Origin: Candidatus Hydrogenedentota bacterium
Lineage (GTDB): Bacteria > Hydrogenedentota > Hydrogenedentia > Hydrogenedentales > SLHB01
Direction of reading: 5' to 3'
Assembly (NCBI GenBank): GCA_045863295.1
Contig: BTWA01000006.1
Coordinates: 1 to 64,000, forward strand
DNA: 64,000 nucleotides
Positions 1 through 64,000 of this stretch are shown here, one piece after another (within the stretch, counting starts at the first letter, position 1; each line of letters opens with the position of its first letter). Position numbers and translations under genes: made by a program. The notes beneath the pieces were generated by a model. It made no database searches, had not been told where the DNA came from, and was given only the letters and a program-made list of their open reading frames with translations.

Positions 1-137
1 CTTGACTGCAAAGTAAACACCCGCGCAAGGCCGGGCCTGCATATCAAAGAGTATTTCTCTTAGAATCTGTGTACATCCGTGTAATCTGTGGACGTGTTCA
101 GTCCCCGCCGCCCCGATTATTTCCGCCCCATCCCCCA

Positions 138-229
138 AATGCGCAAACCGCGCAAATCCATCATATACCCTTGTTTCAATCCGCTAAGGAAATGCAACAG
201 AAAGCACAGACTATAGAGGACATTTACGA
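138..229. repeat. 92-bp dispersed repeat; inverted copy at 38837-38928
   Basis: Manual alignment to the reverse complement of 38837-38928: 85/92 identical, no gaps. Confidence 0.9.
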
Positions 230-318
230 CATCGTTCCCAAGTGCATCTGTTCGGGAATACATCACCCCCGTGGTCGATAAGCAGCTTTTGGTACAATGA
301 CCGCTTGGAGGGGGATAC

Positions 319-993
319 ATGCGAGCCTATCTTGCCGCGGCGGCTACGTTGCTCTTTTGCGTCTTGAATCTCACTGCGGCCCGTCTTGACTGGCCGGTGC
401 ATCCCGGTGTCTTCAAGATGCTGGCGTCGACCAGCTTTCTTGCGGCCGCCTGGTTCGCCGGGGCGCGGCATTCGAGATACGGCTTGGCCATCTTCGCGGG
501 GCTATTTTTTTCCTGGTGGGGAGATTACTTCCTCATCGGATCAGGGGACGGCCGGTTTCTCGCCGGACTGGTAAGCTTCTTTCTGGCCCACGTGGTCTAC
601 TGCATCGCCTATGGACTGCGGGGAGCGAATTGGAAACGATCCATCATTCCCATGGGGGCGCTGTTGATACCGGGCGGTTTCGTGCTCCGCTGGCTTTGGC
701 CGGGCATTCCCGCGGACATGCGCATCCCGGTAATCGCGTACATGATCGTCATTAGCCTGATGGTCGCCCTGGCTATCGGGACCACCGGAAAGTCCGGCAG
801 CGCCCTCATCATTCTGGGGGCGATTCTCTTTTACTTCTCCGACATCTTTGTGGCGCGCGCCCGTTTTGTTGAGAGCGGCCCCATAAATAGTCTCATTGGA
901 TTGCCGCTCTACTTCGGCGGGCAGGTTTTGTTGGCCCTGAGCATTGCCTATGTAAAAACCCCTCCAGACGATCAAACTCCGTCGTCTGCCTGA
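319..993 (+). CDS. YhhN/TMEM86 lysoplasmalogenase-like membrane protein
   Basis: Multi-TM ORF with family motifs 'WGDYFL', 'GLVSFFLAHVVY', 'GAILFYFSD' and 'YFGGQ'; GGAGG RBS. Confidence 0.8.
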   Translation: MRAYLAAAATLLFCVLNLTAARLDWPVHPGVFKMLASTSFLAAAWFAGARHSRYGLAIFAGLFFSWWGDYFLIGSGDGRFLAGLVSFFLAHVVYCIAYGLRGANWKRSIIPMGALLIPGGFVLRWLWPGIPADMRIPVIAYMIVISLMVALAIGTTGKSGSALIILGAILFYFSDIFVARARFVESGPINSLIGLPLYFGGQVLLALSIAYVKTPPDDQTPSSA

Positions 994-1107
994 AGCCATT
1001 GTCTTCCATCAGAACGCAATTCCAAATCAGATTAGGCTAACGCTCGACGGTCGTCGTTCGGACACGGTCCCAACCGAGGTACCATGAACCGGAGTGGAGT
1101 TGGGCAG

Positions 1108-1407
1108 CTATTCCCGGTACTCGCCCCGCCAGTATCCGCCGGTTGTCCGCTGATCCGGAGAGATTTCAGGGTCGTCGTACACACGCTTCACGCGGCCTGA
1201 CGTCCGGTTGTAGCGGGTATCGCCTGCATCGAAAATCACCCGCGCATTCGCGGGCCGTGTTGGTGTATACAGAAAATCGTTGAAATTGGTGGGCGGCGTG
1301 CCCGGCATGCCATTACGCGGCCTGCCGCCATTCGGCGTGGCGCACCCCGCCAGCGTGACCCCCACCAAACCCGCCAATACCAAAACCTTCCAACCCCGGA
1401 TCGACAT
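1108..1407 (-). CDS. small hypothetical lipoprotein
   Basis: MSIRGWKVLVLAGLVGVTLAG-C lipobox; GGAGG upstream of ATG 1407. Confidence 0.65.
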   Translation of the reverse strand: MSIRGWKVLVLAGLVGVTLAGCATPNGGRPRNGMPGTPPTNFNDFLYTPTRPANARVIFDAGDTRYNRTSGRVKRVYDDPEISPDQRTTGGYWRGEYRE

Positions 1408-1580
1408 ACCCGCTGACTCCTCCCATGAACTCGTGACTACAATGTCTCGAATGCCAAACGACGTGCAGTGTACGCGAATTCCTTCGGCCACTCCAGAGGC
1501 CGCTCGCCGTATACATTCGTAGTTTGACGCAACTATTGATATCATTGCCCTCGGTTGAAGCGCAAAAAAGGAGGGTGGGC

Positions 1581-2138
1581 GTGCCGGTTCTCGGGATGGT
1601 CGAGTTTGCGGGAATTGCCGCGGGCATTCGCGCCAGCGATGCCATGGTTAAGGCGGCCCCGGTGGAACTCATCGAATCGCGCCCAACAACCCCTGGCAAG
1701 TATATCTCACTCGTTACCGGCGATGTGGCTTCCGTGGAGGCCTCGGTTCGGGCCGGTATCCATGCGGCCGGTGACGCATCTGTTTTGGATTCATTTGTTC
1801 TGGCCAACCTGCATGAACAGGTACTGCCCTCGATACGCGGAACCCAGTCCATGCCCGAATTGGACGCCCTCGGCGTATTGGAATCCACCACGGCGGCCTC
1901 TATAATCAAGGCGGCCGACGCTGCATGCAAGGCGGCTCCCGTCACCTTGGTCCGGTTGCATCTTGCGATGCATATTGGTGGCAAAGGGTATGTTACGTTT
2001 GTGGGATCGGTAGCGGATGTGGGCGCTGCCCTGGAAGCCGGACGCCGCGCTGCGTCAGACCAATGGCTGGACGAGGCCCTCATCCCCAATCCGTATGCGG
2101 AGATATGGGAACACCTGAAGCGCACATTGGACTGGTAA
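1581..2138 (+). CDS. tandem-domain microcompartment shell protein (BMC-T, PduT-like)
   Basis: Two BMC domains: 'LGMVEF..IAAGIRASDAMVKAAPVEL..PGKY..VTGDVASV' and 'LGVLES..IIKAADAACKAAPV..IGGKGYV..GSVADV'; start approximate. Confidence 0.88.
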   Translation: MPVLGMVEFAGIAAGIRASDAMVKAAPVELIESRPTTPGKYISLVTGDVASVEASVRAGIHAAGDASVLDSFVLANLHEQVLPSIRGTQSMPELDALGVLESTTAASIIKAADAACKAAPVTLVRLHLAMHIGGKGYVTFVGSVADVGAALEAGRRAASDQWLDEALIPNPYAEIWEHLKRTLDW

Positions 2139-2150
2139 GGAGATCGAGCC

Positions 2151-2942
2151 ATGTCAAACGCGCCTGTTCTGGATGAATCCATTGCCGAACGCTACTCCCG
2201 CGACGGATTCGCCTTCACCCCATCCATCATACCTGCCGAGTTGATTGCGCGCGTCATACCGCGTATGGACGCCGTTATTCGCGGAGAATTCGCCACAGGA
2301 GTGCCTCCACACGACTATCATTTCAAGCCGGGCGATCCAGACGAAAAACTTCGCAAGGTCGACAACGCCCACTTGTCCGACCCCACTATTTACGAACTGA
2401 TATCCCATCCGGAATTGGGGAAATGGGCGGCTGCCGTCACCGGCGCCACCTATGTGCAAGCGTGGGCCACCCAATTACTCATCAAGCCACCGGCCCCCGA
2501 TCAAGCCAATTCAGCGGGCAATGTCGGCTGGCACCAGGACAAACAGTACTGGAGCTATTGGGATGGCGAGGTGTTTACCGCATGGATCGCGGTCAGCAAC
2601 GTGACCGATCGCTCAGGCTGCATGTGCTTCGCGCGCGGTTCCCACCAATGGGGACTGTTCGAGGTCGGGGACTTTTTCGAAGGTGACATCCATCGGCAGC
2701 GGGACACGATTGCAATGGGATCCGGGAAGGTGTGGAACGAGGCCAAGGCCGTACTTCCCCCGGGCGCGGTCAGTTTTCATCATCGGCTGACCTACCATGC
2801 GAGCGGCCCAAACTTGGAGTCGTTTCCCCGGCTGTCATTTGCGGTTCACATGCGCACCGACATGTCGCGTCCGATTGCGCAAGACTACTATACCGAACAT
2901 TTGGACGATCCAGCTTACTGTCCGGTCATTTACCAACTCTAA
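2151..2942 (+). CDS. PhyH-family Fe(II)/2-oxoglutarate dioxygenase
   Basis: 'IKPP...WHQD' HxD motif, 'TAWIA', 'GSH', distal 'YHASGPN...R'. Confidence 0.85.
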   Translation: MSNAPVLDESIAERYSRDGFAFTPSIIPAELIARVIPRMDAVIRGEFATGVPPHDYHFKPGDPDEKLRKVDNAHLSDPTIYELISHPELGKWAAAVTGATYVQAWATQLLIKPPAPDQANSAGNVGWHQDKQYWSYWDGEVFTAWIAVSNVTDRSGCMCFARGSHQWGLFEVGDFFEGDIHRQRDTIAMGSGKVWNEAKAVLPPGAVSFHHRLTYHASGPNLESFPRLSFAVHMRTDMSRPIAQDYYTEHLDDPAYCPVIYQL

Positions 2943-2970
2943 GTTGAACAAAATGGAGTCTGTGGAGTCT

Positions 2971-3234
2971 ATGATACCGGGACAGGTCATTGGAAGGGTG
3001 GTACCGAATCAGGTCGATCAGGTGTTTTATGGGGTGAAGTTCCTCGTCGTGCAACCCGTGGACGATCACCGCAAACCGGTTGGCAAGCCCCTGGTGGCCT
3101 GCGATAGCGTTGGAGCCAACGTGGGGGAATTCGTGTTCATGGCCCAGGGAACTGAGGCCGCGGTGGCCCTGCCGAACCCGTTCAACCCGGCAGATGCAAC
3201 GATTGTGGCCATAATAGACGACGTCACCCATTGA
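2971..3234 (+). CDS. EutN/CcmL BMC vertex pentamer
   Basis: 'GQVIGRVV...VACDSVGANVGEFV...DATIVAIID'. Confidence 0.88.
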   Translation: MIPGQVIGRVVPNQVDQVFYGVKFLVVQPVDDHRKPVGKPLVACDSVGANVGEFVFMAQGTEAAVALPNPFNPADATIVAIIDDVTH

Positions 3235-3285
3235 CCTTCGCTGATCGTATAGGTACGCATGGGACATTTTATAGTGGGGAGGTCT

Positions 3286-3564
3286 GTGAAATTGAAGATT
3301 GCGCGGGTGGTCGCAAACGTCATATCCACAAAGAAACACCCGTTTTATAGTGGCCAGAAGACCTTCATGGTTCAGCCGCTGAACCTTGAGTACCAACCCG
3401 AAGGCGCGCCGTGGGTGGCGGTAGATAGAGTCCAGGCAGGCATCGGGGACCTCGTGCTTCTGATGCAGGAAGGATCGTCTGCAAGATTCATGTTCAGTGA
3501 CCGTAAGGCGCCGGTCCGGAGTACCATTGTGGGCATCGTTGATGCCGTGGAGTGTTCGGAATGA
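3286..3564 (+). CDS. EutN/CcmL BMC vertex pentamer (second)
   Basis: 'ARVVANVISTKK...VAVDRVQAGIGDLVL...IVGIVD'. Confidence 0.88.
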   Translation: MKLKIARVVANVISTKKHPFYSGQKTFMVQPLNLEYQPEGAPWVAVDRVQAGIGDLVLLMQEGSSARFMFSDRKAPVRSTIVGIVDAVECSE

Positions 3565-4322
3565 TGTCGGAATTGGAATACCGAAAGGCCGTTTGCGAAG
3601 TCGGCCGCCGGATGTACGACAAAAATCTGGTCGCAGCCACCGATGGCAATATCAGTGTGCGCCTTGGCGCCGGCCGCTATTTATGCACGCCCAGTGGGGT
3701 ATCCAAGGGCTTCATGAAGCCCAATGACTTGCTGATTGCCGACGGACGAGGCAACAAGATCGCAGGTGACGGCAAAGTGACGAGCGAGTTCTTTACACAC
3801 CTCGCGGCCTATGAGGAACGGCCGGACATGCATGCGGTTGTGCATGCCCATCCGCCCAAAGCCATCGCATTCACACTGGCGGGCATTTCCATGGAGGAAT
3901 GCGTTTTGCCCGAGGTTGTGTACACCATTGGCGCCATTCCGACAACCGACTACGCCACGCCCGGTACGAAGGAGGGCGCCGAAGTCATTCGCGACCTGAT
4001 ACGCAAGTGTGACGCCATTATGATGGACCGCCATGGGGCCGTAACCGTCGGCATCAACGTCATTGACGCCTATTTCAAGATGGAGAAGATCGAGCACGCC
4101 GCGGAAACTCTTTTGACGGCACGACTTCTAGGAAATGTGCGGACGTTGGAGCAGGACGAAGTCGAGAAACTTCGGCGGGTACGGGAAGCCTATGGCGTCT
4201 CGGGACGAGCGTTTCATTGTGGAACAGGCACTGCAGGTAACACCTGCCCAGGATTGGAACCAAATGCGGAAAATCTGGATAAGGTAATTATTGATACGCT
4301 CCGCGTATTGGGAAGAGGGTGA
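3561..4322 (+). CDS. class II aldolase/adducin family (FucA-like)
   Basis: 'GNISVR', 'TPSG', 'SE..H', metal ligands 'HAHPP' and 'HG'; ATG overlaps the upstream stop. Confidence 0.88.
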   Translation: MMSELEYRKAVCEVGRRMYDKNLVAATDGNISVRLGAGRYLCTPSGVSKGFMKPNDLLIADGRGNKIAGDGKVTSEFFTHLAAYEERPDMHAVVHAHPPKAIAFTLAGISMEECVLPEVVYTIGAIPTTDYATPGTKEGAEVIRDLIRKCDAIMMDRHGAVTVGINVIDAYFKMEKIEHAAETLLTARLLGNVRTLEQDEVEKLRRVREAYGVSGRAFHCGTGTAGNTCPGLEPNAENLDKVIIDTLRVLGRG

Positions 4323-4542
4323 GATTTCGGTACCGCGCCGAGTTCTGCTAGGCTAAGTATGCTCACAACAGAAATAGTGCGAACTTTTCGAGTTTTCTGG
4401 TGTATAAAGTGCTGAAAATATCGAAATCAGCCATAGAACTTCTCAATTTTTACATCGAACGCTTGCGTGTAATACCTCTTTGTCTATAGTATAAAGGCAA
4501 GCGAGGCGAATGTGGTCCCAGGTTTTACGGCATGGAGGGCCC

Positions 4543-5616
4543 ATGGGAGTGGATGACTCAAAGGAAAAAATGCGGCTTTGTCCTACGTGCCGCATGGAGA
4601 TTAGCGTACTCGCGACCAAATGCCGGTTTTGCGGCGAGAACGTGGGTCGTCCGCGCGACGAGGTGCGTGCGCTTTCCATTGACGATCTCGGCGGCGAGAC
4701 GATCAGGCACTATGCGCCTTCAAGTAGCGTGATGGAGGCTATCGAGGCCTTTCGTTCCGAGACCGAGGCCAGTAATCCCCAGGTAGACGAGGGAGGGCGT
4801 AAGTCCATTTTTGGCCGAAAGGGCAAGAAGGACGCTCCAGCCGCGCCCCAATTAAAAGATGGATTGCCGGATCTGGATGAACGCAGCCAGGTGCTTGCGT
4901 CGCTAGCGATGCCGACAGCGTCGACGCCTGCGCGCAAGCCGGTGACCGTATCGCGCCACGCGCAGACCGATTGGATACGCAAGGTCGGCTATTTTGCGGC
5001 CATGGTGGCGGGCATTGTGATTTTGTATTTTGGCAGTGTGCAAGTGCTGGCTATTATCAATCGCAAACCGGCGGAACCGCCCAGGCAGTTTAGCAATCCA
5101 GCGGAAGCGCTGTTGCAGCGCGGCGGCGATTCATTACAGGCCCTTGAAGGAGCGGTAATGGCGCAGAATCGGGAAAAGCATTCCAAGAATGAAGAGATAC
5201 TTCAGAATGCAAGGCAATCGGTTGTGGCTGAAATTGAAAGCTTGTTGAATGCATCCAAGTGGACCTTGGCGGATTTGCGCAAGGCATCGGAGCTTGCGAA
5301 TAAAGCGTTTGACCACGACAAATCGGAAGCCATTGCGGCCTTGAAACAGGAAGCGGACCGGGAGTGGTTTGCCTACAGCATGGTACTCGTCGAGGCGGGG
5401 AACGATGTGGCTACTTTCAAGATAAACAAGCCCAACGCCGCGTTTACGGATGTCACGGAGAAGACCAGTCTCGAAGTGAAAAAGGGTGACGTCATTCTGG
5501 ATCGCTTCGAGGTTTCCTCCATTCGAGCCAATGCAGTCACCGTGATGGACAAGATGCGCAAAGGCCGGTTATTAATTTTCGCAAAGGACAAAGAAGTCGC
5601 CGGCACCGGCGGATGA
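4543..5616 (+). CDS. zinc-ribbon, single-TM hypothetical protein
   Basis: N-terminal CPTC..CRFC; one hydrophobic segment. Confidence 0.65.
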   Translation: MGVDDSKEKMRLCPTCRMEISVLATKCRFCGENVGRPRDEVRALSIDDLGGETIRHYAPSSSVMEAIEAFRSETEASNPQVDEGGRKSIFGRKGKKDAPAAPQLKDGLPDLDERSQVLASLAMPTASTPARKPVTVSRHAQTDWIRKVGYFAAMVAGIVILYFGSVQVLAIINRKPAEPPRQFSNPAEALLQRGGDSLQALEGAVMAQNREKHSKNEEILQNARQSVVAEIESLLNASKWTLADLRKASELANKAFDHDKSEAIAALKQEADREWFAYSMVLVEAGNDVATFKINKPNAAFTDVTEKTSLEVKKGDVILDRFEVSSIRANAVTVMDKMRKGRLLIFAKDKEVAGTGG

Positions 5617-5627
5617 TTCCAATGGAC

Positions 5628-5669
5628 ACGAAGCCCCGCAGCGGGAATGCGGGGCTTCGTTTGTTTTTT
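5628..5669 (+). terminator. intrinsic terminator
   Basis: ACGAAGCCCCGCA / TGCGGGGCTTCGT 13-bp stem followed by TTGTTTTTT. Confidence 0.85.
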
Positions 5670-5816
5670 CCCGCGGCAACGCCGTATCATGATGGCAGCG
5701 TGTTTCTTACGGGGGTCGAAGTCCGCTATTCAGGAGCGGGTCGCAGCCATCCGTTTACGGATCACGCCGGTCTCCCAAAAGTTCACCCGGGACGGGTTAG
5801 CGCGAGGAAAGCAGGC

Positions 5817-6425
5817 ATGAAAATTGGTGTCGTTGCGCAGTGGGTATTGGTTGTGGGCCTGGTACTTATGGCATCGTCGTGTGGGCGCTTTGCGGGTAGT
5901 GGCAAGGCCGCTCCCAATGCCGATCCATCCGCAAGCGCCTCGTCCGATACGGAAGAGGCATTGCGTTCCGCTGTTCAATCCTATGTCAATTCCGTGAATG
6001 CCTCTGGCGACAGCGGCGACGTCGTTCGCGTAAAGCCCTATTTCTACAAACAGTACGAACAATACTCAGGCGAACCTGCCACCGCCGAAATCGAATTCCT
6101 GGAGAGCGATTCTCTCACCACGCCGCGCATTGCGCAGATCACCCTTGAGAAACAGCGATTCGCCACCAAAATGCACCGTAAGAGGGATGATGCCCGGGCC
6201 GACTCTTCCTTTTTCCGCGGCACCGGTGAAGAGACTCTGACCTTTGCCTACCGCAATGGCCGTTGGGAAAAGACGAGCAGCTTGTTCGTTGCGGAGCGGC
6301 TTGAGGAGAACATCAACGGCGAGTGGGTGCCAGTTCGCGAGGAAGTCGAACGTGCCCTTTCCGCCGAAGATGAAGAAGCCGGCTGGTTCAAACGGGCCAT
6401 CTCCACCATTACCGGGCGCTATTAG
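5817..6425 (+). CDS. hypothetical lipoprotein
   Basis: Signal MKIGVVAQWVLVVGLVLMASS-C; AGGA upstream. Confidence 0.65.
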   Translation: MKIGVVAQWVLVVGLVLMASSCGRFAGSGKAAPNADPSASASSDTEEALRSAVQSYVNSVNASGDSGDVVRVKPYFYKQYEQYSGEPATAEIEFLESDSLTTPRIAQITLEKQRFATKMHRKRDDARADSSFFRGTGEETLTFAYRNGRWEKTSSLFVAERLEENINGEWVPVREEVERALSAEDEEAGWFKRAISTITGRY

Positions 6426-6439
6426 GCGGGCTGAGGGGC

Positions 6440-7807
6440 ATGGCCGCGCCCCACGCAGGTCGCCCGACATGCCTTTTGTGGCAAGAGTGGGCTCTTGTCG
6501 TTCTCGCCACGTTGATAGCCATCGCATTGACCTTTCGTCCGGCTGGCGGCGATCATGCGTATAGCCGTCTTTCAACGGTGTATGGCCTAGCCTATAACGG
6601 CACTTGGTTCATCGATCAGCCATCCGGAACTCCTGAAAACCCTTTTGAGGCGTGGACCGTGGACAAAGTCATGGTCAATGGGGTTGTGGATCAGGGGGTC
6701 ATGAAGAACGGGCGCATCATCTCAAGTAAGCCGCCGGTACTCCCGCTGATTATGACGGCCGAATTCATTTTCCTTCGCTCGGTTTTCGGGCTGGAACTCG
6801 GCCCGCCCGGCGATTCGGCGGTTCGCGGCGTCGCTTCCAACAACACCGACACGGTTATACGCATCGTATGCATTTCACTCATGTGCGTCTCATACGGCGT
6901 CACCATTGTGTTCGCGGCCAAGACCATTTCTTTATTCGGGGTCGCAACCGCAGCAAGAGTCTTTCTTGTGGCAGCCATCGCATTGGGTACGCAATTGTTC
7001 TCCTATGCGCCGCTCATTACGAACCACGTGCCGGCCGCGGCCTTTCTCATGGGGGCAGTCTATTTGGCGATGGCCATGTCCTTGGGGGCGCAGCCGCCTA
7101 CCCGAGGCCGTATGTTGGCATTTGGGTTCGCGGCCGGAATGGTTGCCGCGATCGATATCCCCATGACGATTTTTCCTGCGGCTGCGGGGCTGATACTTCT
7201 GAAACGGCACCCCTATTGGGTGCTAACCTGGGCGGTTCCGGCCGCGGCATTGCCGGTGTTCGTGCAGTCGGGCGTGCTACTGGTTGTCACAGGCAGCCCA
7301 CTTCCGGTGCAAATGAGACCCGAGACCTATATGTATGAGAACGCATACTGGCGTCACCCGCTTGGGATTGATGCGCTGGCCGAACCCAAACTGGCCTACG
7401 CGTTTCACATCACATTCGGACGCAATGGGTTGTTTCTACTCTTTCCCGTTCTGTTGCTTGGGCCAATCGGAACGATCGTTGCGTTGATTCGCGGGGAAGA
7501 AGAGAAGGGGATACTGGCGTTGCTGCTGGCCGCATTCGGAATTCTCACACTCTACTATGTGATCAAAACCAACAATTACGGCGGTGAATCGTACGGCTTT
7601 CGCTGGTTTATTGCCGCAATGCCGGTGCTGCTGATCATGGCTGTGCCAGCAGTTCGCCGTTTGTCCAAGCCGTGGCATTGGGCATTGCCCACACTCATGT
7701 TGCTGGTCTCTTTCTACTCATCCTTTGAAAGTACACTGGCCGGTTGGGAATCCAATCGGGAATGGACCGTGAAGACCGGCCTGTTCGAGTCCAGTTGGAA
7801 GCACTAG
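6440..7807 (+). CDS. polytopic membrane protein, GT-C glycosyltransferase-like
   Basis: About 10 hydrophobic segments, 'SSKPP', 'YGG.SYGFRW'; family tentative. Confidence 0.55.
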   Translation: MAAPHAGRPTCLLWQEWALVVLATLIAIALTFRPAGGDHAYSRLSTVYGLAYNGTWFIDQPSGTPENPFEAWTVDKVMVNGVVDQGVMKNGRIISSKPPVLPLIMTAEFIFLRSVFGLELGPPGDSAVRGVASNNTDTVIRIVCISLMCVSYGVTIVFAAKTISLFGVATAARVFLVAAIALGTQLFSYAPLITNHVPAAAFLMGAVYLAMAMSLGAQPPTRGRMLAFGFAAGMVAAIDIPMTIFPAAAGLILLKRHPYWVLTWAVPAAALPVFVQSGVLLVVTGSPLPVQMRPETYMYENAYWRHPLGIDALAEPKLAYAFHITFGRNGLFLLFPVLLLGPIGTIVALIRGEEEKGILALLLAAFGILTLYYVIKTNNYGGESYGFRWFIAAMPVLLIMAVPAVRRLSKPWHWALPTLMLLVSFYSSFESTLAGWESNREWTVKTGLFESSWKH

Positions 7808-7810
7808 CGT

Positions 7811-9379
7811 ATGCATACCCATTGTTCGTATCGTTCACCCAACGTGACGCGCCGGTCCTTTTTGCGACGGACCTCTGCGGCGGGCCTTCTGCCGTTGCTT
7901 TCGATCCATGCAAAGGAATCCGGCGAGCGCCCCAACATTCTCTTTGTCATGACCGACGATCACGCGCAACAGGCTATTGGCGCATATGGATCTGTTATTA
8001 ACCGCACGCCAGGCATCGATAGAATTGGCCGCGATGGCGCGGTGTTTCTGAACAATACCTGCTGCAATTCCATTTGTGCTCCGAGCCGCGCCGCCATTCT
8101 GACTGGCATGCACAGTCATGCCAACGGCCAGCGAACCAACGCCGACATTTTTGATGGATCTCAGTCCACGTTTCCGCGGTTGCTTCAAGCGGCAGGCTAC
8201 GACACGGCGCTTATCGGCAAGTGGCATCTGCGATCTGACCCAACCGGCTTTTCGCATTGGGAGATACTCCCTGGGCAGGGACACTACTACAATCCAGATT
8301 TCTACGGTCCGGACGGCGTAAAGCGGCGCCAGGAAGGCTATGTGACTGATCTCATTACCGAGAAGTCGCTGCAATGGCTGGAAGGACGTGCCGACAAAAA
8401 GCGTCCGTTTCTTTTGATGTGCCAACACAAGGCGCCTCACCGCACATGGGCGCCCAATCTTCGCCACCTGAGTCTATTTGAAGATGCGGACATTCCCGAA
8501 CCGCCTACCCTGTTCGATGACTTCTCCGGTCGCGCCGCGGGTCTCAAAAAAAATGAGATGACGATTGCCTGGCATATGATGCTGGAATACGATCTCAAGA
8601 TGCGGGACTTGAACATACCCGACGAATTGGGGCGCGATTTCGATTGCCCCGAGACGGCTCGCATGACGCCTGATCAATTGGCGAAATGGGATGCCTTCTA
8701 TGCTCCGCAGCGTGACGAGTTTCAAAAAGCCAACTTGAGCGGAGCCGATCTCACGCGCTGGAAGTATCAGCGGTATATCAAAGACTACCTGCGGTGCGTT
8801 GCTTCCGTGGACGAAAGCGTTGGCAGGATGCTTGACTATCTCGATGCAGACGGGTTAACGGGGAATACCATGGTGGTGTATTGTTCCGACCAGGGGTTCT
8901 ACCTGGGTGAGCACGGATTGTATGACAAGCGCTGGATGTATCAGGAGTCGTTGAACATGCCGTTACTCATCCGTTGGCCGGGTAGGATTCAGCCGGGAAC
9001 TCGCGTAGACGCGTTGACCCAAAATATCGATTTTGCACCCACATTCCTGGAGGCCGCGGGCATGGATGCGCCGGACGGAATGCAGGGCCGGAGCCTTGTA
9101 CCGCTATTTCGGGGGGAGACTCCCGCTACGTGGCGTAAGAGCATCTACTATCATTATTACGAGACCGGTGAGCACAACGTGCCCAGGCACGAGGGTGTGG
9201 CCACCGTTGCATACAAATTGATTCACTATTATGACCGGAACGAATGGGAGTTGTTCGACCGTGCGAACGACCCCAGTGAAATGACGAGCGTCTACGACGA
9301 TCCTGCCTACCAAACGATTCGGCAAGCGCTTGCGCGCGAATTGGATGCATTGCGGGAACAATACCGGGTGCCGTCTTGA
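7811..9379 (+). CDS. Tat-exported sulfatase
   Basis: TRRSFL twin-arginine signal, 'PNILFVMTDD', CxPxR motif 'CAPSRA', 'GKWHL', 'SDQG'. Confidence 0.92.
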   Translation: MHTHCSYRSPNVTRRSFLRRTSAAGLLPLLSIHAKESGERPNILFVMTDDHAQQAIGAYGSVINRTPGIDRIGRDGAVFLNNTCCNSICAPSRAAILTGMHSHANGQRTNADIFDGSQSTFPRLLQAAGYDTALIGKWHLRSDPTGFSHWEILPGQGHYYNPDFYGPDGVKRRQEGYVTDLITEKSLQWLEGRADKKRPFLLMCQHKAPHRTWAPNLRHLSLFEDADIPEPPTLFDDFSGRAAGLKKNEMTIAWHMMLEYDLKMRDLNIPDELGRDFDCPETARMTPDQLAKWDAFYAPQRDEFQKANLSGADLTRWKYQRYIKDYLRCVASVDESVGRMLDYLDADGLTGNTMVVYCSDQGFYLGEHGLYDKRWMYQESLNMPLLIRWPGRIQPGTRVDALTQNIDFAPTFLEAAGMDAPDGMQGRSLVPLFRGETPATWRKSIYYHYYETGEHNVPRHEGVATVAYKLIHYYDRNEWELFDRANDPSEMTSVYDDPAYQTIRQALARELDALREQYRVPS

Positions 9380-9408
9380 GCGGCTGGCCAATTGCCTGCG
9401 GTCAAGGT

Positions 9409-9437
9409 TTGACACCATGTTTCCCGAAGTCTAGGAT
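9409..9437 (+). promoter_or_regulatory. sigma70-type promoter of the TetR operon
   Basis: TTGACA-N17-TAGGAT. Confidence 0.6.
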
Positions 9438-9487
9438 TAAATTCCGGTCAGGGTTAGAGTTAGCTACACGCAGTGGGAGATTGCCGC

Positions 9488-10129
9488 ATGGCGCAACGAT
9501 TGCACAAGGTTCCCGATGAAGTCAGTCGTGCCAATGAGGCCGAGAAGCGCCTCTTGGAGAGCGCGTTAAGTCTCTTCTCTGAAAAGGGATACGAAGGGAC
9601 GAGCATACGCGAGATCATCGAACGCGCCGGTGTGACTCGACCGGTTCTCTATTACTATTTCGAGAACAAGGAACACCTGTTCCGCCGCCTGGTGGAGTCG
9701 TGGTTCATGGAACTCGTCGAGGACATGGACCGTAGTATTGCCAAAGCCACCGGATACCGTGACCGTCTCTTGGCCGCGATAAACAATGCATTTGACCACG
9801 CGGAACGTTCGCCTACGGTGGTACGCCTCATTTTCTATGCATTCTTTGCGCCGCGCCACCAGGCTCCCAAATTGGATAAGGATCGGTTGTGGGAGTCACG
9901 ATTCAGCCGAATCCGGGGGATTATGCAAGAAGGGGTTGATGCGGGAGACTTCATCGGCCACGATCCGAACGAGTTGGCCATGGCCTTCTGCGGGATGATG
10001 GACATGTACATCATGGCACGCATCAATAAGCGAGGCGCAGCGTTGACTCCAGAGTGCGGTGCATCATTGGTAACTCTTTTTCTCAATGGTGTATTCGACA
10101 ACCGTCCGGCCCGCTCCGCCGCGTTGTGA
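9488..10129 (+). CDS. TetR/AcrR transcriptional regulator
   Basis: HTH 'LFSEKGYEGTSIREIIERAGVTRPVLYYYFENKE'. Confidence 0.92.
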   Translation: MAQRLHKVPDEVSRANEAEKRLLESALSLFSEKGYEGTSIREIIERAGVTRPVLYYYFENKEHLFRRLVESWFMELVEDMDRSIAKATGYRDRLLAAINNAFDHAERSPTVVRLIFYAFFAPRHQAPKLDKDRLWESRFSRIRGIMQEGVDAGDFIGHDPNELAMAFCGMMDMYIMARINKRGAALTPECGASLVTLFLNGVFDNRPARSAAL

Positions 10130-10160
10130 GTTTTGAACGAGTGGATTGGCACGGGGTCGT

Positions 10161-11624
10161 ATGAAACGCCATGTTCTGCTTGCGCTGATATCTGTGATGC
10201 TTTTGGGCACTGCATTTGTCTGGTGGAACGTCCGTCCATTCGATACAATCGAGTTCCGCGCCGACCTGAAGCAAGGCGAGACGACCCCTTTTCTGTGGCG
10301 GGATTCTTCAAGCCGTCGACCGGTTTTCACTGCAGCTCAAACAGCCGTGGCCGGAACCGATGTCGTACACCAACTCCCCGAGTCGATGGGCGACCGTTTC
10401 CTTGCCTCTAAGCACTATGACTTAGCCATGCTTCCCAATCCAATCACTCTAAAGAGTATAGAGGTTATTGATGCAGGCGTTTTGGCGGACGGCCTGATAG
10501 TTTCGAACCTGGATGGAATAAAGCGCGTTCGCATAGACGACGAAGAGACTTTTCAATTGGACGGCCGGGAATGGAATTTCGTAGGCGTATCGCCTTGGGG
10601 CGGTTTGATTGCCGATGAGCGAGGAAGTCCCATGGCGGCATTGGCACTACGTGCCAATGATGCGGAGCCTTGGCAGGAGCCTGTCCTGCTGGGTAATGCA
10701 GTCTGGTTGACTGTGCCGCCGGACACCGCCCTCTATTTTGACTGGTTTGATGATCGTGCGACCGCGGAGATTGCTCAGCAAAACGAATTGACGGGTATCC
10801 ACTCTGCTCGATGGGGTGTCCGTGAAGGCGAAAACATTCATTGGTTTTCATCGTTCGAGCCGGGCGGAGGGGTGGTTTTGAACGACGGAACCGCGGTGAC
10901 TTTGCTTCAGTACGAGGAGGCATTTTCTTTTCCTGACGGGATTGCCCCTGCAATTCAGGTGGAAACACTCCGGCAGGACGAGAAGACTCGCGATTGGATA
11001 CAGGCAAACAGTTCATCGGAAGAGAACATTGTCTTATTTGAAGATACGGCGTTGAGCGGACGAGTATGGATCGTGTACGCGTGGGCGGATGACACCGGTT
11101 GGGCAGCCCTCTATGAGGACGGCACTCAAATTGCCGCAAGGGGAATCGGGCGCGGGGATGTGTTTCAACCGGAGGATGGCGGACCCGCGTTGCGCGTGGA
11201 TCATTTGTTGGCGACGGGCGTCCCTGTATTGCCACAATCGGTCGAAGTACGCGGATTGCGGATCAGGCGCGATGGACAGGAACTCTGGCTTCCAGAGGGC
11301 AATCCAACCGTACTTGGAGAGAGTACGGTCATATACCGTCGATTTCGGATAGGCCGCGTCGTAGATTGCGAGCTAGGGATTTCGGGAGACTCACCGTTGA
11401 AGAAGACCTTGTCCCACGATGGGACTCTAGATTTGGGTCCTTGGCGCCTCCATTTGTCCAGCGAACCGCCTCTGGAAGATGATAGGGTTACCATCGTGGG
11501 CCGGTACCATGGACAGGCCGCCGCAGCGGCAATGATTCAATTGGCCCTGATTGGCTTGTCTGGGCTGACCGCGCTCCTAAGTGCGATCAGCTACTTTCGG
11601 CTTTCCAAGGAGAACCCTGCGTGA
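10161..11624 (+). CDS. hypothetical membrane-anchored protein
   Basis: Long ORF with N- and C-terminal hydrophobic segments; operonic overlap with next gene. Confidence 0.6.
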   Translation: MKRHVLLALISVMLLGTAFVWWNVRPFDTIEFRADLKQGETTPFLWRDSSSRRPVFTAAQTAVAGTDVVHQLPESMGDRFLASKHYDLAMLPNPITLKSIEVIDAGVLADGLIVSNLDGIKRVRIDDEETFQLDGREWNFVGVSPWGGLIADERGSPMAALALRANDAEPWQEPVLLGNAVWLTVPPDTALYFDWFDDRATAEIAQQNELTGIHSARWGVREGENIHWFSSFEPGGGVVLNDGTAVTLLQYEEAFSFPDGIAPAIQVETLRQDEKTRDWIQANSSSEENIVLFEDTALSGRVWIVYAWADDTGWAALYEDGTQIAARGIGRGDVFQPEDGGPALRVDHLLATGVPVLPQSVEVRGLRIRRDGQELWLPEGNPTVLGESTVIYRRFRIGRVVDCELGISGDSPLKKTLSHDGTLDLGPWRLHLSSEPPLEDDRVTIVGRYHGQAAAAAMIQLALIGLSGLTALLSAISYFRLSKENPA

Positions 11625-12484
11625 GCGATCGTTTTACCAATGCCATTGTCATAACAGGCGCCACGTCAGGAATTGGCAAGGCGTGTGCCATAAGATTCGA
11701 TCAGCTTGGTTTTCGCGTCTTCGGGACGTATTTGCATGAATCGGAATTGGATGCGGTAGTCAGCGCCACTTCGGATCGATTTACCCCGGTCTACTTGAGC
11801 CTGACCGATCACGAGTCAATCCACGCGGCCGCTCGAACCGTCCAGGAAGCGGTCGGGGAGAGCGGTCTGTACGGCCTTGTGAACAACGCGGGCATGGACA
11901 TGCCCGGACCTCTCGAATTCATTCCCATTGACCGTGTCCGTCAACAAATGGAAGTCAATGTAATTGGCCAGGTGGCGGTAACACAGGCGTTTCTGCCCCA
12001 AATTCGCAAGGCCGTTGGCCGAATCGTGTTCATTGGTTCAATTGACGGCATGTGTGTCACGCCATTTCAAGGGGCATATGGGGCTTCAAAGCATGCCATA
12101 GAGGCCATTTGCGACGCACTGCGCATGGAGCTTCATCCATGGAAGATCGAAGTTATCTGTGTGCAGCCCGGCGATATTCAAACGCCGATTTGGGATAAAT
12201 CCCTCAAAATTGCCGAAGAGATTGGCGAATCCGTACCGAAAGAAGCGTGGGAATTGTATGGATCGTTGATGACGGCGGCCAAGGCCACGGCACGCAAGAT
12301 GCAGAAGATGGCCAAGCCGCCGGAGACTGTGGTTCGAGCGGTCGAACACGCGCTTACTTCGCGCCGGCCGCGCACGCGCTATCTCGTCGGCTTGGATGCG
12401 CGCATGCGAAAAGCGATAGAGATACTTGGGTCAAGGCGTGTGGATAAACTGATTATGGGGTTCATCGCCAAGGGCGGGAAATGA
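11621..12484 (+). CDS. SDR oxidoreductase
   Basis: TGATSGIG, NNAG, YGASK. Confidence 0.92.
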   Translation: MSDRFTNAIVITGATSGIGKACAIRFDQLGFRVFGTYLHESELDAVVSATSDRFTPVYLSLTDHESIHAAARTVQEAVGESGLYGLVNNAGMDMPGPLEFIPIDRVRQQMEVNVIGQVAVTQAFLPQIRKAVGRIVFIGSIDGMCVTPFQGAYGASKHAIEAICDALRMELHPWKIEVICVQPGDIQTPIWDKSLKIAEEIGESVPKEAWELYGSLMTAAKATARKMQKMAKPPETVVRAVEHALTSRRPRTRYLVGLDARMRKAIEILGSRRVDKLIMGFIAKGGK

Positions 12485-12546
12485 TACACGCAGCGGCAGG
12501 CGCGGGTCCCAACAATTAATTGGATGGCAGCAAGGGGGAGGTGTTC

Positions 12547-14901
12547 GTGAGGCTGTTAATCGCGGCTCGAGTCGCAGTCGTTGTTGCCTTTGGACTGAGC
12601 GCCCACGCCGAAAATGTGTATCCATCGATTGACTTGTTTCAGGCAAAAGATCTGCCGACCGGTGGAATTGCGGTGCTCTTGAATCCCGACCTTGTTCGCA
12701 TGACGCCGGAGAATGAACTGGCGACCCTGCACATCGTCAACGATACCGATCCCTATTCGAAGGTTGAGTGGGCATTTCGCTTTTCAAGACCTCCGTTCCC
12801 GGAATCGGAAAAGATAGTACTTGAAATTGAGTATTTTGATCGCGGCGCCGGTGTAATCCAGCCTACGTTGCTGACGGAGGATGCCTTTCGCGGATCGTAT
12901 GCAAAACCTCTGCGAGGCGTTTCATATACGCGTTTGAATCAGCAGGTGGTGCGTCGTGCCTGGTTTGAATTTCTTAACCCTTCGCCAAGCTGGAACGAGA
13001 ACAAAAACCCCCATTTAAAGATATCCGGCTTGCAGGGGCTCATAGCTATTCGGGCGTATTCGTATGTGGACGAAGCAGGGTGGAAGGCATTGGCGGCGTC
13101 GGTACCCATATCTGTAACGCCCCTTGTGCAGCTCAATCGCCCCATGGCGATTACTTGCACAGTGGGTATTCCAGACGAGGGAGATCCCCCTCCGCTTGAG
13201 ACGGCTCTAGACAATATCCGTGAATATGCTCCGCTGGCGAAACTCTTGGGATTTACATCCGTCGAATGTTTTGTGCGTTGGAATCTGATCGAGCTTCAGC
13301 CGGGCGCTTTCGATTTCTCTCACTATGACACGATTGTCGAAGCGATTCGGCAACGAGGTTTGAAGTGGTTTCCAAACCTCGTGATAACGTCGGCATTTGC
13401 CTTGCCGGAATGGTACGTTTCCTCGAACGAGAACGTGGGATTTCAATGTCTCGAACACGGCGATACCAATCAGGTCCCGTCCATTTGGAATGCGGCCAAC
13501 CTCACCCATGTGGAACGTGTATTGCATAAGTTTGGGCAACACTACGAGCCCATGGGAGTTTTGGAAGCTGTCCGACTAGGACCCAGCGGTAATTTTGGCG
13601 AGGCGCAGTATCCCGCGGGTGCGGGTGGAGGTTTGGGAATTCGCGGCGAACGCATGCATGCACACATCGGATGGTGGGCGGGCGATGCATACGCGGCGCA
13701 GGACTTTCGGTCGTATTTGAGACACCGCTATGGCGCGATCGAGGCTCTCAATGCGGCATGGTCGGAGACCCATCCGTCGTTCGAAGCAGTTCAACCGGCA
13801 TTGCCTGAATCGTATCGAACGCGCCAAGGGCGACTGGACATGACGGCCTGGTACACCGATTCGATGTCGAAGTGGTGCGATGCGTGGGCACACATCGCCC
13901 GGAAGTCAATGCCCGTGACGCCCATATACATGTCTTCAGGCGGCTGGGGCTTTCGAGAGGCGGGTACTGACTTTTCGGCACAGGCAGAGACAATGAAGTC
14001 AGTTAACGGGGGGATACGTCTTACAAACGAAACGGACAGTTTTGAACAGAACGTCTATGCCACTCGTCTTGCGGCGACTGCTGCACGGTTGTATGGCATT
14101 GAACTTGGCTACGAGCCCGCCGGATATCACAGTGCGCGCGGGACCGTGGCGCGATTTTTTTCCACCCTGACTACCAATGGCGACAACCTGTATACACGCC
14201 ATTCAGTACTTTTTGAGCATCCGTACTCCGTGGACAACTGGCTTCGTGATTATAGGTTGCTTGATTTGAGGGCCGATCCCATTGTGGATGTGGCTGTGTA
14301 CTATCCGGAGACCATGAACCAGCTTGACGATAGTACGTTCCGTCATCTTTATGCTTGGGGATTCAATACGCGAGTTGCCGAAGTGCGCCGCCGTGTGGAT
14401 GTGGATTATCTGGACGAGCGTCTCATCCGTAAGGGTTTTCTCGACCGCTACAAAGTCCTCGTGTTTTGTTGGGGAAATGTGATAGAGCACGATGTGCAAC
14501 AGGTTATAGACCAATGGATTCGATCGGGCGGTGTCGCCATCTATCCTACATATCCACGAGTTCCACAGGAGACCATTGAAGGCGAGCAGAAGACGTTTCT
14601 GGCGTGGGAGAAGGGAGACACGGGAAAGGGAACCTTTCATCGCTTCCGGGGCGACATGGAGCCCATATCCCTTTACGGCGATTTTATCGACAGGTGTATC
14701 CGCGAGGTGGACGGGCTCCATGCCCTAACGAAAGAGATTCTCGCACTAGATCTTCCAGAGCGTGTGTTTGCATGCGGTCTGGAGGACGGCACAATCGTTG
14801 TCTTGAATTATTCCGAGTCGACGATTTCCCTCGAGACCGCAGTCGGTAGAGTGGAGACTTTGGAACCATATAGCATCAAGGTATTGCGGACAGGCCAATA
14901 A
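12547..14901 (+). CDS. secreted glycoside hydrolase (GH14/GH42-like TIM barrel)
   Basis: Signal peptide; 'WNLIE..PG.FDFSHYD', 'LPEW', 'GPSGNFGEAQYP', 'YGAIEALNAAW'; C-terminal GH42 trimerisation-like segment. Confidence 0.65.
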   Translation: MRLLIAARVAVVVAFGLSAHAENVYPSIDLFQAKDLPTGGIAVLLNPDLVRMTPENELATLHIVNDTDPYSKVEWAFRFSRPPFPESEKIVLEIEYFDRGAGVIQPTLLTEDAFRGSYAKPLRGVSYTRLNQQVVRRAWFEFLNPSPSWNENKNPHLKISGLQGLIAIRAYSYVDEAGWKALAASVPISVTPLVQLNRPMAITCTVGIPDEGDPPPLETALDNIREYAPLAKLLGFTSVECFVRWNLIELQPGAFDFSHYDTIVEAIRQRGLKWFPNLVITSAFALPEWYVSSNENVGFQCLEHGDTNQVPSIWNAANLTHVERVLHKFGQHYEPMGVLEAVRLGPSGNFGEAQYPAGAGGGLGIRGERMHAHIGWWAGDAYAAQDFRSYLRHRYGAIEALNAAWSETHPSFEAVQPALPESYRTRQGRLDMTAWYTDSMSKWCDAWAHIARKSMPVTPIYMSSGGWGFREAGTDFSAQAETMKSVNGGIRLTNETDSFEQNVYATRLAATAARLYGIELGYEPAGYHSARGTVARFFSTLTTNGDNLYTRHSVLFEHPYSVDNWLRDYRLLDLRADPIVDVAVYYPETMNQLDDSTFRHLYAWGFNTRVAEVRRRVDVDYLDERLIRKGFLDRYKVLVFCWGNVIEHDVQQVIDQWIRSGGVAIYPTYPRVPQETIEGEQKTFLAWEKGDTGKGTFHRFRGDMEPISLYGDFIDRCIREVDGLHALTKEILALDLPERVFACGLEDGTIVVLNYSESTISLETAVGRVETLEPYSIKVLRTGQ

Positions 14902-14904
14902 CCA

Positions 14905-16893
14905 TCAGTCCACTGGATAGCCGAGGCGGATGCACAAATACGCCAGAGCGCTGTGCAGGGCGTCAGGTGGACGGCCATCCAACAATTCCCGGAGACTCGC
15001 AGGTGCGGAATAGGCAAGCGTGGAGAGTCGTTCCGGGTTTCCCTGCCAAAGCCAAGAGAACTGAACGAGTCTTTCCAATACTTCGAGCGCGGTCAACGGA
15101 CGACGGTCTATTGCGAAAGCCCGCTCAATTGCTTCCGCCCATCGGGGATCCGTGGGTTCCAGCAGACCCGTGAGAGCAAGGCGGTATCCTTCGTTGTGCT
15201 TCCAATTTCCCTGGGCATCAAAAGTCTGATACCGGATGAGATTTTCCAATTCGGTAGTACGCTGCTTCCAGTCCAGCCGTTCTTTTTCAAGTTCTCCGGC
15301 TATGGCAGTGGCCGCCTTCATTCCCATAAACACGGACACATTGAATCCGAAGCTGCGCTGTTCGCGAAGCACATCCTCATCGTATGTATACATGGGCACA
15401 CCGTCCAGCGGGTCGGCCCAAGACGACAAGAACATCGCCGCCAAATCGGTCGATTCCCACACTTTTTCCAAGTATGCGGTCCGTTCGTTGGGGGAAATGG
15501 ACTGCGCATGCTGCCAGAATGACCATAGCACCCATCCGACCGCTTCAGTGTCCAAGACGAGGTGGGGCATTGCGTCGGTTCCGTCGCCGTACAAGGCTGT
15601 CGGCACAGTGCCAAGGGGCTTGCCTTTTGCATCGTTCTTTCGTACGGCGTCGCTGTAGAACATTGAGTGCGACTCCGCCTCCACATGCAGCCCAGCAAGA
15701 TCCAGCGCGAGGGTCTGCCATACGCCGTGTCTTGGCCAATCCATCGCCAGCGGAGGTTGAGAGTACGGTGCGCGAATGACTGCGCCCTTGCGCTTGTCCC
15801 TGCACGCATGCAGCGTATACAGTTGCGAAAGCGCGAAAGAGCGCAGGTTGGTTGGTCCCTGTTCCGGCAATGCCACAGTGCCATTCCATTGATTCCAGAA
15901 GGTCCTCGTCTCGTTCATTAATCCGCTAAATCGTTTCTCCATTGCCCCATTCAGGATTTCGTGCGATGAATCCACGCCGTTACTCACTGCCACCAGCACG
16001 TTTCCGTAGTAGGCATCTCCAATGTGCTCTGGTTCTATTTCGATCGCGGCCGCGCAGGATCCCACCATGGCCTCCGTTGTGTCGAATACCCCGTCGCCCA
16101 TACTTGCCCACAACGAGAACGGTTCGCGGCCGTACCCGCACATGACACGGTTCAGCGGCTCCATCGGACGTATGGCAATCCAGGTTCCCTGGCTGAACCG
16201 TCGCCATTCATCGGCCGGGACTTGGGCAAGTACCATGCGCTGGGCTTCATTCCATTCACCCGAACCCGGATCCGTGGGTCTGAAGTGCACAAGCGTTTGA
16301 GCATCGTCATCCAGATAGATGGCAAAATCATTTAGGTCGTCCCACGCCCAGTCGGCCAAGGGCAGTTCAGGAACCGTTCGAGTGCTGGGGGAAAAATTGC
16401 AATACCAATGCAGTTTTGGCGAAGTATCAATTCCTTCAACACGTATACGCAAGACAAGTAAATCCATGGAGGGATGAACAAATGCAGTCTGCGTTACCAG
16501 GGTCCCACTTTTTTTGTGTCGCAATCGGGTTTCGACGATTGGCACGTCTTCCGACGAATCTAGAGGGACGCGTTCCCATTCCGTAGCGTTAATCCACGCG
16601 ATGCTAGCGCCAATTTCAACTCCCCAGATTGCGCCATGGCATGCCGGGACCCCGAGATCGGGAGACTTCCCGGGTTGCGTGCGATAGGCAATTTGATTCG
16701 ATCCGCCGGGGCCGGGCCATCGAAAGACCGACAGGCGGCCAACGGAATTGAAGCCGGCGGTGAGCCCGCCGTTGCCCGTGATAGCCTCGCAATCTACCGG
16801 ACCAAACAATGTTTCAAGCCGAGGGTACGAGCTTTGGTACACGTTATAACTCGAGGCTGCCGCGGCAATGAGCGCCAGAACCCACTGCATCAT
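14905..16893 (-). CDS. GH15-like six-hairpin glycosidase
   Basis: 'GNGGLTAG....G.LSVFRWP' N-terminus; 'GAVIRAP...DWPRHG'; signal peptide. Confidence 0.55.
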   Translation of the reverse strand: MMQWVLALIAAAASSYNVYQSSYPRLETLFGPVDCEAITGNGGLTAGFNSVGRLSVFRWPGPGGSNQIAYRTQPGKSPDLGVPACHGAIWGVEIGASIAWINATEWERVPLDSSEDVPIVETRLRHKKSGTLVTQTAFVHPSMDLLVLRIRVEGIDTSPKLHWYCNFSPSTRTVPELPLADWAWDDLNDFAIYLDDDAQTLVHFRPTDPGSGEWNEAQRMVLAQVPADEWRRFSQGTWIAIRPMEPLNRVMCGYGREPFSLWASMGDGVFDTTEAMVGSCAAAIEIEPEHIGDAYYGNVLVAVSNGVDSSHEILNGAMEKRFSGLMNETRTFWNQWNGTVALPEQGPTNLRSFALSQLYTLHACRDKRKGAVIRAPYSQPPLAMDWPRHGVWQTLALDLAGLHVEAESHSMFYSDAVRKNDAKGKPLGTVPTALYGDGTDAMPHLVLDTEAVGWVLWSFWQHAQSISPNERTAYLEKVWESTDLAAMFLSSWADPLDGVPMYTYDEDVLREQRSFGFNVSVFMGMKAATAIAGELEKERLDWKQRTTELENLIRYQTFDAQGNWKHNEGYRLALTGLLEPTDPRWAEAIERAFAIDRRPLTALEVLERLVQFSWLWQGNPERLSTLAYSAPASLRELLDGRPPDALHSALAYLCIRLGYPVD

Positions 16894-18338
16894 GGTGCAC
16901 TCTCCACGCTTCTACACAGCGTACCTTGGAACAGCAGCCTCTCGCCCTGCGCCTTCCCGACTATAGTCAATTCGCCCAAAGGGGCCATCGCTTCCAACTG
17001 GGGCACGATACTTTCCAGTATTTCGCCGCGGTTGCGACCTGGTACTAGCTCGTAGCCAGCGGTCTGGCGAAGCACAGCGGCCATCGCAGTTCCCATGGCC
17101 CCCCAGTTCATTCGAAACGTGAGGTCTGCCCGCGCGGATTCGCCTTTTCGCAAACGAGACAGCGCATCGGTCATCGCTCCTTCGGAATTTGCCGCGAGGA
17201 AATCTTCATCGTTCCGGCCCAGACAGATCGACAGCTTTTCGCCCAGGAGCGGCACGTAGTCCCCGGGTTGGTTCTCCCATTCATGCGGAATCGCCTGAAT
17301 TGGAGCTACCAGCGGTTTCAACGGATGGTCCATACCGGTGGTTGGATTATGCGTTCGCATAACCAGAACTCCGTCCGGCACGGGAAACATTTCGTCCGCG
17401 TCTACCTTGAGAATAGTCAGGGTCATTTCCGATATGCCGGCATCGACCTCCCAGTCCGGTGGCAGTTCTCCCAATTGCCATTCTCTCCACAGCAGACTGG
17501 CAAACGATTCGAATGCGGTCCAACCGTCGTATAAGGACAATAGTCCACGTACTTGTCCGTATGCTGTAACCATGTCGTTCCATTGACTTGCCGTTACGGC
17601 GAAGAGGGGAGAGGAGGGCCAGGCATCGGTCAGCGTTAAGGGTTCAGTTCTTGGCGTGAAATGGTCTGTCAGGTGACCTGAAAAGGGAAAACCTTCAGTG
17701 GCCGCCACACGAAGTTGGTTCGTGAGTCCGTCGCCCCAACTCAGTAGCGCTTCAAAAGGCGTAAGCGGCCGATCCGGGGCCACGGCCCGCCGACCGTTCA
17801 AAGACGCCTGGACATAAAGCATCGTGTTGGATGCAATCAGGTGGCCTTCGCGCCAGCCGTAAAATATCCCGCCCACGCGCCAAACTCCATTGATTGCGTT
17901 GGGGGCAATCGTGTTTTGGTAGGCGGACGTGATAATGCGGGTCAGCAAGCCAGGGTAAACACAGATTCCCGCGCCTTCGGGGGATTCGGCCATCACCATC
18001 CGCTTTCCGAGCCAGATGGACCACCTCAACGGCGATGGGCGAATTCCCGTCAGTTTTCGTGTTTGGAGTTCGAAACGGTTAAATATCTCAGGCCGGTCGG
18101 TCGCGATAGTCTGGAGTTCTGGTGTCTGCTGTGCATGAAGCCAGAAGCGGGGCAAATTGCCACACTGCAGCACCCATGACGCATTCTCGGGGTGAAACCC
18201 GTTGAACTTCGGCGCGTCTTTCATCTGATCGTCGACCCAGAAGAGCACGCCTGACCCAAAGGCAACGAGCAGAACAAAAACCCAACGTTTCGGCTTGAAT
18301 CGTCTATACACCTGACCCGGCCGTTTTGCATTCGTCAT
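16890..18338 (-). CDS. hypothetical protein with N-terminal TM
   Basis: Long ORF overlapping the next gene's start. Confidence 0.6.
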   Translation of the reverse strand: MTNAKRPGQVYRRFKPKRWVFVLLVAFGSGVLFWVDDQMKDAPKFNGFHPENASWVLQCGNLPRFWLHAQQTPELQTIATDRPEIFNRFELQTRKLTGIRPSPLRWSIWLGKRMVMAESPEGAGICVYPGLLTRIITSAYQNTIAPNAINGVWRVGGIFYGWREGHLIASNTMLYVQASLNGRRAVAPDRPLTPFEALLSWGDGLTNQLRVAATEGFPFSGHLTDHFTPRTEPLTLTDAWPSSPLFAVTASQWNDMVTAYGQVRGLLSLYDGWTAFESFASLLWREWQLGELPPDWEVDAGISEMTLTILKVDADEMFPVPDGVLVMRTHNPTTGMDHPLKPLVAPIQAIPHEWENQPGDYVPLLGEKLSICLGRNDEDFLAANSEGAMTDALSRLRKGESARADLTFRMNWGAMGTAMAAVLRQTAGYELVPGRNRGEILESIVPQLEAMAPLGELTIVGKAQGERLLFQGTLCRSVESAP

Positions 18339-18404
18339 TCGTAGGGGACCAGGTTCACAAGCGGCGCAGGCCTGCAAACGAGTGTGGAGGGTCTAAACAA
18401 AGGG

Positions 18405-18674
18405 TTAATCCTGATTCCAAACAGCCTCTTTTTCGCGTTCACGCTTGTCCTCAATATCGTTCAGTGCGGACGAAAGCTCCGTTCGGATTCCCTCAACTTC
18501 CGCAAATGCAGCGGCCGCAATCTTAGTATCGAATTGAAGTTTCTTTTCGGCCACTTTGGCGTCGTACTTCCTGTCGATCTCGGCAATTGCGAATTTCTGG
18601 CTATCGGAGAGCTTCTTGGTTGGCCCCTTTTCCTTTTCCAGTCGCTCCATGGCCAATTCGTAAGCACTTTTCAT
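18405..18674 (-). CDS. small helical hypothetical protein
   Basis: MKSAYELAMERL..., charged helical composition; AGGA RBS. Confidence 0.65.
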   Translation of the reverse strand: MKSAYELAMERLEKEKGPTKKLSDSQKFAIAEIDRKYDAKVAEKKLQFDTKIAAAAFAEVEGIRTELSSALNDIEDKREREKEAVWNQD

Positions 18675-18733
18675 GTGTCCATTCCTTTGCATTCAAGGTG
18701 CCACGCGTCGACGGCACCTATTCAAGACAGTAC

Positions 18734-19222
18734 CTATGCGGCGAATTCATCATCCAAGACGCTCGCGATAAACCGCTCCAGAGATATCGGGAAGTACCGG
18801 CTATCCGGCGTAATGATTACCCCTGTTGTTATATCTTCGTACCGTTCCAGTTCATCTAGCGTTCCGGAGAGCACCCGGTCCAGGGAGGCATCCAAGTGTT
18901 GGACCGTCAAATCTTCTGATTTGCATTCCACCGGCCGGCCCCGGAACCCCAAAAAGCCAAAAATACGGCCTGCCAGGGCCTGGTTCACATTGTCCTCTCC
19001 AAATACTTCATCGTAGCTCGGTTCATAGTGAGACGGGCGGATGAGGAATCGGGGAGACACATGCACGCGGCCGCGAACTTGCGTAGTATTCATACCTTCC
19101 TCAAACGATGCCCCAATGCAAATGTAAGGTAAATGGTGGTAACCACTTATGATACCGTAGCGAGGCCGCCTGATAATCTCGGTTCGTTGGTAGACCGCCC
19201 GCATTTCGTCTCCGTTCAACAT
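18734..19222 (-). CDS. hypothetical protein
   Basis: Protein-like ORF in a co-oriented run; start uncertain. Confidence 0.55.
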   Translation of the reverse strand: MLNGDEMRAVYQRTEIIRRPRYGIISGYHHLPYICIGASFEEGMNTTQVRGRVHVSPRFLIRPSHYEPSYDEVFGEDNVNQALAGRIFGFLGFRGRPVECKSEDLTVQHLDASLDRVLSGTLDELERYEDITTGVIITPDSRYFPISLERFIASVLDDEFAA

Positions 19223-19314
19223 AGAACTGCTCGCCAATCCGTGCCTTGCACATCGTTCTCGCCGTTCCATCATGCCGCGCCTTTAGTACGCGCTGGCAAC
19301 CATGGATAGTCGTC

Positions 19315-19722
19315 TCATTCAGTATCCGCATCCGTCGTTTCTGGTGTCAAGGAGGATGCCTTTTCATTGGCATCTTCGTGTGGGATTCGCACTTCCACGA
19401 TATCGAATCCAGGCCGGTCCCGGCGCTCCCGAACATGCAGCGTGAGCTTCGAGCCCGGTTCCATCCGTTCCCAGATCCGGTTCTCCACGGCAATTGGGAC
19501 TCGCGCGCCAGGACTCGATTCCGATTCAACATGCAGTACCAGCAGATGCTTTTTTGTGCCATCCTCCAAGTCAACCTGGACCTTTTCCACCAAGACCGAT
19601 TCCATGATCATCTCTGGAGACTTGGCCATTCTTTGGTTCGTGAAAGGAACGGAGGCGGCCAAGGCGACCGTAATTAGCAGCATCCCGGCTGCAAACAGAC
19701 GCTGCGATTGGCGATACGTCAT
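19315..19722 (-). CDS. hypothetical exported protein
   Basis: N-terminal hydrophobic segment followed by a beta-rich domain. Confidence 0.5.
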   Translation of the reverse strand: MTYRQSQRLFAAGMLLITVALAASVPFTNQRMAKSPEMIMESVLVEKVQVDLEDGTKKHLLVLHVESESSPGARVPIAVENRIWERMEPGSKLTLHVRERRDRPGFDIVEVRIPHEDANEKASSLTPETTDADTE

Positions 19723-20157
19723 GTGGCCGGGACGTTTTACGTCGGTCGTGTCAGTCGCAATGCCTCTTTTCGCATTGATTTCGTCCACGAACCGCTTTCG
19801 GCCATACTTGATGCCCAACGGCGTTTCCTCGGCTATATGGGAATACCTTGCCCCCAATATACACGACTCGTAAGTCCTGCCGCATGCCTGCGGAATGACA
19901 AAAACAGAAGTAACTGAAGTCGAGTCGGGTACTTACACTTGGTAGTACAGATGCAGGATGGACGTATGGGCAGGCCCGCGTTCGCCGCTTATTTGACTCC
20001 CAGGGGCGATTGTAAGAACATCATCCAAATGCCCGACCCACGACAGGCACGTGTCCAATGCCATTGAAGAAGTCCCATCATTACGGCGCAGGGGGGAGGT
20101 GCATCGCACAATTAAAGAACACTGTGCGTGTTCGCCGGGCAACAATGGAGAGGATTT

Positions 20158-21492
20158 GTGAATATCTATATCGCTGGGGGTGGGCGAGTAGGCTTCCACA
20201 TTGCACGACTCTTGACCCAGGAGTCGCACGATGTAACAGTCATCGAAACCAACCTTAATCGCGTGGAACAAATTGATTACGCGCTCGACTGCAGGACCGT
20301 ACAGGGTTCAGCATCTTCTGCATTATTGTTGCAGGAATTGGGTGTATCCGACGCGGACCTGTTCGTATCCGTCACAGGTAACGATGAGACCAACCTAATC
20401 GCGTGCGCTACCGCCAAAAAGCTGGGCGCCCAGCAGGCGGTAGCCCGAGTAGACAACCCGAAATACATCGAATCCAACATCCTCTACGAGGAAATCCTCG
20501 GGATTGATTACATTCTGAGCCCGGATGCGTTAACGGCCAACGAGATTGCCCGTTACCTTGAGAGTCCCGGTATCGTATCCACCGAGGACTTCGGGCGCGG
20601 TCTAATTCGCATGCGTCAAATCAGGGTCAGCAAGTCCCCTACAACGCATGGCAAGACCCTTCGTGACATCGAGATGCCCGAAGGTGCGCTGGTTGGAGTA
20701 ATTGTGCGTGAGGGTAAGACGTTCATCGCGAGCGGAGATAGCACCGTGGAGCCTGGCGATGTGGCGGCATTTTTTGCCGAAAGAAGTAAAATGGCTGCCG
20801 TGGAGCAACTGTTCAAGGGCACCGAAACCCGTCCGAGCCGTATTGTCATAATGGGGGGGAGCCCGGTGGGACAGCATCTAGCCGCCCAGGTGGAGCACAA
20901 GATTCCGTCCGTCAAGATCTTCGATTGGGACCTAAACCACTGCAATCTCCTCGCGGCCGAATTGAAAAAGGCCAAGGTTGTTTGCCGCGACGCCACTAGC
21001 CGAACGGCCCTTGAGCAAGAGCACGTTGACAGGGCTGATGTGTTCGTCGCATGCACAAGTGACGACGAGCGCAATATTATGGCAAGTGTTTTGGCGAAAG
21101 AAGTGGGCGCGACAGAGAGTATATCCGTTGTACATCAGCCCGATTTCGCCTCACTCGTGCGAAAGCTCGGCGTTGATCATGCTGTCACGCCGCGCGCCAG
21201 TTTTGCCAACCGGATCCTCAGGCTTGTTCATCAAAAGAACTTGAGCACGCTTGCTGTCATTGGGGACGGCGAAGTGGAGATCATCGAACTGCAGGTAAGA
21301 AAAGACGCACCGGCCATCGGCGAATCGCTGCGCAACCTGCGGTTGCCGAAGGACACACTCATCGTGAGCATTGTGCGGGACGACAAGATTATCGTGCCCC
21401 GTGGAGACGACGTGCTCCAAGAGAACGATTCCATTATTGTGATTGCGTACACCCACGCCTTGGATTCGGTGGAAAAGCTTTTCCAGCGATGA
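20158..21492 (+). CDS. trkA: Trk K+ uptake regulatory subunit
   Basis: Two RCK_N (GGGRVG; GGSPVG) and two RCK_C domains; next to trkH. Confidence 0.92.
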   Translation: MNIYIAGGGRVGFHIARLLTQESHDVTVIETNLNRVEQIDYALDCRTVQGSASSALLLQELGVSDADLFVSVTGNDETNLIACATAKKLGAQQAVARVDNPKYIESNILYEEILGIDYILSPDALTANEIARYLESPGIVSTEDFGRGLIRMRQIRVSKSPTTHGKTLRDIEMPEGALVGVIVREGKTFIASGDSTVEPGDVAAFFAERSKMAAVEQLFKGTETRPSRIVIMGGSPVGQHLAAQVEHKIPSVKIFDWDLNHCNLLAAELKKAKVVCRDATSRTALEQEHVDRADVFVACTSDDERNIMASVLAKEVGATESISVVHQPDFASLVRKLGVDHAVTPRASFANRILRLVHQKNLSTLAVIGDGEVEIIELQVRKDAPAIGESLRNLRLPKDTLIVSIVRDDKIIVPRGDDVLQENDSIIVIAYTHALDSVEKLFQR

Positions 21493-23000
21493 ACTATCCC
21501 ATACTCGCGCGTTATCTAGGCTATTTCTTCATCGCGACCGGGATCAGCATGATCCCTTCGTTGGGATGGGCAGTGTACTTTGGCGAAGGCATCATCTTTG
21601 GAAACGGAAACGCTTTTGAGGCGTTTCTAGAGAGCATCCTTGCATCCATAATTTTGGGCCTTGTGCTCGTATTCATGGGTAGGAAGGCCCAGAACAAGTT
21701 TTTTCAGCGGGAAGCGCTGGGTCTGGTGGGTATCGGGTGGATCGTCGGAGCCGCGCTTGGAGCGTTGCCGTATGTGTTCTCCGGAACTTGCGGACCTGTC
21801 GATGCCTATTTTGAGAGTATGTCTGGTTATACGACCACGGGCGCCAGCATTTTCGCCACCGAAGATTATGCGCAGGTGCAGCGAAGCATTATGTTCTGGC
21901 GTTCATTTACCCATTGGCTGGGCGGCATGGGGATAATTGTGCTGTTTATCGCCGTGTTGCCCTACTTGGGTGGGGGTGTTAAGCAGTTATTCAAATCCGC
22001 ATCCCCTGGTCCCGATCCCCGGGTGCTCAATCCCAGAGTCAAAACGACCGCAATGCTGTTGTGGAAATTGTACCTTGGGTTGACTGTGCTCCAGACCGTA
22101 TTGCTGATGCTTGCTGGCCAGTCTTTCTTTGAAGTGCTGTGCCATACATTTGGCACACTGGCTACAGGCGGGTTCTCCACGCGACCTGCCAGCATTGGCG
22201 AGTTGAACAGCCTGCCGGTGGAATTGATTATCTTGTTGTTTATGGTTTTGGCAGGCACCAACTTTGGGCTTTATGTTCATCTCATTTCGGGCCGCTTGAG
22301 TTCCGTATGGAAAGATGCCGAATGGCGTGTCTATATCGCCATTATGATCGCAGCCACGGTGCTCATCGCTTGGAACCTTTCAGGAAATGCGAGTGCGCAG
22401 CCGGTCACTTCTTCGGAGTCCACGGCCGCTCCCACTTCGACCGGGGCTGCTTTGCGGCTGGCGTCGTTTCAAGTGGTCTCCGTCATGACCACCACGGGTT
22501 ATGTCACTGCCGACTTTGATACCTGGCCCGAATTCAGCCGTTACCTGTTGCTGTTGCTGATGTTTGTTGGCGGATGCGCAGGTTCAACCGGAGGCGGCAT
22601 CAAGGTTGTGCGGTGGATCATGCTCGCAAAAATGGCTTACTGGCGTGTCGAAGCCACCTTTCGCCCAAAGACGATCCGTGTGCTGCGAGTCGGTGGGGAG
22701 GTGGTCGATGAAAGTATCCAGAAGACAGTGTATGGCTTCTACGTGCTTTTCTCTCTCTGGTTTATAGTCGCCACGCTTGCCATGGCCGCCATGGGATTGC
22801 CGATCGTCAGTGCCATTTCCGCAGTGGCGGCCACACTCAACAACATTGGTCCGGGTCTGGAACTTGTGGGGCCCATGCAAAACTTTGCCGGTATTCCGGC
22901 AGCCGGAAAACTACTCCTGTCACTGTGCATGGTCCTGGGACGCCTTGAGCTCTTCACAATTTGCGTTATATTTATCCCGTCCTTTTGGAGGTCGCGCTGA
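21489..23000 (+). CDS. trkH: Trk K+ uptake membrane subunit
   Basis: '[11 protein letters not shown]', 'WLGGMG', '[12 protein letters not shown]', 'NNIGPG', 'GRLE'. Confidence 0.93.
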
Positions 23001-23021
23001 CTACGCGCAGACAACGAGACT

Positions 23022-24530
23022 ATGAACTACCGTATCCTATTTAAGTTTCTCGGGATCTTTCTCGCGGCGACCGGCGCCACAATGGTACCGTGCTGGATGT
23101 GGGCGATTTATTTTGGAGAATGGCGCGTCCTTTTGGATTTTATCGGTTCGACCGTGGTCAGTTTCTTGATGGGCCTCGTATTGTTTTTAGCCGGCCGGAA
23201 GGCGGACAACCGATTCTACCAACGGGAGGCCTTGGGGCTTGTCGCGCTGGGGTGGATTGTGGCGCCCGTGGTTGGAGCCCTGCCTTTCTGGTGGACCGGT
23301 GTACTGGGTCCTGTGGATGCCTATTTCGAAAGCGTTTCCGGGTATACCACAACCGGAGCGAGTGTATTCACGGCGGAGATCTTCGAATCTTGCCCGAAAA
23401 GCTTGATGTTCTGGCGCTCGTTTACCCATTGGCTGGGCGGAATCGGCATCATTCTGTTGTTCATTGCCGTGCTTCCGTACCTGGGGGCGGGCGGCAAACA
23501 GATGCTGCGTTCCGAGCAATCGAGTATTGACCCCCAAGCTCTGCGGCCTCGCGTTCGAGATACGGCGTTGTCCTTGCTGAAAGTATACCTTTCCCTGACC
23601 GTATTGCAGACCCTTGCGCTGATGGTAGCCGGAATGAGCTTTTTCGATGCGTTGTGCCATGCCTTTGGCGCGTTGGCCACCGGAGGCTACTCCACCAGGC
23701 CTGCCAGCGTCGCCGACTACCACAGTCCACTGATCGAATTTGTGCTTATCGTGTGCATGATCAGCGGAGCCACGGACTTTGCGCTGTATGCGGCCGCCAT
23801 CAAGGGCCGGTGGCAGGATTTTCGCCGGGATTCACAATGGCACGTTTATCTTGGCATACTCGCAGTGGCGACGCTGCTGGTCACGATGGATTTACTGGGC
23901 ACCGGGACCGCCATTGACCTGCCCTCAAAGCTGGACATTCACGAAGAAAGGGCCTACTACCAGGAACAGCCGCTGCAGGCCTTGCGCCACGCTGCGTTTG
24001 CCGTTGTGTCGATCGGCACTACTACAGGGTTTGGCACGGAAGATTTTGATCAGTGGCCTTATCTGAGCCGGACCATACTTGTTGTGCTGATGATTATGGG
24101 GGGATGTGCGGGATCAACGGCCGGTGGTCTGAAGATTCTTCGCGTCGTGATTCTGGCCAAGATGCTCTATTGGCGCCTCGAAAGTACTTTTCGGCCCAAG
24201 ACGGTCAGGGCTATTCGAATTCGCGGTGATATTATCGACCACCCCGCGCAGATGGCGGTTTACGGCTACTTTGCACTCTACACCACGTGGTTTGCGTTCT
24301 CGCTTCTTGTCCTGTCCGGTATTGGGTTGCCTTTCGATTCTGCGTTTAGCGCGGTTGCTGCCTGTCTGAACGGGGTTGGCCCGGGCCTTGAATTGGTGGG
24401 GCCGGCCATGAATTACGCGTTTCTTCCCGCAATAGGAAAGCTGTTTTTGTGCTTGTGCATGATCATGGGACGTCTGGAACTTATCACCGTCATGGTGTTG
24501 GCCATGCCGTCATTTTGGCGGCCTCGTTAA
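23022..24530 (+). CDS. trkH: Trk K+ uptake membrane subunit, tandem paralog
   Basis: Same motifs: 'FESVSGYTTTG', 'GGCAGSTAGGLK', 'GRLE'. Confidence 0.92.
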   Translation: MNYRILFKFLGIFLAATGATMVPCWMWAIYFGEWRVLLDFIGSTVVSFLMGLVLFLAGRKADNRFYQREALGLVALGWIVAPVVGALPFWWTGVLGPVDAYFESVSGYTTTGASVFTAEIFESCPKSLMFWRSFTHWLGGIGIILLFIAVLPYLGAGGKQMLRSEQSSIDPQALRPRVRDTALSLLKVYLSLTVLQTLALMVAGMSFFDALCHAFGALATGGYSTRPASVADYHSPLIEFVLIVCMISGATDFALYAAAIKGRWQDFRRDSQWHVYLGILAVATLLVTMDLLGTGTAIDLPSKLDIHEERAYYQEQPLQALRHAAFAVVSIGTTTGFGTEDFDQWPYLSRTILVVLMIMGGCAGSTAGGLKILRVVILAKMLYWRLESTFRPKTVRAIRIRGDIIDHPAQMAVYGYFALYTTWFAFSLLVLSGIGLPFDSAFSAVAACLNGVGPGLELVGPAMNYAFLPAIGKLFLCLCMIMGRLELITVMVLAMPSFWRPR

Positions 24531-24628
24531 ATTCGTCGTCCCTGTCAATATCCGTGACTTCGGGCGAGGCCGGATCTGAATCTCTCTGGGGACAAGTCAG
24601 GTTTCACAAAAGGACGATGCACGTTCAA

Positions 24629-24657
24629 TTGACACCCTGCTTGTCCTTTGTTATCAT
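24629..24657 (+). promoter_or_regulatory. sigma70-type promoter of the ABC operon
   Basis: TTGACA-N17-TATCAT with TGn extension. Confidence 0.65.
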
Positions 24658-24762
24658 CCGCCCGGAGTTGTCAGTTGTGGCGCAGGATTAGCATTTGGCG
24701 GAGTACCCCAGGCAGACCAATGCGGCGTTGTGGGGCTCTTTTTCTTCGAGGTATTCTCACGC

Positions 24763-25710
24763 GTGTCCACGGTAATAGAAACCCGAAAACTGAGCAAGAT
24801 CTACGAAGGCGCCCGAAAAGGCCAAGATGTCCACGCACTGAAATCGCTGGACCTAGACGTAATGAAGGGGGAGATATTCGGCTACCTAGGGCCGAATGGG
24901 TCGGGCAAGACCACCACGATTAAAATGTTGCTCAATCTCATCTTCCCTACGTCGGGTACGATCAAGATTATGGGCAGCGACGACATTACTTCCCCCTCCG
25001 TGCGCAAGCATATTGGATACCTTCCCGAGGGCGCCTACTATCCAGATTTCCTCAAGGGTGAAGAAATTCTGCGATTTTATGGGCAATTGTACGGACTGGG
25101 GGGCAAGGACCTCGAAAAGCGCATAGACTCCACAATTGAATTGGTGGGGATGTCAAAAGCCCGCAAACGGCTCTTGCGAGGGTATTCTAAGGGTATGCGT
25201 CAGCGTATTGGATTGGCTCAGGCCCTTCTGAACGACCCACAGATCCTAATCCTCGATGAACCCACGACCGGCTTGGATCCGGTGGCCCGCAAAGAAATCC
25301 GCGATCTGCTTGTGCACCTCCGAAATCAAGGAAAAACGTTGTTGATTTCGAGCCACGAGTTGTTGGAGGTGGAACTGATCAGCAATCGAGTCGGTATCTT
25401 GTACGAAGGCGTTCTTCAGACGATGGGTACCATCACGGAACTCTTGACCGAACGTGATTTGGCCATTGACGTTGATCGCTTCAGCGATGAGAAACTGGAT
25501 CGCTTTGTCCAGCGTGGGATCGTGGCGGAAGATCGCATTGACGATAAAGCCAAACTGCGTGTTCCGACCAGTATGGCGGTGCACGAAGCTGTCGAGTTGT
25601 GCAGAGCGGCGGATGTCACCGTGGTCGGCATTGCGCCAAGAAGAGAGACGTTGGAAGAGTTGTTTGTACGGACCGTCGGCGCGGCGCGACAAGGCAAGGA
25701 AAGCAAGTAA
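24763..25710 (+). CDS. ABC transporter ATP-binding protein
   Basis: GPNGSGKT, YSKGM signature, ILDEP, SSH. Confidence 0.93.
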   Translation: MSTVIETRKLSKIYEGARKGQDVHALKSLDLDVMKGEIFGYLGPNGSGKTTTIKMLLNLIFPTSGTIKIMGSDDITSPSVRKHIGYLPEGAYYPDFLKGEEILRFYGQLYGLGGKDLEKRIDSTIELVGMSKARKRLLRGYSKGMRQRIGLAQALLNDPQILILDEPTTGLDPVARKEIRDLLVHLRNQGKTLLISSHELLEVELISNRVGILYEGVLQTMGTITELLTERDLAIDVDRFSDEKLDRFVQRGIVAEDRIDDKAKLRVPTSMAVHEAVELCRAADVTVVGIAPRRETLEELFVRTVGAARQGKESK

Positions 25711-26553
25711 ATGAGTGCGGCAACCGGTTTTCTGCGCAGTTCATGGAGTATCGCGGTCTACACATGGCGCGAAGGCATGCGGAAGAAAGTCCTCATCGGA
25801 TTTATTATTCTCGGCATCCTCGTCATTTTTGGGTCACAGTTCATCACGCGTTTCCTGACCGAAACATCGGTTGGCGAAACCAGTTCGGACGTGGACGCAA
25901 AGCTGATTAAAGACATTTGCGTAACCACTATCTCTATCTTCGGCATGCTGATTACCATCTTTATATCGGCGTCTGTAGTGCCGTCGGAGGTGGAAAACAA
26001 GGTTGTGTATACGGTGCTGTCCAAGCCGATACGCCGTTTTCAGTATCTGTTCGGAAAGTTCGTCGGTGTCCAGTTGATCATCATTATCAATCTCGCGCTG
26101 ATGGGCGGCCTGTTCTTTTTTGCGTTGTATTTTCAGCAGCGCGTTCTGCCAACGCTGCTGCTTTGGTCGATTTTTCTTACCTACTTCCAGTTTCTTATCG
26201 TTTCAGCATACACATTTGCCATCTCATGCACGGCATCGTCATCCGTATTACCCACCATCGGTGGATTGTTCATCTATCTCACAGGCAACCTGACCGAATA
26301 CCTGAAGAATGTGGCCGATCGCTCGGGACAGACGTCCACGTTTATCGACAGCATGATTGGGTATGTGGCAGACGGACTGTGGTATGTGTTGCCGAACCTG
26401 ACATACTTCAGCCTCAAAGATCAGATCTTGTACTTGGAACCGAACGACCCTCCCAGAGATGCTCAGATTCCGACCTTGGTCACCTACGGTGTGTTGTATG
26501 CGCTATCGGGCTTCATCCTCTCGTATTGGGTATTTCGGCGACGGGAACTGTAG
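25711..26553 (+). CDS. ABC-2-type permease
   Basis: About 6 TM segments, 'EVENK.VYTVLSKPIRR..Y.FGKF', C-terminal FRRREL. Confidence 0.88.
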   Translation: MSAATGFLRSSWSIAVYTWREGMRKKVLIGFIILGILVIFGSQFITRFLTETSVGETSSDVDAKLIKDICVTTISIFGMLITIFISASVVPSEVENKVVYTVLSKPIRRFQYLFGKFVGVQLIIIINLALMGGLFFFALYFQQRVLPTLLLWSIFLTYFQFLIVSAYTFAISCTASSSVLPTIGGLFIYLTGNLTEYLKNVADRSGQTSTFIDSMIGYVADGLWYVLPNLTYFSLKDQILYLEPNDPPRDAQIPTLVTYGVLYALSGFILSYWVFRRREL

Positions 26554-26556
26554 GCC

Positions 26557-28374
26557 GTGAAGAAATCGATCAATCTTATTTTGGCCTTGGCGTTCGGCAT
26601 TGTGTTGCTGGCCGGCGCCGCAGTGGGCCAACGGGCAAATCACCTTCGAGAAGCAGAACGGTTCTACCGTTGGGTTGTGTCCGTTTCCACACAGGTTCGT
26701 ATCTTTGGTGCCGACCTCATTCCGGATACGGCAGGCGAACAGCAGTACCAGGACGAAGAACTGTTCGCACTTCTGGTTGAGAAATCGGACCCATTGCTGG
26801 ACGATTTGCCGCCATCCGATGCTGATTACGACCAGTCAGGGGTTTTGCTACCAAAAGTGGTGCGTTATGTAGCGCCACCGAAGCCGGAGGACGTCGAAGA
26901 AGACAAGGACATCGGCGCCATTATAACGGAAGATCAAATCATCCGTGAGGACCGATTGTGGCGCATGGCCGGCAGCCCGGAAATGGCTGAACTTCGTGAG
27001 GCTTACCTGGAAGCGGCGAGCGGCAAGAAGTTGTATTCCATGGGCACCTCGTTCGGCAAGAGCGACTTGTATAGCGAGGAAACCGGGGTCATTAGTATTG
27101 CCAACATGTTTTTTGGATTCCGGAAGATGGCGGCCAATCTGCTGTGGCTGGAAGTGGACACCTTTTGGCACAAAGGCATGATTCACCGCATGGTCCCGCT
27201 TATGAATACGACCGTGATGTTGGATCCCACGTTTATTGACGCCTATCTGTTGGGTGCATGGCATCTTGCGTACAACCAGAGCGCCCGACTGGACGACACT
27301 CCGTGGGAGTTGCGGGGCTACCTCAAGGAATATCAGGCGTGGGCTGGCCCCAAGGAAGAGCTGTACTATAGTGGGATTACCTTTCTCAAGGATGGCATTC
27401 GCAAGAACCCTCGCAATTACCGCCTGTATTTTGACGTTGGCTTTGCGATTTATGAAGAAAAGCTGCACGACTATATCAACGCGGAACGGTACATGGCCGA
27501 AGCCATACGTCTCGATCACGATCGCTGGGTGCGTCGATCCCTATATCGCGTTCAAGGTGTGAACGGAAAGTTTGAAGAATCCAGGGCCGGTTGGGAGGAA
27601 TACCTCAAGCGCTATCCCGATAACCCGGTCGCGCCCAATTTTATCGATCGAATGGACGGAATGATCAAAGAACGTACGGCCAACTATCTCGAGGCGCAGG
27701 CAAAGTGCGCGGCAGCCTTGGCAGAAAAGGCGGCTGCGTCTGGCAACGCGGCGGAAGCGGCCGAGTGGACACAGCGATCGGCGGACTTGCAGGCCGAGTG
27801 CGGGCGAGTATTGGACGAAACTTTCGCCCACTGGGATCGAATGTACAAGGAATCCGAGCGTCAGGCGGACACGTTTGCGCTTGGACGTGCAATTCGTATC
27901 AAGGCAAAAAGGCTTATCGAGAAAGAATTCTATTTCGAGGCTATCGCTGAATTGGATCGAGCTCGTTTTGCGAGCAACGACTTCTTTTGGGAAGGCACTG
28001 ACATGATGATGGATATCAAGCAGAAGGCGGGTATCCCCATGGAATTGACCGAACTGAAGAAGTTGCGATCTGACGAAGCCGAGGATCAGTATACCGTGTA
28101 TCTTCCCAAGGCACTTGAGAAGCAGTTTTACCAGTTCAAGACCGACCGTTGGGTGCCGGAGTCCTACCGGGGCCAGGACTTCACAGAACTGAAGGACGGT
28201 TCGATTGAGCTTCTGAAGATTTTGTTCGACAACCCGGGGGCGGCTTTGGTGTTGGACGAGTTGCCCGGAAAGGTGATCTTCCAAGCGGGCGACGCGTGGT
28301 ATTTGCGCACCGGATCCGGAATTCCGGAAGTGCCCCAACATATTTTGGACGAAATGGGGATTCAGCCAAGCTGA
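26557..28374 (+). CDS. TPR-like protein associated with the ABC transporter
   Basis: N-terminal TM, 'LDPTFIDAY..GAWHLAYN', 'DGIRKNP' helical repeats. Confidence 0.6.
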   Translation: MKKSINLILALAFGIVLLAGAAVGQRANHLREAERFYRWVVSVSTQVRIFGADLIPDTAGEQQYQDEELFALLVEKSDPLLDDLPPSDADYDQSGVLLPKVVRYVAPPKPEDVEEDKDIGAIITEDQIIREDRLWRMAGSPEMAELREAYLEAASGKKLYSMGTSFGKSDLYSEETGVISIANMFFGFRKMAANLLWLEVDTFWHKGMIHRMVPLMNTTVMLDPTFIDAYLLGAWHLAYNQSARLDDTPWELRGYLKEYQAWAGPKEELYYSGITFLKDGIRKNPRNYRLYFDVGFAIYEEKLHDYINAERYMAEAIRLDHDRWVRRSLYRVQGVNGKFEESRAGWEEYLKRYPDNPVAPNFIDRMDGMIKERTANYLEAQAKCAAALAEKAAASGNAAEAAEWTQRSADLQAECGRVLDETFAHWDRMYKESERQADTFALGRAIRIKAKRLIEKEFYFEAIAELDRARFASNDFFWEGTDMMMDIKQKAGIPMELTELKKLRSDEAEDQYTVYLPKALEKQFYQFKTDRWVPESYRGQDFTELKDGSIELLKILFDNPGAALVLDELPGKVIFQAGDAWYLRTGSGIPEVPQHILDEMGIQPS

Positions 28375-28469
28375 ACTGCCTGCGCTCGATCTTGCCCGGT
28401 GGTCACGGCTTGTTACACGGCCGCTTACCTGTACCTTCATTGTGATGGCCTCGCTGCGGTTCTCCAGGA

Positions 28470-29198
28470 GTGGCCTTGGTCTCGGGTATAAATTCGCGCG
28501 AAGGACGATATGGAACCCAGGGATTGTCAATCGAACGCGAAATTCTGAATCGCCAGCTGAACCAGATTCTGGAATCCATCGAGAATGCCCGAGTTCGCTC
28601 GGCTAATCGAAATAAGGTCACTTTGGTGGCCGTCACCAAGGGCGAACAAGCCCCCCGAATTCAAACCTTGTACGATTTGGGGGTACGCCATTTCGGCGAA
28701 AACAGAGTTCACGTGGCAGAACCCAAAATTGCATCGCTTTCGCTGCGGGAGTCGGTTTGGCATATGATTGGGAATGTCCAGCGGCGCAAAGCGCGGGACG
28801 TGGTGGCGTTGTTTGACCGTATCGATGCCGTTGATCGGCTGGAATTGGCTGTTGCATTGTCAGAGAGGTGCGAGGCCGCTGGCGAGCGAATTCCGTGCCT
28901 GTTGGAGGTTAATGTCTCGGGAGAGACATCCAAGCATGGATTCCCGCCGGAGGACCTTGAAAGGGCCATTGACAGCATACAATCGCTGCCGGGTATTGTT
29001 GTGGAGGGTGTGATGACCATGGCGCCTTACAGTGAAGACCCGGAAAGGGCGCGACCTCATTTTGCCCGCCTCCGATGCATCGCCGACAAGCTTGGATTGA
29101 CTCGAGTTTCGATGGGTATGTCCAACGATTTTGTAGTGGCAGTAGAAGAAGGATCGACCGAAGTGCGCATTGGAAGCGCACTATTCAAAGGACTGTGA
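28470..29198 (+). CDS. yggS: PLP homeostasis protein
   Basis: 'LVAVTK', 'FGENRV', 'WHMIG.VQ', 'SMGMSND', 'VRIGSALF'; start uncertain. Confidence 0.9.
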   Translation: MALVSGINSREGRYGTQGLSIEREILNRQLNQILESIENARVRSANRNKVTLVAVTKGEQAPRIQTLYDLGVRHFGENRVHVAEPKIASLSLRESVWHMIGNVQRRKARDVVALFDRIDAVDRLELAVALSERCEAAGERIPCLLEVNVSGETSKHGFPPEDLERAIDSIQSLPGIVVEGVMTMAPYSEDPERARPHFARLRCIADKLGLTRVSMGMSNDFVVAVEEGSTEVRIGSALFKGL

Positions 29199-29208
29199 AG
29201 CGATCAGC

Positions 29209-30213
29209 ATGCTCGAACAACTCAATAAATTGGAAACGGAAGCGGGCGAAGCCGCCGCACAGGCCGAATCGCTGGCAGAACTGGATGCCGTGAGGGTCCG
29301 CTACCTTGGGCGAAAAGGCCTACTTACGGACGTGCTTCGATCAGTCAGTCAGTTGCCCGCCGAAGAACGGCCCGCGGCAGGTCAGGCTGCAAACGTCGTC
29401 AAGAATCGAATTCAGGACATCCTGGAATCGAGAAACTCCGTACTAGCGGAACACGAAAACGCCAAACGGGCCAGGCAAAACCGAATCGACCTGTCTCTAC
29501 CTGGCCGCGTGCCCTATGCTGGTCATCTGCACGTCATTACCCAGGTAACCCAAGAGATTGTAAGCATCTTTCGGGAATTGGGCTTTCAACTGGGCGCCGG
29601 ACCGGAAGTTGAAACGGAGTATTACAATTTCGACAGCCTGAATACACCAGCCGATCACCCCGCTCGCGATCTGCACGACACGTTTTTCGTAAAGCCTGGA
29701 GTCGTGTTGCGCACACACACATCGCCTGTGCAGATGCGAATCATGGAGAAGAACCAGCCGCCCGTCGCTGTCGTTGTACCCGGCCGAGTCTATCGTGTTG
29801 ATGCCGACGCGACACATAGCCCCATGTTCTTTCAGATTGAAGGGTTGCTGGTAGACGAGGGGGTCACGTTTGCCGATTTGAAGGGGGTTATTATGCGATT
29901 CATCCATCGCTTTTTCGGTCCCAATACAACAATTCGATTCCGGCCCCATTTCTTTCCATTCACAGAACCCTCGGCGGAAGTGGATATCCTGTGGACGTCG
30001 GAACGAAATGGACAACGGCAGGAAAAGTGGTTGGAGATCATGGGCTGCGGCATGGTACATCCGGCCGTCTTTGAACATGCCGGCTATGACTACGAACGTT
30101 ATACCGGATTTGCCTTTGGGATGGGCCTTGACCGCATAGCCATGGTACGGCATCAGATACCGGCCATCACGTATCTCTATGAGAATGACCTGCGTTTCCT
30201 GGAGCAGTTTTAG
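29209..30213 (+). CDS. pheS: phenylalanyl-tRNA synthetase alpha subunit
   Basis: 'HPAR..HDTF', 'LRTHTSPVQ', 'FPFTEPS', 'GFAFGMG.DR'. Confidence 0.97.
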   Translation: MLEQLNKLETEAGEAAAQAESLAELDAVRVRYLGRKGLLTDVLRSVSQLPAEERPAAGQAANVVKNRIQDILESRNSVLAEHENAKRARQNRIDLSLPGRVPYAGHLHVITQVTQEIVSIFRELGFQLGAGPEVETEYYNFDSLNTPADHPARDLHDTFFVKPGVVLRTHTSPVQMRIMEKNQPPVAVVVPGRVYRVDADATHSPMFFQIEGLLVDEGVTFADLKGVIMRFIHRFFGPNTTIRFRPHFFPFTEPSAEVDILWTSERNGQRQEKWLEIMGCGMVHPAVFEHAGYDYERYTGFAFGMGLDRIAMVRHQIPAITYLYENDLRFLEQF

Positions 30214-30215
30214 CT

Positions 30216-32615
30216 ATGCAGATATCGGTGAATTGGCTAAAGGAACTCGTCGACTTCAGCGGGTCCATTGATGATCTGGCGGGACGATTGACCATGCTGG
30301 GTCTGGAGGTCGAGGGCATTCACTCGCCTGGCCAGGAAATTGAACAAGTCCGAATCGGAAAAATCCTGGAAATTAAGCCGCATCCTGACGCAGATAAGCT
30401 TGTGGTGTGCCAGACCGATGTGGGTGAAAGCAATCCGCTGCAGATTGTGTGTGGCGCTAAAAACATGAAACCCGGCGACATCGTACCCACTGCGGTGGTC
30501 GGCGCCAAATTACCCGGCGGTTTTGAAATTGGCCGTCGAAAAATGCGCGGTATCGAATCGCAGGGAATGATGTGCTCGGCGCGTGAGTTGGGCCTCGGCG
30601 ACGATCATGACGGATTATTGATCCTTGACGATTCGTTTGCCGTGGGTAGCGATGCGGTACCGTTATTGGGTTTGGACGATACGGTCATCGAAATTGAAAT
30701 CACGCCCAACCGCGGTGATTGGGCCGGCATGATCGGCATTGCGCGGGACCTCGCGGCGTACTATAAACTGCCGCTGAAAACTCCGACTGTCCAACTTAAA
30801 GAGGTGGGCAAACAGGCGGATGTGTTGTCTTCGGTGACGGTCGAGTGCCCGGAGTTGTGTCCCAGGTATCTCGGGCGGGTCATGTCGGATGTCGTCGTTG
30901 CGAAGTCGCCTTTGTGGATGGTGCAGAGGCTGATAGCAGCGGGTCAGCGGCCCATTAATGTAGTCGTCGATATCACAAACTACGTATTGCTGGAAACGGG
31001 CCACCCTTTACACGCATTCGACTTTCAAAAACTCGACGAGCAACGCATTGTCGTTCGCCGTTCCAGAGCGGGGGAGATCTTAAAGTCAATCGACAGTGTG
31101 GATCGGACTCTCGACGGAGAGATGTTGGTTATAGCGGATGGGAAGAATCCTGTCGCCATTGCCGGTGTCATGGGAGGCCTCGACAGCGAGGTCACCGCGA
31201 AGACCAAAGAAGTCTTTCTGGAAAGCGCCGTATTTGATCCGAGATCCATCCGGCGGACCGCGCGTTCGCTGAGCATGCAGACAGAAGCATCGCAACGTTT
31301 TCAACGCGGAGCCGATCCCGAAATGGCGGTCTTTGCCTTGGACCGTGCGGCTATGTGTTTGGAGCAACTTGCCGGCGCCACTTTAGCCAAGGGGCGTCTT
31401 GATGCACATTCTGTACCTCGGAAAGAGGTCAAAGTCTCGCTGCGATTTCGGCGGGCCAACGCCTTGTTGGGATGCGACATCGATACGGCGACGCAGAAAG
31501 GTATTCTCAGTCGCCTCGGATTCGAAATTGCCAATGAAACACATGAAACAGTGGATGTAAGGGTACCCTCCTGGCGCCAGGACATTTCTCGTGAAGCGGA
31601 TCTAATTGAAGAAGTGGCAAGGGTTTATGGATTTGAGCGGTTACCCGTAGCAATGCCTCGAGTGCGCCCTTCGGAACAGATATTTGCTCCGATGGAACGC
31701 GAATTGGAACAACTCCGTCTGGAGCTTAAGGGGCTGGGTTTGACCGAGATGATCGCTATGTCGTTCAGTTCTCGCGAGGAAGTGGCCAAGGCTGGACTCT
31801 CGGGCGGTTTCGAAGAAATGTTGACCCTACAGAATCCAATGTCCGAGGCTCAGGCCACCCTGCGATCCAGCCTGATACCCGGCTTGCTGGCGGCGGCTTC
31901 GCTTAATGTGAGAAGGGGGAGAGACACGATCCGGCTTTTTGAAATTGGACCGGTATACCGGCCAGCCAAGAATCAGGAACTGCCCGACGAGCCCCGCATG
32001 CTCGGGATTGCCCTCGCGGGATCGCGCGTTGCGCAGCATTGGCACTCTGCGATGCAATTGGTTGATTTTTACGATGCGAAAGGCATCTTGGAAGCAATTT
32101 TAGGTGTACGCGGAATCGAACTTGGCTTTGAGCGCAATGAGATTATCAGGACCTTTGAGCCCGGACAATCGGCATCAATTCAGCTAGGGAAAAAATGTGT
32201 GGGCATTATGGGGGCTGTTAATAGAGCTATCGCAGAGACTTATGATATCTCTGGCGATCTGTTCCTGGTCGAACTGGACCTGTCTGAAACGCTGGCGAAA
32301 CAACTAAAGCACAAGTCATTTGATTCGATATCGGCGCATCCGGCGTCGGTCAGAGATATGGCCATCCTTGTAGATGCTGATCAACCCGCTGGGGATGTAC
32401 TGTTCGACGCGAGAAATTCGGGCGAACCGTTCCTGCAAGATGCACGAATTTTCGATATCTACGTAGGAGAACAAGTCCCTGACGGGAAAAAGAGTATTGC
32501 TCTGGAATTGACGTTCCAAGCGAAAGATCGTACGCTTACCGACAAGGAAACCCAGAAATTCTGGAATGGGATCTTCAACAAGCTCCAATCCAGTTACCAA
32601 GCCGAGTTGCGATGA
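30216..32615 (+). CDS. pheT: phenylalanyl-tRNA synthetase beta subunit
   Basis: 'HPDADKL', 'TPNRGD', 'DITNY', 'DLIEEVAR', C-terminal anticodon-binding domain. Confidence 0.97.
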   Translation: MQISVNWLKELVDFSGSIDDLAGRLTMLGLEVEGIHSPGQEIEQVRIGKILEIKPHPDADKLVVCQTDVGESNPLQIVCGAKNMKPGDIVPTAVVGAKLPGGFEIGRRKMRGIESQGMMCSARELGLGDDHDGLLILDDSFAVGSDAVPLLGLDDTVIEIEITPNRGDWAGMIGIARDLAAYYKLPLKTPTVQLKEVGKQADVLSSVTVECPELCPRYLGRVMSDVVVAKSPLWMVQRLIAAGQRPINVVVDITNYVLLETGHPLHAFDFQKLDEQRIVVRRSRAGEILKSIDSVDRTLDGEMLVIADGKNPVAIAGVMGGLDSEVTAKTKEVFLESAVFDPRSIRRTARSLSMQTEASQRFQRGADPEMAVFALDRAAMCLEQLAGATLAKGRLDAHSVPRKEVKVSLRFRRANALLGCDIDTATQKGILSRLGFEIANETHETVDVRVPSWRQDISREADLIEEVARVYGFERLPVAMPRVRPSEQIFAPMERELEQLRLELKGLGLTEMIAMSFSSREEVAKAGLSGGFEEMLTLQNPMSEAQATLRSSLIPGLLAAASLNVRRGRDTIRLFEIGPVYRPAKNQELPDEPRMLGIALAGSRVAQHWHSAMQLVDFYDAKGILEAILGVRGIELGFERNEIIRTFEPGQSASIQLGKKCVGIMGAVNRAIAETYDISGDLFLVELDLSETLAKQLKHKSFDSISAHPASVRDMAILVDADQPAGDVLFDARNSGEPFLQDARIFDIYVGEQVPDGKKSIALELTFQAKDRTLTDKETQKFWNGIFNKLQSSYQAELR

Positions 32616-32908
32616 ATGCCCTTGTTGAAAGCCAATTGGCCGAGTTAAGGAGTGCCGTCCAGGCGTTGGAAGAATTTGCCGAGGAGCGGGGGACTACGAT
32701 TTCGAAGCTCGAAGAAGAGCGCGATGCATTGCAGCAGGAACAATGGCGCCTGAAGAAGAATCTAACCACCTTGGAGCGCAAATCCAAGCGTTTGGAAGCC
32801 CTCGAGGCTCAGAACGGCCGCATGAAAGAGCTGATCGCCGATCTCAGGGAGCGGCTTCACGCTACCCTTAAGGATATCAAGGCCTTGCGGTCAGGCATCG
32901 CGTCGTGA
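32612..32908 (+). CDS. coiled-coil protein, ZapB-like by position
   Basis: Heptad-rich ORF between pheT and zapA. Confidence 0.6.
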   Translation: MNALVESQLAELRSAVQALEEFAEERGTTISKLEEERDALQQEQWRLKKNLTTLERKSKRLEALEAQNGRMKELIADLRERLHATLKDIKALRSGIAS

Positions 32909-33198
32909 GCAACGAATATGTCAACGTTACCATTGCCGGAATGACTTTCGAGGTGCCCGTTTATGAATCGCCCCAACGTACGCGCGAACTGGCGCGGGAT
33001 GTGGAAGCGCGGTTCCGGAGAATCGAGGCGGCCCATAAGAAGGTCAACACTCAGATGTTCGCGCTCCAGACAGCCATGTCGTACGCCGTTGACTTGGCGA
33101 GTGCTAGAACTGATAACCACGATCAGGACAAGGAAATGGTGAAGGCCTTATCCGAAATCGTTACCCGCCTGAGAACCCGCGCTCGCACCGAAGAGTAG
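32905..33198 (+). CDS. zapA: cell division protein ZapA
   Basis: 'VNVTIAGMTF...LA..V......I...ALQ.A' pattern; pheT-zapA-6S synteny. Confidence 0.75.
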   Translation: MSNEYVNVTIAGMTFEVPVYESPQRTRELARDVEARFRRIEAAHKKVNTQMFALQTAMSYAVDLASARTDNHDQDKEMVKALSEIVTRLRTRARTEE

Positions 33199-33201
33199 GG
33201 G

Positions 33202-33399
33202 GAAGTCTTTCAGCCGAGCCCGGCTGTCTACAGGTTCTACTTTCCGAGGCCTGCGGTTTTGAACCGATGTGTGCCGACAGGGCGTTCCTAACCAGATCAA
33301 AATGCTCACTACAGAGGGCGGTACCGCATAGCAACCAGGACAAGGCCGACTGCAATTCCTCGAATGTGCGGCAGGGGCAGGCTTAGGCGACGGCGATTC
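33202..33399 (+). ncRNA. ssrS: 6S RNA (probable)
   Basis: About 190-nt non-coding stretch right after zapA (common position). Long-range pairings GCCGAGCC/GGCTTAGGC, CGAGG/CCTCG, TGCGGT/ACTGCA; TTGAACC motif; ends approximate. Confidence 0.7.
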
Positions 33400-33850
33400 T
33401 GATACCGGTTTTGGCGATGAAGCATGTAAAAATAATGTCCGATAATATATATTATGTGCCAAAATGCGATTCTGATTCGGGTCACTTGCTGGAGCTGGCG
33501 TCATATTCTAACCTGAGGCGTTGTCTGTGAGCACATAGTGTATCTCCTTTTTCCGCTTAGGGTTGGCATGATTAGGAGACACCTTGGGCTTCATTGAGCG
33601 ATGTGGTTTTCAGTGGTTTCGGATTCAAGCGGGAAAGCGCGGGTCTCCCAGCGCACCTGAAAGTTGGGTCTTTATGGCAGACCCCGGATTGGGCAGATCT
33701 CTACCCGCACGGGTGCCACTCTGATTTGTTGAGGATTGATCCGTGGTAGCCTCAAAACATGGATCCACCGGTCGGTCTGGGAGCAAACCAGATGACGTGG
33801 AGTTGGCGCGCGGTTGGACTGCGACGCAAGGTTTATTCGGAGGTGAAAAA

Positions 33851-33926
33851 TGGAGCGGGATACGGGATTCGAACCCGCGACTTTCAGCTTGGGAAGCTGA
33901 CACTCTACCAGCTGAGTTAATCCCGC
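33851..33926 (-). tRNA. tRNA-Gly(CCC)
   Basis: GCGGGAT...TCAGC-TTCCCAA-GCTGA...GGTTCGAATCCC...ATCCCGCTCCA; 76 nt with encoded CCA. Confidence 0.97.
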
Positions 33927-33941
33927 TCAGTGTGGCTCGTG

Positions 33942-33970
33942 AGTCTATCACTCGGCCTAGGGCCTGTCAA
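33942..33970 (-). promoter_or_regulatory. tRNA-Gly promoter
   Basis: TTGACA-N17-TAGACT with TGn extension on the - strand. Confidence 0.7.
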
Positions 33971-34639
33971 CCTACTCCATACCCTGTGTGTTCGGTGCGG
34001 GCGTTTCTCGAGGGTTTCAGGTGGAGTTTTATTCTTGTCAATGGTCGCTTGGCCGGAATTTCCCCCTCCCCATTCTGTAAAGTATACTTACTTACTTGAA
34101 AGTGCTGGAAACGTTGGACACAGGTGGAAACGAAGTCCCTCCGGGGCTATTCTGGATATCAGCATAGCTCATTAAACTCCTATCAGAACCGCTGATTTTT
34201 ACACTAGGGCCGAAGGTGAATCTCTACGGCAAGGATTTGCTTGTGATGGTCAAGATATACTGAGACGATTGGTCCTCCCTGTTGATTGCTCACCCTTTCC
34301 AACCGTGCGTACTGGTTTACGATAGACTCGTCAAGGAATTACCGCTCATAAATACTAGAGATTGGGGTTTTTCATGTGTCTTGTGTAGCCTAATGGAACA
34401 GGCCGGACACTCAATTCGCGCCAATATGGCCCAGATTCAACGAGTATGTTATTTATTACCTCAGATAGCCAATACTGGGGTCATTTAGCAATCTCGGAAA
34501 ATTGTATTTTTGTGCGTTTCTTGCACTCATGTGTGTTTTTATCTGGAGCATGATTCAAGGTGCTGTATTGACGGGATCATTCCAAGGGCGTACTCTTGAT
34601 GCAAATCGCGGAGTCCACCACCCCGATCAGGACGCGTGT

Positions 34640-36721
34640 ATGATGCCGGAAGACATTCAGGATAATCCGAGTGAGAGCACTTCGTGTTCTTTTAAAAGAA
34701 GGTGCCGCGCTTTAATCAGTGCCTTATTGTCTGTGATGATCCTGACCCGAGTAAGCAGTTCCGTTTTTTTCGGTACATTCCTGATCGCGTATGCAGCACC
34801 CCCGGTTGGCGAGCCTGGTTTCTTCATCAACCCTGCCCCAGCACCCTCCCCGGGGACCGTGGTGTTGCAAACCACGCGATTTCATCCTGGAGAGGTCCAT
34901 GTACTTTCTTGGAAAATGAAGGTCGATGGTGCTAAGACATGGCGATTTCGTTCGCCATTTGCCGGTGTTTCAATTGAGTACTTCGATGTTTCTGGTGTTC
35001 CTATTGCGTCTCAAAGCAGGCATACCCACTGTTATTCGACGGTTTCGGAGCAGGATGCCTGGTGTGTGCTGGATGTTCCCTCCTCGGCAGACCGTTTGGA
35101 GGTGACATTTCGAATTGAGTCGGATGAGACACTTCCTGGCCATTTCTGGGTTGGACAGTTCCGGCTTGAGCCATTGGAATCTGCGAACAAGCCGGACGTC
35201 CACAGCAGCAAAGCGCTCTTGACGCTCTCCCCTGTGCTTGCGGATGGAACGCCCACACCGGCCCGCCTCTATCTCAAGGATTCCTATGGACTTCCGGCCG
35301 ATGTGCCGTTTACATTTGAATTCGACGGGGGGAAACTGGGTTTTCACCTGTCCTCTCTTCATTTAAACCGCTTCGCGGTTTTGCCGGGGACTTATGAAGT
35401 TGTTGCCATGAAAGGGTTTGAATACAAGCCTGTTCGTACGACAGTGACGCTGGAGGCGGGCGAGTCAAAGAACGTTGAACTCATTCTCGAACCTGCCTTT
35501 GATGCATCGTATCGGAATTGGTATTCCGGGGATCATCACACTCATCTATTCCGCCACGCCAGCACTGTACATCCGTTCATGAACATCGATGATGTCTACC
35601 GGATTGCGCAGGGTGAAGGACTGGCCTTTGTGCCATTCATGGGTGCGGATCGGGTTTCTGAGCCATTGAAAGTCCGTTCGGAACCTGGTTTTCTCGGCTG
35701 GGCCACCAACGAATTGACCCGGGATCTATGGGGTCACATCTGCCCCATAGGATTTGACGTGCCGGCACTGCCTGAATATGGCAACTTATGGCCGATGAAC
35801 GTCGACTACATGGCTGCGGCCGAATCGGCTGGTGGCGCGATTGCCTATGCCCATCCCTATGCCCGATTCAATCCGGAGTCCATAGCTTCTGCGGTCTCCG
35901 ATCCGGAATCCGGCCATGCGGCCCGGGAACTGCCGTTGGCGGCGGCCCTTGGCCACCGGTTCACCATCGACATGCTGACCAAGGAAGGGTTTGGGTCGAA
36001 TTTTGGAATGAAACTGCGGGACTATTTCCGGTTGCTGAACCTGGGGTTTCAACTTGGCGTATCCGGTTCCACGGATTTTCATGCGGACCAGGGCCGGGGA
36101 ATCATTGGTGCCATGCGTACGTATGTTCACGCCGATCCGTTTACGTGGCCGGCCGTTGCCCAAGCCTACCGGGAAGGCCGGACCTTTGCCACGAACGGTC
36201 CCCTGTTGTTTCTGTCGGCCGGGGCGTTTCAACCGGGAGACACGGTAACCCTGGAGGCGGAAGGCGAATTGACCGTCGCGGTGGAGGCATTCAGCCATTG
36301 GGGCCTGACCGGAGCGACCCTTTGGTACAACGGCCGTGCCGTGGAAACCTGGCGGGCTCAAGGCGATTTGGCATTACTTCGCGAGCATACGTTTAAAGTT
36401 TCCCATTCCGGATGGGTAGTGCTGAGTGCGACCGGGCCGGCACATGACGAATTGACCCACGCGCCGGAAGGTGTGCCGACGGTGGATGGGCAGTTTGCAA
36501 TCACGAGTCCCCTTTATGTCACGGTTGTCGGCCGCCCTGCCCCCGCGGATCCTGAGGCGGCCCGTTATTTCATGGCGTGGGTGGATAACGCGAAGACGGC
36601 CTTTGAAACGGCCTGCGCTTCTTCGGCCGCGAAGGGCAATCCTCTCCCCGAGGCGATCCGGGATCAGGCGCTGGCCCGGTTTGCGGAGGCGCGGTCTGTG
36701 TATTTTCGCCTGTCGGACTAG
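34640..36721 (+). CDS. CehA/McbA-family (PHP-like) metallohydrolase
   Basis: 'WYSGDHHTH', 'AHP', 'SGSTDFH', 'RTYV', 'GRTFATNGP'; start uncertain. Confidence 0.75.
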   Translation: MMPEDIQDNPSESTSCSFKRRCRALISALLSVMILTRVSSSVFFGTFLIAYAAPPVGEPGFFINPAPAPSPGTVVLQTTRFHPGEVHVLSWKMKVDGAKTWRFRSPFAGVSIEYFDVSGVPIASQSRHTHCYSTVSEQDAWCVLDVPSSADRLEVTFRIESDETLPGHFWVGQFRLEPLESANKPDVHSSKALLTLSPVLADGTPTPARLYLKDSYGLPADVPFTFEFDGGKLGFHLSSLHLNRFAVLPGTYEVVAMKGFEYKPVRTTVTLEAGESKNVELILEPAFDASYRNWYSGDHHTHLFRHASTVHPFMNIDDVYRIAQGEGLAFVPFMGADRVSEPLKVRSEPGFLGWATNELTRDLWGHICPIGFDVPALPEYGNLWPMNVDYMAAAESAGGAIAYAHPYARFNPESIASAVSDPESGHAARELPLAAALGHRFTIDMLTKEGFGSNFGMKLRDYFRLLNLGFQLGVSGSTDFHADQGRGIIGAMRTYVHADPFTWPAVAQAYREGRTFATNGPLLFLSAGAFQPGDTVTLEAEGELTVAVEAFSHWGLTGATLWYNGRAVETWRAQGDLALLREHTFKVSHSGWVVLSATGPAHDELTHAPEGVPTVDGQFAITSPLYVTVVGRPAPADPEAARYFMAWVDNAKTAFETACASSAAKGNPLPEAIRDQALARFAEARSVYFRLSD

Positions 36722-36824
36722 GGCGGCGATGCCCCCCCACTTCATTCCGCAGCCGCCCCGCAGGGTGATACCATGCACCATTCGGTCTGGGTATCTCTTA
36801 CAACTCTTACGCGGAGGGTCAGTC

Positions 36825-38645
36825 ATGCGCTGCCGAGCGTACACCTTGGTTCTGCTTGTTGCCTTGCTGTTTTCCAGTTTGGTCAAGGCGCAATCGCAGC
36901 CCTCTGGTCCAGGTACGGTGGAAGGGGTGGTGTACGGACGCGATGCCTCCCTCCCGCTGCCGCGAACACTGGTATTTTCAGTGAGTCCCGACAAGATCCT
37001 GGCCAATGCCGAAGCGTGGAAAGCGCAGGGCGTCGGCGGGTTCTTTCTGGAGGGTGTGGCCAGCGAGTGGTCCAGCGATGTGTGGGCGACCGACAAGAAG
37101 CCACACACGATCGGCGCGAGCGACGAAACGTTTCAGAAGGTGCGGGAAGTAAACGCCCTGTGCAAGCGGCTCGGCATGGTGACTTATCTGAAGATTGTCT
37201 ATGCGAATCCGTTGGAGTGGTTTAACGACACGGCGTGGCAACACATCAACCACCACTTCCGGCAGTTCGCGATCTTTGCGCGCGCCGCGGGTTGCCGCGG
37301 GGTTGCACTTGATATCGAGTATGTGGGCCAACAATTCGCGTTTGACTGGGAGGGCTATACGTATGATGGGTATACGCGGAAGGATCTGATCCGGACCATT
37401 CGCGAGCGGTCCGCCGGACAACTTCGGGCGATGTACGACGAGTTTCCAGAAATGGAGTTCCTCGTGCTGCCCGAAGGCGGCATTCATCTGGGGACTCACA
37501 TACAGACGTCGTGGATCGAAGTGGCGGCGGAACGTGACGCGCCCGGGGGCGTACACTTCTTCATGGAAGCCACGTATACGTCGTCGCACCTCGACCGCTA
37601 TCTCGCGTACACCAGCGCGACGAATCTTCTGTTTCGCCGTCAGTTGAGCGAACGTGGGCGGGAGTACTGGGCGCGGCGGTGCACGCTTGCCGCGGGCACC
37701 TGGCCGACCGGATTCGACATTGGGGCGAATCATGACTCTTCCCTCACCCCGACGGAACTGCGCCAAAGTTTCGCTGGTGCGCTGATGGTGTCGCCGAAGT
37801 TCAATTGGGTTTACGTCGACCGGTACGGTGAGCACCACGTGGGCAACGTTCCCGAAGACTATGAAGGCAAGACCGATTTTGCGATGGTGGCGGAGGTGTT
37901 GGGCAACCGCGAAATCGTGCTCGATGATCGCTACAAACGAATTGCCCTTGCCTTGCGCGGCCTCCCTCCCACCGATCCGGCCGCGGATCTGGGGATCGCG
38001 GCCGTGCCCCGGTTCATGCTGCCGCATGGCACGCCCACAATCGACCTCGTGCCTTCGACGTCGGTCGGCGCGGCGGAAACGGAACACGCATGGGACATTG
38101 CGATGGCGTACTACGAGGGGGAATCGCAGGATCTGCAGGCGATTTTTCAACCGATCCGGGATTGGCGTCTCATCGGACCGTTTCCAAGCGGCGACGGGCT
38201 TACGGGGCACGATGCCGTGTACGGGCCGGAAAAGGAAATTGATTTAACGGCGGCGTACGAGGGTGCGAACGGATCGGTGGCGTGGCAGCCGTTCCGCCTT
38301 GCGGACGGCGCACTGGGCATTGATTTCAAACCCATGTTCACACCGAACGAAAACGCGGTGGCGTATGCGTTGACGTATGTGGAGTCGCCGGTGGAACAAG
38401 CCGTGCAAATCCGCTTCGCGTCGAACGACGCAGGCAAGTTGTGGGTGGGCGGCAAACTGGTCAACGATTTTAATCGGGAAAGTTGGTCGGTGTTGGATCG
38501 CGACATCGTCGAGGTGACGCTGCCCAAGGGCAAGACGCCGGTTTTATGCAAGGTGACGAACGGGATCGGCGCGTGGACGTTGGTGGTGCGAATCACGGAC
38601 AAGGACGGCGAGCCGGTGAAAGGGTTGGTGTTCAGTGGGGAATGA
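36825..38645 (+). CDS. secreted hypothetical protein (GH-like barrel plus PA14-like C-terminal domain)
   Basis: Signal peptide, 'GVALDIEY', 'WRLIGPF', 'SNDAGKLWVGG'; GGAGG RBS. Confidence 0.6.
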   Translation: MRCRAYTLVLLVALLFSSLVKAQSQPSGPGTVEGVVYGRDASLPLPRTLVFSVSPDKILANAEAWKAQGVGGFFLEGVASEWSSDVWATDKKPHTIGASDETFQKVREVNALCKRLGMVTYLKIVYANPLEWFNDTAWQHINHHFRQFAIFARAAGCRGVALDIEYVGQQFAFDWEGYTYDGYTRKDLIRTIRERSAGQLRAMYDEFPEMEFLVLPEGGIHLGTHIQTSWIEVAAERDAPGGVHFFMEATYTSSHLDRYLAYTSATNLLFRRQLSERGREYWARRCTLAAGTWPTGFDIGANHDSSLTPTELRQSFAGALMVSPKFNWVYVDRYGEHHVGNVPEDYEGKTDFAMVAEVLGNREIVLDDRYKRIALALRGLPPTDPAADLGIAAVPRFMLPHGTPTIDLVPSTSVGAAETEHAWDIAMAYYEGESQDLQAIFQPIRDWRLIGPFPSGDGLTGHDAVYGPEKEIDLTAAYEGANGSVAWQPFRLADGALGIDFKPMFTPNENAVAYALTYVESPVEQAVQIRFASNDAGKLWVGGKLVNDFNRESWSVLDRDIVEVTLPKGKTPVLCKVTNGIGAWTLVVRITDKDGEPVKGLVFSGE

Positions 38646-38760
38646 AAGAATGTGAATCTCGCGCGGAGGCGCAGAGAGGTGGCCGGGTGGATCGCCGGCG
38701 TGTGTAGAAACCTGCCGCTGCAGCCTTTGACCTTGCTGTGGTTTGGGGAGAATCTCCGCT
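38615..38760 (+). repeat. 146-bp direct repeat, left copy (right copy 45491-45636)
   Basis: Ungapped manual alignment, 128/146 identical. Confidence 0.9.
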
Positions 38761-38837
38761 CAGGTTTACTCTGATCGATAATCATCTTATGCCCGGCATC
38801 GCTGTGGTGTTCACTGATTTCGTATCCCATGTTGACT
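38735..38837 (+). CRISPR. mini-array: near-consensus repeat, 30-nt spacer, degenerate repeat
   Basis: Repeat 38735-38770 (34/36); spacer 38771-38800; GCTGTGGT restarts at 38801, exactly 66 nt after the first repeat. Confidence 0.8.
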
Positions 38838-38928
38838 CGTCAATGTCCCCTATAGTCTGGCTTTTCTGTTGCATTTTCTTAGCGGATTGAAACAAGGGTA
38901 TATGATGGATTTGCGCTGTTTGCGCATT
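38837..38928. repeat. 92-bp dispersed repeat, inverted copy of 138-229
   Basis: 85/92 identity. Confidence 0.9.
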
Positions 38929-38945
38929 GTTCTTACTTCAAATTT

Positions 38946-38974
38946 TGGTTCATCCTCGCGTGTGTGGGGAATGT
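38946..38974. repeat. solitary type I-E-like CRISPR repeat
   Basis: TGGTTCATCCTCGCGTGTGTGGGGAATGT resembles I-E repeats of the form CGGTTYATCCCCGC....GCGGGGAACAC. Confidence 0.55.
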
Positions 38975-39045
38975 TACTCGCCCGTCCCGTGGTAGACCAC
39001 CAGCGGTTCTCCGTTTTCATCCACCACATTCGAATCATCGTCTGG
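38974..39045 (-). pseudogene. fragment resembling a phage/plasmid polyvalent-protein ADP-ribosyltransferase domain
   Basis: Translates to 'SNVVDENGEPLVVYHGT' followed by a stop two residues later. Confidence 0.5.
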
Positions 39046-39438
39046 ATTGACAGAAAAAAATGGTGTGAAGTATCTGGGGATCGAGTCCAAGGGAACGCCG
39101 CAAGTTCCGTTGGCGACAGCGGCCCCGGTCTTGAGCGCCGCCGTCCGCACCTGGCGCCACTGCCCTGAATTCGGCCTCGACGGCTTTCCAGCCGGAGCCA
39201 GCAACTGTCCATGCTCCCCTCGGCCACCGAGAACACCGGCCATTGCGCATCTGGCCCGTCAGTGGTATCCTGTTTTTGGAATGGCGCTTGCCAAGATCCC
39301 GGAATCGTTGAGGCAGGTGTCGCCGGGTTGGGGTTCTCCGGGGTTCGCCCAATGCCTTCCCTTTCCCACACAATCCTCATGTTGGCCTGCCGTCCGGCGC
39401 TCAGGTACGGAAAATGCGTCCTTAACTTGCCGCTCACC

Positions 39439-39486
39439 AATGAAGGAATGTGAATTTCGCGCAGAGGCGCGGGGAGGTGGCCGGTT
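39439..39486 (+). repeat. third, partial copy of the 146-bp repeat
   Basis: AATGAAGGAATGTGAATTTCGCGCAGAGGCGCGGGGAGGTGGCCGG matches 38641-38686. Confidence 0.8.
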
Positions 39487-39510
39487 CATCCCCGCGTGTG
39501 TGGGGTTATG
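39482..39510. repeat. solitary type I-E-like CRISPR repeat (second)
   Basis: CGGTTCATCCCCGCGTGTGTGGGG; core near-identical to the 38946 copy. Confidence 0.6.
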
Positions 39511-39554
39511 GTACATCATTGAAGTTCAGACCACAGGCCACGCCTTAGGCGTGG

Positions 39555-40052
39555 CCTGTGGTCTGGGGAGAATCTCCGCTCAGGTATACTCTCACCGGAC
39601 ATCGACCCAAGCTCGGATAGGCTGTGGTCTGGGGAGAATCTCCGCTCAGGTATACTTCGCGGAATCCGGGGTGAATGACGAATGTGGCTGTGGTCTGGGG
39701 AGAATCTCCGCTCAGGTATACTTAGTGCTCTACGTAGCTTTATCTGGTCTGGGCTGTGGTCTGGGGAGAATCTCCGCTCAGGTATACTCAGGTCCATGCC
39801 GACGATCTCCGCTGGGCGGCTGTGGTCTGGGGAGAATCTCCGCTCAGGTATACTACTTCCGTTCGGCAACGTCTGCACAGTCTCGCTGTGGTCTGGGGAG
39901 AATCTCCGCTCAGGTATACTCGCCGCCCCCGAGGAACGTCGCGCGAGGCGGCTGTGGTCTGGGGAGAATCTCCGCTCAGGTATACTTGCGCAGGCACTTG
40001 GCAATATAGAGGCGACGCTGTGGTCTGGGGAGAATCTCCGCTCAGGTATACT
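39555..40052 (+). CRISPR. type II-C CRISPR array: 8 repeats of 36 nt, 7 spacers of 30 nt
   Basis: GCTGTGGTCTGGGGAGAATCTCCGCTCAGGTATACT at 39555 (G1->C), 39621, 39687, 39753, 39819, 39885, 39951, 40017. + orientation inferred from tracrRNA complementarity and the terminal TATACT. Confidence 0.98.
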
Positions 40053-40056
40053 TAGG

Positions 40057-40085
40057 CCCCGCGTAACCGTAAGCGTTACGCGGGG
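40057..40085 (+). terminator. hairpin just downstream of the array (likely pre-crRNA 3' end)
   Basis: CCCCGCGTAAC / GTTACGCGGGG perfect 11-bp stem; weak U-tract. Confidence 0.55.
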
Positions 40086-40202
40086 TTACTGAGTCATTTA
40101 ATGGAATTTTTGCCCCTAAATCTGTTAGAGTGCGGCTGTTAGGCCTTCGAAATAAATCGTATATGGAGACACGTGATGTCATATCGTCTGGCACTTAAAA
40201 TG

Positions 40203-40239
40203 ATCCGTCCGCCAATTAAACAGAAATTGGCGGACGGAT
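40203..40239 (-). terminator. hairpin terminating the 53-aa gene
   Basis: ATCCGTCCGCCAATT / AATTGGCGGACGGAT perfect 15-bp stem 9 nt after the stop; followed by CATTTT on the - strand. Confidence 0.7.
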
Positions 40240-40248
40240 GTTCCGGAA

Positions 40249-40410
40249 TTACTTCTGACAGTCTCCAGCGGTGTCCTTTGCCTTGCACTGATTGCATAGT
40301 TCTCCCGAAGTCGGCTTTGTGGAAGATTCCACATAGTTGGAAGTCGGCCATAAGGAACAGTTTTTGCAACAATGCCAGGCGTCCTTGTCCTTCTTTCTGC
40401 GGTATGGCAT
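40249..40410 (-). CDS. 53-aa Cys/His-rich, probably Zn-binding protein (below the ORF-track cutoff)
   Basis: MPYRRKKDKDAWHCCKNCSLWPTSNYVESSTKPTSGELCNQCKAKDTAGDCQK; RBS GGGAGGTG; own promoter and terminator. Confidence 0.8.
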   Translation of the reverse strand: MPYRRKKDKDAWHCCKNCSLWPTSNYVESSTKPTSGELCNQCKAKDTAGDCQK

Positions 40411-40470
40411 ACGTGTCACCTCCCTTCACGCAAAATTCTCTATATAATTGGCCTTAACCTAGATGCCATT

Positions 40471-40499
40471 ATATTATCAGGGCCAAGTGAGAAAGTCAA
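40471..40499 (-). promoter_or_regulatory. promoter of the 53-aa gene
   Basis: TTGACT-N17-TAATAT with TGn extension; overlapping TATAAT 3 nt further on. Confidence 0.7.
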
Positions 40500-40516
40500 T
40501 CTATTCGAATGCAGCA

Positions 40517-40582
40517 TGTTTGATGTCGTCTTTATGGCCTTAACCTGCTGTGGTTTGGCTTGACGCTCTGCTCAGGTGTACT
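40517..40582 (+). ncRNA. putative crRNA-like regulatory guide (spacer-like segment plus degenerate repeat at 40547-40582)
   Basis: Repeat 28/36 to consensus; preceding 12 nt TGGCCTTAACCT identical to 40449-40460; 5' end unknown. Confidence 0.65.
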
Positions 40583-40638
40583 GCAAAGCGCGTGCATATC
40601 TCAGTTCGAGATTGCACGCGTTTTTGCTCGCGCAGAAA

Positions 40639-40983
40639 TCAAAAAAACTGCATCTGCTCCGGAGGTTCTTCTGCAACGCGCCGCTTTTTCCCGATAAAGA
40701 TTTCCATTTTTGCGAACTGCTTGTCGGTGACCGCCAACAGTCTAACATGCCCTTCGGGAGGCAGGGCCAACCTCACCCGTTTTCGATGGACTTTGGCCGC
40801 CTCTTCGGACGGGCAGTATCGCGCATAGACCGAGAACTGCATCATTTGAAACCCGTCCTTCAGCAATTCGTTTCGGAACTGCGCGTACTTTCTTCGGGCA
40901 TCTTTGGTGGTGACGGGTAGATCAAAGAGGGCGAACAGCCACATGCCTTTGTATCCCGAGACTTCGAATCGTTGTTGGGTCAT
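40639..40983 (-). CDS. cas2: CRISPR-associated endonuclease Cas2
   Basis: 'MWLFALFDLP...Y..FR..LLKDGF.M.QFSVYAR...LP..G.VR.L.VTDKQF'. Confidence 0.96.
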   Translation of the reverse strand: MTQQRFEVSGYKGMWLFALFDLPVTTKDARRKYAQFRNELLKDGFQMMQFSVYARYCPSEEAAKVHRKRVRLALPPEGHVRLLAVTDKQFAKMEIFIGKKRRVAEEPPEQMQFF

Positions 40984-41200
40984 GGGAACCCATATTCAGT
41001 TTCGGTCACCTGCCTAAATCTAGCCATCTGCTGCACCGCAGGGCGACCCAACTTTTTGTGCAGGAGTAAGGTTCACCCTCTCCCAAGCCACTGTTTGGGA
41101 GTGAGCCAAGTCGGATTAGCACAGCATCTGTGCCATGTCGAGTATTCCTTCTGGCGTTGATTCGTGTCTCGCTCAAAGTTGAATTGGACGGTGAACCACG

Positions 41201-42091
41201 TCAGAGTTCTGGCAGAATCAGCGTCCTTCTCTTTCCAAGGTAAACTTTTGCCAAGGACGATGCCGTGCGATTCAATATGTCAAAGAGGGTTCTTTCTTCG
41301 CCTTTGATCGTAAAGCGCTGGATGAGCGCGGCCACAATGACACGTTTGGCTTCGGTGTCGAGTTGCTGTTCCATTCCTTCCCTGCTTTGAACCAATTCGA
41401 CCACGGCTTTGTCGACAAGCGGTCGAAACGGTTCCATGAGATCCGAGGCGAGCGGAAAATTGTCGTAACGATTATGGTGGTGTAACCCAAGTCCCGGGTG
41501 CAGTCCCGCCGCGCAAATGGCGCGTCCAGTGGTGGCGCGGAGAACGCCGTAGCCGTAATTGAGATAATTATTTTCGACTCCTGCTTCCGCTCCGCGTCTA
41601 AATTCGCGGTTGCCGAAGAGTTTTTTCCAGTAGCGTACCGCCGCTTGAGCTTCCTGGTTATCTGGATCGCCGGAACGGACACGGGGAACCAAGGCTGTAA
41701 GGCCTGCGTCGTCACCGTGCATCGCAAGTAGTAGTCGAGACTGAGCACCTATTTTGGCGCGCACTAATTGCCGCCATAGTCTTTTTCGAACGGAAAGTCC
41801 TGACTCTGCCTGTTTGGAAAAGCGTTCAGACTGCAAATGGTGGCTCTGCAAAGGCAATAATATTCCGACTGGCGAGTGCCGACCATCGCACACAATACAG
41901 GATGAACCCTTGGCCATCAGACCGGCCAGTACTGCACCCGTAATTGTTATATGCGGATGGCCGAGCACTAATACACCTACTTCATCCAACGGCGCTTGGG
42001 AGGTAAGCGATTGTTGTTCGACTATCAACTGATCGTTGTGTACCTTGACCTTACCTGACGCGTTGGCAATGTCAATTATTCGATTAGTCAT
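41201..42091 (-). CDS. cas1: type II Cas1 integrase
   Basis: 'SGDPDNQEAQAA..YW..LF', 'LNYGY.VLRA', 'GLHH', 'LASDLMEPFRP.VD'. Confidence 0.97.
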   Translation of the reverse strand: MTNRIIDIANASGKVKVHNDQLIVEQQSLTSQAPLDEVGVLVLGHPHITITGAVLAGLMAKGSSCIVCDGRHSPVGILLPLQSHHLQSERFSKQAESGLSVRKRLWRQLVRAKIGAQSRLLLAMHGDDAGLTALVPRVRSGDPDNQEAQAAVRYWKKLFGNREFRRGAEAGVENNYLNYGYGVLRATTGRAICAAGLHPGLGLHHHNRYDNFPLASDLMEPFRPLVDKAVVELVQSREGMEQQLDTEAKRVIVAALIQRFTIKGEERTLFDILNRTASSLAKVYLGKRRTLILPEL

Positions 42092-45000
42092 TGGAGTGTC
42101 GAAGCGCTCCTAACGGCGAAACTGAAAGTTTGCGCGATGAGCGTCGTCTAAGCGCGTTCAGGCGAGGCATCTCCCAGCCTCCTGAAGAAATTATCTCCTT
42201 TTTCAGTCTAGCGTCAACGAGCCCAGCAAGGCTGACACGATCCTTCGAAATCCCTCTCACTAATGCCAAAGTAGTGGAACCATCTTCCATATTCATTTGC
42301 AGCACGTCTCCAATCGCCAAGCTCATGACAAACCGCCTTCCCTCGCCGTGATCTCGCTGAACGATGGGCTGCTTGTTTCGAAGCCGCTGCAGAGCCGTGT
42401 ATTGATCGACAATGATGTCTTCCCACTTGGGTTCGCCTTTTTTGTCGAGCACCTCGATGATTTCCATGTGATGGTTTGACGCGGGCACGACGTGGCGGTT
42501 GCGACCGGTTTGTCCAATCTGAAATGTTGAGGCACGTTTCCGGATTCTCACGCGTTTGATAGGGACCGAGCCGCCGGCTTTCCGAGAAAGTTTGGGTAAG
42601 TTGTCTTTGTCTGCGAATGCTTTCTTGGTGTCGTCTGTTCCCAACTCGAGCAACTTCTGCTTTACGGCGTCATATACAGCGCGGTCGACAATGGCCTCGA
42701 CCTCATTCGCGCTGATACCGTCGATGGGCTTACGGACATGCACGCAAGGTTTGCCTTCTTCATCGACGTATATTTTGCTGTACAGCGTTTCCTCATGGAG
42801 GGGTCCGCTAACGCGTCGTGAGACTCGATGGGACACGATCATGGAGGCAATGGCGGTCTGGACATCCTGCAGAAATGTATTCCATGGGATTTCCATTTTC
42901 TTCCACCATCGGCGCATTTGCTCGTCGCCGCCTTTTTTCGCGGCGTCGCTCAATTGTTTGAGTGTTCGCGTATCGGTGAGTGCGATGGCGATGGCATCAA
43001 TCGCGTGGTGGCGGTGGTCGTCGCGCGACTTCCGGGGGCCGTCCGAGAGAATGCGGTTTAGATTCCATGCGTTGCGCAAGATGGCAGTGACCTCTCCCCT
43101 GCCCGGTTGAACGCGCTTCTTCCCGGCTGCGTCGACGATTCCGCCATAGAGCAAGCCCAGAAACCGGGAGGCGATAGTGGACACGTAGCGAGTATCGCTA
43201 AGTTGGCGGTTGGTGAACGAGTCGAGGCTTTCAAGGGACTTCATTTTGAAGCGGCGCAGTTTGGCTTCGCGCGCGTCGCCTTGAAAACGTCCTACGCGGG
43301 TGATGATAGCGTCCCACTCTGGAGACTCTCCGTAGGCCTCCCATGGAGTTTTGTTACGCTTTCTGTTGCGGTTCTCCTCGTGATAACAGAGGGTCTTGTT
43401 CATAAACGAGTCATCAAGGCATCGTGCAAAAGGGAGTATGTGCTCTACATCGAACTGTGATTGCTCTCCGATGAGATTATTGATGCCGATGGATTTGCCG
43501 GTGTAGGGGCATTCCCACCCGCATTCCTCGGCCAGGAGGATGCGTTCGATATCCTCTCGGCTTGGATGGGGGTTGCCGGTTTTCTTATGGATTTGTGCGG
43601 CGGCGGCCTCGCGTTGTTTTTGGCGTTGGCGGTTCTTCTTCCAGGCTTCTTCCCGTTTTTTTCGGGGCTTTTTCATATCGCGCGCGAGTTCGATCCTGAT
43701 TAAATCGGGTTTTCCATGTTCGCGAATGATGGCGTTGACCACTTTGCGCAATTCGGTAAGGGTGCGTTGCACCATGGGGTTGCGAAGGACAATTCCTGAG
43801 TCTTCAAGCATAGGAAGCGCGGTCAAGGGGCGATCCTCGAATCGTTGTGAGCCGTATTCATTCTTGATCGCGGTCTGGAGGAATTCCCCTTGTTCCAATC
43901 TTGGGACGAGCTTAGCGAGTGCTTGCCGGGAAAACCGGCTGTAGCCGGGTTCCAATCGGATTTGGGCCAGATCCTCAGCGGTGTCCGAGTCGAGCTTCCA
44001 GCGTTTGATGCCGCGAGATTTCAATGTTTCCTGTTTGACCGTGCTCAAGATCTCTTCCACGAGTTCGTTTTGTTCCCGGGGTGGCATTTGCAGCCAGCGT
44101 TCGCCGAGAATGGCGTGCAGTTTTGCGGCCGTTCGGTTGCCGGGCAGCTTTTCCTCGCCCCCGGCCTCCAGATTAAATTTGGTGGTCTTCTTGAGCTTCA
44201 AAAGCGTTCGAATAGCGGAGAATTTGGCGTCTCCTTGAAAACTCAACTTTGAAATGATGGCCTCGCGCTGTTCCGCCGTGAGTGGAATCGTCTCGCCGTC
44301 TTCCAGAATGCAAAGATCGTTGATTCGCTGCAGCATGCGAATTTTTTGCGAATCCAGAATGGCGATAGGGGCTCTCTTTCGTCCGAGTTCCAATTCACAT
44401 TGACCGATGAGATTTTTTTGCGATTTCAAAGGCCGTTGGCGAAAGATGCATCGATATATCTCTTGTTTTGCAGCCTCGGATAACAAATCGGGATGGTGTG
44501 CCATCTGCGCATTCCAGATGGCATCAAATTCGGCTTTGTACATGGCACGAGAGGTCCAACGGCTGCGGATTCGGGATTCGTGTGGATTCAGTCCCGCGAA
44601 GTATTCACCCAGCGTTCTCGCGCGGGCCTCGTTCATCATGGTTTGGAGCTGAGAGATTCCTTCCTTGACCTGTCCTTCTTCTTCATCGTCCTTGGCCGTT
44701 GATTTCCGATTGGTCTCAAACCCGCGGCGGTGCCCCAAGTGATAAATGGCGCGGCCAAGGGCGTGGGCTTTAAGAGGATGGTCTAAAGCGCGTGCGCGGA
44801 GGAAGTAGGGCAGTTGATCGAGCAGGTTTGAGTCGATGCCTATCGATTTATACGAATCGTAGAGTTGGGCATCTAGCGTCTTGAAAAATTGATGCCTGGC
44901 CATATGATCGCGGATATCGCCTGACGGGAGCAGACCCATACGTTGCAGCGCGGCGGCAGTCTTGGCCATTCGGCGTCTGCGACGGTCGGCCTGCTTGCGT

Positions 45001-45209
45001 TGTTGCCGTGCCTCGCGGCGTTTGGCGTTTCGTGATTCGTCTTTGCCTTGTTCAATGTCCTGTGCTGTGCCGTCAACGCCGGGATCAAAGACTCGGGCGC
45101 CAGAGCGTATCAGCCGAGTGGGTTTTCCGGCTGCGTACTCGATTAGTGCCCAACCGACTGAGTTTGTGCCCAGATCAAGCCCAAGCACCATTTCGTTGTT
45201 TGTGCCCAT
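42084..45209 (-). CDS. cas9: type II-C Cas9 (1041 aa)
   Basis: RuvC-I 'LGLDLGTNSVGWA', Arg-rich bridge helix, 'NPMV', RuvC-II 'IELARD', HNH 'VEHILP..NKTL..N..K.NKTP', RuvC-III 'HHAIDA'; no csn2 or cas4. Confidence 0.98.
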   Translation of the reverse strand: MGTNNEMVLGLDLGTNSVGWALIEYAAGKPTRLIRSGARVFDPGVDGTAQDIEQGKDESRNAKRREARQQRKQADRRRRRMAKTAAALQRMGLLPSGDIRDHMARHQFFKTLDAQLYDSYKSIGIDSNLLDQLPYFLRARALDHPLKAHALGRAIYHLGHRRGFETNRKSTAKDDEEEGQVKEGISQLQTMMNEARARTLGEYFAGLNPHESRIRSRWTSRAMYKAEFDAIWNAQMAHHPDLLSEAAKQEIYRCIFRQRPLKSQKNLIGQCELELGRKRAPIAILDSQKIRMLQRINDLCILEDGETIPLTAEQREAIISKLSFQGDAKFSAIRTLLKLKKTTKFNLEAGGEEKLPGNRTAAKLHAILGERWLQMPPREQNELVEEILSTVKQETLKSRGIKRWKLDSDTAEDLAQIRLEPGYSRFSRQALAKLVPRLEQGEFLQTAIKNEYGSQRFEDRPLTALPMLEDSGIVLRNPMVQRTLTELRKVVNAIIREHGKPDLIRIELARDMKKPRKKREEAWKKNRQRQKQREAAAAQIHKKTGNPHPSREDIERILLAEECGWECPYTGKSIGINNLIGEQSQFDVEHILPFARCLDDSFMNKTLCYHEENRNRKRNKTPWEAYGESPEWDAIITRVGRFQGDAREAKLRRFKMKSLESLDSFTNRQLSDTRYVSTIASRFLGLLYGGIVDAAGKKRVQPGRGEVTAILRNAWNLNRILSDGPRKSRDDHRHHAIDAIAIALTDTRTLKQLSDAAKKGGDEQMRRWWKKMEIPWNTFLQDVQTAIASMIVSHRVSRRVSGPLHEETLYSKIYVDEEGKPCVHVRKPIDGISANEVEAIVDRAVYDAVKQKLLELGTDDTKKAFADKDNLPKLSRKAGGSVPIKRVRIRKRASTFQIGQTGRNRHVVPASNHHMEIIEVLDKKGEPKWEDIIVDQYTALQRLRNKQPIVQRDHGEGRRFVMSLAIGDVLQMNMEDGSTTLALVRGISKDRVSLAGLVDARLKKEIISSGGWEMPRLNALRRRSSRKLSVSPLGALRHSND

Positions 45210-45228
45210 GGTACGGTCTGCTCCCCGC

Positions 45229-45256
45229 TTGACAATCCACTCTGGTTATGTATAAT
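45229..45256 (+). promoter_or_regulatory. tracrRNA promoter
   Basis: TTGACA-N16-TATAAT, 7 nt before the anti-repeat. Confidence 0.8.
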
Positions 45257-45262
45257 AGGGGT

Positions 45263-45373
45263 CAGTATACCTGAGCGGAGATTGTCCTCCAAATCACAGT
45301 AAGGACTTTCAAGTCCGCGGGCAACGTCCTACGGGACGTCCATTGCGCCTCCCTGTTGGGGCGCTTTTTTTTT
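45263..45373 (+). ncRNA. tracrRNA
   Basis: Anti-repeat 45264-45300 (first 20 nt perfectly complementary to the repeat 3' part), hairpins GGACT-TTCA-AGTCC and ACGTCC-TACG-GGACGT, GC-rich terminator stem plus T-tract. Confidence 0.92.
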
Positions 45374-45490
45374 GTTGGGGAGCGTGGGTTGGCAAGGGAT
45401 TGGGTTTTGGGTCCAGTGTGTCTTTTGGGCTGCATGGGTGTTTAGAGACTTCGCGTGGGCAACTTGTGAGATTCATGTCTACTTGCAAGG

Positions 45491-45636
45491 GGTGAAAGGG
45501 TTGGCGTTCAGTGGGGACTGAAGGAACGTGAATCTCGGGCAGAGGCGCAGGGATGTGGCCCGGTGGATCGCCGGCGTGTGCAGAATTCTGCGGCTGCACC
45601 GTTTGACCCTGTTGTGGTCTGGGGAGAATCTCCGCT
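45491..45636 (+). repeat. 146-bp direct repeat, right copy, ending in a 3'-degenerate CRISPR repeat (from 45611)
   Basis: 128/146 identical to 38615-38760; GTTGTGGTCTGGGGAGAATCTCCGCT. Confidence 0.9.
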
Positions 45637-45817
45637 TACATACACGGGGAAAGTGTGCGGTGAGCCGTTTTCTTGAACAGTAACCGTTCTGGTCGCGTTT
45701 GGTGTCATGGTCTGAAGTCATGCCACACCCCTTGGGAAATCAACGCACGGCATAGAGCCCTTGGCGGAATGCTCAGACTGCATTTGCTAGCCGCGTGCTG
45801 CGTCTTTGTTTGAGTGG

Positions 45818-46213
45818 CTATTTCTTCTGTGCGAATTTCGCGCTGCGTTCGGCGACGAGTTGGTTGATGGTTTCGTCTGCGGGGCGGATTTCGAAGGGTC
45901 CGACTTTTACGCCGGGGTGTTTGGACATGAGTTCGATGGCGTGGTTCATGTCGCGGGCTTCGAGCAGGAGGATGCCGCCGAGGACTTCCTTGGTTTCGGA
46001 GAAGGGTCCGTCGGTGATTTTAATTTCGCCGTTTTTGTTGCTTAGCGTGACGGCTTTGTTGGCGAAATCGAGTGCTTCGCCGCCGAGGAAGTGTCCTCCG
46101 CGCCGCAGTTCGTCGTCGTAGGCAAAGCATTCTTCCATCATTTTTTGCGCGTCTTCGGGGGGCATGTTGGCGAAGGCGTCTTCGTTGTAGTATCCGAGGC
46201 ATACGAATTTCAT
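45818..46213 (-). CDS. YciI/DGPF-domain protein
   Basis: '[14 protein letters not shown]', 'EIRP'. Confidence 0.9.
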
Positions 46214-46358
46214 GGGGGCACCTCTTCGATTGTCGGGTTTCTTGGGCGCTGAGCGTCCCTGGTTGCCGTGCTTATTTGCTCATTAGTCGAACGGGCGGGG
46301 CCGAGATCGACACGGCAGAGCCGTTTTGTTTGTGGCGGCTGTTTTGTGCACGGCGTCG

Positions 46359-47348
46359 TTATCCCAGCCACTCGGGGTGGTAGGCGGTGGCGTCGTAGGC
46401 CGGGGTGGTTTTGAATCGTTCAAACTTGCCTGATTTTGCGAATTGAACGGTGCGGCTGAGGAGCGCGGCGGTTTCGGTTTCGGTCATAGGTTTGAAGTTG
46501 CGCACGGTTTCGAGGTTCTGTTCGAAGTGGGCCATGGTCTGCATGCCGGAAATGACGACGGAGGTGGGCAGGGTCATGGCGTAGTGCAGGCATTCTTGAA
46601 CGGTGACGGCATTGGTTTCGAGGGCGACTCCGCCCGCGACGGATTTCATGCCGAGCACGCCTATCCCCCGCTCCACCAACACGGGGAGGACGCCGTCGCG
46701 GAAACTCCGGAAGTGGGCATCGAGCACGTTGAGGGGCATTTGCACGGTGTCAAAAGTGAAGCCGTTGGCATCGGCGACTTCAATCATGCGGAGGTGCACG
46801 GCGGGGTCTTTATGTCCGGTGAATCCGATGTACCGGATCTTCCCTGCTTCCTTCGCGGCGTAGAGGGCTTCCATGGCGCCGCCTTCGGCGAAGATTCGGT
46901 CGCCGTCGTCCATGCGGATCATTTCGTGGTGTTGCAGGAGATCGATGCGATCGGTCTGGAGGCGTCTGAGGCAATCATTGAGTTGGGATTCGGCGGAGGC
47001 CTTGGTGCGGCCGTCGATCTTGGTCATGAGGAATACCTTGTCGCGCAGGGGACCTTTGAGGGCTTTGCCCATGCGTTCTTCACTGCCGCCGGCGTGGTAG
47101 TCCCAGGAGTTGTCCATGAAGTTGATGCCCGCGTCGATGGCGGCGTGGATGATACTGATGCCTTCGGCTTCATCGGGCACGCCGATGTGGTAGCCGCCGA
47201 GGCCGAGGAGCGAGACGCGTTCGCCGGTGCGGCCGAGGATGCGGTATTTCATTTCGCCTTCGGCGCCTTCGGTCTGCGGTACGGCCATGGCGTGACTGAT
47301 GGTTATTCCTGTGGCGGCCGTGGCGGCCAGGAATTCGCGGCGATTCAT
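46359..47348 (-). CDS. aldo/keto reductase with Tat signal
   Basis: MNRREFL, 'LGRTG..VS.LGLGG', 'GINFMDNSWDY..G.SE', 'GKIRYIG'. Confidence 0.9.
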   Translation of the reverse strand: MNRREFLAATAATGITISHAMAVPQTEGAEGEMKYRILGRTGERVSLLGLGGYHIGVPDEAEGISIIHAAIDAGINFMDNSWDYHAGGSEERMGKALKGPLRDKVFLMTKIDGRTKASAESQLNDCLRRLQTDRIDLLQHHEMIRMDDGDRIFAEGGAMEALYAAKEAGKIRYIGFTGHKDPAVHLRMIEVADANGFTFDTVQMPLNVLDAHFRSFRDGVLPVLVERGIGVLGMKSVAGGVALETNAVTVQECLHYAMTLPTSVVISGMQTMAHFEQNLETVRNFKPMTETETAALLSRTVQFAKSGKFERFKTTPAYDATAYHPEWLG

Positions 47349-47612
47349 GGGATGTGTCCTCCTGAAGTCGAGGTATCGCGGTTCAGCGGCAGTGTATCAC
47401 AGAGAGGCGATGCCGCCGGTACGGAGTTCTCGGCGTCTTTCGCTTCATTACGTTTTCGTAATCCTTTCGGGAGTCTGCTCTTCACGTTCGTAGTGTCCAA
47501 TGGTGATGTGGCCGGAAGTATGGGGCCGGGCATTCCTGGTAGTACGAGTCGTGAAAGGAGTCTAGCCGCGCGCATTCGGGGTTGAGTGGTGCGCGCCGGG
47601 AAGGGAGGCGTT

Positions 47613-49346
47613 ATGCGTATGCAATCCAGAAGTCGCGTTGTTGGAGCGTTGATGCGTTGGACGTTTCATTTGCCGCACGGGGCGGCTGCGTTGCTGCTGG
47701 CCGTGGTGTTGTCAGGGTGTCCGATGACAACCGAGCGATCGCTTGCGAACGCGGGCGATGAATCCGAAGATGTGGTTGTGACACCAGCGCCCGAAGACGG
47801 GGAAACCCCGGAACATTTGAACAACGGTGGCGGCACACCTCCGCCGAACAACGGAGGTGGCACACCTCCTCCGAATAATGGTGGTGGCACACCTCCGCCG
47901 AACAATGGTGGTGGCACACCTCCGCCGAATAACGGTGGCGGCACACCTCCTCCGAACAACGGAGGTGGCACACCTCCTCCGAACAATGGTGCTGGCACTC
48001 CTCCGCCGAACAATGGTGGTGGCACTCCTCCGCCGAACAATGGTGGTGGCACTCCTCCGATGGGTGTGGATCCGCGTTCGCAACTCATGATCACGGACCT
48101 GCGTGTAGTAGAGGATCCAGTTCGAACCAATCCTGCCTCGGGAGATCAGGGCGTGTGGACATTTAAGTACTTGATCGAGCAGATGGCCGGGACTCGCAAT
48201 CCTTCGGCGTTCGCACTGGAATGGTTGCGTCTGTGGGAACAGGACCAGGTTGTCAACGGGCGCACTTCTTCGGCGCGTCCGTCGATTCGACCACGCGTGA
48301 TTGATCCATGGATGCAGGTGAGCGGTGGAAGCCAACTCGATCTTTCGTTGGCCCCATTCAAGCTGCTGGCGATTGTAAATCGAATCGACTTACGCGAACA
48401 TGACGGCACAACGGTGGTGACGGGTGGCGAAGGGCGATTTGTGTTCGGCGTTTTGGCTCCCGATGGAACTCCCCTGCTGCCGGCAGCGGGTTCGGGACGA
48501 AGCGGTTTCCTTGTCATCTTTGAATATGAACTTCCGGCGACGACGATGGACGGGTTGCGCGATTGGGCGCTGGCGTGGCGGGGACTGGGATCGTCTCCCC
48601 TGGGTTCGCCGGAGTACAACGCGGCGTTGGAGCAGATTACGCGCAGATTCAGCGATCGAGGCAGTGCGCTGGGCAAGCCGAACGGCAATGCACTCAACCA
48701 GATTCGAACGAATGAAATAGCATTGCGCGCGCCGTGGGAAATGCGGGAATTTGTAATCGATGGGACATCGGGATTTTTGCGGCAGACGACAGTGGCGTTG
48801 ACGCCCGATACGATTGAACTCAACGGTACACAAGCGTTCGCCGACCTGATCAATGATGGCGAGGCGGACATTTTGGCAGGGACCGGCCAACTGTCTCCGG
48901 ATGCATTTGCGGCTTCGTCATTGGTGGGCCCATTTCGCGAAGGCGATTTTCCGGACTTCGCCGATCGGACGTATACGATTCTGCCACTGGCAAACGGGCT
49001 TTTTGATGTGGCGTGGAGCGCAGCGGGAATTGTGAACAACGATGCGCGTCACGAGTTTGCCCTGAATACGTGCAGTGGGTGCCACCGCGCGGAAACGCGC
49101 ACCGGGTTTGTCATGGTCGGTTTTCCGGCGGATCATACCCTGCCGGAGTCGTTAGGGAGGCCCGCGGCGTTGTCTGGATTCCTGCGTGGTGTGGCTGTGC
49201 CGGATCCGGTGGAGCCGGAGACCGTGCGGCACTTCGCGGATCTGCAACGCCGGAAGCTGGAGTTTGAAGCCTTGCTGGCAAGTTTTGGCGAACAAGGCAG
49301 CGGCCCAGGACCCCGAGGCGAACACCGCCCCCGTTTTGTGCACTGA
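47613..49346 (+). CDS. lipoprotein with Pro/Gly/Asn repeat linker and a single CxxCH motif
   Basis: Lipobox 'VVLSG-C', (NNGGGTPPP)x9, 'TCSGCH'; start uncertain. Confidence 0.7.
47820..48059 (+). repeat. 27-bp coding tandem repeat, about 9 copies
   Basis: AACAAYGGNGGYGGCACWCCTCCKCCG-type units encoding NNGGGTPPP. Confidence 0.95.
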
Positions 49347-49360
49347 GTAGTGAAAATCGA

Positions 49361-49397
49361 AAGACCCCGTGCTGCCCGAGTGGCGGCACGGGGTCTT
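49361..49397. terminator. hairpin between convergent genes
   Basis: AAGACCCCGTGCTGCC / GGCGGCACGGGGTCTT. Confidence 0.75.
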
Positions 49398-49418
49398 CAT
49401 TAATTCAAATTGTTGCGG

Positions 49419-49781
49419 CTATTTAATGAGCCTAATGCTTACCGGGTAGCGATAGGCTTCTCCATTGGACGCTTTCATCGCCGCCATGATGATAAAGACC
49501 AGATTGAAGATGAGTATCAGGATGCCGGCCAAACCAAGGAATGGGAGGATAATCGTGATGACAAAGAAGGCGAGGCCAACAATGGCCATCGTAATCTGAA
49601 AGTTCAGGGCTTCCTTGCCTTGGTCATCGACAAATGGGAACTCTTGCTTCTTAATCAGCCAGATAATCAGTGGTCCGATTACATTGGCAAAGGGGATGCA
49701 TGTAAACATGGCCAAGGCGCTTAAATGGCATGCCATGGCCCAATTTCGTGCAGTGCTATCCATGGTCGTTGTCTCCTTCAT
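49419..49781 (-). CDS. DUF4870-like membrane protein
   Basis: 'WAMACHLS', 'GPLIIWL', 'GKEALNFQIT', 'YRYP'. Confidence 0.85.
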   Translation of the reverse strand: MKETTTMDSTARNWAMACHLSALAMFTCIPFANVIGPLIIWLIKKQEFPFVDDQGKEALNFQITMAIVGLAFFVITIILPFLGLAGILILIFNLVFIIMAAMKASNGEAYRYPVSIRLIK

Positions 49782-49958
49782 ACGCGGCCGCGGACCGCAG
49801 CCTGGAACCCCTGGGACCCTCCCGGCCTTCCCCTGTGGGGAAACGCCGTCCTTATCTTACCTCAGAATTGGGTGTATGTTGCACATTTGCCTTTGGCTTC
49901 TGAGATTGGCGATGACGGGACCGAAGCGTTTCGCCGGGAACGTATGATCTATAAAGAG

Positions 49959-50708
49959 TCAAGCGCTGCCGGTAGTTACCCCGGAACGAGGTATGTGGAA
50001 CACGAATCCACGAACCGGATCATACTCGAGGCGGCCTTTATGCAGACCCGCGAATTGTCGAGCTACCGTCAGGCCAAGGCCCAGGTGTTCTCCGGATTTC
50101 GTGGTAAAGTAGGGTTCGAACATCGACTCCCGGGTTGATTCGCCGATAGGCTCACCGGAATTCCAGATGGCCACCGTGACGCTCTCTTGATCCTGGGATA
50201 CCGAAATCTTGACAATCCGGGATCCCTCCTTCAATGCCAGGCAAGCCTCGATAGCATTGGTGAGGACGTATAAAAGCGCCAATTCGATTTTGGGCAGGTC
50301 GACCGCAAAGGTATGCAGGTTGTCCGCATAATTCGTTTCAAGCGTGATGTGGTTCGTGCGAATATCGAATCGCCGGAGGTCCAGTACACGTTCCACGCAT
50401 TGGGCAGGCTCAATGACCCGAATATCGGGGCGTTCGCGGCGGGAGACGTCGGTCAGATTGTTGACCAATCCGCTGGCTTTGCGCACTGCGGCCAGAATTT
50501 CCCCTACCATCCGTGTGGACTCTGCGGGGAGTGTTTCGTCCATGGCAATCAATTCGGCGTAGGCCATGATGGCGCCCAGGAAGTTGTTTACGTCGTGGGT
50601 CACACTGCTGACACACTGACCGATCTGGGCATAACGAAACAGCCGTTCAAGCCGTTCCCGTTGTACTTGGGTAGTCGGCTCGATTACCACGTACTCCATA
50701 GTGCGCAC
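49959..50708 (-). CDS. sensorless histidine kinase-like protein
   Basis: H-box 'THDVNN', N-box 'NAIEA', 'FEPYFTTK', 'GLGL'. Confidence 0.8.
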   Translation of the reverse strand: MRTMEYVVIEPTTQVQRERLERLFRYAQIGQCVSSVTHDVNNFLGAIMAYAELIAMDETLPAESTRMVGEILAAVRKASGLVNNLTDVSRRERPDIRVIEPAQCVERVLDLRRFDIRTNHITLETNYADNLHTFAVDLPKIELALLYVLTNAIEACLALKEGSRIVKISVSQDQESVTVAIWNSGEPIGESTRESMFEPYFTTKSGEHLGLGLTVARQFAGLHKGRLEYDPVRGFVFHIPRSGVTTGSA

Positions 50709-50840
50709 TCCCGGATACAGCTTCTATCGGTATTGTTTCATTTTTTATTGATTTTGTCAAAACGCAAATACCGATAACTGCTAATTCGGGAGGATGTAAT
50801 CGGTTCTGATTCCAGACCTACGTCCAGAAATGGAACGAAT

Positions 50841-52421
50841 TTATACCTCCACCAAGCGGGCATCAATCACATGAGGAATCCGTCGAATTGCATCGATTAC
50901 ACCCAAGTCAACATCGGCATCGACGTTGAGCACAGCCGTGGCGCGTCCCCCCAGTGTATCGCGTCCCAGGGCGAGGTTGGCGATGTTTACACCGGCTTCG
51001 CCTATCGCGGTGGCCACACGGCCGAAGACGAGCGGTTTGTCCTCATTGACGCAGATTAGCATCCAGGAAACGAGTTCCGTATCCACGCGAATGCCATCGA
51101 TGGAGCAAATGCGCGCTTCCTGGTTATTGGAGAGGGTGCCCGCAATATCGTGGGATTCGAGATCGGTCGAAACGCGGATGCTGATTTGGAAGGCATAGTC
51201 GGGATTCTGCGGGCTTCTAGTTTCGGAGTATGTAATTCCGTGTGTTTCCAAGAGCGTTGGAGCGCTGACGGAATTCACGGTTTCAACCAGCGGCGTGAGA
51301 AAACCCACCAAGACAGCGGCGCTGATGGGGTACGTGTCGGTGACGCCAATTTCGCCGGCATACTCGATCTCGACCGAGGTTGGCTTGCCACGCATGTATT
51401 GCGATGCGAAACAGCCAAGGCGCGAGCCGAGGTTCAGGATGGGCTGGAGTGCCTTGCGGGTCTCCGCATCCAGGCTGGGCACGTTTACGGCATTCACGAT
51501 TGCGCCGGTTTTCAGGTAATCCACCATTTGCTGTGCAACCTCGATGGCGACCGTAAGTTGGGCTTCCTCGGTTGATGCTGCAAGGTGTGGTGTCGTGACT
51601 ACATTGGTCAGGCCGAGGAACGGGTTGTTTTCAATGGGCTCCGAGGTATAGACGTCGAGTGCGGCGCCAGCAATGACGCCTTCGCGAAGGGCTTGAGCAA
51701 GGTCCTGCTCGTTGACGAGTCCACCGCGGGCGCAGTTGACAATGCGGCAGTTGGGCTTCATGCGCTTGAGCTGTTCCATGCGGATCATGTTCATTGTCTT
51801 TTCCGTCTTGGGCGCATGAATGGTAATGAAGTCCGAGCGTTCGATAATTTCGTCTAAAGTGGCGAGTTCAACCCCGAGGGCTTCCGCCTTGAGCTTGCTC
51901 AACAGCGGATCAAATACGAGTACTTTCATTTCAAATGCCAGCGCACGTTTCGCGACCGCGCCGCCAATTCGACCGCAGCCAAGCACTCCGAGGGTTTTGC
52001 CGCGAACTTCGGCGCCATTGAAATTCTTGCGGTCCCAGCGGCCTTCCATCATGGAAGCGTGTGCCTGCGGGATGTTGCGGCACAAGGAGAGCATGAGCGC
52101 AAACGTGTGCTCACAGGTCGAAATGGTATTGCCACCGGGAACATTCATGACAACGATGCCGCGCTTGGTTGCCGCGTCTTTATCGACGTTGTCCGTACCG
52201 GCTCCGGCGCGGCCGATTACCCGCAAGCGGCCGGCTTTTTCGATGGCGGCGGCGGTGACCTTTGTCGCGCTACGCACCACCAATCCGTCATAGTCGCCGA
52301 GGATTGCGGCCAATTCTTCCGGTTTTTGCGGAGGTTTCACATCAACCTGGAAGCCTTCGGCTTCTCGAAAAATGTTTAAGCCTTCCTCGCTGAGATTATC
52401 GAGTGCCAGAATTTTAAACAT
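50841..52421 (-). CDS. serA: D-3-phosphoglycerate dehydrogenase
   Basis: 'VRSATKV', 'GRAGAG.DNVD', GCGRIG, 'NCARGG', 'TPHLAASTEEAQ'; ASB and ACT domains. Confidence 0.95.
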   Translation of the reverse strand: MFKILALDNLSEEGLNIFREAEGFQVDVKPPQKPEELAAILGDYDGLVVRSATKVTAAAIEKAGRLRVIGRAGAGTDNVDKDAATKRGIVVMNVPGGNTISTCEHTFALMLSLCRNIPQAHASMMEGRWDRKNFNGAEVRGKTLGVLGCGRIGGAVAKRALAFEMKVLVFDPLLSKLKAEALGVELATLDEIIERSDFITIHAPKTEKTMNMIRMEQLKRMKPNCRIVNCARGGLVNEQDLAQALREGVIAGAALDVYTSEPIENNPFLGLTNVVTTPHLAASTEEAQLTVAIEVAQQMVDYLKTGAIVNAVNVPSLDAETRKALQPILNLGSRLGCFASQYMRGKPTSVEIEYAGEIGVTDTYPISAAVLVGFLTPLVETVNSVSAPTLLETHGITYSETRSPQNPDYAFQISIRVSTDLESHDIAGTLSNNQEARICSIDGIRVDTELVSWMLICVNEDKPLVFGRVATAIGEAGVNIANLALGRDTLGGRATAVLNVDADVDLGVIDAIRRIPHVIDARLVEV

Positions 52422-52651
52422 GCTTTTTCTCCCGGAAGCTAGCGTCGTTACGTGGCCGCGTTGCTGTGCGGCTGGCGGTTCTGAATACCGATACAAGTCC
52501 CCCACGTCAATTTTGGGGGGAATCGCGACAGGTCCGAGGGCCGCAAAAAACCTGCATTGCGCGCGCATTGTGCACGCGTTCACAGCTTATCAAACCGGTC
52601 AAATGGAAGTCAATTCATTTTGCGCTGGTCAACGCTGTACGGAGTTCGAAC

Positions 52652-53434
52652 TCAGAGTAAGGGTTGAATGCCCACAAGAAACAAACCGCCCCTCACGCAG
52701 GTGAATCTGACGATTCCAGAGTCGCGATCGAGTACTGCGTTAGGATCACGTTTCCATTCGGAATCGATCCATTGAAAAAGCCCGATTGTTCCTTTCGCTT
52801 TGGCGGCCAATTCAGAGTCGAAGCTGATTTCCGCTCGAAGGCCCGCCGTGGCCTTGGTGAGATCGTCCGGTTCGATGGAGAAACAGGAAGAAAGTGTTTG
52901 CTTTGGGAATCCCGGTGCATTGGGATTGGGTATTACGGGAAGTCTGTAGGCTTTAAGAATGCCGCCGTCTATAAAACAACATGGCCGAAAAATGAGCAAC
53001 AAATCCCACGACTCGATTGGATAAAACAAGTCAATTCCGGTTTGACCCGAGACGTAGAATTCCTCACCGTCCGCATAGGGTACCGTACGATCGGCAATTG
53101 GATTGCCATCCTGTTTTAACGCAAACCCAAAAGTGAGCGATCCGCCGGAGTTGGACTTGGGATTTGGAATCGCATACTGAGCGGTATTCTTCGCCGCCGG
53201 ATCACTTCTGCCTTCTACCACCCCCTCGGTTCCATCGGGCAGGCGAAACGTCAGCGCCGGCATTTGCGAAGTGGCTCCATTTTGCATGGTAATCGACACG
53301 GCAAACGGTTCGTCTGGCCTGGCCCATTCGGCGTGCGTCCATTTGACGTCCTTCGCTGGAGACGTCTCTGCCGCCGCGATTGTGATCCTACAAGCAATCC
53401 CTGCCGCTATTGCGAGTGCACATATGGATTTCAT
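52652..53434 (-). CDS. secreted hypothetical protein
   Basis: Signal-like N-terminus; coupled to the upstream stop. Confidence 0.55.
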   Translation of the reverse strand: MKSICALAIAAGIACRITIAAAETSPAKDVKWTHAEWARPDEPFAVSITMQNGATSQMPALTFRLPDGTEGVVEGRSDPAAKNTAQYAIPNPKSNSGGSLTFGFALKQDGNPIADRTVPYADGEEFYVSGQTGIDLFYPIESWDLLLIFRPCCFIDGGILKAYRLPVIPNPNAPGFPKQTLSSCFSIEPDDLTKATAGLRAEISFDSELAAKAKGTIGLFQWIDSEWKRDPNAVLDRDSGIVRFTCVRGGLFLVGIQPLL

Positions 53435-54780
53435 CAGGCGGTATCCGGGATCACCCAGGGATCGCGGTACGTGCGTTTAACGAGTCCGTTGGCTTCATCA
53501 TCATTGACGAAACATTCCGTGACCGGATCGATGTGCAATTTGCGTCCAGTTCGGTACGCGATGTTGCCATAATGACACAAGAGTGTCGATTTGTGGAGTT
53601 TCTCGATATCTGCCGTGGGGAGTTCCCGGCTACGAATGCATGAGATGTAGTTCTCGATATGGGCAGTGTTGGACGGCGAAAACTTACCATGGTAAATCTT
53701 TACCGATTGCCCTTCGGCGTCGAACACTTGCCAACCGCCGCCGTGTCGTTCGAAGAACATCATTTGATTCTCGCCATAGATCTCCATGCGCGTTCCGGAG
53801 AAGGGCCAAAGAGGGAGCGTATCCTGATCGCGTACATCCATGGGCATTTTTTTCATGTACGGCGACCAGAGGGTTTGTTCGAATACCATGGTTAGTCCGT
53901 CATATTCCCAGTTTACGGTGTGTGTATCCGGGGTTTCCTGCACGTCCTTATAGAAGTGAATTCCGCCGGCGGAAACGACAGCCTTTGGATAGTCGCGATC
54001 AATGAGCCAGCGTGCGATGTCAATTTGATGGACGCCGTCGTTGATGATGTCACCGCCGCTGTAGTCCCAGAACCAGTGCCAGTTGTAGTGAAAATGACTG
54101 ACGTTGAAAGGACGCATGGGGGCAGGTCCAAGCCACATGCTGTAATCGACGCCAGCCGGCGGTTCGGAGTCGGGTGCTTCCGGGACTGGACTGCGAAGTT
54201 TGCTATTGAGTACGCGAACAAAATGGACTTTACCGAATTCGGGAGTGCGAATGTAATCGAAGGCGGCGTAGACATATTCATTGCTACGATTCTGTGCACC
54301 AACCTGAACAATGCGTCCAGTTTTGCGTGCGTACTCGACCATCTTCTGGCTTTCCCAAATGCTATGAGATGTGGGTTTTTCCACGTAGACATCTTTCCCG
54401 GCCATGCAGGCAAATATGGTGCCGGGGGCATGCCAATGATCGGGCGTGGCATTTACAATGCCGTCCACTTCCTTGTCGTCTAAAATATTCCGGAAGTCCT
54501 GTGTGACGATAGGTCTTTTGCCGGTTGCTTTTTCCAGTGCGTCGGCACACTGTTCCGCGCGATTCTTGTCAGGGTCGGCGCAATAGCGAATTTCGACGTC
54601 GGAGCGCGTGGCAAATTCGGCGGCCAGAAACTGGCCCCTCCCGCCAGTACCCATAAACCCGATGATCACACGGTCGTTTGCGCCGGCCGCGCTCATAGGC
54701 ATGCCTGCTGTGAGGGCGGTTGCGGCGGAGGCCGCCAGCGTCGTGTGTTTCAGAAAGGTTCGCCGGTCAATTGTAGGCAT
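53434..54780 (-). CDS. Gfo/Idh/MocA oxidoreductase with Tat signal
   Basis: DRRTFL, GTGGRG, 'ATPDHWH', 'YVEKP'. Confidence 0.92.
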   Translation of the reverse strand: MPTIDRRTFLKHTTLAASAATALTAGMPMSAAGANDRVIIGFMGTGGRGQFLAAEFATRSDVEIRYCADPDKNRAEQCADALEKATGKRPIVTQDFRNILDDKEVDGIVNATPDHWHAPGTIFACMAGKDVYVEKPTSHSIWESQKMVEYARKTGRIVQVGAQNRSNEYVYAAFDYIRTPEFGKVHFVRVLNSKLRSPVPEAPDSEPPAGVDYSMWLGPAPMRPFNVSHFHYNWHWFWDYSGGDIINDGVHQIDIARWLIDRDYPKAVVSAGGIHFYKDVQETPDTHTVNWEYDGLTMVFEQTLWSPYMKKMPMDVRDQDTLPLWPFSGTRMEIYGENQMMFFERHGGGWQVFDAEGQSVKIYHGKFSPSNTAHIENYISCIRSRELPTADIEKLHKSTLLCHYGNIAYRTGRKLHIDPVTECFVNDDEANGLVKRTYRDPWVIPDTA

Positions 54781-54805
54781 GGCATGCTCTCTCCTCTTTG
54801 CTCAA

Positions 54806-57109
54806 TTATTCGGTACTCGAATTGGGCCAGTTCAGATGTTTGTGCAGAAAGTCGAATGTTCCTTTGCCGTGAATGGTATGTGGGCCGTCGAACCATTCGA
54901 TTTCCGCGTTATCGCCTTTACCCATGAGGTCATAATGCCTGTATGTCCGTGCAAATTCGTAGGCGACCCACTCGTCCACGGAAACGCCATCGTGATGGCC
55001 TCGCTCTACCATGAACGGCCTTGGAAATATGAGCCAACTCAACTCAGCATAGTTGAAAGTGTTGCCGAGATCGAATTCGAACATTTCGTATTCGCCGGTG
55101 AACAGGTAACTGACTTTGTGCCGGTTTGAGACCGTTTTCCATATCCATTCATTATAGTCACCAGAACAAATGACGGCAGAATAGCGGGGCTCCAAGGGGG
55201 GGACCCGCATGGCTGTTTTGCCGCCGTAGCTTAATCCATAGAATGCGATGCGGCTGGAGTCCGTCCAGGGTTGTTCGATAAGCCAATCGATGATCCGTTC
55301 GTGTTGCCGCACAATAAACGAAAACAAGGATAGTTTCAGGGGGTTGGCCTTGCGTTGCAGCGTCCGAAAGGTATCACCCCCGATGTACGGGTTTTGTGGC
55401 GAAAACGTGATGAAGCCGCGTTCGGCAAGCGCGTACGCAAACTGGTGGTAATAATGGCTGTCTTGTGCTGGATCGGCGGTATCCTGCGGACGTCCTTCCA
55501 GGCCGTGCTGGCATACAACGACGGGTCTGCGTTCGCCGGGATGTATGTTCTTGGGCAGCAGCAGAATACCGTAAGCAATGACATCGGGAAATACATCAAC
55601 GACCACTTCGTAGCCTGCGACGGTTTCTGTATCGTAGATTTTGCGCGTACGTGGATTGAGGGGCATCTTGGGCTGCGGAAGACTTCCGAGGATTTCTTCG
55701 CGAAAATAGGTACGGTACCATTCTGCGGTCTTGACGAAGGTCTCCGAGGTAGACTTGTCGGCACGATTCCAAAAGATTTCTCTTGTGTACTGCGCCTCAC
55801 GTAGCAGTTTTTGTGTATGCTCCATCAACTCGTCCAACTGACGCTTCATCCGTTGGGCTGGGTCGACCTGCCGTGCACTCTTGGCAAATACGGTTCCGTC
55901 GGCAAGCGGTATGTTCAATCCAAGATCTTTCACGAACTTGGCGAGGGCATCTTCCTGAAGTGGCTGATGAGCTTCGATCAGGTGTACCACTTTGGGCGGT
56001 GTGAGTTGGTTGCCCCATTCGTTCGCGCGAGCGACCTCGTCCTGCACTTCCGACATAGGAAAAGTATTTATTTGTCCCGGCGATCCGTCTCTGCGCTCGG
56101 TTGGCGTTGCCGCCTCTGGAACCTGCGGAAAGGGAGCCTGCTCGATAATCAATGACCGAGGAAGGATCATAGAGGCCAGTTCCGCATCGCCAAATTCAGT
56201 GAGCAGCGACCAGACACTTCGATCGATCGGTTCTTTCCATAGGTCTTCCCGCGGACCAAAATACCCGGAGATGCATGTAGCGTCGATGCGCGAATCCAGT
56301 GCAGCTGTATAGAGTGCAATCAGTCCGCCCTCGCCGTAGCCGACTAACCCGATTGGATTCGAATCCAGAGTCTGGAACCAGTCCACACCTCCAAGGACTT
56401 TTTGAACTTCGTAACCGATGACGTGGCGGCCCATTTGGTACGCGGGCCGGTAGAGGTATTCCCTGTGGGACTGATTGGTCATCCGGGTGTCTTCGCGCCC
56501 AGAGTAGGTATGGTCCCGGTTAATTAGCAATGGAACAAGTACCCGGCATCCAGACTCAGCCAATCTAACTGCAAATGCACCGGATGCCTCTTTGGCGAGT
56601 CCGGCTGCTGCTTCGGGAGAGGAATCAGCATCTGGAATGGCAATTACGTTTGCCTTGGCGGGAGTTTTGGGGTCTAGCAGCAGCCCCTCTCCATACACTC
56701 CGTCCAAGACCGGCCATTTAACCTGATAGACGGCCACCTGATCCGATTCAGCTAAAAGAGCTGATGCATCTGTAGTTGACACCAATTGCATTGAGGAGGG
56801 TTGGCGTGTGTCGAACGCGCCAATAATCTTTGTAAGCCGAATCCGATTGGGTTGAAGCGACGAAACATATGCCTCGTGAGACGTAAAGTCACGGCGCCAA
56901 TAGGTTTCACGGCTTTCTCGGGCGATCCGGGTGGCGTTATCGAGGTAGCGGTGCAGGCCGTCCACCATCAATACAGCGATGTCGTCTTCAATGACGAGTT
57001 CGGACGTGGAGGGTAACCGCTCGGCACAGACGGCAGCGAGACTGAACGCCATGACACATGCGATCGCGCAGCTTGTGCGGCAATGGTGGTGCCGTCGAAT
57101 TGGTCTCAT
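54806..57109 (-). CDS. tandem alpha/beta-hydrolase (dienelactone hydrolase-like)
   Basis: Two elbow motifs, 'GYGEGG' (degenerate) and 'GLSYGG'; 'CQHGL'; C-terminal 'GPH'. Confidence 0.75.
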   Translation of the reverse strand: MRPIRRHHHCRTSCAIACVMAFSLAAVCAERLPSTSELVIEDDIAVLMVDGLHRYLDNATRIARESRETYWRRDFTSHEAYVSSLQPNRIRLTKIIGAFDTRQPSSMQLVSTTDASALLAESDQVAVYQVKWPVLDGVYGEGLLLDPKTPAKANVIAIPDADSSPEAAAGLAKEASGAFAVRLAESGCRVLVPLLINRDHTYSGREDTRMTNQSHREYLYRPAYQMGRHVIGYEVQKVLGGVDWFQTLDSNPIGLVGYGEGGLIALYTAALDSRIDATCISGYFGPREDLWKEPIDRSVWSLLTEFGDAELASMILPRSLIIEQAPFPQVPEAATPTERRDGSPGQINTFPMSEVQDEVARANEWGNQLTPPKVVHLIEAHQPLQEDALAKFVKDLGLNIPLADGTVFAKSARQVDPAQRMKRQLDELMEHTQKLLREAQYTREIFWNRADKSTSETFVKTAEWYRTYFREEILGSLPQPKMPLNPRTRKIYDTETVAGYEVVVDVFPDVIAYGILLLPKNIHPGERRPVVVCQHGLEGRPQDTADPAQDSHYYHQFAYALAERGFITFSPQNPYIGGDTFRTLQRKANPLKLSLFSFIVRQHERIIDWLIEQPWTDSSRIAFYGLSYGGKTAMRVPPLEPRYSAVICSGDYNEWIWKTVSNRHKVSYLFTGEYEMFEFDLGNTFNYAELSWLIFPRPFMVERGHHDGVSVDEWVAYEFARTYRHYDLMGKGDNAEIEWFDGPHTIHGKGTFDFLHKHLNWPNSSTE

Positions 57110-57185
57110 TCGTGCGGGCTCCCGGCGAACTAGCCTTCTTTCCGGGGTCGAGATAGCCCTTCGACCGGAATTCCAGACACAGGTA

Positions 57186-58853
57186 TTATTCGATGTTATA
57201 TCGCTTCATGGCCCGCCACAGCGTGGTACGCCCGACGCCCAGAATGTCCGCAGCCTGACTTCGATTTCCTTTGGCTTTTCGAAGCACCGCCCGAATGACG
57301 TCTTCAGTTAGTTCTCTCGGCCGTTGCGCGGCACGCATGACGAGGAAATCCTCGGGCAAGTCGGCCACGTCGAGCTCTTTTTCCTTGCTGAAAACAACCG
57401 CGTGTTCAATCACGTGCCGGAGTTGGCGGATGTTCCCGGGCCACGGACATTCCATGAGCGCTCGCTTGAAACTCTCCGACATCTGTAAATCGGGTCGTTC
57501 GTGCCGCTCTCTGTACTCTGCCAGGAACAGTTGCGCCAGGCGCACGATGTCATTGGCGCGGTCGCGTAGCGGCGGTATTTCAATGCGTCCAACCGCCAGC
57601 GCGTAATATAAATCGTTTCGAAGCGAGTTGGATTTCAGGCTTTCTTCGGGGTCGAGTTCCGTGCCTGCTATGATACGTGCATTGGTTGGTACGGGTTCGG
57701 CGTTACCAATCGGATGGACTTGTTGTTCGTTCATGGCACGCAACAATACAGCTTGAACATCCGGGCCCGCTTGCGTTATCTCGTGAAGATACAATGTGCC
57801 TTGGTGCGCTCGGGTCAGTGCGCCGATATGTTGACGTGACACGCCGGACAAGGGATCCTGCATGGCGCCGACCAATTCTCGATGCAGTGCTTCTGGCGTC
57901 ATGACACTGCAATCCACCTGTACAAACGGACCTTCCTTGCGTGTACCGCCATGGTGAATCGCCCGGGCCAGCGTGGAGCGGCCTACACCCGGTTCGCCCA
58001 CCAGTAGTGCGGGGGCTTCCGAGGCGGCCAGTTGTTCAGCACGGCGAATTACACGCTGCATGGATTCCGTCTCGGCCACGAGTGTATCAAACATGAGTTC
58101 CGAGCGTAGCTTGCGGCTCAACTGAATCAATGCCGCTTGGGCCTTGCGCGCTGCCCGTTGTGCCGTGTCGATCATTTCATCGCGCCGCGCGATTTCGTCT
58201 TCGATTGGCTCCAATTTTAATGCTTGCCGTGCCCAGTCTGCTTCCTGCTGCCATTCATGGTCAAGCCGTCCGATGAATACACACGCCTCTGCCCCATTTG
58301 CGGCGCACTCGGTTTCGAGCACCAAAACGCGCCTTCCCAAGATTTCGCTGATTTGCCCCGAGAGATTTCCTGAGGTAATCCAGCACACGGGATGTTGAGC
58401 CGATTCCTGGGCCATGCGATGCGCTGCGGCTTCCATGGAATTCAGCAGTCGAAGTTCTCGGTACAGCGTATTTCGATCCAGATCAAATTCAAAGCGAACA
58501 TGGTCGGCGAGGTAGCGCCCCTGGAGTTGCCCGAATACCAAACCGGCTTGAAGTCCGAGACGAGTGTTTCGCTCATATTGGTTGAAGTAGCGGGCGGCTT
58601 CCCGTCGGCCTTGCTCGAATCCCATGCGGAAACAGAACGCTCGAGCCCGGTCAGGACCCAGTATTTCGAGTAGCTGACGGCGCTCCACGGCCATCATTTC
58701 CAGATCGTCAAATTGGCCTGGGCGGCTACAAAGCAGGATACGCCCTTTGCTTGGACTGGACTCGAGCCAGGAATTGCGATCGCCTTCGATGTAATGAGCG
58801 ATAACCGGCGGAAGCTCAAGAAACACTTGAGCGCTTAATTTTGTGGTTTTCAC
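57186..58853 (-). CDS. XylR/V4R-AAA+-Fis HTH regulator with degenerate ATPase motifs
   Basis: V4R 'ETECAANGAEAC.F', 'DLYYAL', 'WPGNIRQL', HTH 'AADILGVGRTTLWRAMK'. Confidence 0.88.
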   Translation of the reverse strand: MKTTKLSAQVFLELPPVIAHYIEGDRNSWLESSPSKGRILLCSRPGQFDDLEMMAVERRQLLEILGPDRARAFCFRMGFEQGRREAARYFNQYERNTRLGLQAGLVFGQLQGRYLADHVRFEFDLDRNTLYRELRLLNSMEAAAHRMAQESAQHPVCWITSGNLSGQISEILGRRVLVLETECAANGAEACVFIGRLDHEWQQEADWARQALKLEPIEDEIARRDEMIDTAQRAARKAQAALIQLSRKLRSELMFDTLVAETESMQRVIRRAEQLAASEAPALLVGEPGVGRSTLARAIHHGGTRKEGPFVQVDCSVMTPEALHRELVGAMQDPLSGVSRQHIGALTRAHQGTLYLHEITQAGPDVQAVLLRAMNEQQVHPIGNAEPVPTNARIIAGTELDPEESLKSNSLRNDLYYALAVGRIEIPPLRDRANDIVRLAQLFLAEYRERHERPDLQMSESFKRALMECPWPGNIRQLRHVIEHAVVFSKEKELDVADLPEDFLVMRAAQRPRELTEDVIRAVLRKAKGNRSQAADILGVGRTTLWRAMKRYNIE

Positions 58854-58946
58854 GCGCCATCCTCCCTACAGCCAGGCGCTATCGTATGACACGTTTCGGA
58901 GCAGATCAAGTGTTTCATTCGAAACACGGAGTGGTGCGCTAATGAT

Positions 58947-59831
58947 TCAATCTTTGGCCCGGTCTGTTGCGCTAGCGGTTGTGCGTTTGCTCTGGTACCA
59001 AAGGCCAGCGAATAGCCCGATTCCCAATCCGACCGTGAGCAGTGAGAACACTTGCTGATCGGTTAAATTGAGTATTCGTACAGGGTTTCCATCATCCCGA
59101 AGCGATTCGTTATAGGTGCGAAACAGGCCGTAGAGGATGAGATACAGGCTTATCAGGCTTCCTGCGAAAGGTTTGAATTTGTTCCGTATGAACAACAGTA
59201 CAAAGAACATGAGTGTCAGGGCGAACGTCTCATAGAGTTGTGTGGGGTGAACCGGGTACGACCACAAGGCGTCGGGCGGAAGGCCGTATTGTGCATGATG
59301 GATATAGGGTGGGCTGCCTTCAATGGGTTTGCTGAGGTCGAGTGGAACGCGCGGGAAAGCGATTGCCCAAGGCAGATCAGAGCGTCTTCCAAAGCAACAG
59401 CCATTCAGGAAGCACCCGATACGTCCGATGCCGTGTGCCAGGGGAATGTATGGAATGGCGATATCCATGGTCTTGAGAAATGGCAACTTATTTTTTCGCA
59501 GCCACCACCACAAGAACGGCAATGCAAATGGGATGGCGCCCTGGAAGACCAGTCCACCTCGCCATACGGCGATCATATTCACCAGGCTTTGCTTCCAGGT
59601 AAACATGGGATTGAAATAGGCTTCCGGGAACATGACGATGTGAAAGATCCGGGTGCCTAGCAGGCCTAAAATGAGGGTCCAGAACGCGCCGTCGATCAGG
59701 ACATCGGCGTTCAGGTCATACTTTTTGGCATCTCGCCGAATGAAGAATATGGCCGTTAGAAATGCAATGGCCATCATGAGTCCGTAGGAGTGAAATGCAA
59801 TAGGACCCAGTTTAAGCAGCGTTGGGTACAT
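58947..59831 (-). CDS. lgt: prolipoprotein diacylglyceryl transferase
   Basis: 'SYGLM', 'GGLVFQG', 'GRIGCFLNGCC.G', 'HPTQLYE'. Confidence 0.93.
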   Translation of the reverse strand: MYPTLLKLGPIAFHSYGLMMAIAFLTAIFFIRRDAKKYDLNADVLIDGAFWTLILGLLGTRIFHIVMFPEAYFNPMFTWKQSLVNMIAVWRGGLVFQGAIPFALPFLWWWLRKNKLPFLKTMDIAIPYIPLAHGIGRIGCFLNGCCFGRRSDLPWAIAFPRVPLDLSKPIEGSPPYIHHAQYGLPPDALWSYPVHPTQLYETFALTLMFFVLLFIRNKFKPFAGSLISLYLILYGLFRTYNESLRDDGNPVRILNLTDQQVFSLLTVGLGIGLFAGLWYQSKRTTASATDRAKD

Positions 59832-60333
59832 CGGATTCCTTGTCTTCCCGTGTGTGGCGCCAGCCAAAGAGTAACAACGCTACACCCAGGCATATCCAAG
59901 CATCTGCGACGTTGAATGCCGGATATAGTTTCCATGGTAGATTCAAGTCGATGAAGTAGAAGTGGAACTGAAGGAAATCGATAACACCCCCCCGGACAAT
60001 CCGGTCAAACAGATTTCCCGCGGCGCCCGCCACGACCAGTCCGAAACCGATGGACTGAGTTCGAGACGCCGGATTCAACTGTGGAAACAGATATAATAAG
60101 ATCAGGCTGGCCAATATTGGAGCAGCAAACGGCACAACGGGCACGCCGCTGAACCTTCCACCGATGATTCCCGTATTCCGTTCATGCGTCAGAAAGAAGA
60201 ACGTGTCCGGTTTGAATGGCACGCTTCCGGCGGGAATGGTTCTGTTTATCCACTCCTTGGTGCACTGATCGGACACGATGCCCGCTAATACGGCCAGCGT
60301 GACCCAAAGTAGTTGCTTTTTTCGTTCCGTCAC
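59812..60333 (-). CDS. lspA: signal peptidase II
   Basis: 'DQ.TK', 'NTG', 'GA.GNL.DR', 'V.DF', 'FNVAD'. Confidence 0.93.
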   Translation of the reverse strand: MTERKKQLLWVTLAVLAGIVSDQCTKEWINRTIPAGSVPFKPDTFFFLTHERNTGIIGGRFSGVPVVPFAAPILASLILLYLFPQLNPASRTQSIGFGLVVAGAAGNLFDRIVRGGVIDFLQFHFYFIDLNLPWKLYPAFNVADAWICLGVALLLFGWRHTREDKESDVPNAA

Positions 60334-60341
60334 AACGAGGA

Positions 60342-60710
60342 CTACAGGTACCCTTCCTTTTCGATTTTTGACTGGCACTCGACGCAGTATTTTGCAGAGG
60401 GAAACACTTCAAGCCGTTTGCGCATGATTTCCTTTTCGCAACCCAGGCAGGTCCCGTATGTACCTTCTTTGATCCGCTCCAGAGCTTCGTCCACTTCGCT
60501 CAGCCGTGCAGACTCGTTGCTTGCGATTGTCAGCATGGTCTCACGCTCGTAGTTGTCGGTACCCACTTCCGCGTAACTTGAGATGTCCGCGGTATGGTCG
60601 GAAGAAGCGTCAAATTGCGTTTCCTCCTCCAGCGTCTTGAGGCCACGCGACAAGCGGGCACGCTCTTCGAACAGCAGGGTCTCGAACTTCTTCATTTCAC
60701 GTTTGTTCAT
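60342..60710 (-). CDS. DksA/TraR C4 zinc-finger protein
   Basis: Coiled coil followed by 'GTYGTCLGC...RL...P....CVEC'. Confidence 0.88.
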   Translation of the reverse strand: MNKREMKKFETLLFEERARLSRGLKTLEEETQFDASSDHTADISSYAEVGTDNYERETMLTIASNESARLSEVDEALERIKEGTYGTCLGCEKEIMRKRLEVFPSAKYCVECQSKIEKEGYL

Positions 60711-63543
60711 CCTGACCAACTCCTAGTTGCATTGCACATACGTGGCAAATCTGCGCATGGTCCGGGACAGAACCCACCGATTCCCGGACATGCCAGCAAC
60801 GGACACATTTTCCGCCGATAGCCGGCTTTACAGAAGCCAACACCTTGGCCTCGCTGGCTTTTGCCTCGGCGGATACCGGCAATACGACCACTTTCGAAAC
60901 AATGAAGATATCTTCCAATAACGATTTAGACTCGCTGAGGACTTTCGCCAACCCATCCGTGCCCGGTGTGAGCGTTACTTCGGCCTGGAGAGAGGATCCA
61001 ATTTCATTTTTGCGACGGATTTCTTCCAGCTCTTTTGAGACTATACCACGAACTCTGAGAAGTTCAGTCCATTTGGCCACGTCCGCTTCCGGCAACACAT
61101 ATTCAGGTTGCACTTCCGGAAACTGTTCCAGATGGACGGATTCAGAGGTTCGCAACGATGCAGGAAGACTTTCCCATGCTTCGTCGGACGTGAAGGCAAG
61201 AATCGGGGCGGTAATCTTGAGCAAATCCACCAGCACTTGAGCCAGTACAGTTTGGGCCGAGCGCCTTTCCGGCGAGTCTTCCGCAAAGGTATACAATCGG
61301 TCTTTCAGTACATCCAGGTAAAACGCGCTCATGTCCACATTGCAGAAGTTGTGAGTCGCATGGTAAACAACATGGAATTCATAATCGCGATAGGCGGTGA
61401 GGACGCGTTGCTTCAATATCTGTAATTGGTGCAATGCCCATTTGTCGATAGTGGTTAACGATTCGTAAGGCAAAGCCTGGTTTGGATCAAAATCAGCAAG
61501 ATTTCCAAGAATGTACCTGAATGTCCAACGGAAACGCTTATATGCGTCTTGCTGGCGCGTGAGGATTTCGTCCGAGACGCGAATATCTTGACGGTAGTTC
61601 TCGCTCGACACCCAGAGCCGCACAATATCGGCGCCGTAGGTTTTTAGCAGTTGCGGCAATCCGACGTAATTGCCCAGTTTCTTGGACATCGCTTTGCCTT
61701 CGCCATCCACCACATAGCCGTGCGTAAGCACTTCGCGGAAGGGTGGAAGACCTTTGGCCGCGATCGTGGGGATGAGCGACAACTGGAACCAGCCGCGGTG
61801 CTGGTCACTGCCTTCGAGATACATGTCAGCGGGCCACGCCAAACCGGGATGCCGCTCACACACGGCCCGGTTGCTCGCACCGGAGTCAAACCATACATCG
61901 AGGATGTCCGTTTCCTGGACAAATTCGGTATCTCCTGACTTCACACAACGGGCGTCCTTGGGGAGGATTTGAGACGCGGGAGTATCGAACCAACGATCAA
62001 TACCGTCTGTGGCGGAGAGTGCCAGTTGTTCGACACGCTTAAAACTCTCCGGCGTGGCATACACTTCTCCGCTGTTTTTCCCGTAAAAGACCGGAATAGG
62101 GACCCCCCACGCCCGCTGGCGGCTAAGGCACCAGTCCGGACGGGCCTGAATCATGCTGTATATGCGTTCCTTTCCCCATTCGGGAATCCATTTCACCTGT
62201 TCCACAGCACTGAGTGCCTTTTCCCGAAGGCCATTATGACTCATGCTGAGAAACCATTGGGGCGTGGCGCGGAAGATAATAGGGCCGCTACAACGCCAGC
62301 AGTGCGGGTAGCTATGTTGATACGGTTCGTTATGGATCATGGCCTCGGAGGCCCTCAGATCCTCCACGATGACCGGATTCGCTTTGAATACGTGTGTGCC
62401 TTCGTATTTCCCCGCATCTTTGGTGAATAAGCCGCCGTTATCAACCGGAGAAAACGGTTCGATTCCGTATTTGAGGCCAACGACGTAGTCCTCCTGGCCA
62501 TGGCCAGGAGCCGTATGCACGCATCCGGTACCCGCATCAAGCGTCACATGATTGCCGAGTATAACCGGGCAAACCCGATTACTTTCGATTACATGGCGGT
62601 AATTCGAGTGTTCTAAGTCCTTGCCTTGGAATGACTTGATGTGTTTATACCCTTCAATTCCGCAGGCTTGAAACGCCGCAGAAGACAGGTCCGAAGCCAG
62701 TATGAGTATCTCATCCCCCACTTTGTAGGCGCTGTATTCGAAGTCGGGGTGGACACAGATGGCCCGGTTCGCGGGAAGTGTCCATGGGGTGGTCGTCCAA
62801 ATGACGAACGAGACCTTGCCTGGGAGTCCCAAAATCGACCCTTCCGCGGGAAACTTCACATAAATTGAGGGCGAAGTCTTGTCGGCATATTCCACCTCCG
62901 CTTCAGCAAGTGCGGTGCGGCAATTTGGACACCAGTAGATAGGCTTAAGTCCGCGATAGATGCCGCCGGTCTGATAGATTTCCGCAAACGTGCGAATGAT
63001 AGTGGCCACGTATTGTGGACTGAGGGTCAGGTAGGGATTTTCCCATTCGCCGGTGATTCCGAGGCGTTTGAAGTTTTCCCGGTGGATATCGACATACTTG
63101 AGAGCAAATTCCCGGCATCGTTGCCGAATTTCTACCCGGCTGAACGACTTTGCTTTTTCTCCGAGTTCGGTCACAACCTTATGTTCGATTGGGAGACCGT
63201 GGCAGTCCCAGCCAGGTACGTATGGGGCGTCGTAACCGCCCATTTGCTTGGATTTTACAACCAGATCTTTCAAGATCTTATTCAGGGCATGGCCAGAGTG
63301 CAGTTCACCGTTGGCGTAGGGCGGGCCATCGTGGAGGACAAACCTGGGACGATTCTCTGATTGCTTTCGAAGACGACTGTATAGCTCCATGGCATCCCAG
63401 TGCTTGAGCCGTTCCGGTTCACGGGTCGTCAAGGATGCCCGCATAGGAAAGTCGGTCTTCGGCAGGTTTACGGGATACTTGGAGTCGCCCTCGGCAGCAT
63501 CATTGGGTTTTGGCTTGGGGGCGGATTTTGTAACTTCGGCCAC
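60697..63543 (-). CDS. ileS: isoleucyl-tRNA synthetase (type 1)
   Basis: 'LHDGPPYANG', 'GWDCHGLPIE', 'WTTTPWTLP', 'EGSDQHRGWF', C-terminal 'KCVRCW...C..C'. Confidence 0.97.
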   Translation of the reverse strand: MAEVTKSAPKPKPNDAAEGDSKYPVNLPKTDFPMRASLTTREPERLKHWDAMELYSRLRKQSENRPRFVLHDGPPYANGELHSGHALNKILKDLVVKSKQMGGYDAPYVPGWDCHGLPIEHKVVTELGEKAKSFSRVEIRQRCREFALKYVDIHRENFKRLGITGEWENPYLTLSPQYVATIIRTFAEIYQTGGIYRGLKPIYWCPNCRTALAEAEVEYADKTSPSIYVKFPAEGSILGLPGKVSFVIWTTTPWTLPANRAICVHPDFEYSAYKVGDEILILASDLSSAAFQACGIEGYKHIKSFQGKDLEHSNYRHVIESNRVCPVILGNHVTLDAGTGCVHTAPGHGQEDYVVGLKYGIEPFSPVDNGGLFTKDAGKYEGTHVFKANPVIVEDLRASEAMIHNEPYQHSYPHCWRCSGPIIFRATPQWFLSMSHNGLREKALSAVEQVKWIPEWGKERIYSMIQARPDWCLSRQRAWGVPIPVFYGKNSGEVYATPESFKRVEQLALSATDGIDRWFDTPASQILPKDARCVKSGDTEFVQETDILDVWFDSGASNRAVCERHPGLAWPADMYLEGSDQHRGWFQLSLIPTIAAKGLPPFREVLTHGYVVDGEGKAMSKKLGNYVGLPQLLKTYGADIVRLWVSSENYRQDIRVSDEILTRQQDAYKRFRWTFRYILGNLADFDPNQALPYESLTTIDKWALHQLQILKQRVLTAYRDYEFHVVYHATHNFCNVDMSAFYLDVLKDRLYTFAEDSPERRSAQTVLAQVLVDLLKITAPILAFTSDEAWESLPASLRTSESVHLEQFPEVQPEYVLPEADVAKWTELLRVRGIVSKELEEIRRKNEIGSSLQAEVTLTPGTDGLAKVLSESKSLLEDIFIVSKVVVLPVSAEAKASEAKVLASVKPAIGGKCVRCWHVRESVGSVPDHAQICHVCAMQLGVGQDEQT

Positions 63544-64000
63544 GGTACTTAGTCTCCAATAAGCCGGGGACTGTATCACAGTCCCTAAATGAATTCAAGG
63601 ATTGACAAGGGTTTAGAACGATTTCAGCGGTCCAGAATGGGATGGCTGTTTGGGCACCGATAAGTACAACTTGCCCAAGGTCATTCTAATAAACGCAAAG
63701 GGTTATGCGCAGGCACTGGGCGGTTTTTCGAGGAGTAATATGGCAAGGCCATGCGAGACGACCTGCTGGCGCGATTTAACGCATCTTTCCACATTCTTGT
63801 GAATCCATATTGGATCGAAGAGTTTGGCCACAATCGATCGAAGCGACAGCGGATTCTCGGTAGTCCGGCAATATCGTTCGTACCAACCGCTGGTACGTTC
63901 TTGATAAAGGCTTGATTCCACTAAAGTTAGGCCACTTGGAACAATAATTCGCGCCTCGATTGTATTCCAGTCGTACCATCGGCCAAAAAAATAGCGCCCG

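Follow-up and report, generated by a model that had tools for sequence, protein, structure and literature searches.

A candidate scaRNA-like guide-repeat unit beside a captured zinc-ribbon gene in a type II-C CRISPR-Cas locus

The type II-C CRISPR-Cas locus described here lies in a 64-kb stretch of DNA (the window, i.e., the whole stretch that was analysed) and carries, between its CRISPR array and cas2, a solitary diverged copy of the array repeat that is directly preceded by 12 nt recurring exactly at the predicted transcription start of an adjacent small gene. We give about even chances to the interpretation that this unit (positions 40535-40582) is a scaRNA-like solitary guide-repeat which, together with the tracrRNA, would make Cas9 bind without cutting and thereby repress the captured gene. 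The evidence comes from computational analysis of this one locus, and no second example of such a module was found in the loci and genomes compared.

A complete type II-C locus with an additional repeat unit

Based on protein-family matches, the CRISPR-Cas locus of the window is of type II-C and complete (Table 1), and its Cas9 is judged intact from the matches to HNH, RuvC, and TIGR01865. The tracrRNA gene, transcribed divergently from cas9, has a TTGACA/TATAAT promoter at 45229-45256, and its anti-repeat perfectly matches the last 20 nt of the array repeat. The orientation of the tracrRNA and its anti-repeat put the crRNA on the + strand, so that the 3' end of each spacer is the PAM-proximal seed; an earlier sequence-only reading of this DNA had assumed the same orientation and seed side. 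The array is followed by a terminator hairpin that is homologous to those in related loci, and its stem (40057-40085) is almost the same as in locus L099, the closest of these. Further signs of rearrangement at the locus include three copies of the leader and two solitary repeats (one of them at 38735) besides the one considered here. A comparison of the region 38000-46000 with Rfam produced no credible match.

Table 1. Features of the type II-C locus and of the insertion between its array and cas2
Feature	Positions	Strand	Remarks
CRISPR array	39555..40052	crRNA strand +	8 repeats of 36 nt, 7 spacers of 30 nt
Post-array terminator hairpin	40053..40095	+	homologous to those of related loci; closest L099
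Lineage-specific insertion	40096..40638	.	from array terminator to cas2 stop; left edge approximate
Terminator hairpin of the small gene	40203..40239	-	strong
53-aa CxxC...CxxC gene	40249..40410	-	conserved family; GGGAGGTG ribosome-binding site ahead
Weak promoter-like site for the guide	40448..40477	+	TTGGCC at 40448, then TATATT or TATTAT
Target copy of the 12-mer	40449..40460	+	non-target-strand sequence
PAM-side flank of the target	40461..40468	+	AGATGCCA
Predicted sigma-70-type promoter of the small gene	40471..40499	-	TTGACT-17-TAATAT, TG-extended; promoter scan
Nominal 30-nt psi-spacer	40517..40546	+	seed is its 3' end
Guide seed	40535..40546	+	TGGCCTTAACCT, flush with 5' end of psi-repeat
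Psi-repeat	40547..40582	+	28/36 identity to array repeat
Hairpin with TTTTT	40583..40627	+	directly 3' of psi-repeat; -26.7 kcal/mol, z -5.8
cas2	40639..40983	-	protein-family match
cas1	41201..42091	-	protein-family match
cas9	42084..45209	-	1041 aa; HNH_4, RuvC_III, and Cas9_a matches; TIGR01865 E 4.7e-206
tracrRNA	45264..45372	+	anti-repeat, then stem-loops and T-run; divergent from cas9

The isolated repeat between the array and cas2 that had been pointed out in the sequence-only reading, referred to here as the psi-repeat, is indeed present and differs from the array repeat at positions 9, 13, 14, 15, 18, 19, 23, and 32. It is not contiguous with the array, being located 494 nt past the last regular repeat, with the array terminator and the small gene in between; on its other side, it is 56 nt from the cas2 stop and 59 nt from the last cas2 codon. 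No second repeat-like unit was found 5' of the psi-spacer.

A unique 12-nt match next to the psi-repeat

The 12-mer TGGCCTTAACCT at the 3' end of the psi-spacer recurs exactly at the target site, as originally noticed, and the identity ends on both sides, which makes the match 12 nt in all. In the PAM-distal 18 nt of the psi-spacer, only 2 positions agree with the target flank. The 12-mer and its 11-nt suffix have no copies besides these two anywhere in the 6,335,068-bp genome, and the 7-, 8-, and 9-nt suffixes have no further copy within positions 38000-46500. Other exact 12-mer direct repeats at most 150 nt apart number one in the entire 64-kb window (repeats of the array itself, and those of a tandemly repeated coding segment near 47.8 kb, are not counted). 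With background repeats this scarce, the probability of a chance copy abutting one of the three solitary repeats is ~1e-4 or less, and by these counts the 12-nt match beside the psi-repeat is not a product of chance. A 15-nt match to the psi-spacer on another contig (C20) was considered as a second target and rejected, as it falls in a coding region and is without the last two seed bases.

Predicted pairing of the psi-repeat with the tracrRNA

The substitutions in the psi-repeat had been described in the sequence-only reading as non-random with respect to the tracrRNA, with C9T as a change that compensates for a mismatch. The latter view had to be abandoned: T9 is found in the repeats of related systems, in the solitary copy at 38735, and in the psi-repeat itself, and is the ancestral state, which on this comparison leaves the array's C9, mismatched to the tracrRNA, as the derived one. 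The psi-repeat is closest to the ancestral (T9) repeat of its own locus, from which it differs at 7 positions. The remaining substitutions behave in cofolding as had been described, with C23T and A32G still paired with the tracrRNA as G-U wobbles and the cluster at positions 13-19 surrounding the internal loop of the canonical repeat/tracrRNA duplex. Positions 13-19 also lie within the stretch of the repeat that is most variable among related systems.

The predicted duplex with the anti-repeat amounts to -56.6 to -58.0 kcal/mol for the array repeat, -60.3 to -61.7 kcal/mol for the same repeat with T at position 9, and -47.9 to -49.3 kcal/mol for the psi-repeat. In the predicted fold of the psi-repeat with the tracrRNA, positions 1-12 are all paired, forming a perfect 12-bp lower stem, which is followed by an enlarged internal loop at positions 13-15 and a 17-20-bp upper stem that includes two G-U pairs. 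In a study of tracr-L and the Francisella scaRNA, whose 11-nt guides repress without cutting, mutations in the lower stem abolish repression and those in the upper stem have milder effects (10.1101/2020.05.21.102756). When 7 substitutions are placed at random in the ancestral repeat, the resulting variants have a mean of -37.5 kcal/mol, and 0.6% of them reach the value of the psi-repeat. Under a stricter, clustered null model, in which one patch of 5 changes is combined with 2 single changes, 4.3% of the variants reach the duplex stability of the psi-repeat (p about 0.04) and the lower stem is untouched in 21%; with these figures, the predicted preservation of tracrRNA pairing is suggestive, not strong.

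Directly 3' of the psi-repeat is a hairpin followed by TTTTT (Table 1). None of 200 shuffled sequences was equally stable, and the hairpin is unrelated to the one that follows the array.

Two other assignments of the psi-repeat were rejected. It had been entertained as the repeat that originally belonged to the lineage of the cas operon, but the tracrRNA pairs best with the array-type repeat, and a proposed likeness to the genome's second II-C array (contig C27) did not survive comparison.

A single insertion in the array-cas2 interval

The locus was compared with 20 II-C loci of the same order whose Cas1 proteins are 45-54% identical, 19 of them with a cas2 match. In 17 of these 19, the distance from the last repeat to the last cas2 codon is 50-73 nt, and the interval contains a terminator hairpin and no gene; of the other two, one has a 169-nt gap and one is at a contig edge and is uninformative. 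In the window, this interval is occupied by an insertion of ~540 bp, unique in the genome, that comprises the small gene with the promoter ahead of it, together with the guide-like unit and the second hairpin with its TTTTT. By this comparison, the small gene and the guide-like unit belong to one and the same insertion. The gene-guide module is present in 0 of 18 informative related II-C loci, the closest of which has a Cas1 only 54% identical.

The best Cas1 identity in the genome sets of the order and the phylum was 54%, and the JGI metagenomes yielded no close relatives by Cas1, the hits there being 4 loci at 35-45% identity. Outside the coding region of the small gene, the DNA of the insertion has no match in 133 genomes of the order; the coding part is matched in one of these genomes, away from cas genes. 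Contigs from four runs/studies are identical across the region over the parts that they cover, so that no co-variation can be read from these strain contigs. In two sludge runs, contigs of related organisms join the last repeat straight to cas2, but the joints are of low identity, which makes them only a weak hint. The psi-repeat itself could be a former terminal repeat, since detached from the array, or could have arrived together with the insertion.

The main rival to a regulatory guide is a stranded, non-functional relic, with the psi-repeat representing a decaying old cas2-proximal terminal repeat or insertion debris and the 12-nt match a by-product of rearrangement or of a former self-targeting spacer. 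With its 59 nt to the last cas2 codon, the psi-repeat falls inside the 50-73 nt range of the terminal repeats of the 17 relatives, and with a degenerate terminal repeat it shares the location about 56-59 nt from cas2 and the presence of several substitutions. The eight substitutions with the loss of the TATACT box of the array repeat, the additional leader copies and solitary repeats, and the failure to find a second example in the related loci, the JGI metagenomes, and the 133 genomes of the order are all in keeping with such an origin. Nevertheless, we regard a relic as unlikely, if a serious contender. Unlike a terminal repeat, the psi-repeat is split from the array by 494 nt that include a gene, and the array ends in its own conserved terminator, homologous to those of its relatives, which makes the psi-repeat an extra unit. 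The match is also hard to derive from rearrangement or decay: we can name no simple mechanism by which the 12 nt would come to stand twice, 86 nt apart, with unrelated DNA in between. The copies of a target-site duplication would enclose just 74 bp, and joining by microhomology would leave a single copy; a decayed full spacer match would not yield 0/12 mismatches next to 18 nt with only 2 positions in agreement. A chance match flush with a repeat has the low probability given above.

The 53-aa zinc-ribbon family

Sequence comparisons indicate that the small gene is real and conserved and that it encodes a 53-aa zinc-ribbon protein with two CxxC pairs. A large protein collection contains 13 homologues with 60-76% identity (13 of 13 candidates at E <= 0.001), and the alignment of the family has 19 invariant columns. 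In reference genomes, 49 homologous loci were identified across many phyla. None of the 49 has a tblastn match to the Cas9, Cas1, or Cas2 of this window, and a CRISPR-like array is found near the homologue in 1 of them.

The neighbouring genes were scanned with Pfam at 32 of the 49 loci (121 open reading frames); the other 17 were on short contigs or gave the weakest matches. The neighbours include the ImmA/IrrE peptidase (4 loci), XRE-type HTH proteins (5), DUF2188 (3), and integrases (2), as well as IS1595, IS1, and DUF772 transposases, resolvase, HNH, RadC, Mu GemA, and a type ISP restriction enzyme. There is no constant partner gene among the 32 scanned loci, and, judged by these neighbourhoods, the family resides among varied mobile-element genes in many phyla.

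For the 53-aa protein, Pfam, NCBIfam, PADLOC, and the ESM Atlas gave no family match, and none to a toxin or defence protein; in PHROGs, the best matches (E 0.003-0.014) are weak and point to a group of unknown function. Its predicted model has a pLDDT of 90. A Foldseek search of the model against the PDB returned no match. VIA-align ranked the N-terminal zinc domain of Ada first, with a Z of 2.9 across 46 residues, and the TM score to viral "Ada-like" proteins is about 0.6. The modelled likeness to the Ada zinc domain is too weak for naming a fold.

These data bear on the possibility that the two 12-mers are sites for a transcription factor, perhaps for the zinc-ribbon protein itself. The direct repeats do flank the promoter, 86 bp or about 8 helical turns apart, and the Ada zinc domain, which the protein weakly resembles, is DNA binding. 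However, with up to 2 mismatches allowed, the 12-mer was found upstream of 0 of 45 homologous genes, and any direct repeat of at least 10 nt upstream of 4 of 45; the repeat is thus no feature of the gene family. The position of one copy flush with the psi-repeat would in addition be a roughly 1-in-100 coincidence, and a protein operator appears highly improbable.

The association of the family with mobile-element genes could also mean that the psi-repeat came in with the gene and, by mimicking a repeat, titrates tracrRNA or Cas9, in the manner of a viral scaRNA or RNA anti-CRISPR, and does not regulate the gene at all. Inhibitors of Cas9 that resemble scaRNAs or sgRNAs and are carried by phages have been described in a recent report (10.64898/2026.06.01.729453). 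We consider such a decoy very improbable: no repeat-like sequence was detected near 50 homologous genes (467,751 nt scanned), the repeat nearest to the psi-repeat is the ancestral repeat of its own locus, at 7 differences, and a decoy has no need of a seed match to its neighbour.

Predicted promoters of the small gene and of the guide

On the - strand, the promoter scan detected a single good promoter-like site, at 40499..40471. This site predicts a transcription start near 40464, which places the 12-mer at approximately +5 to +16 and its PAM-side flank over the start site. The guide carries the + strand sequence and would therefore pair with the - strand, the non-template strand of the small gene. 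Both the placement of the target relative to the promoter and the strand that would be paired are as the sequence-only reading had proposed.

Transcription of the guide may start from a weak + strand site with 9/12 matches (Table 1). Overall, the promoter scan is not enriched over shuffled sequences (3 sites found versus 1.3 +/- 1.0 expected), and guide RNA might also come from transcription that reads through the array. The first hexamer of the weak site overlaps the target 12-mer, so that the guide might limit its own synthesis. In the minimum-energy fold of the putative + strand transcript, the seed is partly paired. A search for sequencing runs that contain this stretch listed no RNA run.

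As its sequence would base-pair with the mRNA just as with the DNA strand, such a transcript could instead act as an antisense RNA that pairs through its 12 nt with the 5' end of the small-gene mRNA (+5 to +16) and exerts its effect post-transcriptionally, with or without Cas9. RNA targeting has been reported for the Cas9 of C. jejuni. A II-C scaRNA that acts on an mRNA leader with Nme1Cas9, independently of a PAM, is reported in another study (PMC13431127). A 12-bp duplex far from the ribosome-binding site, with the Shine-Dalgarno sequence ~35 nt further on, would nevertheless be a weak design, and antisense pairing leaves unexplained why the 12-mer sits flush beside a repeat that can pair with tracrRNA. 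An antisense RNA seems improbable to us.

Proposed action of the guide

In the regulatory-guide interpretation, the unit would be transcribed on the + strand and its transcript would end at the hairpin at 40583-40627. The repeat part would pair with the tracrRNA, and the duplex would be loaded into the II-C Cas9. With 12 nt, the guide should be too short for cutting but could take Cas9 to the target at 40449-40460, where transcription of the divergently oriented 53-aa gene is predicted to begin and where, we infer, the flank AGATGCCA would provide an acceptable PAM. Bound there, Cas9 would block RNA polymerase and keep the gene of mobile-element origin silent as long as Cas9 and the tracrRNA are active, with whatever benefit this may bring to the cell; it may also dampen the guide's own promoter.

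The sequence-only reading had combined this silencing with an addiction or anti-anti-CRISPR role, and the two parts fared differently. Silencing of the small gene by a Cas9/tracrRNA guide agrees with the anatomy of the region, namely, the unique 12-nt seed match, the target over the start site, the intact lower stem, the separate terminator, and the intact Cas9. The addiction or anti-anti-CRISPR role found no support, as the 53-aa protein matches no toxin or defence family, and its 49 homologous loci are devoid of matches to cas9, cas1, and cas2 and, where scanned (32 loci), of a constant partner. The addiction reading, which would require a harmful gene product, is weak, and the occurrence of homologues standing alone in many genomes argues against strong toxicity.

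Relation to known guide-like RNAs

Elements of this general kind are already known, as scaRNAs, tracr-L, CrePA, and mini-arrays; what would be new here is a type II-C, tracrRNA-dependent unit in control of a captured mobile-element gene. The Francisella novicida scaRNA (II-B) and the II-A scaRNAs and tracr-L are, like the unit described here, solitary guide-repeat mimics in type II loci; they pair with the tracrRNA, as is predicted for the psi-repeat. Their guides, 11 nt as opposed to 12 nt here, are truncated, which lets Cas9 occupy a promoter or 5' region while leaving the DNA uncut; for the present unit, this is a prediction. Some of the Cas9-regulating scaRNAs of type II-A loci are reportedly encoded downstream of the array (10.64898/2026.06.01.729453). 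In contrast to all of these, the present unit belongs to a II-C system and would target neither the cas9 promoter nor a chromosomal virulence regulon but an adjacent mobile-element gene from the same insertion.

Jiao and colleagues are said to have described, in 2021, non-canonical crRNAs in a II-C system. The scaRNA of Neisseria meningitidis is likewise a small RNA linked to a II-C locus, and its target, reached together with Cas9, is a host gene; it is reported to act on mRNA independently of tracrRNA and PAM and to have an sgRNA-like fold of its own (PMC13431127), whereas the unit in the window is a plain guide-repeat that would need the tracrRNA. In the accessible sections of the survey by Shmakov et al. 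2023, mini-arrays other than tracrRNA are given for roughly 6% of the type II loci. Cargo-regulating mini-arrays are described there as standalone repeat units in CRISPR loci whose spacers partly match cargo promoters, as is the case here; the cargo examples in that text are of type I-D, with no type II cargo target named, and the present system is II-C.

The closest parallels outside type II are CrePA and CreTA (I-F, I-B), which likewise have a small gene from mobile DNA in a cas locus beside a repeat-like guide that partly matches its promoter. In the type I-F CrePA, the guide controls a small toxic protein derived from a phage (10.1101/2024.01.05.574328). CrePA and CreTA employ Cascade/Csy and a psi-spacer between two psi-repeats, whereas Cas9 with tracrRNA is predicted to act here with a single psi-repeat. 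Moreover, CreP has been shown to be toxic, with homologues nearly always in cas loci, in contrast to the 53-aa protein, which has no toxin-family match and whose 49 homologous loci include none with cas9, cas1, or cas2. A Cas9 counterpart of CrePA, in which the 53-aa protein harms or arrests the cell or acts on invading DNA, is kept off by Cas9, tracrRNA, and the guide, and is derepressed by loss of the II-C system or by an anti-CRISPR, is something to which we attach a slight probability. If it existed, it would make Cas9 addictive and give population-level protection against elements that bear anti-CRISPRs, and would represent the first module of this sort built on a class 2, tracrRNA-dependent effector.

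The literature searched, which left most subscription journals outside, contained no report of a type II guide that represses an adjacent cargo or toxin gene. If the guide works, a II-C Cas9 would do what type I systems do with CreA, i.e., carry out RNA-guided repression of a captured mobile gene inside the locus, and natural gene control by Cas9 would reach past self-regulation (tracr-L and the II-A scaRNAs) and the Francisella regulon. The arrangement would be a compact natural design, with guide, target, and terminator in about 180 bp, and could serve as a read-out of Cas9 inhibition, as CrePA does for type I-F. It would also offer the first functional handle on a widespread, unannotated family of 53-aa zinc-ribbon proteins of mobile elements.

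Protospacer and PAM searches

Searches of phages, plasmids, and IMG/VR yielded no protospacer for any of the 7 array spacers. Comparison of the array with phage records gave two 20-23 nt matches at E = 6, and comparison with plasmids a single 23-nt match at E = 0.5, all taken as chance. When the last 23 nt (3' side) of the 7 spacers were compared with IMG/VR, each had 0 matches, and a 22-nt part of the psi-spacer had 0 in the protospacer search. Within the genome itself, no spacer has a full match, and the two 14-nt, 3'-anchored matches of spacer 6 are regarded as fortuitous. The PAM-interacting part of Cas9 did not align to solved Cas9 structures; the best structural matches of the protein are to Neisseria-type Cas9 and extend over residues 7-747 only.

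Direct repeats flanking the CRISPR-cas locus

The entire type II-C CRISPR-cas locus lies between two direct repeats of 146 to 156 nt that share 88% identity (see the table). Each copy has three components: the 3′ end of an open reading frame (ORF) similar to 36471-38645, a stretch resembling a leader, and a solitary CRISPR repeat (34/36 and 30/36 for the two copies). The leader-like stretch occurs a third time ahead of the array. The flanking repeats and the leader-like copies suggest that the locus was gained, lost, or exchanged via recombination.

The interval from the solitary repeat at 38735 to the leader of the array contains short dispersed repeats at 38838-38928 and at ∼39226-39370. The former (∼90 nt) matches ∼30 other sites in the genome, with matches of at least 60 nt at 25 of these, and the latter is present in several copies. 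Depth spikes are seen in metagenome contigs at both of these repeats.

Coordinates of the flanking repeats, the additional leader-like copy, and the other CRISPR loci of the genome
Feature	Location	Remark
Flanking direct repeat	38615-38770	Left of the locus
Flanking direct repeat	45491-45646	Right of the locus
Leader-like stretch, third copy	39439-39501	Before the array
Second II-C-like locus	Contig C27, about 38743-46000	40-repeat array directly adjoining cas2
Third array, 21 repeats	Contig C24, about 79736-82500	

Array repeats and additional CRISPR loci

Each repeat of the array (39555-40052) has C at position 9. T is indicated there by related systems, by both of the older solitary copies, and by the complement of the tracrRNA; the working repeat therefore mismatches its own tracrRNA at one position of the lower stem. 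The start of the array contains a near-perfect palindrome (39527-39565), in which the 5′ portion of the first repeat and the immediately upstream sequence pair over 28 nt with a single mismatch; a microRNA match to this palindrome in Rfam was dismissed as spurious. The same genome carries two more CRISPR loci, each on a separate contig.

The 53-aa protein family and other ORFs

The 53-aa CxxC...CxxC protein (gene 40249-40410) is a member of an unannotated family that is highly conserved (homologue-bearing loci L004 and L038-L086); the members, including one from an archaeal MAG, retain 55 to 76% identity across phyla. Their genes are surrounded by those for ImmA/IrrE, XRE, integrase, and transposase proteins, and the 53-aa protein itself shows a weak likeness to the Ada zinc domain.

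The CRISPR-cas locus has two large ORFs upstream of it. ORF 34502-36721 encodes a CehA/McbA metallohydrolase domain; a family search with ORF 36471-38645, the 3′ end of which belongs to the flanking direct repeat, gave no match. ORF 47586-49346, which returned no match in a Pfam search, includes a tandemly repeated coding segment (47823-48060) whose period is 27 nt.
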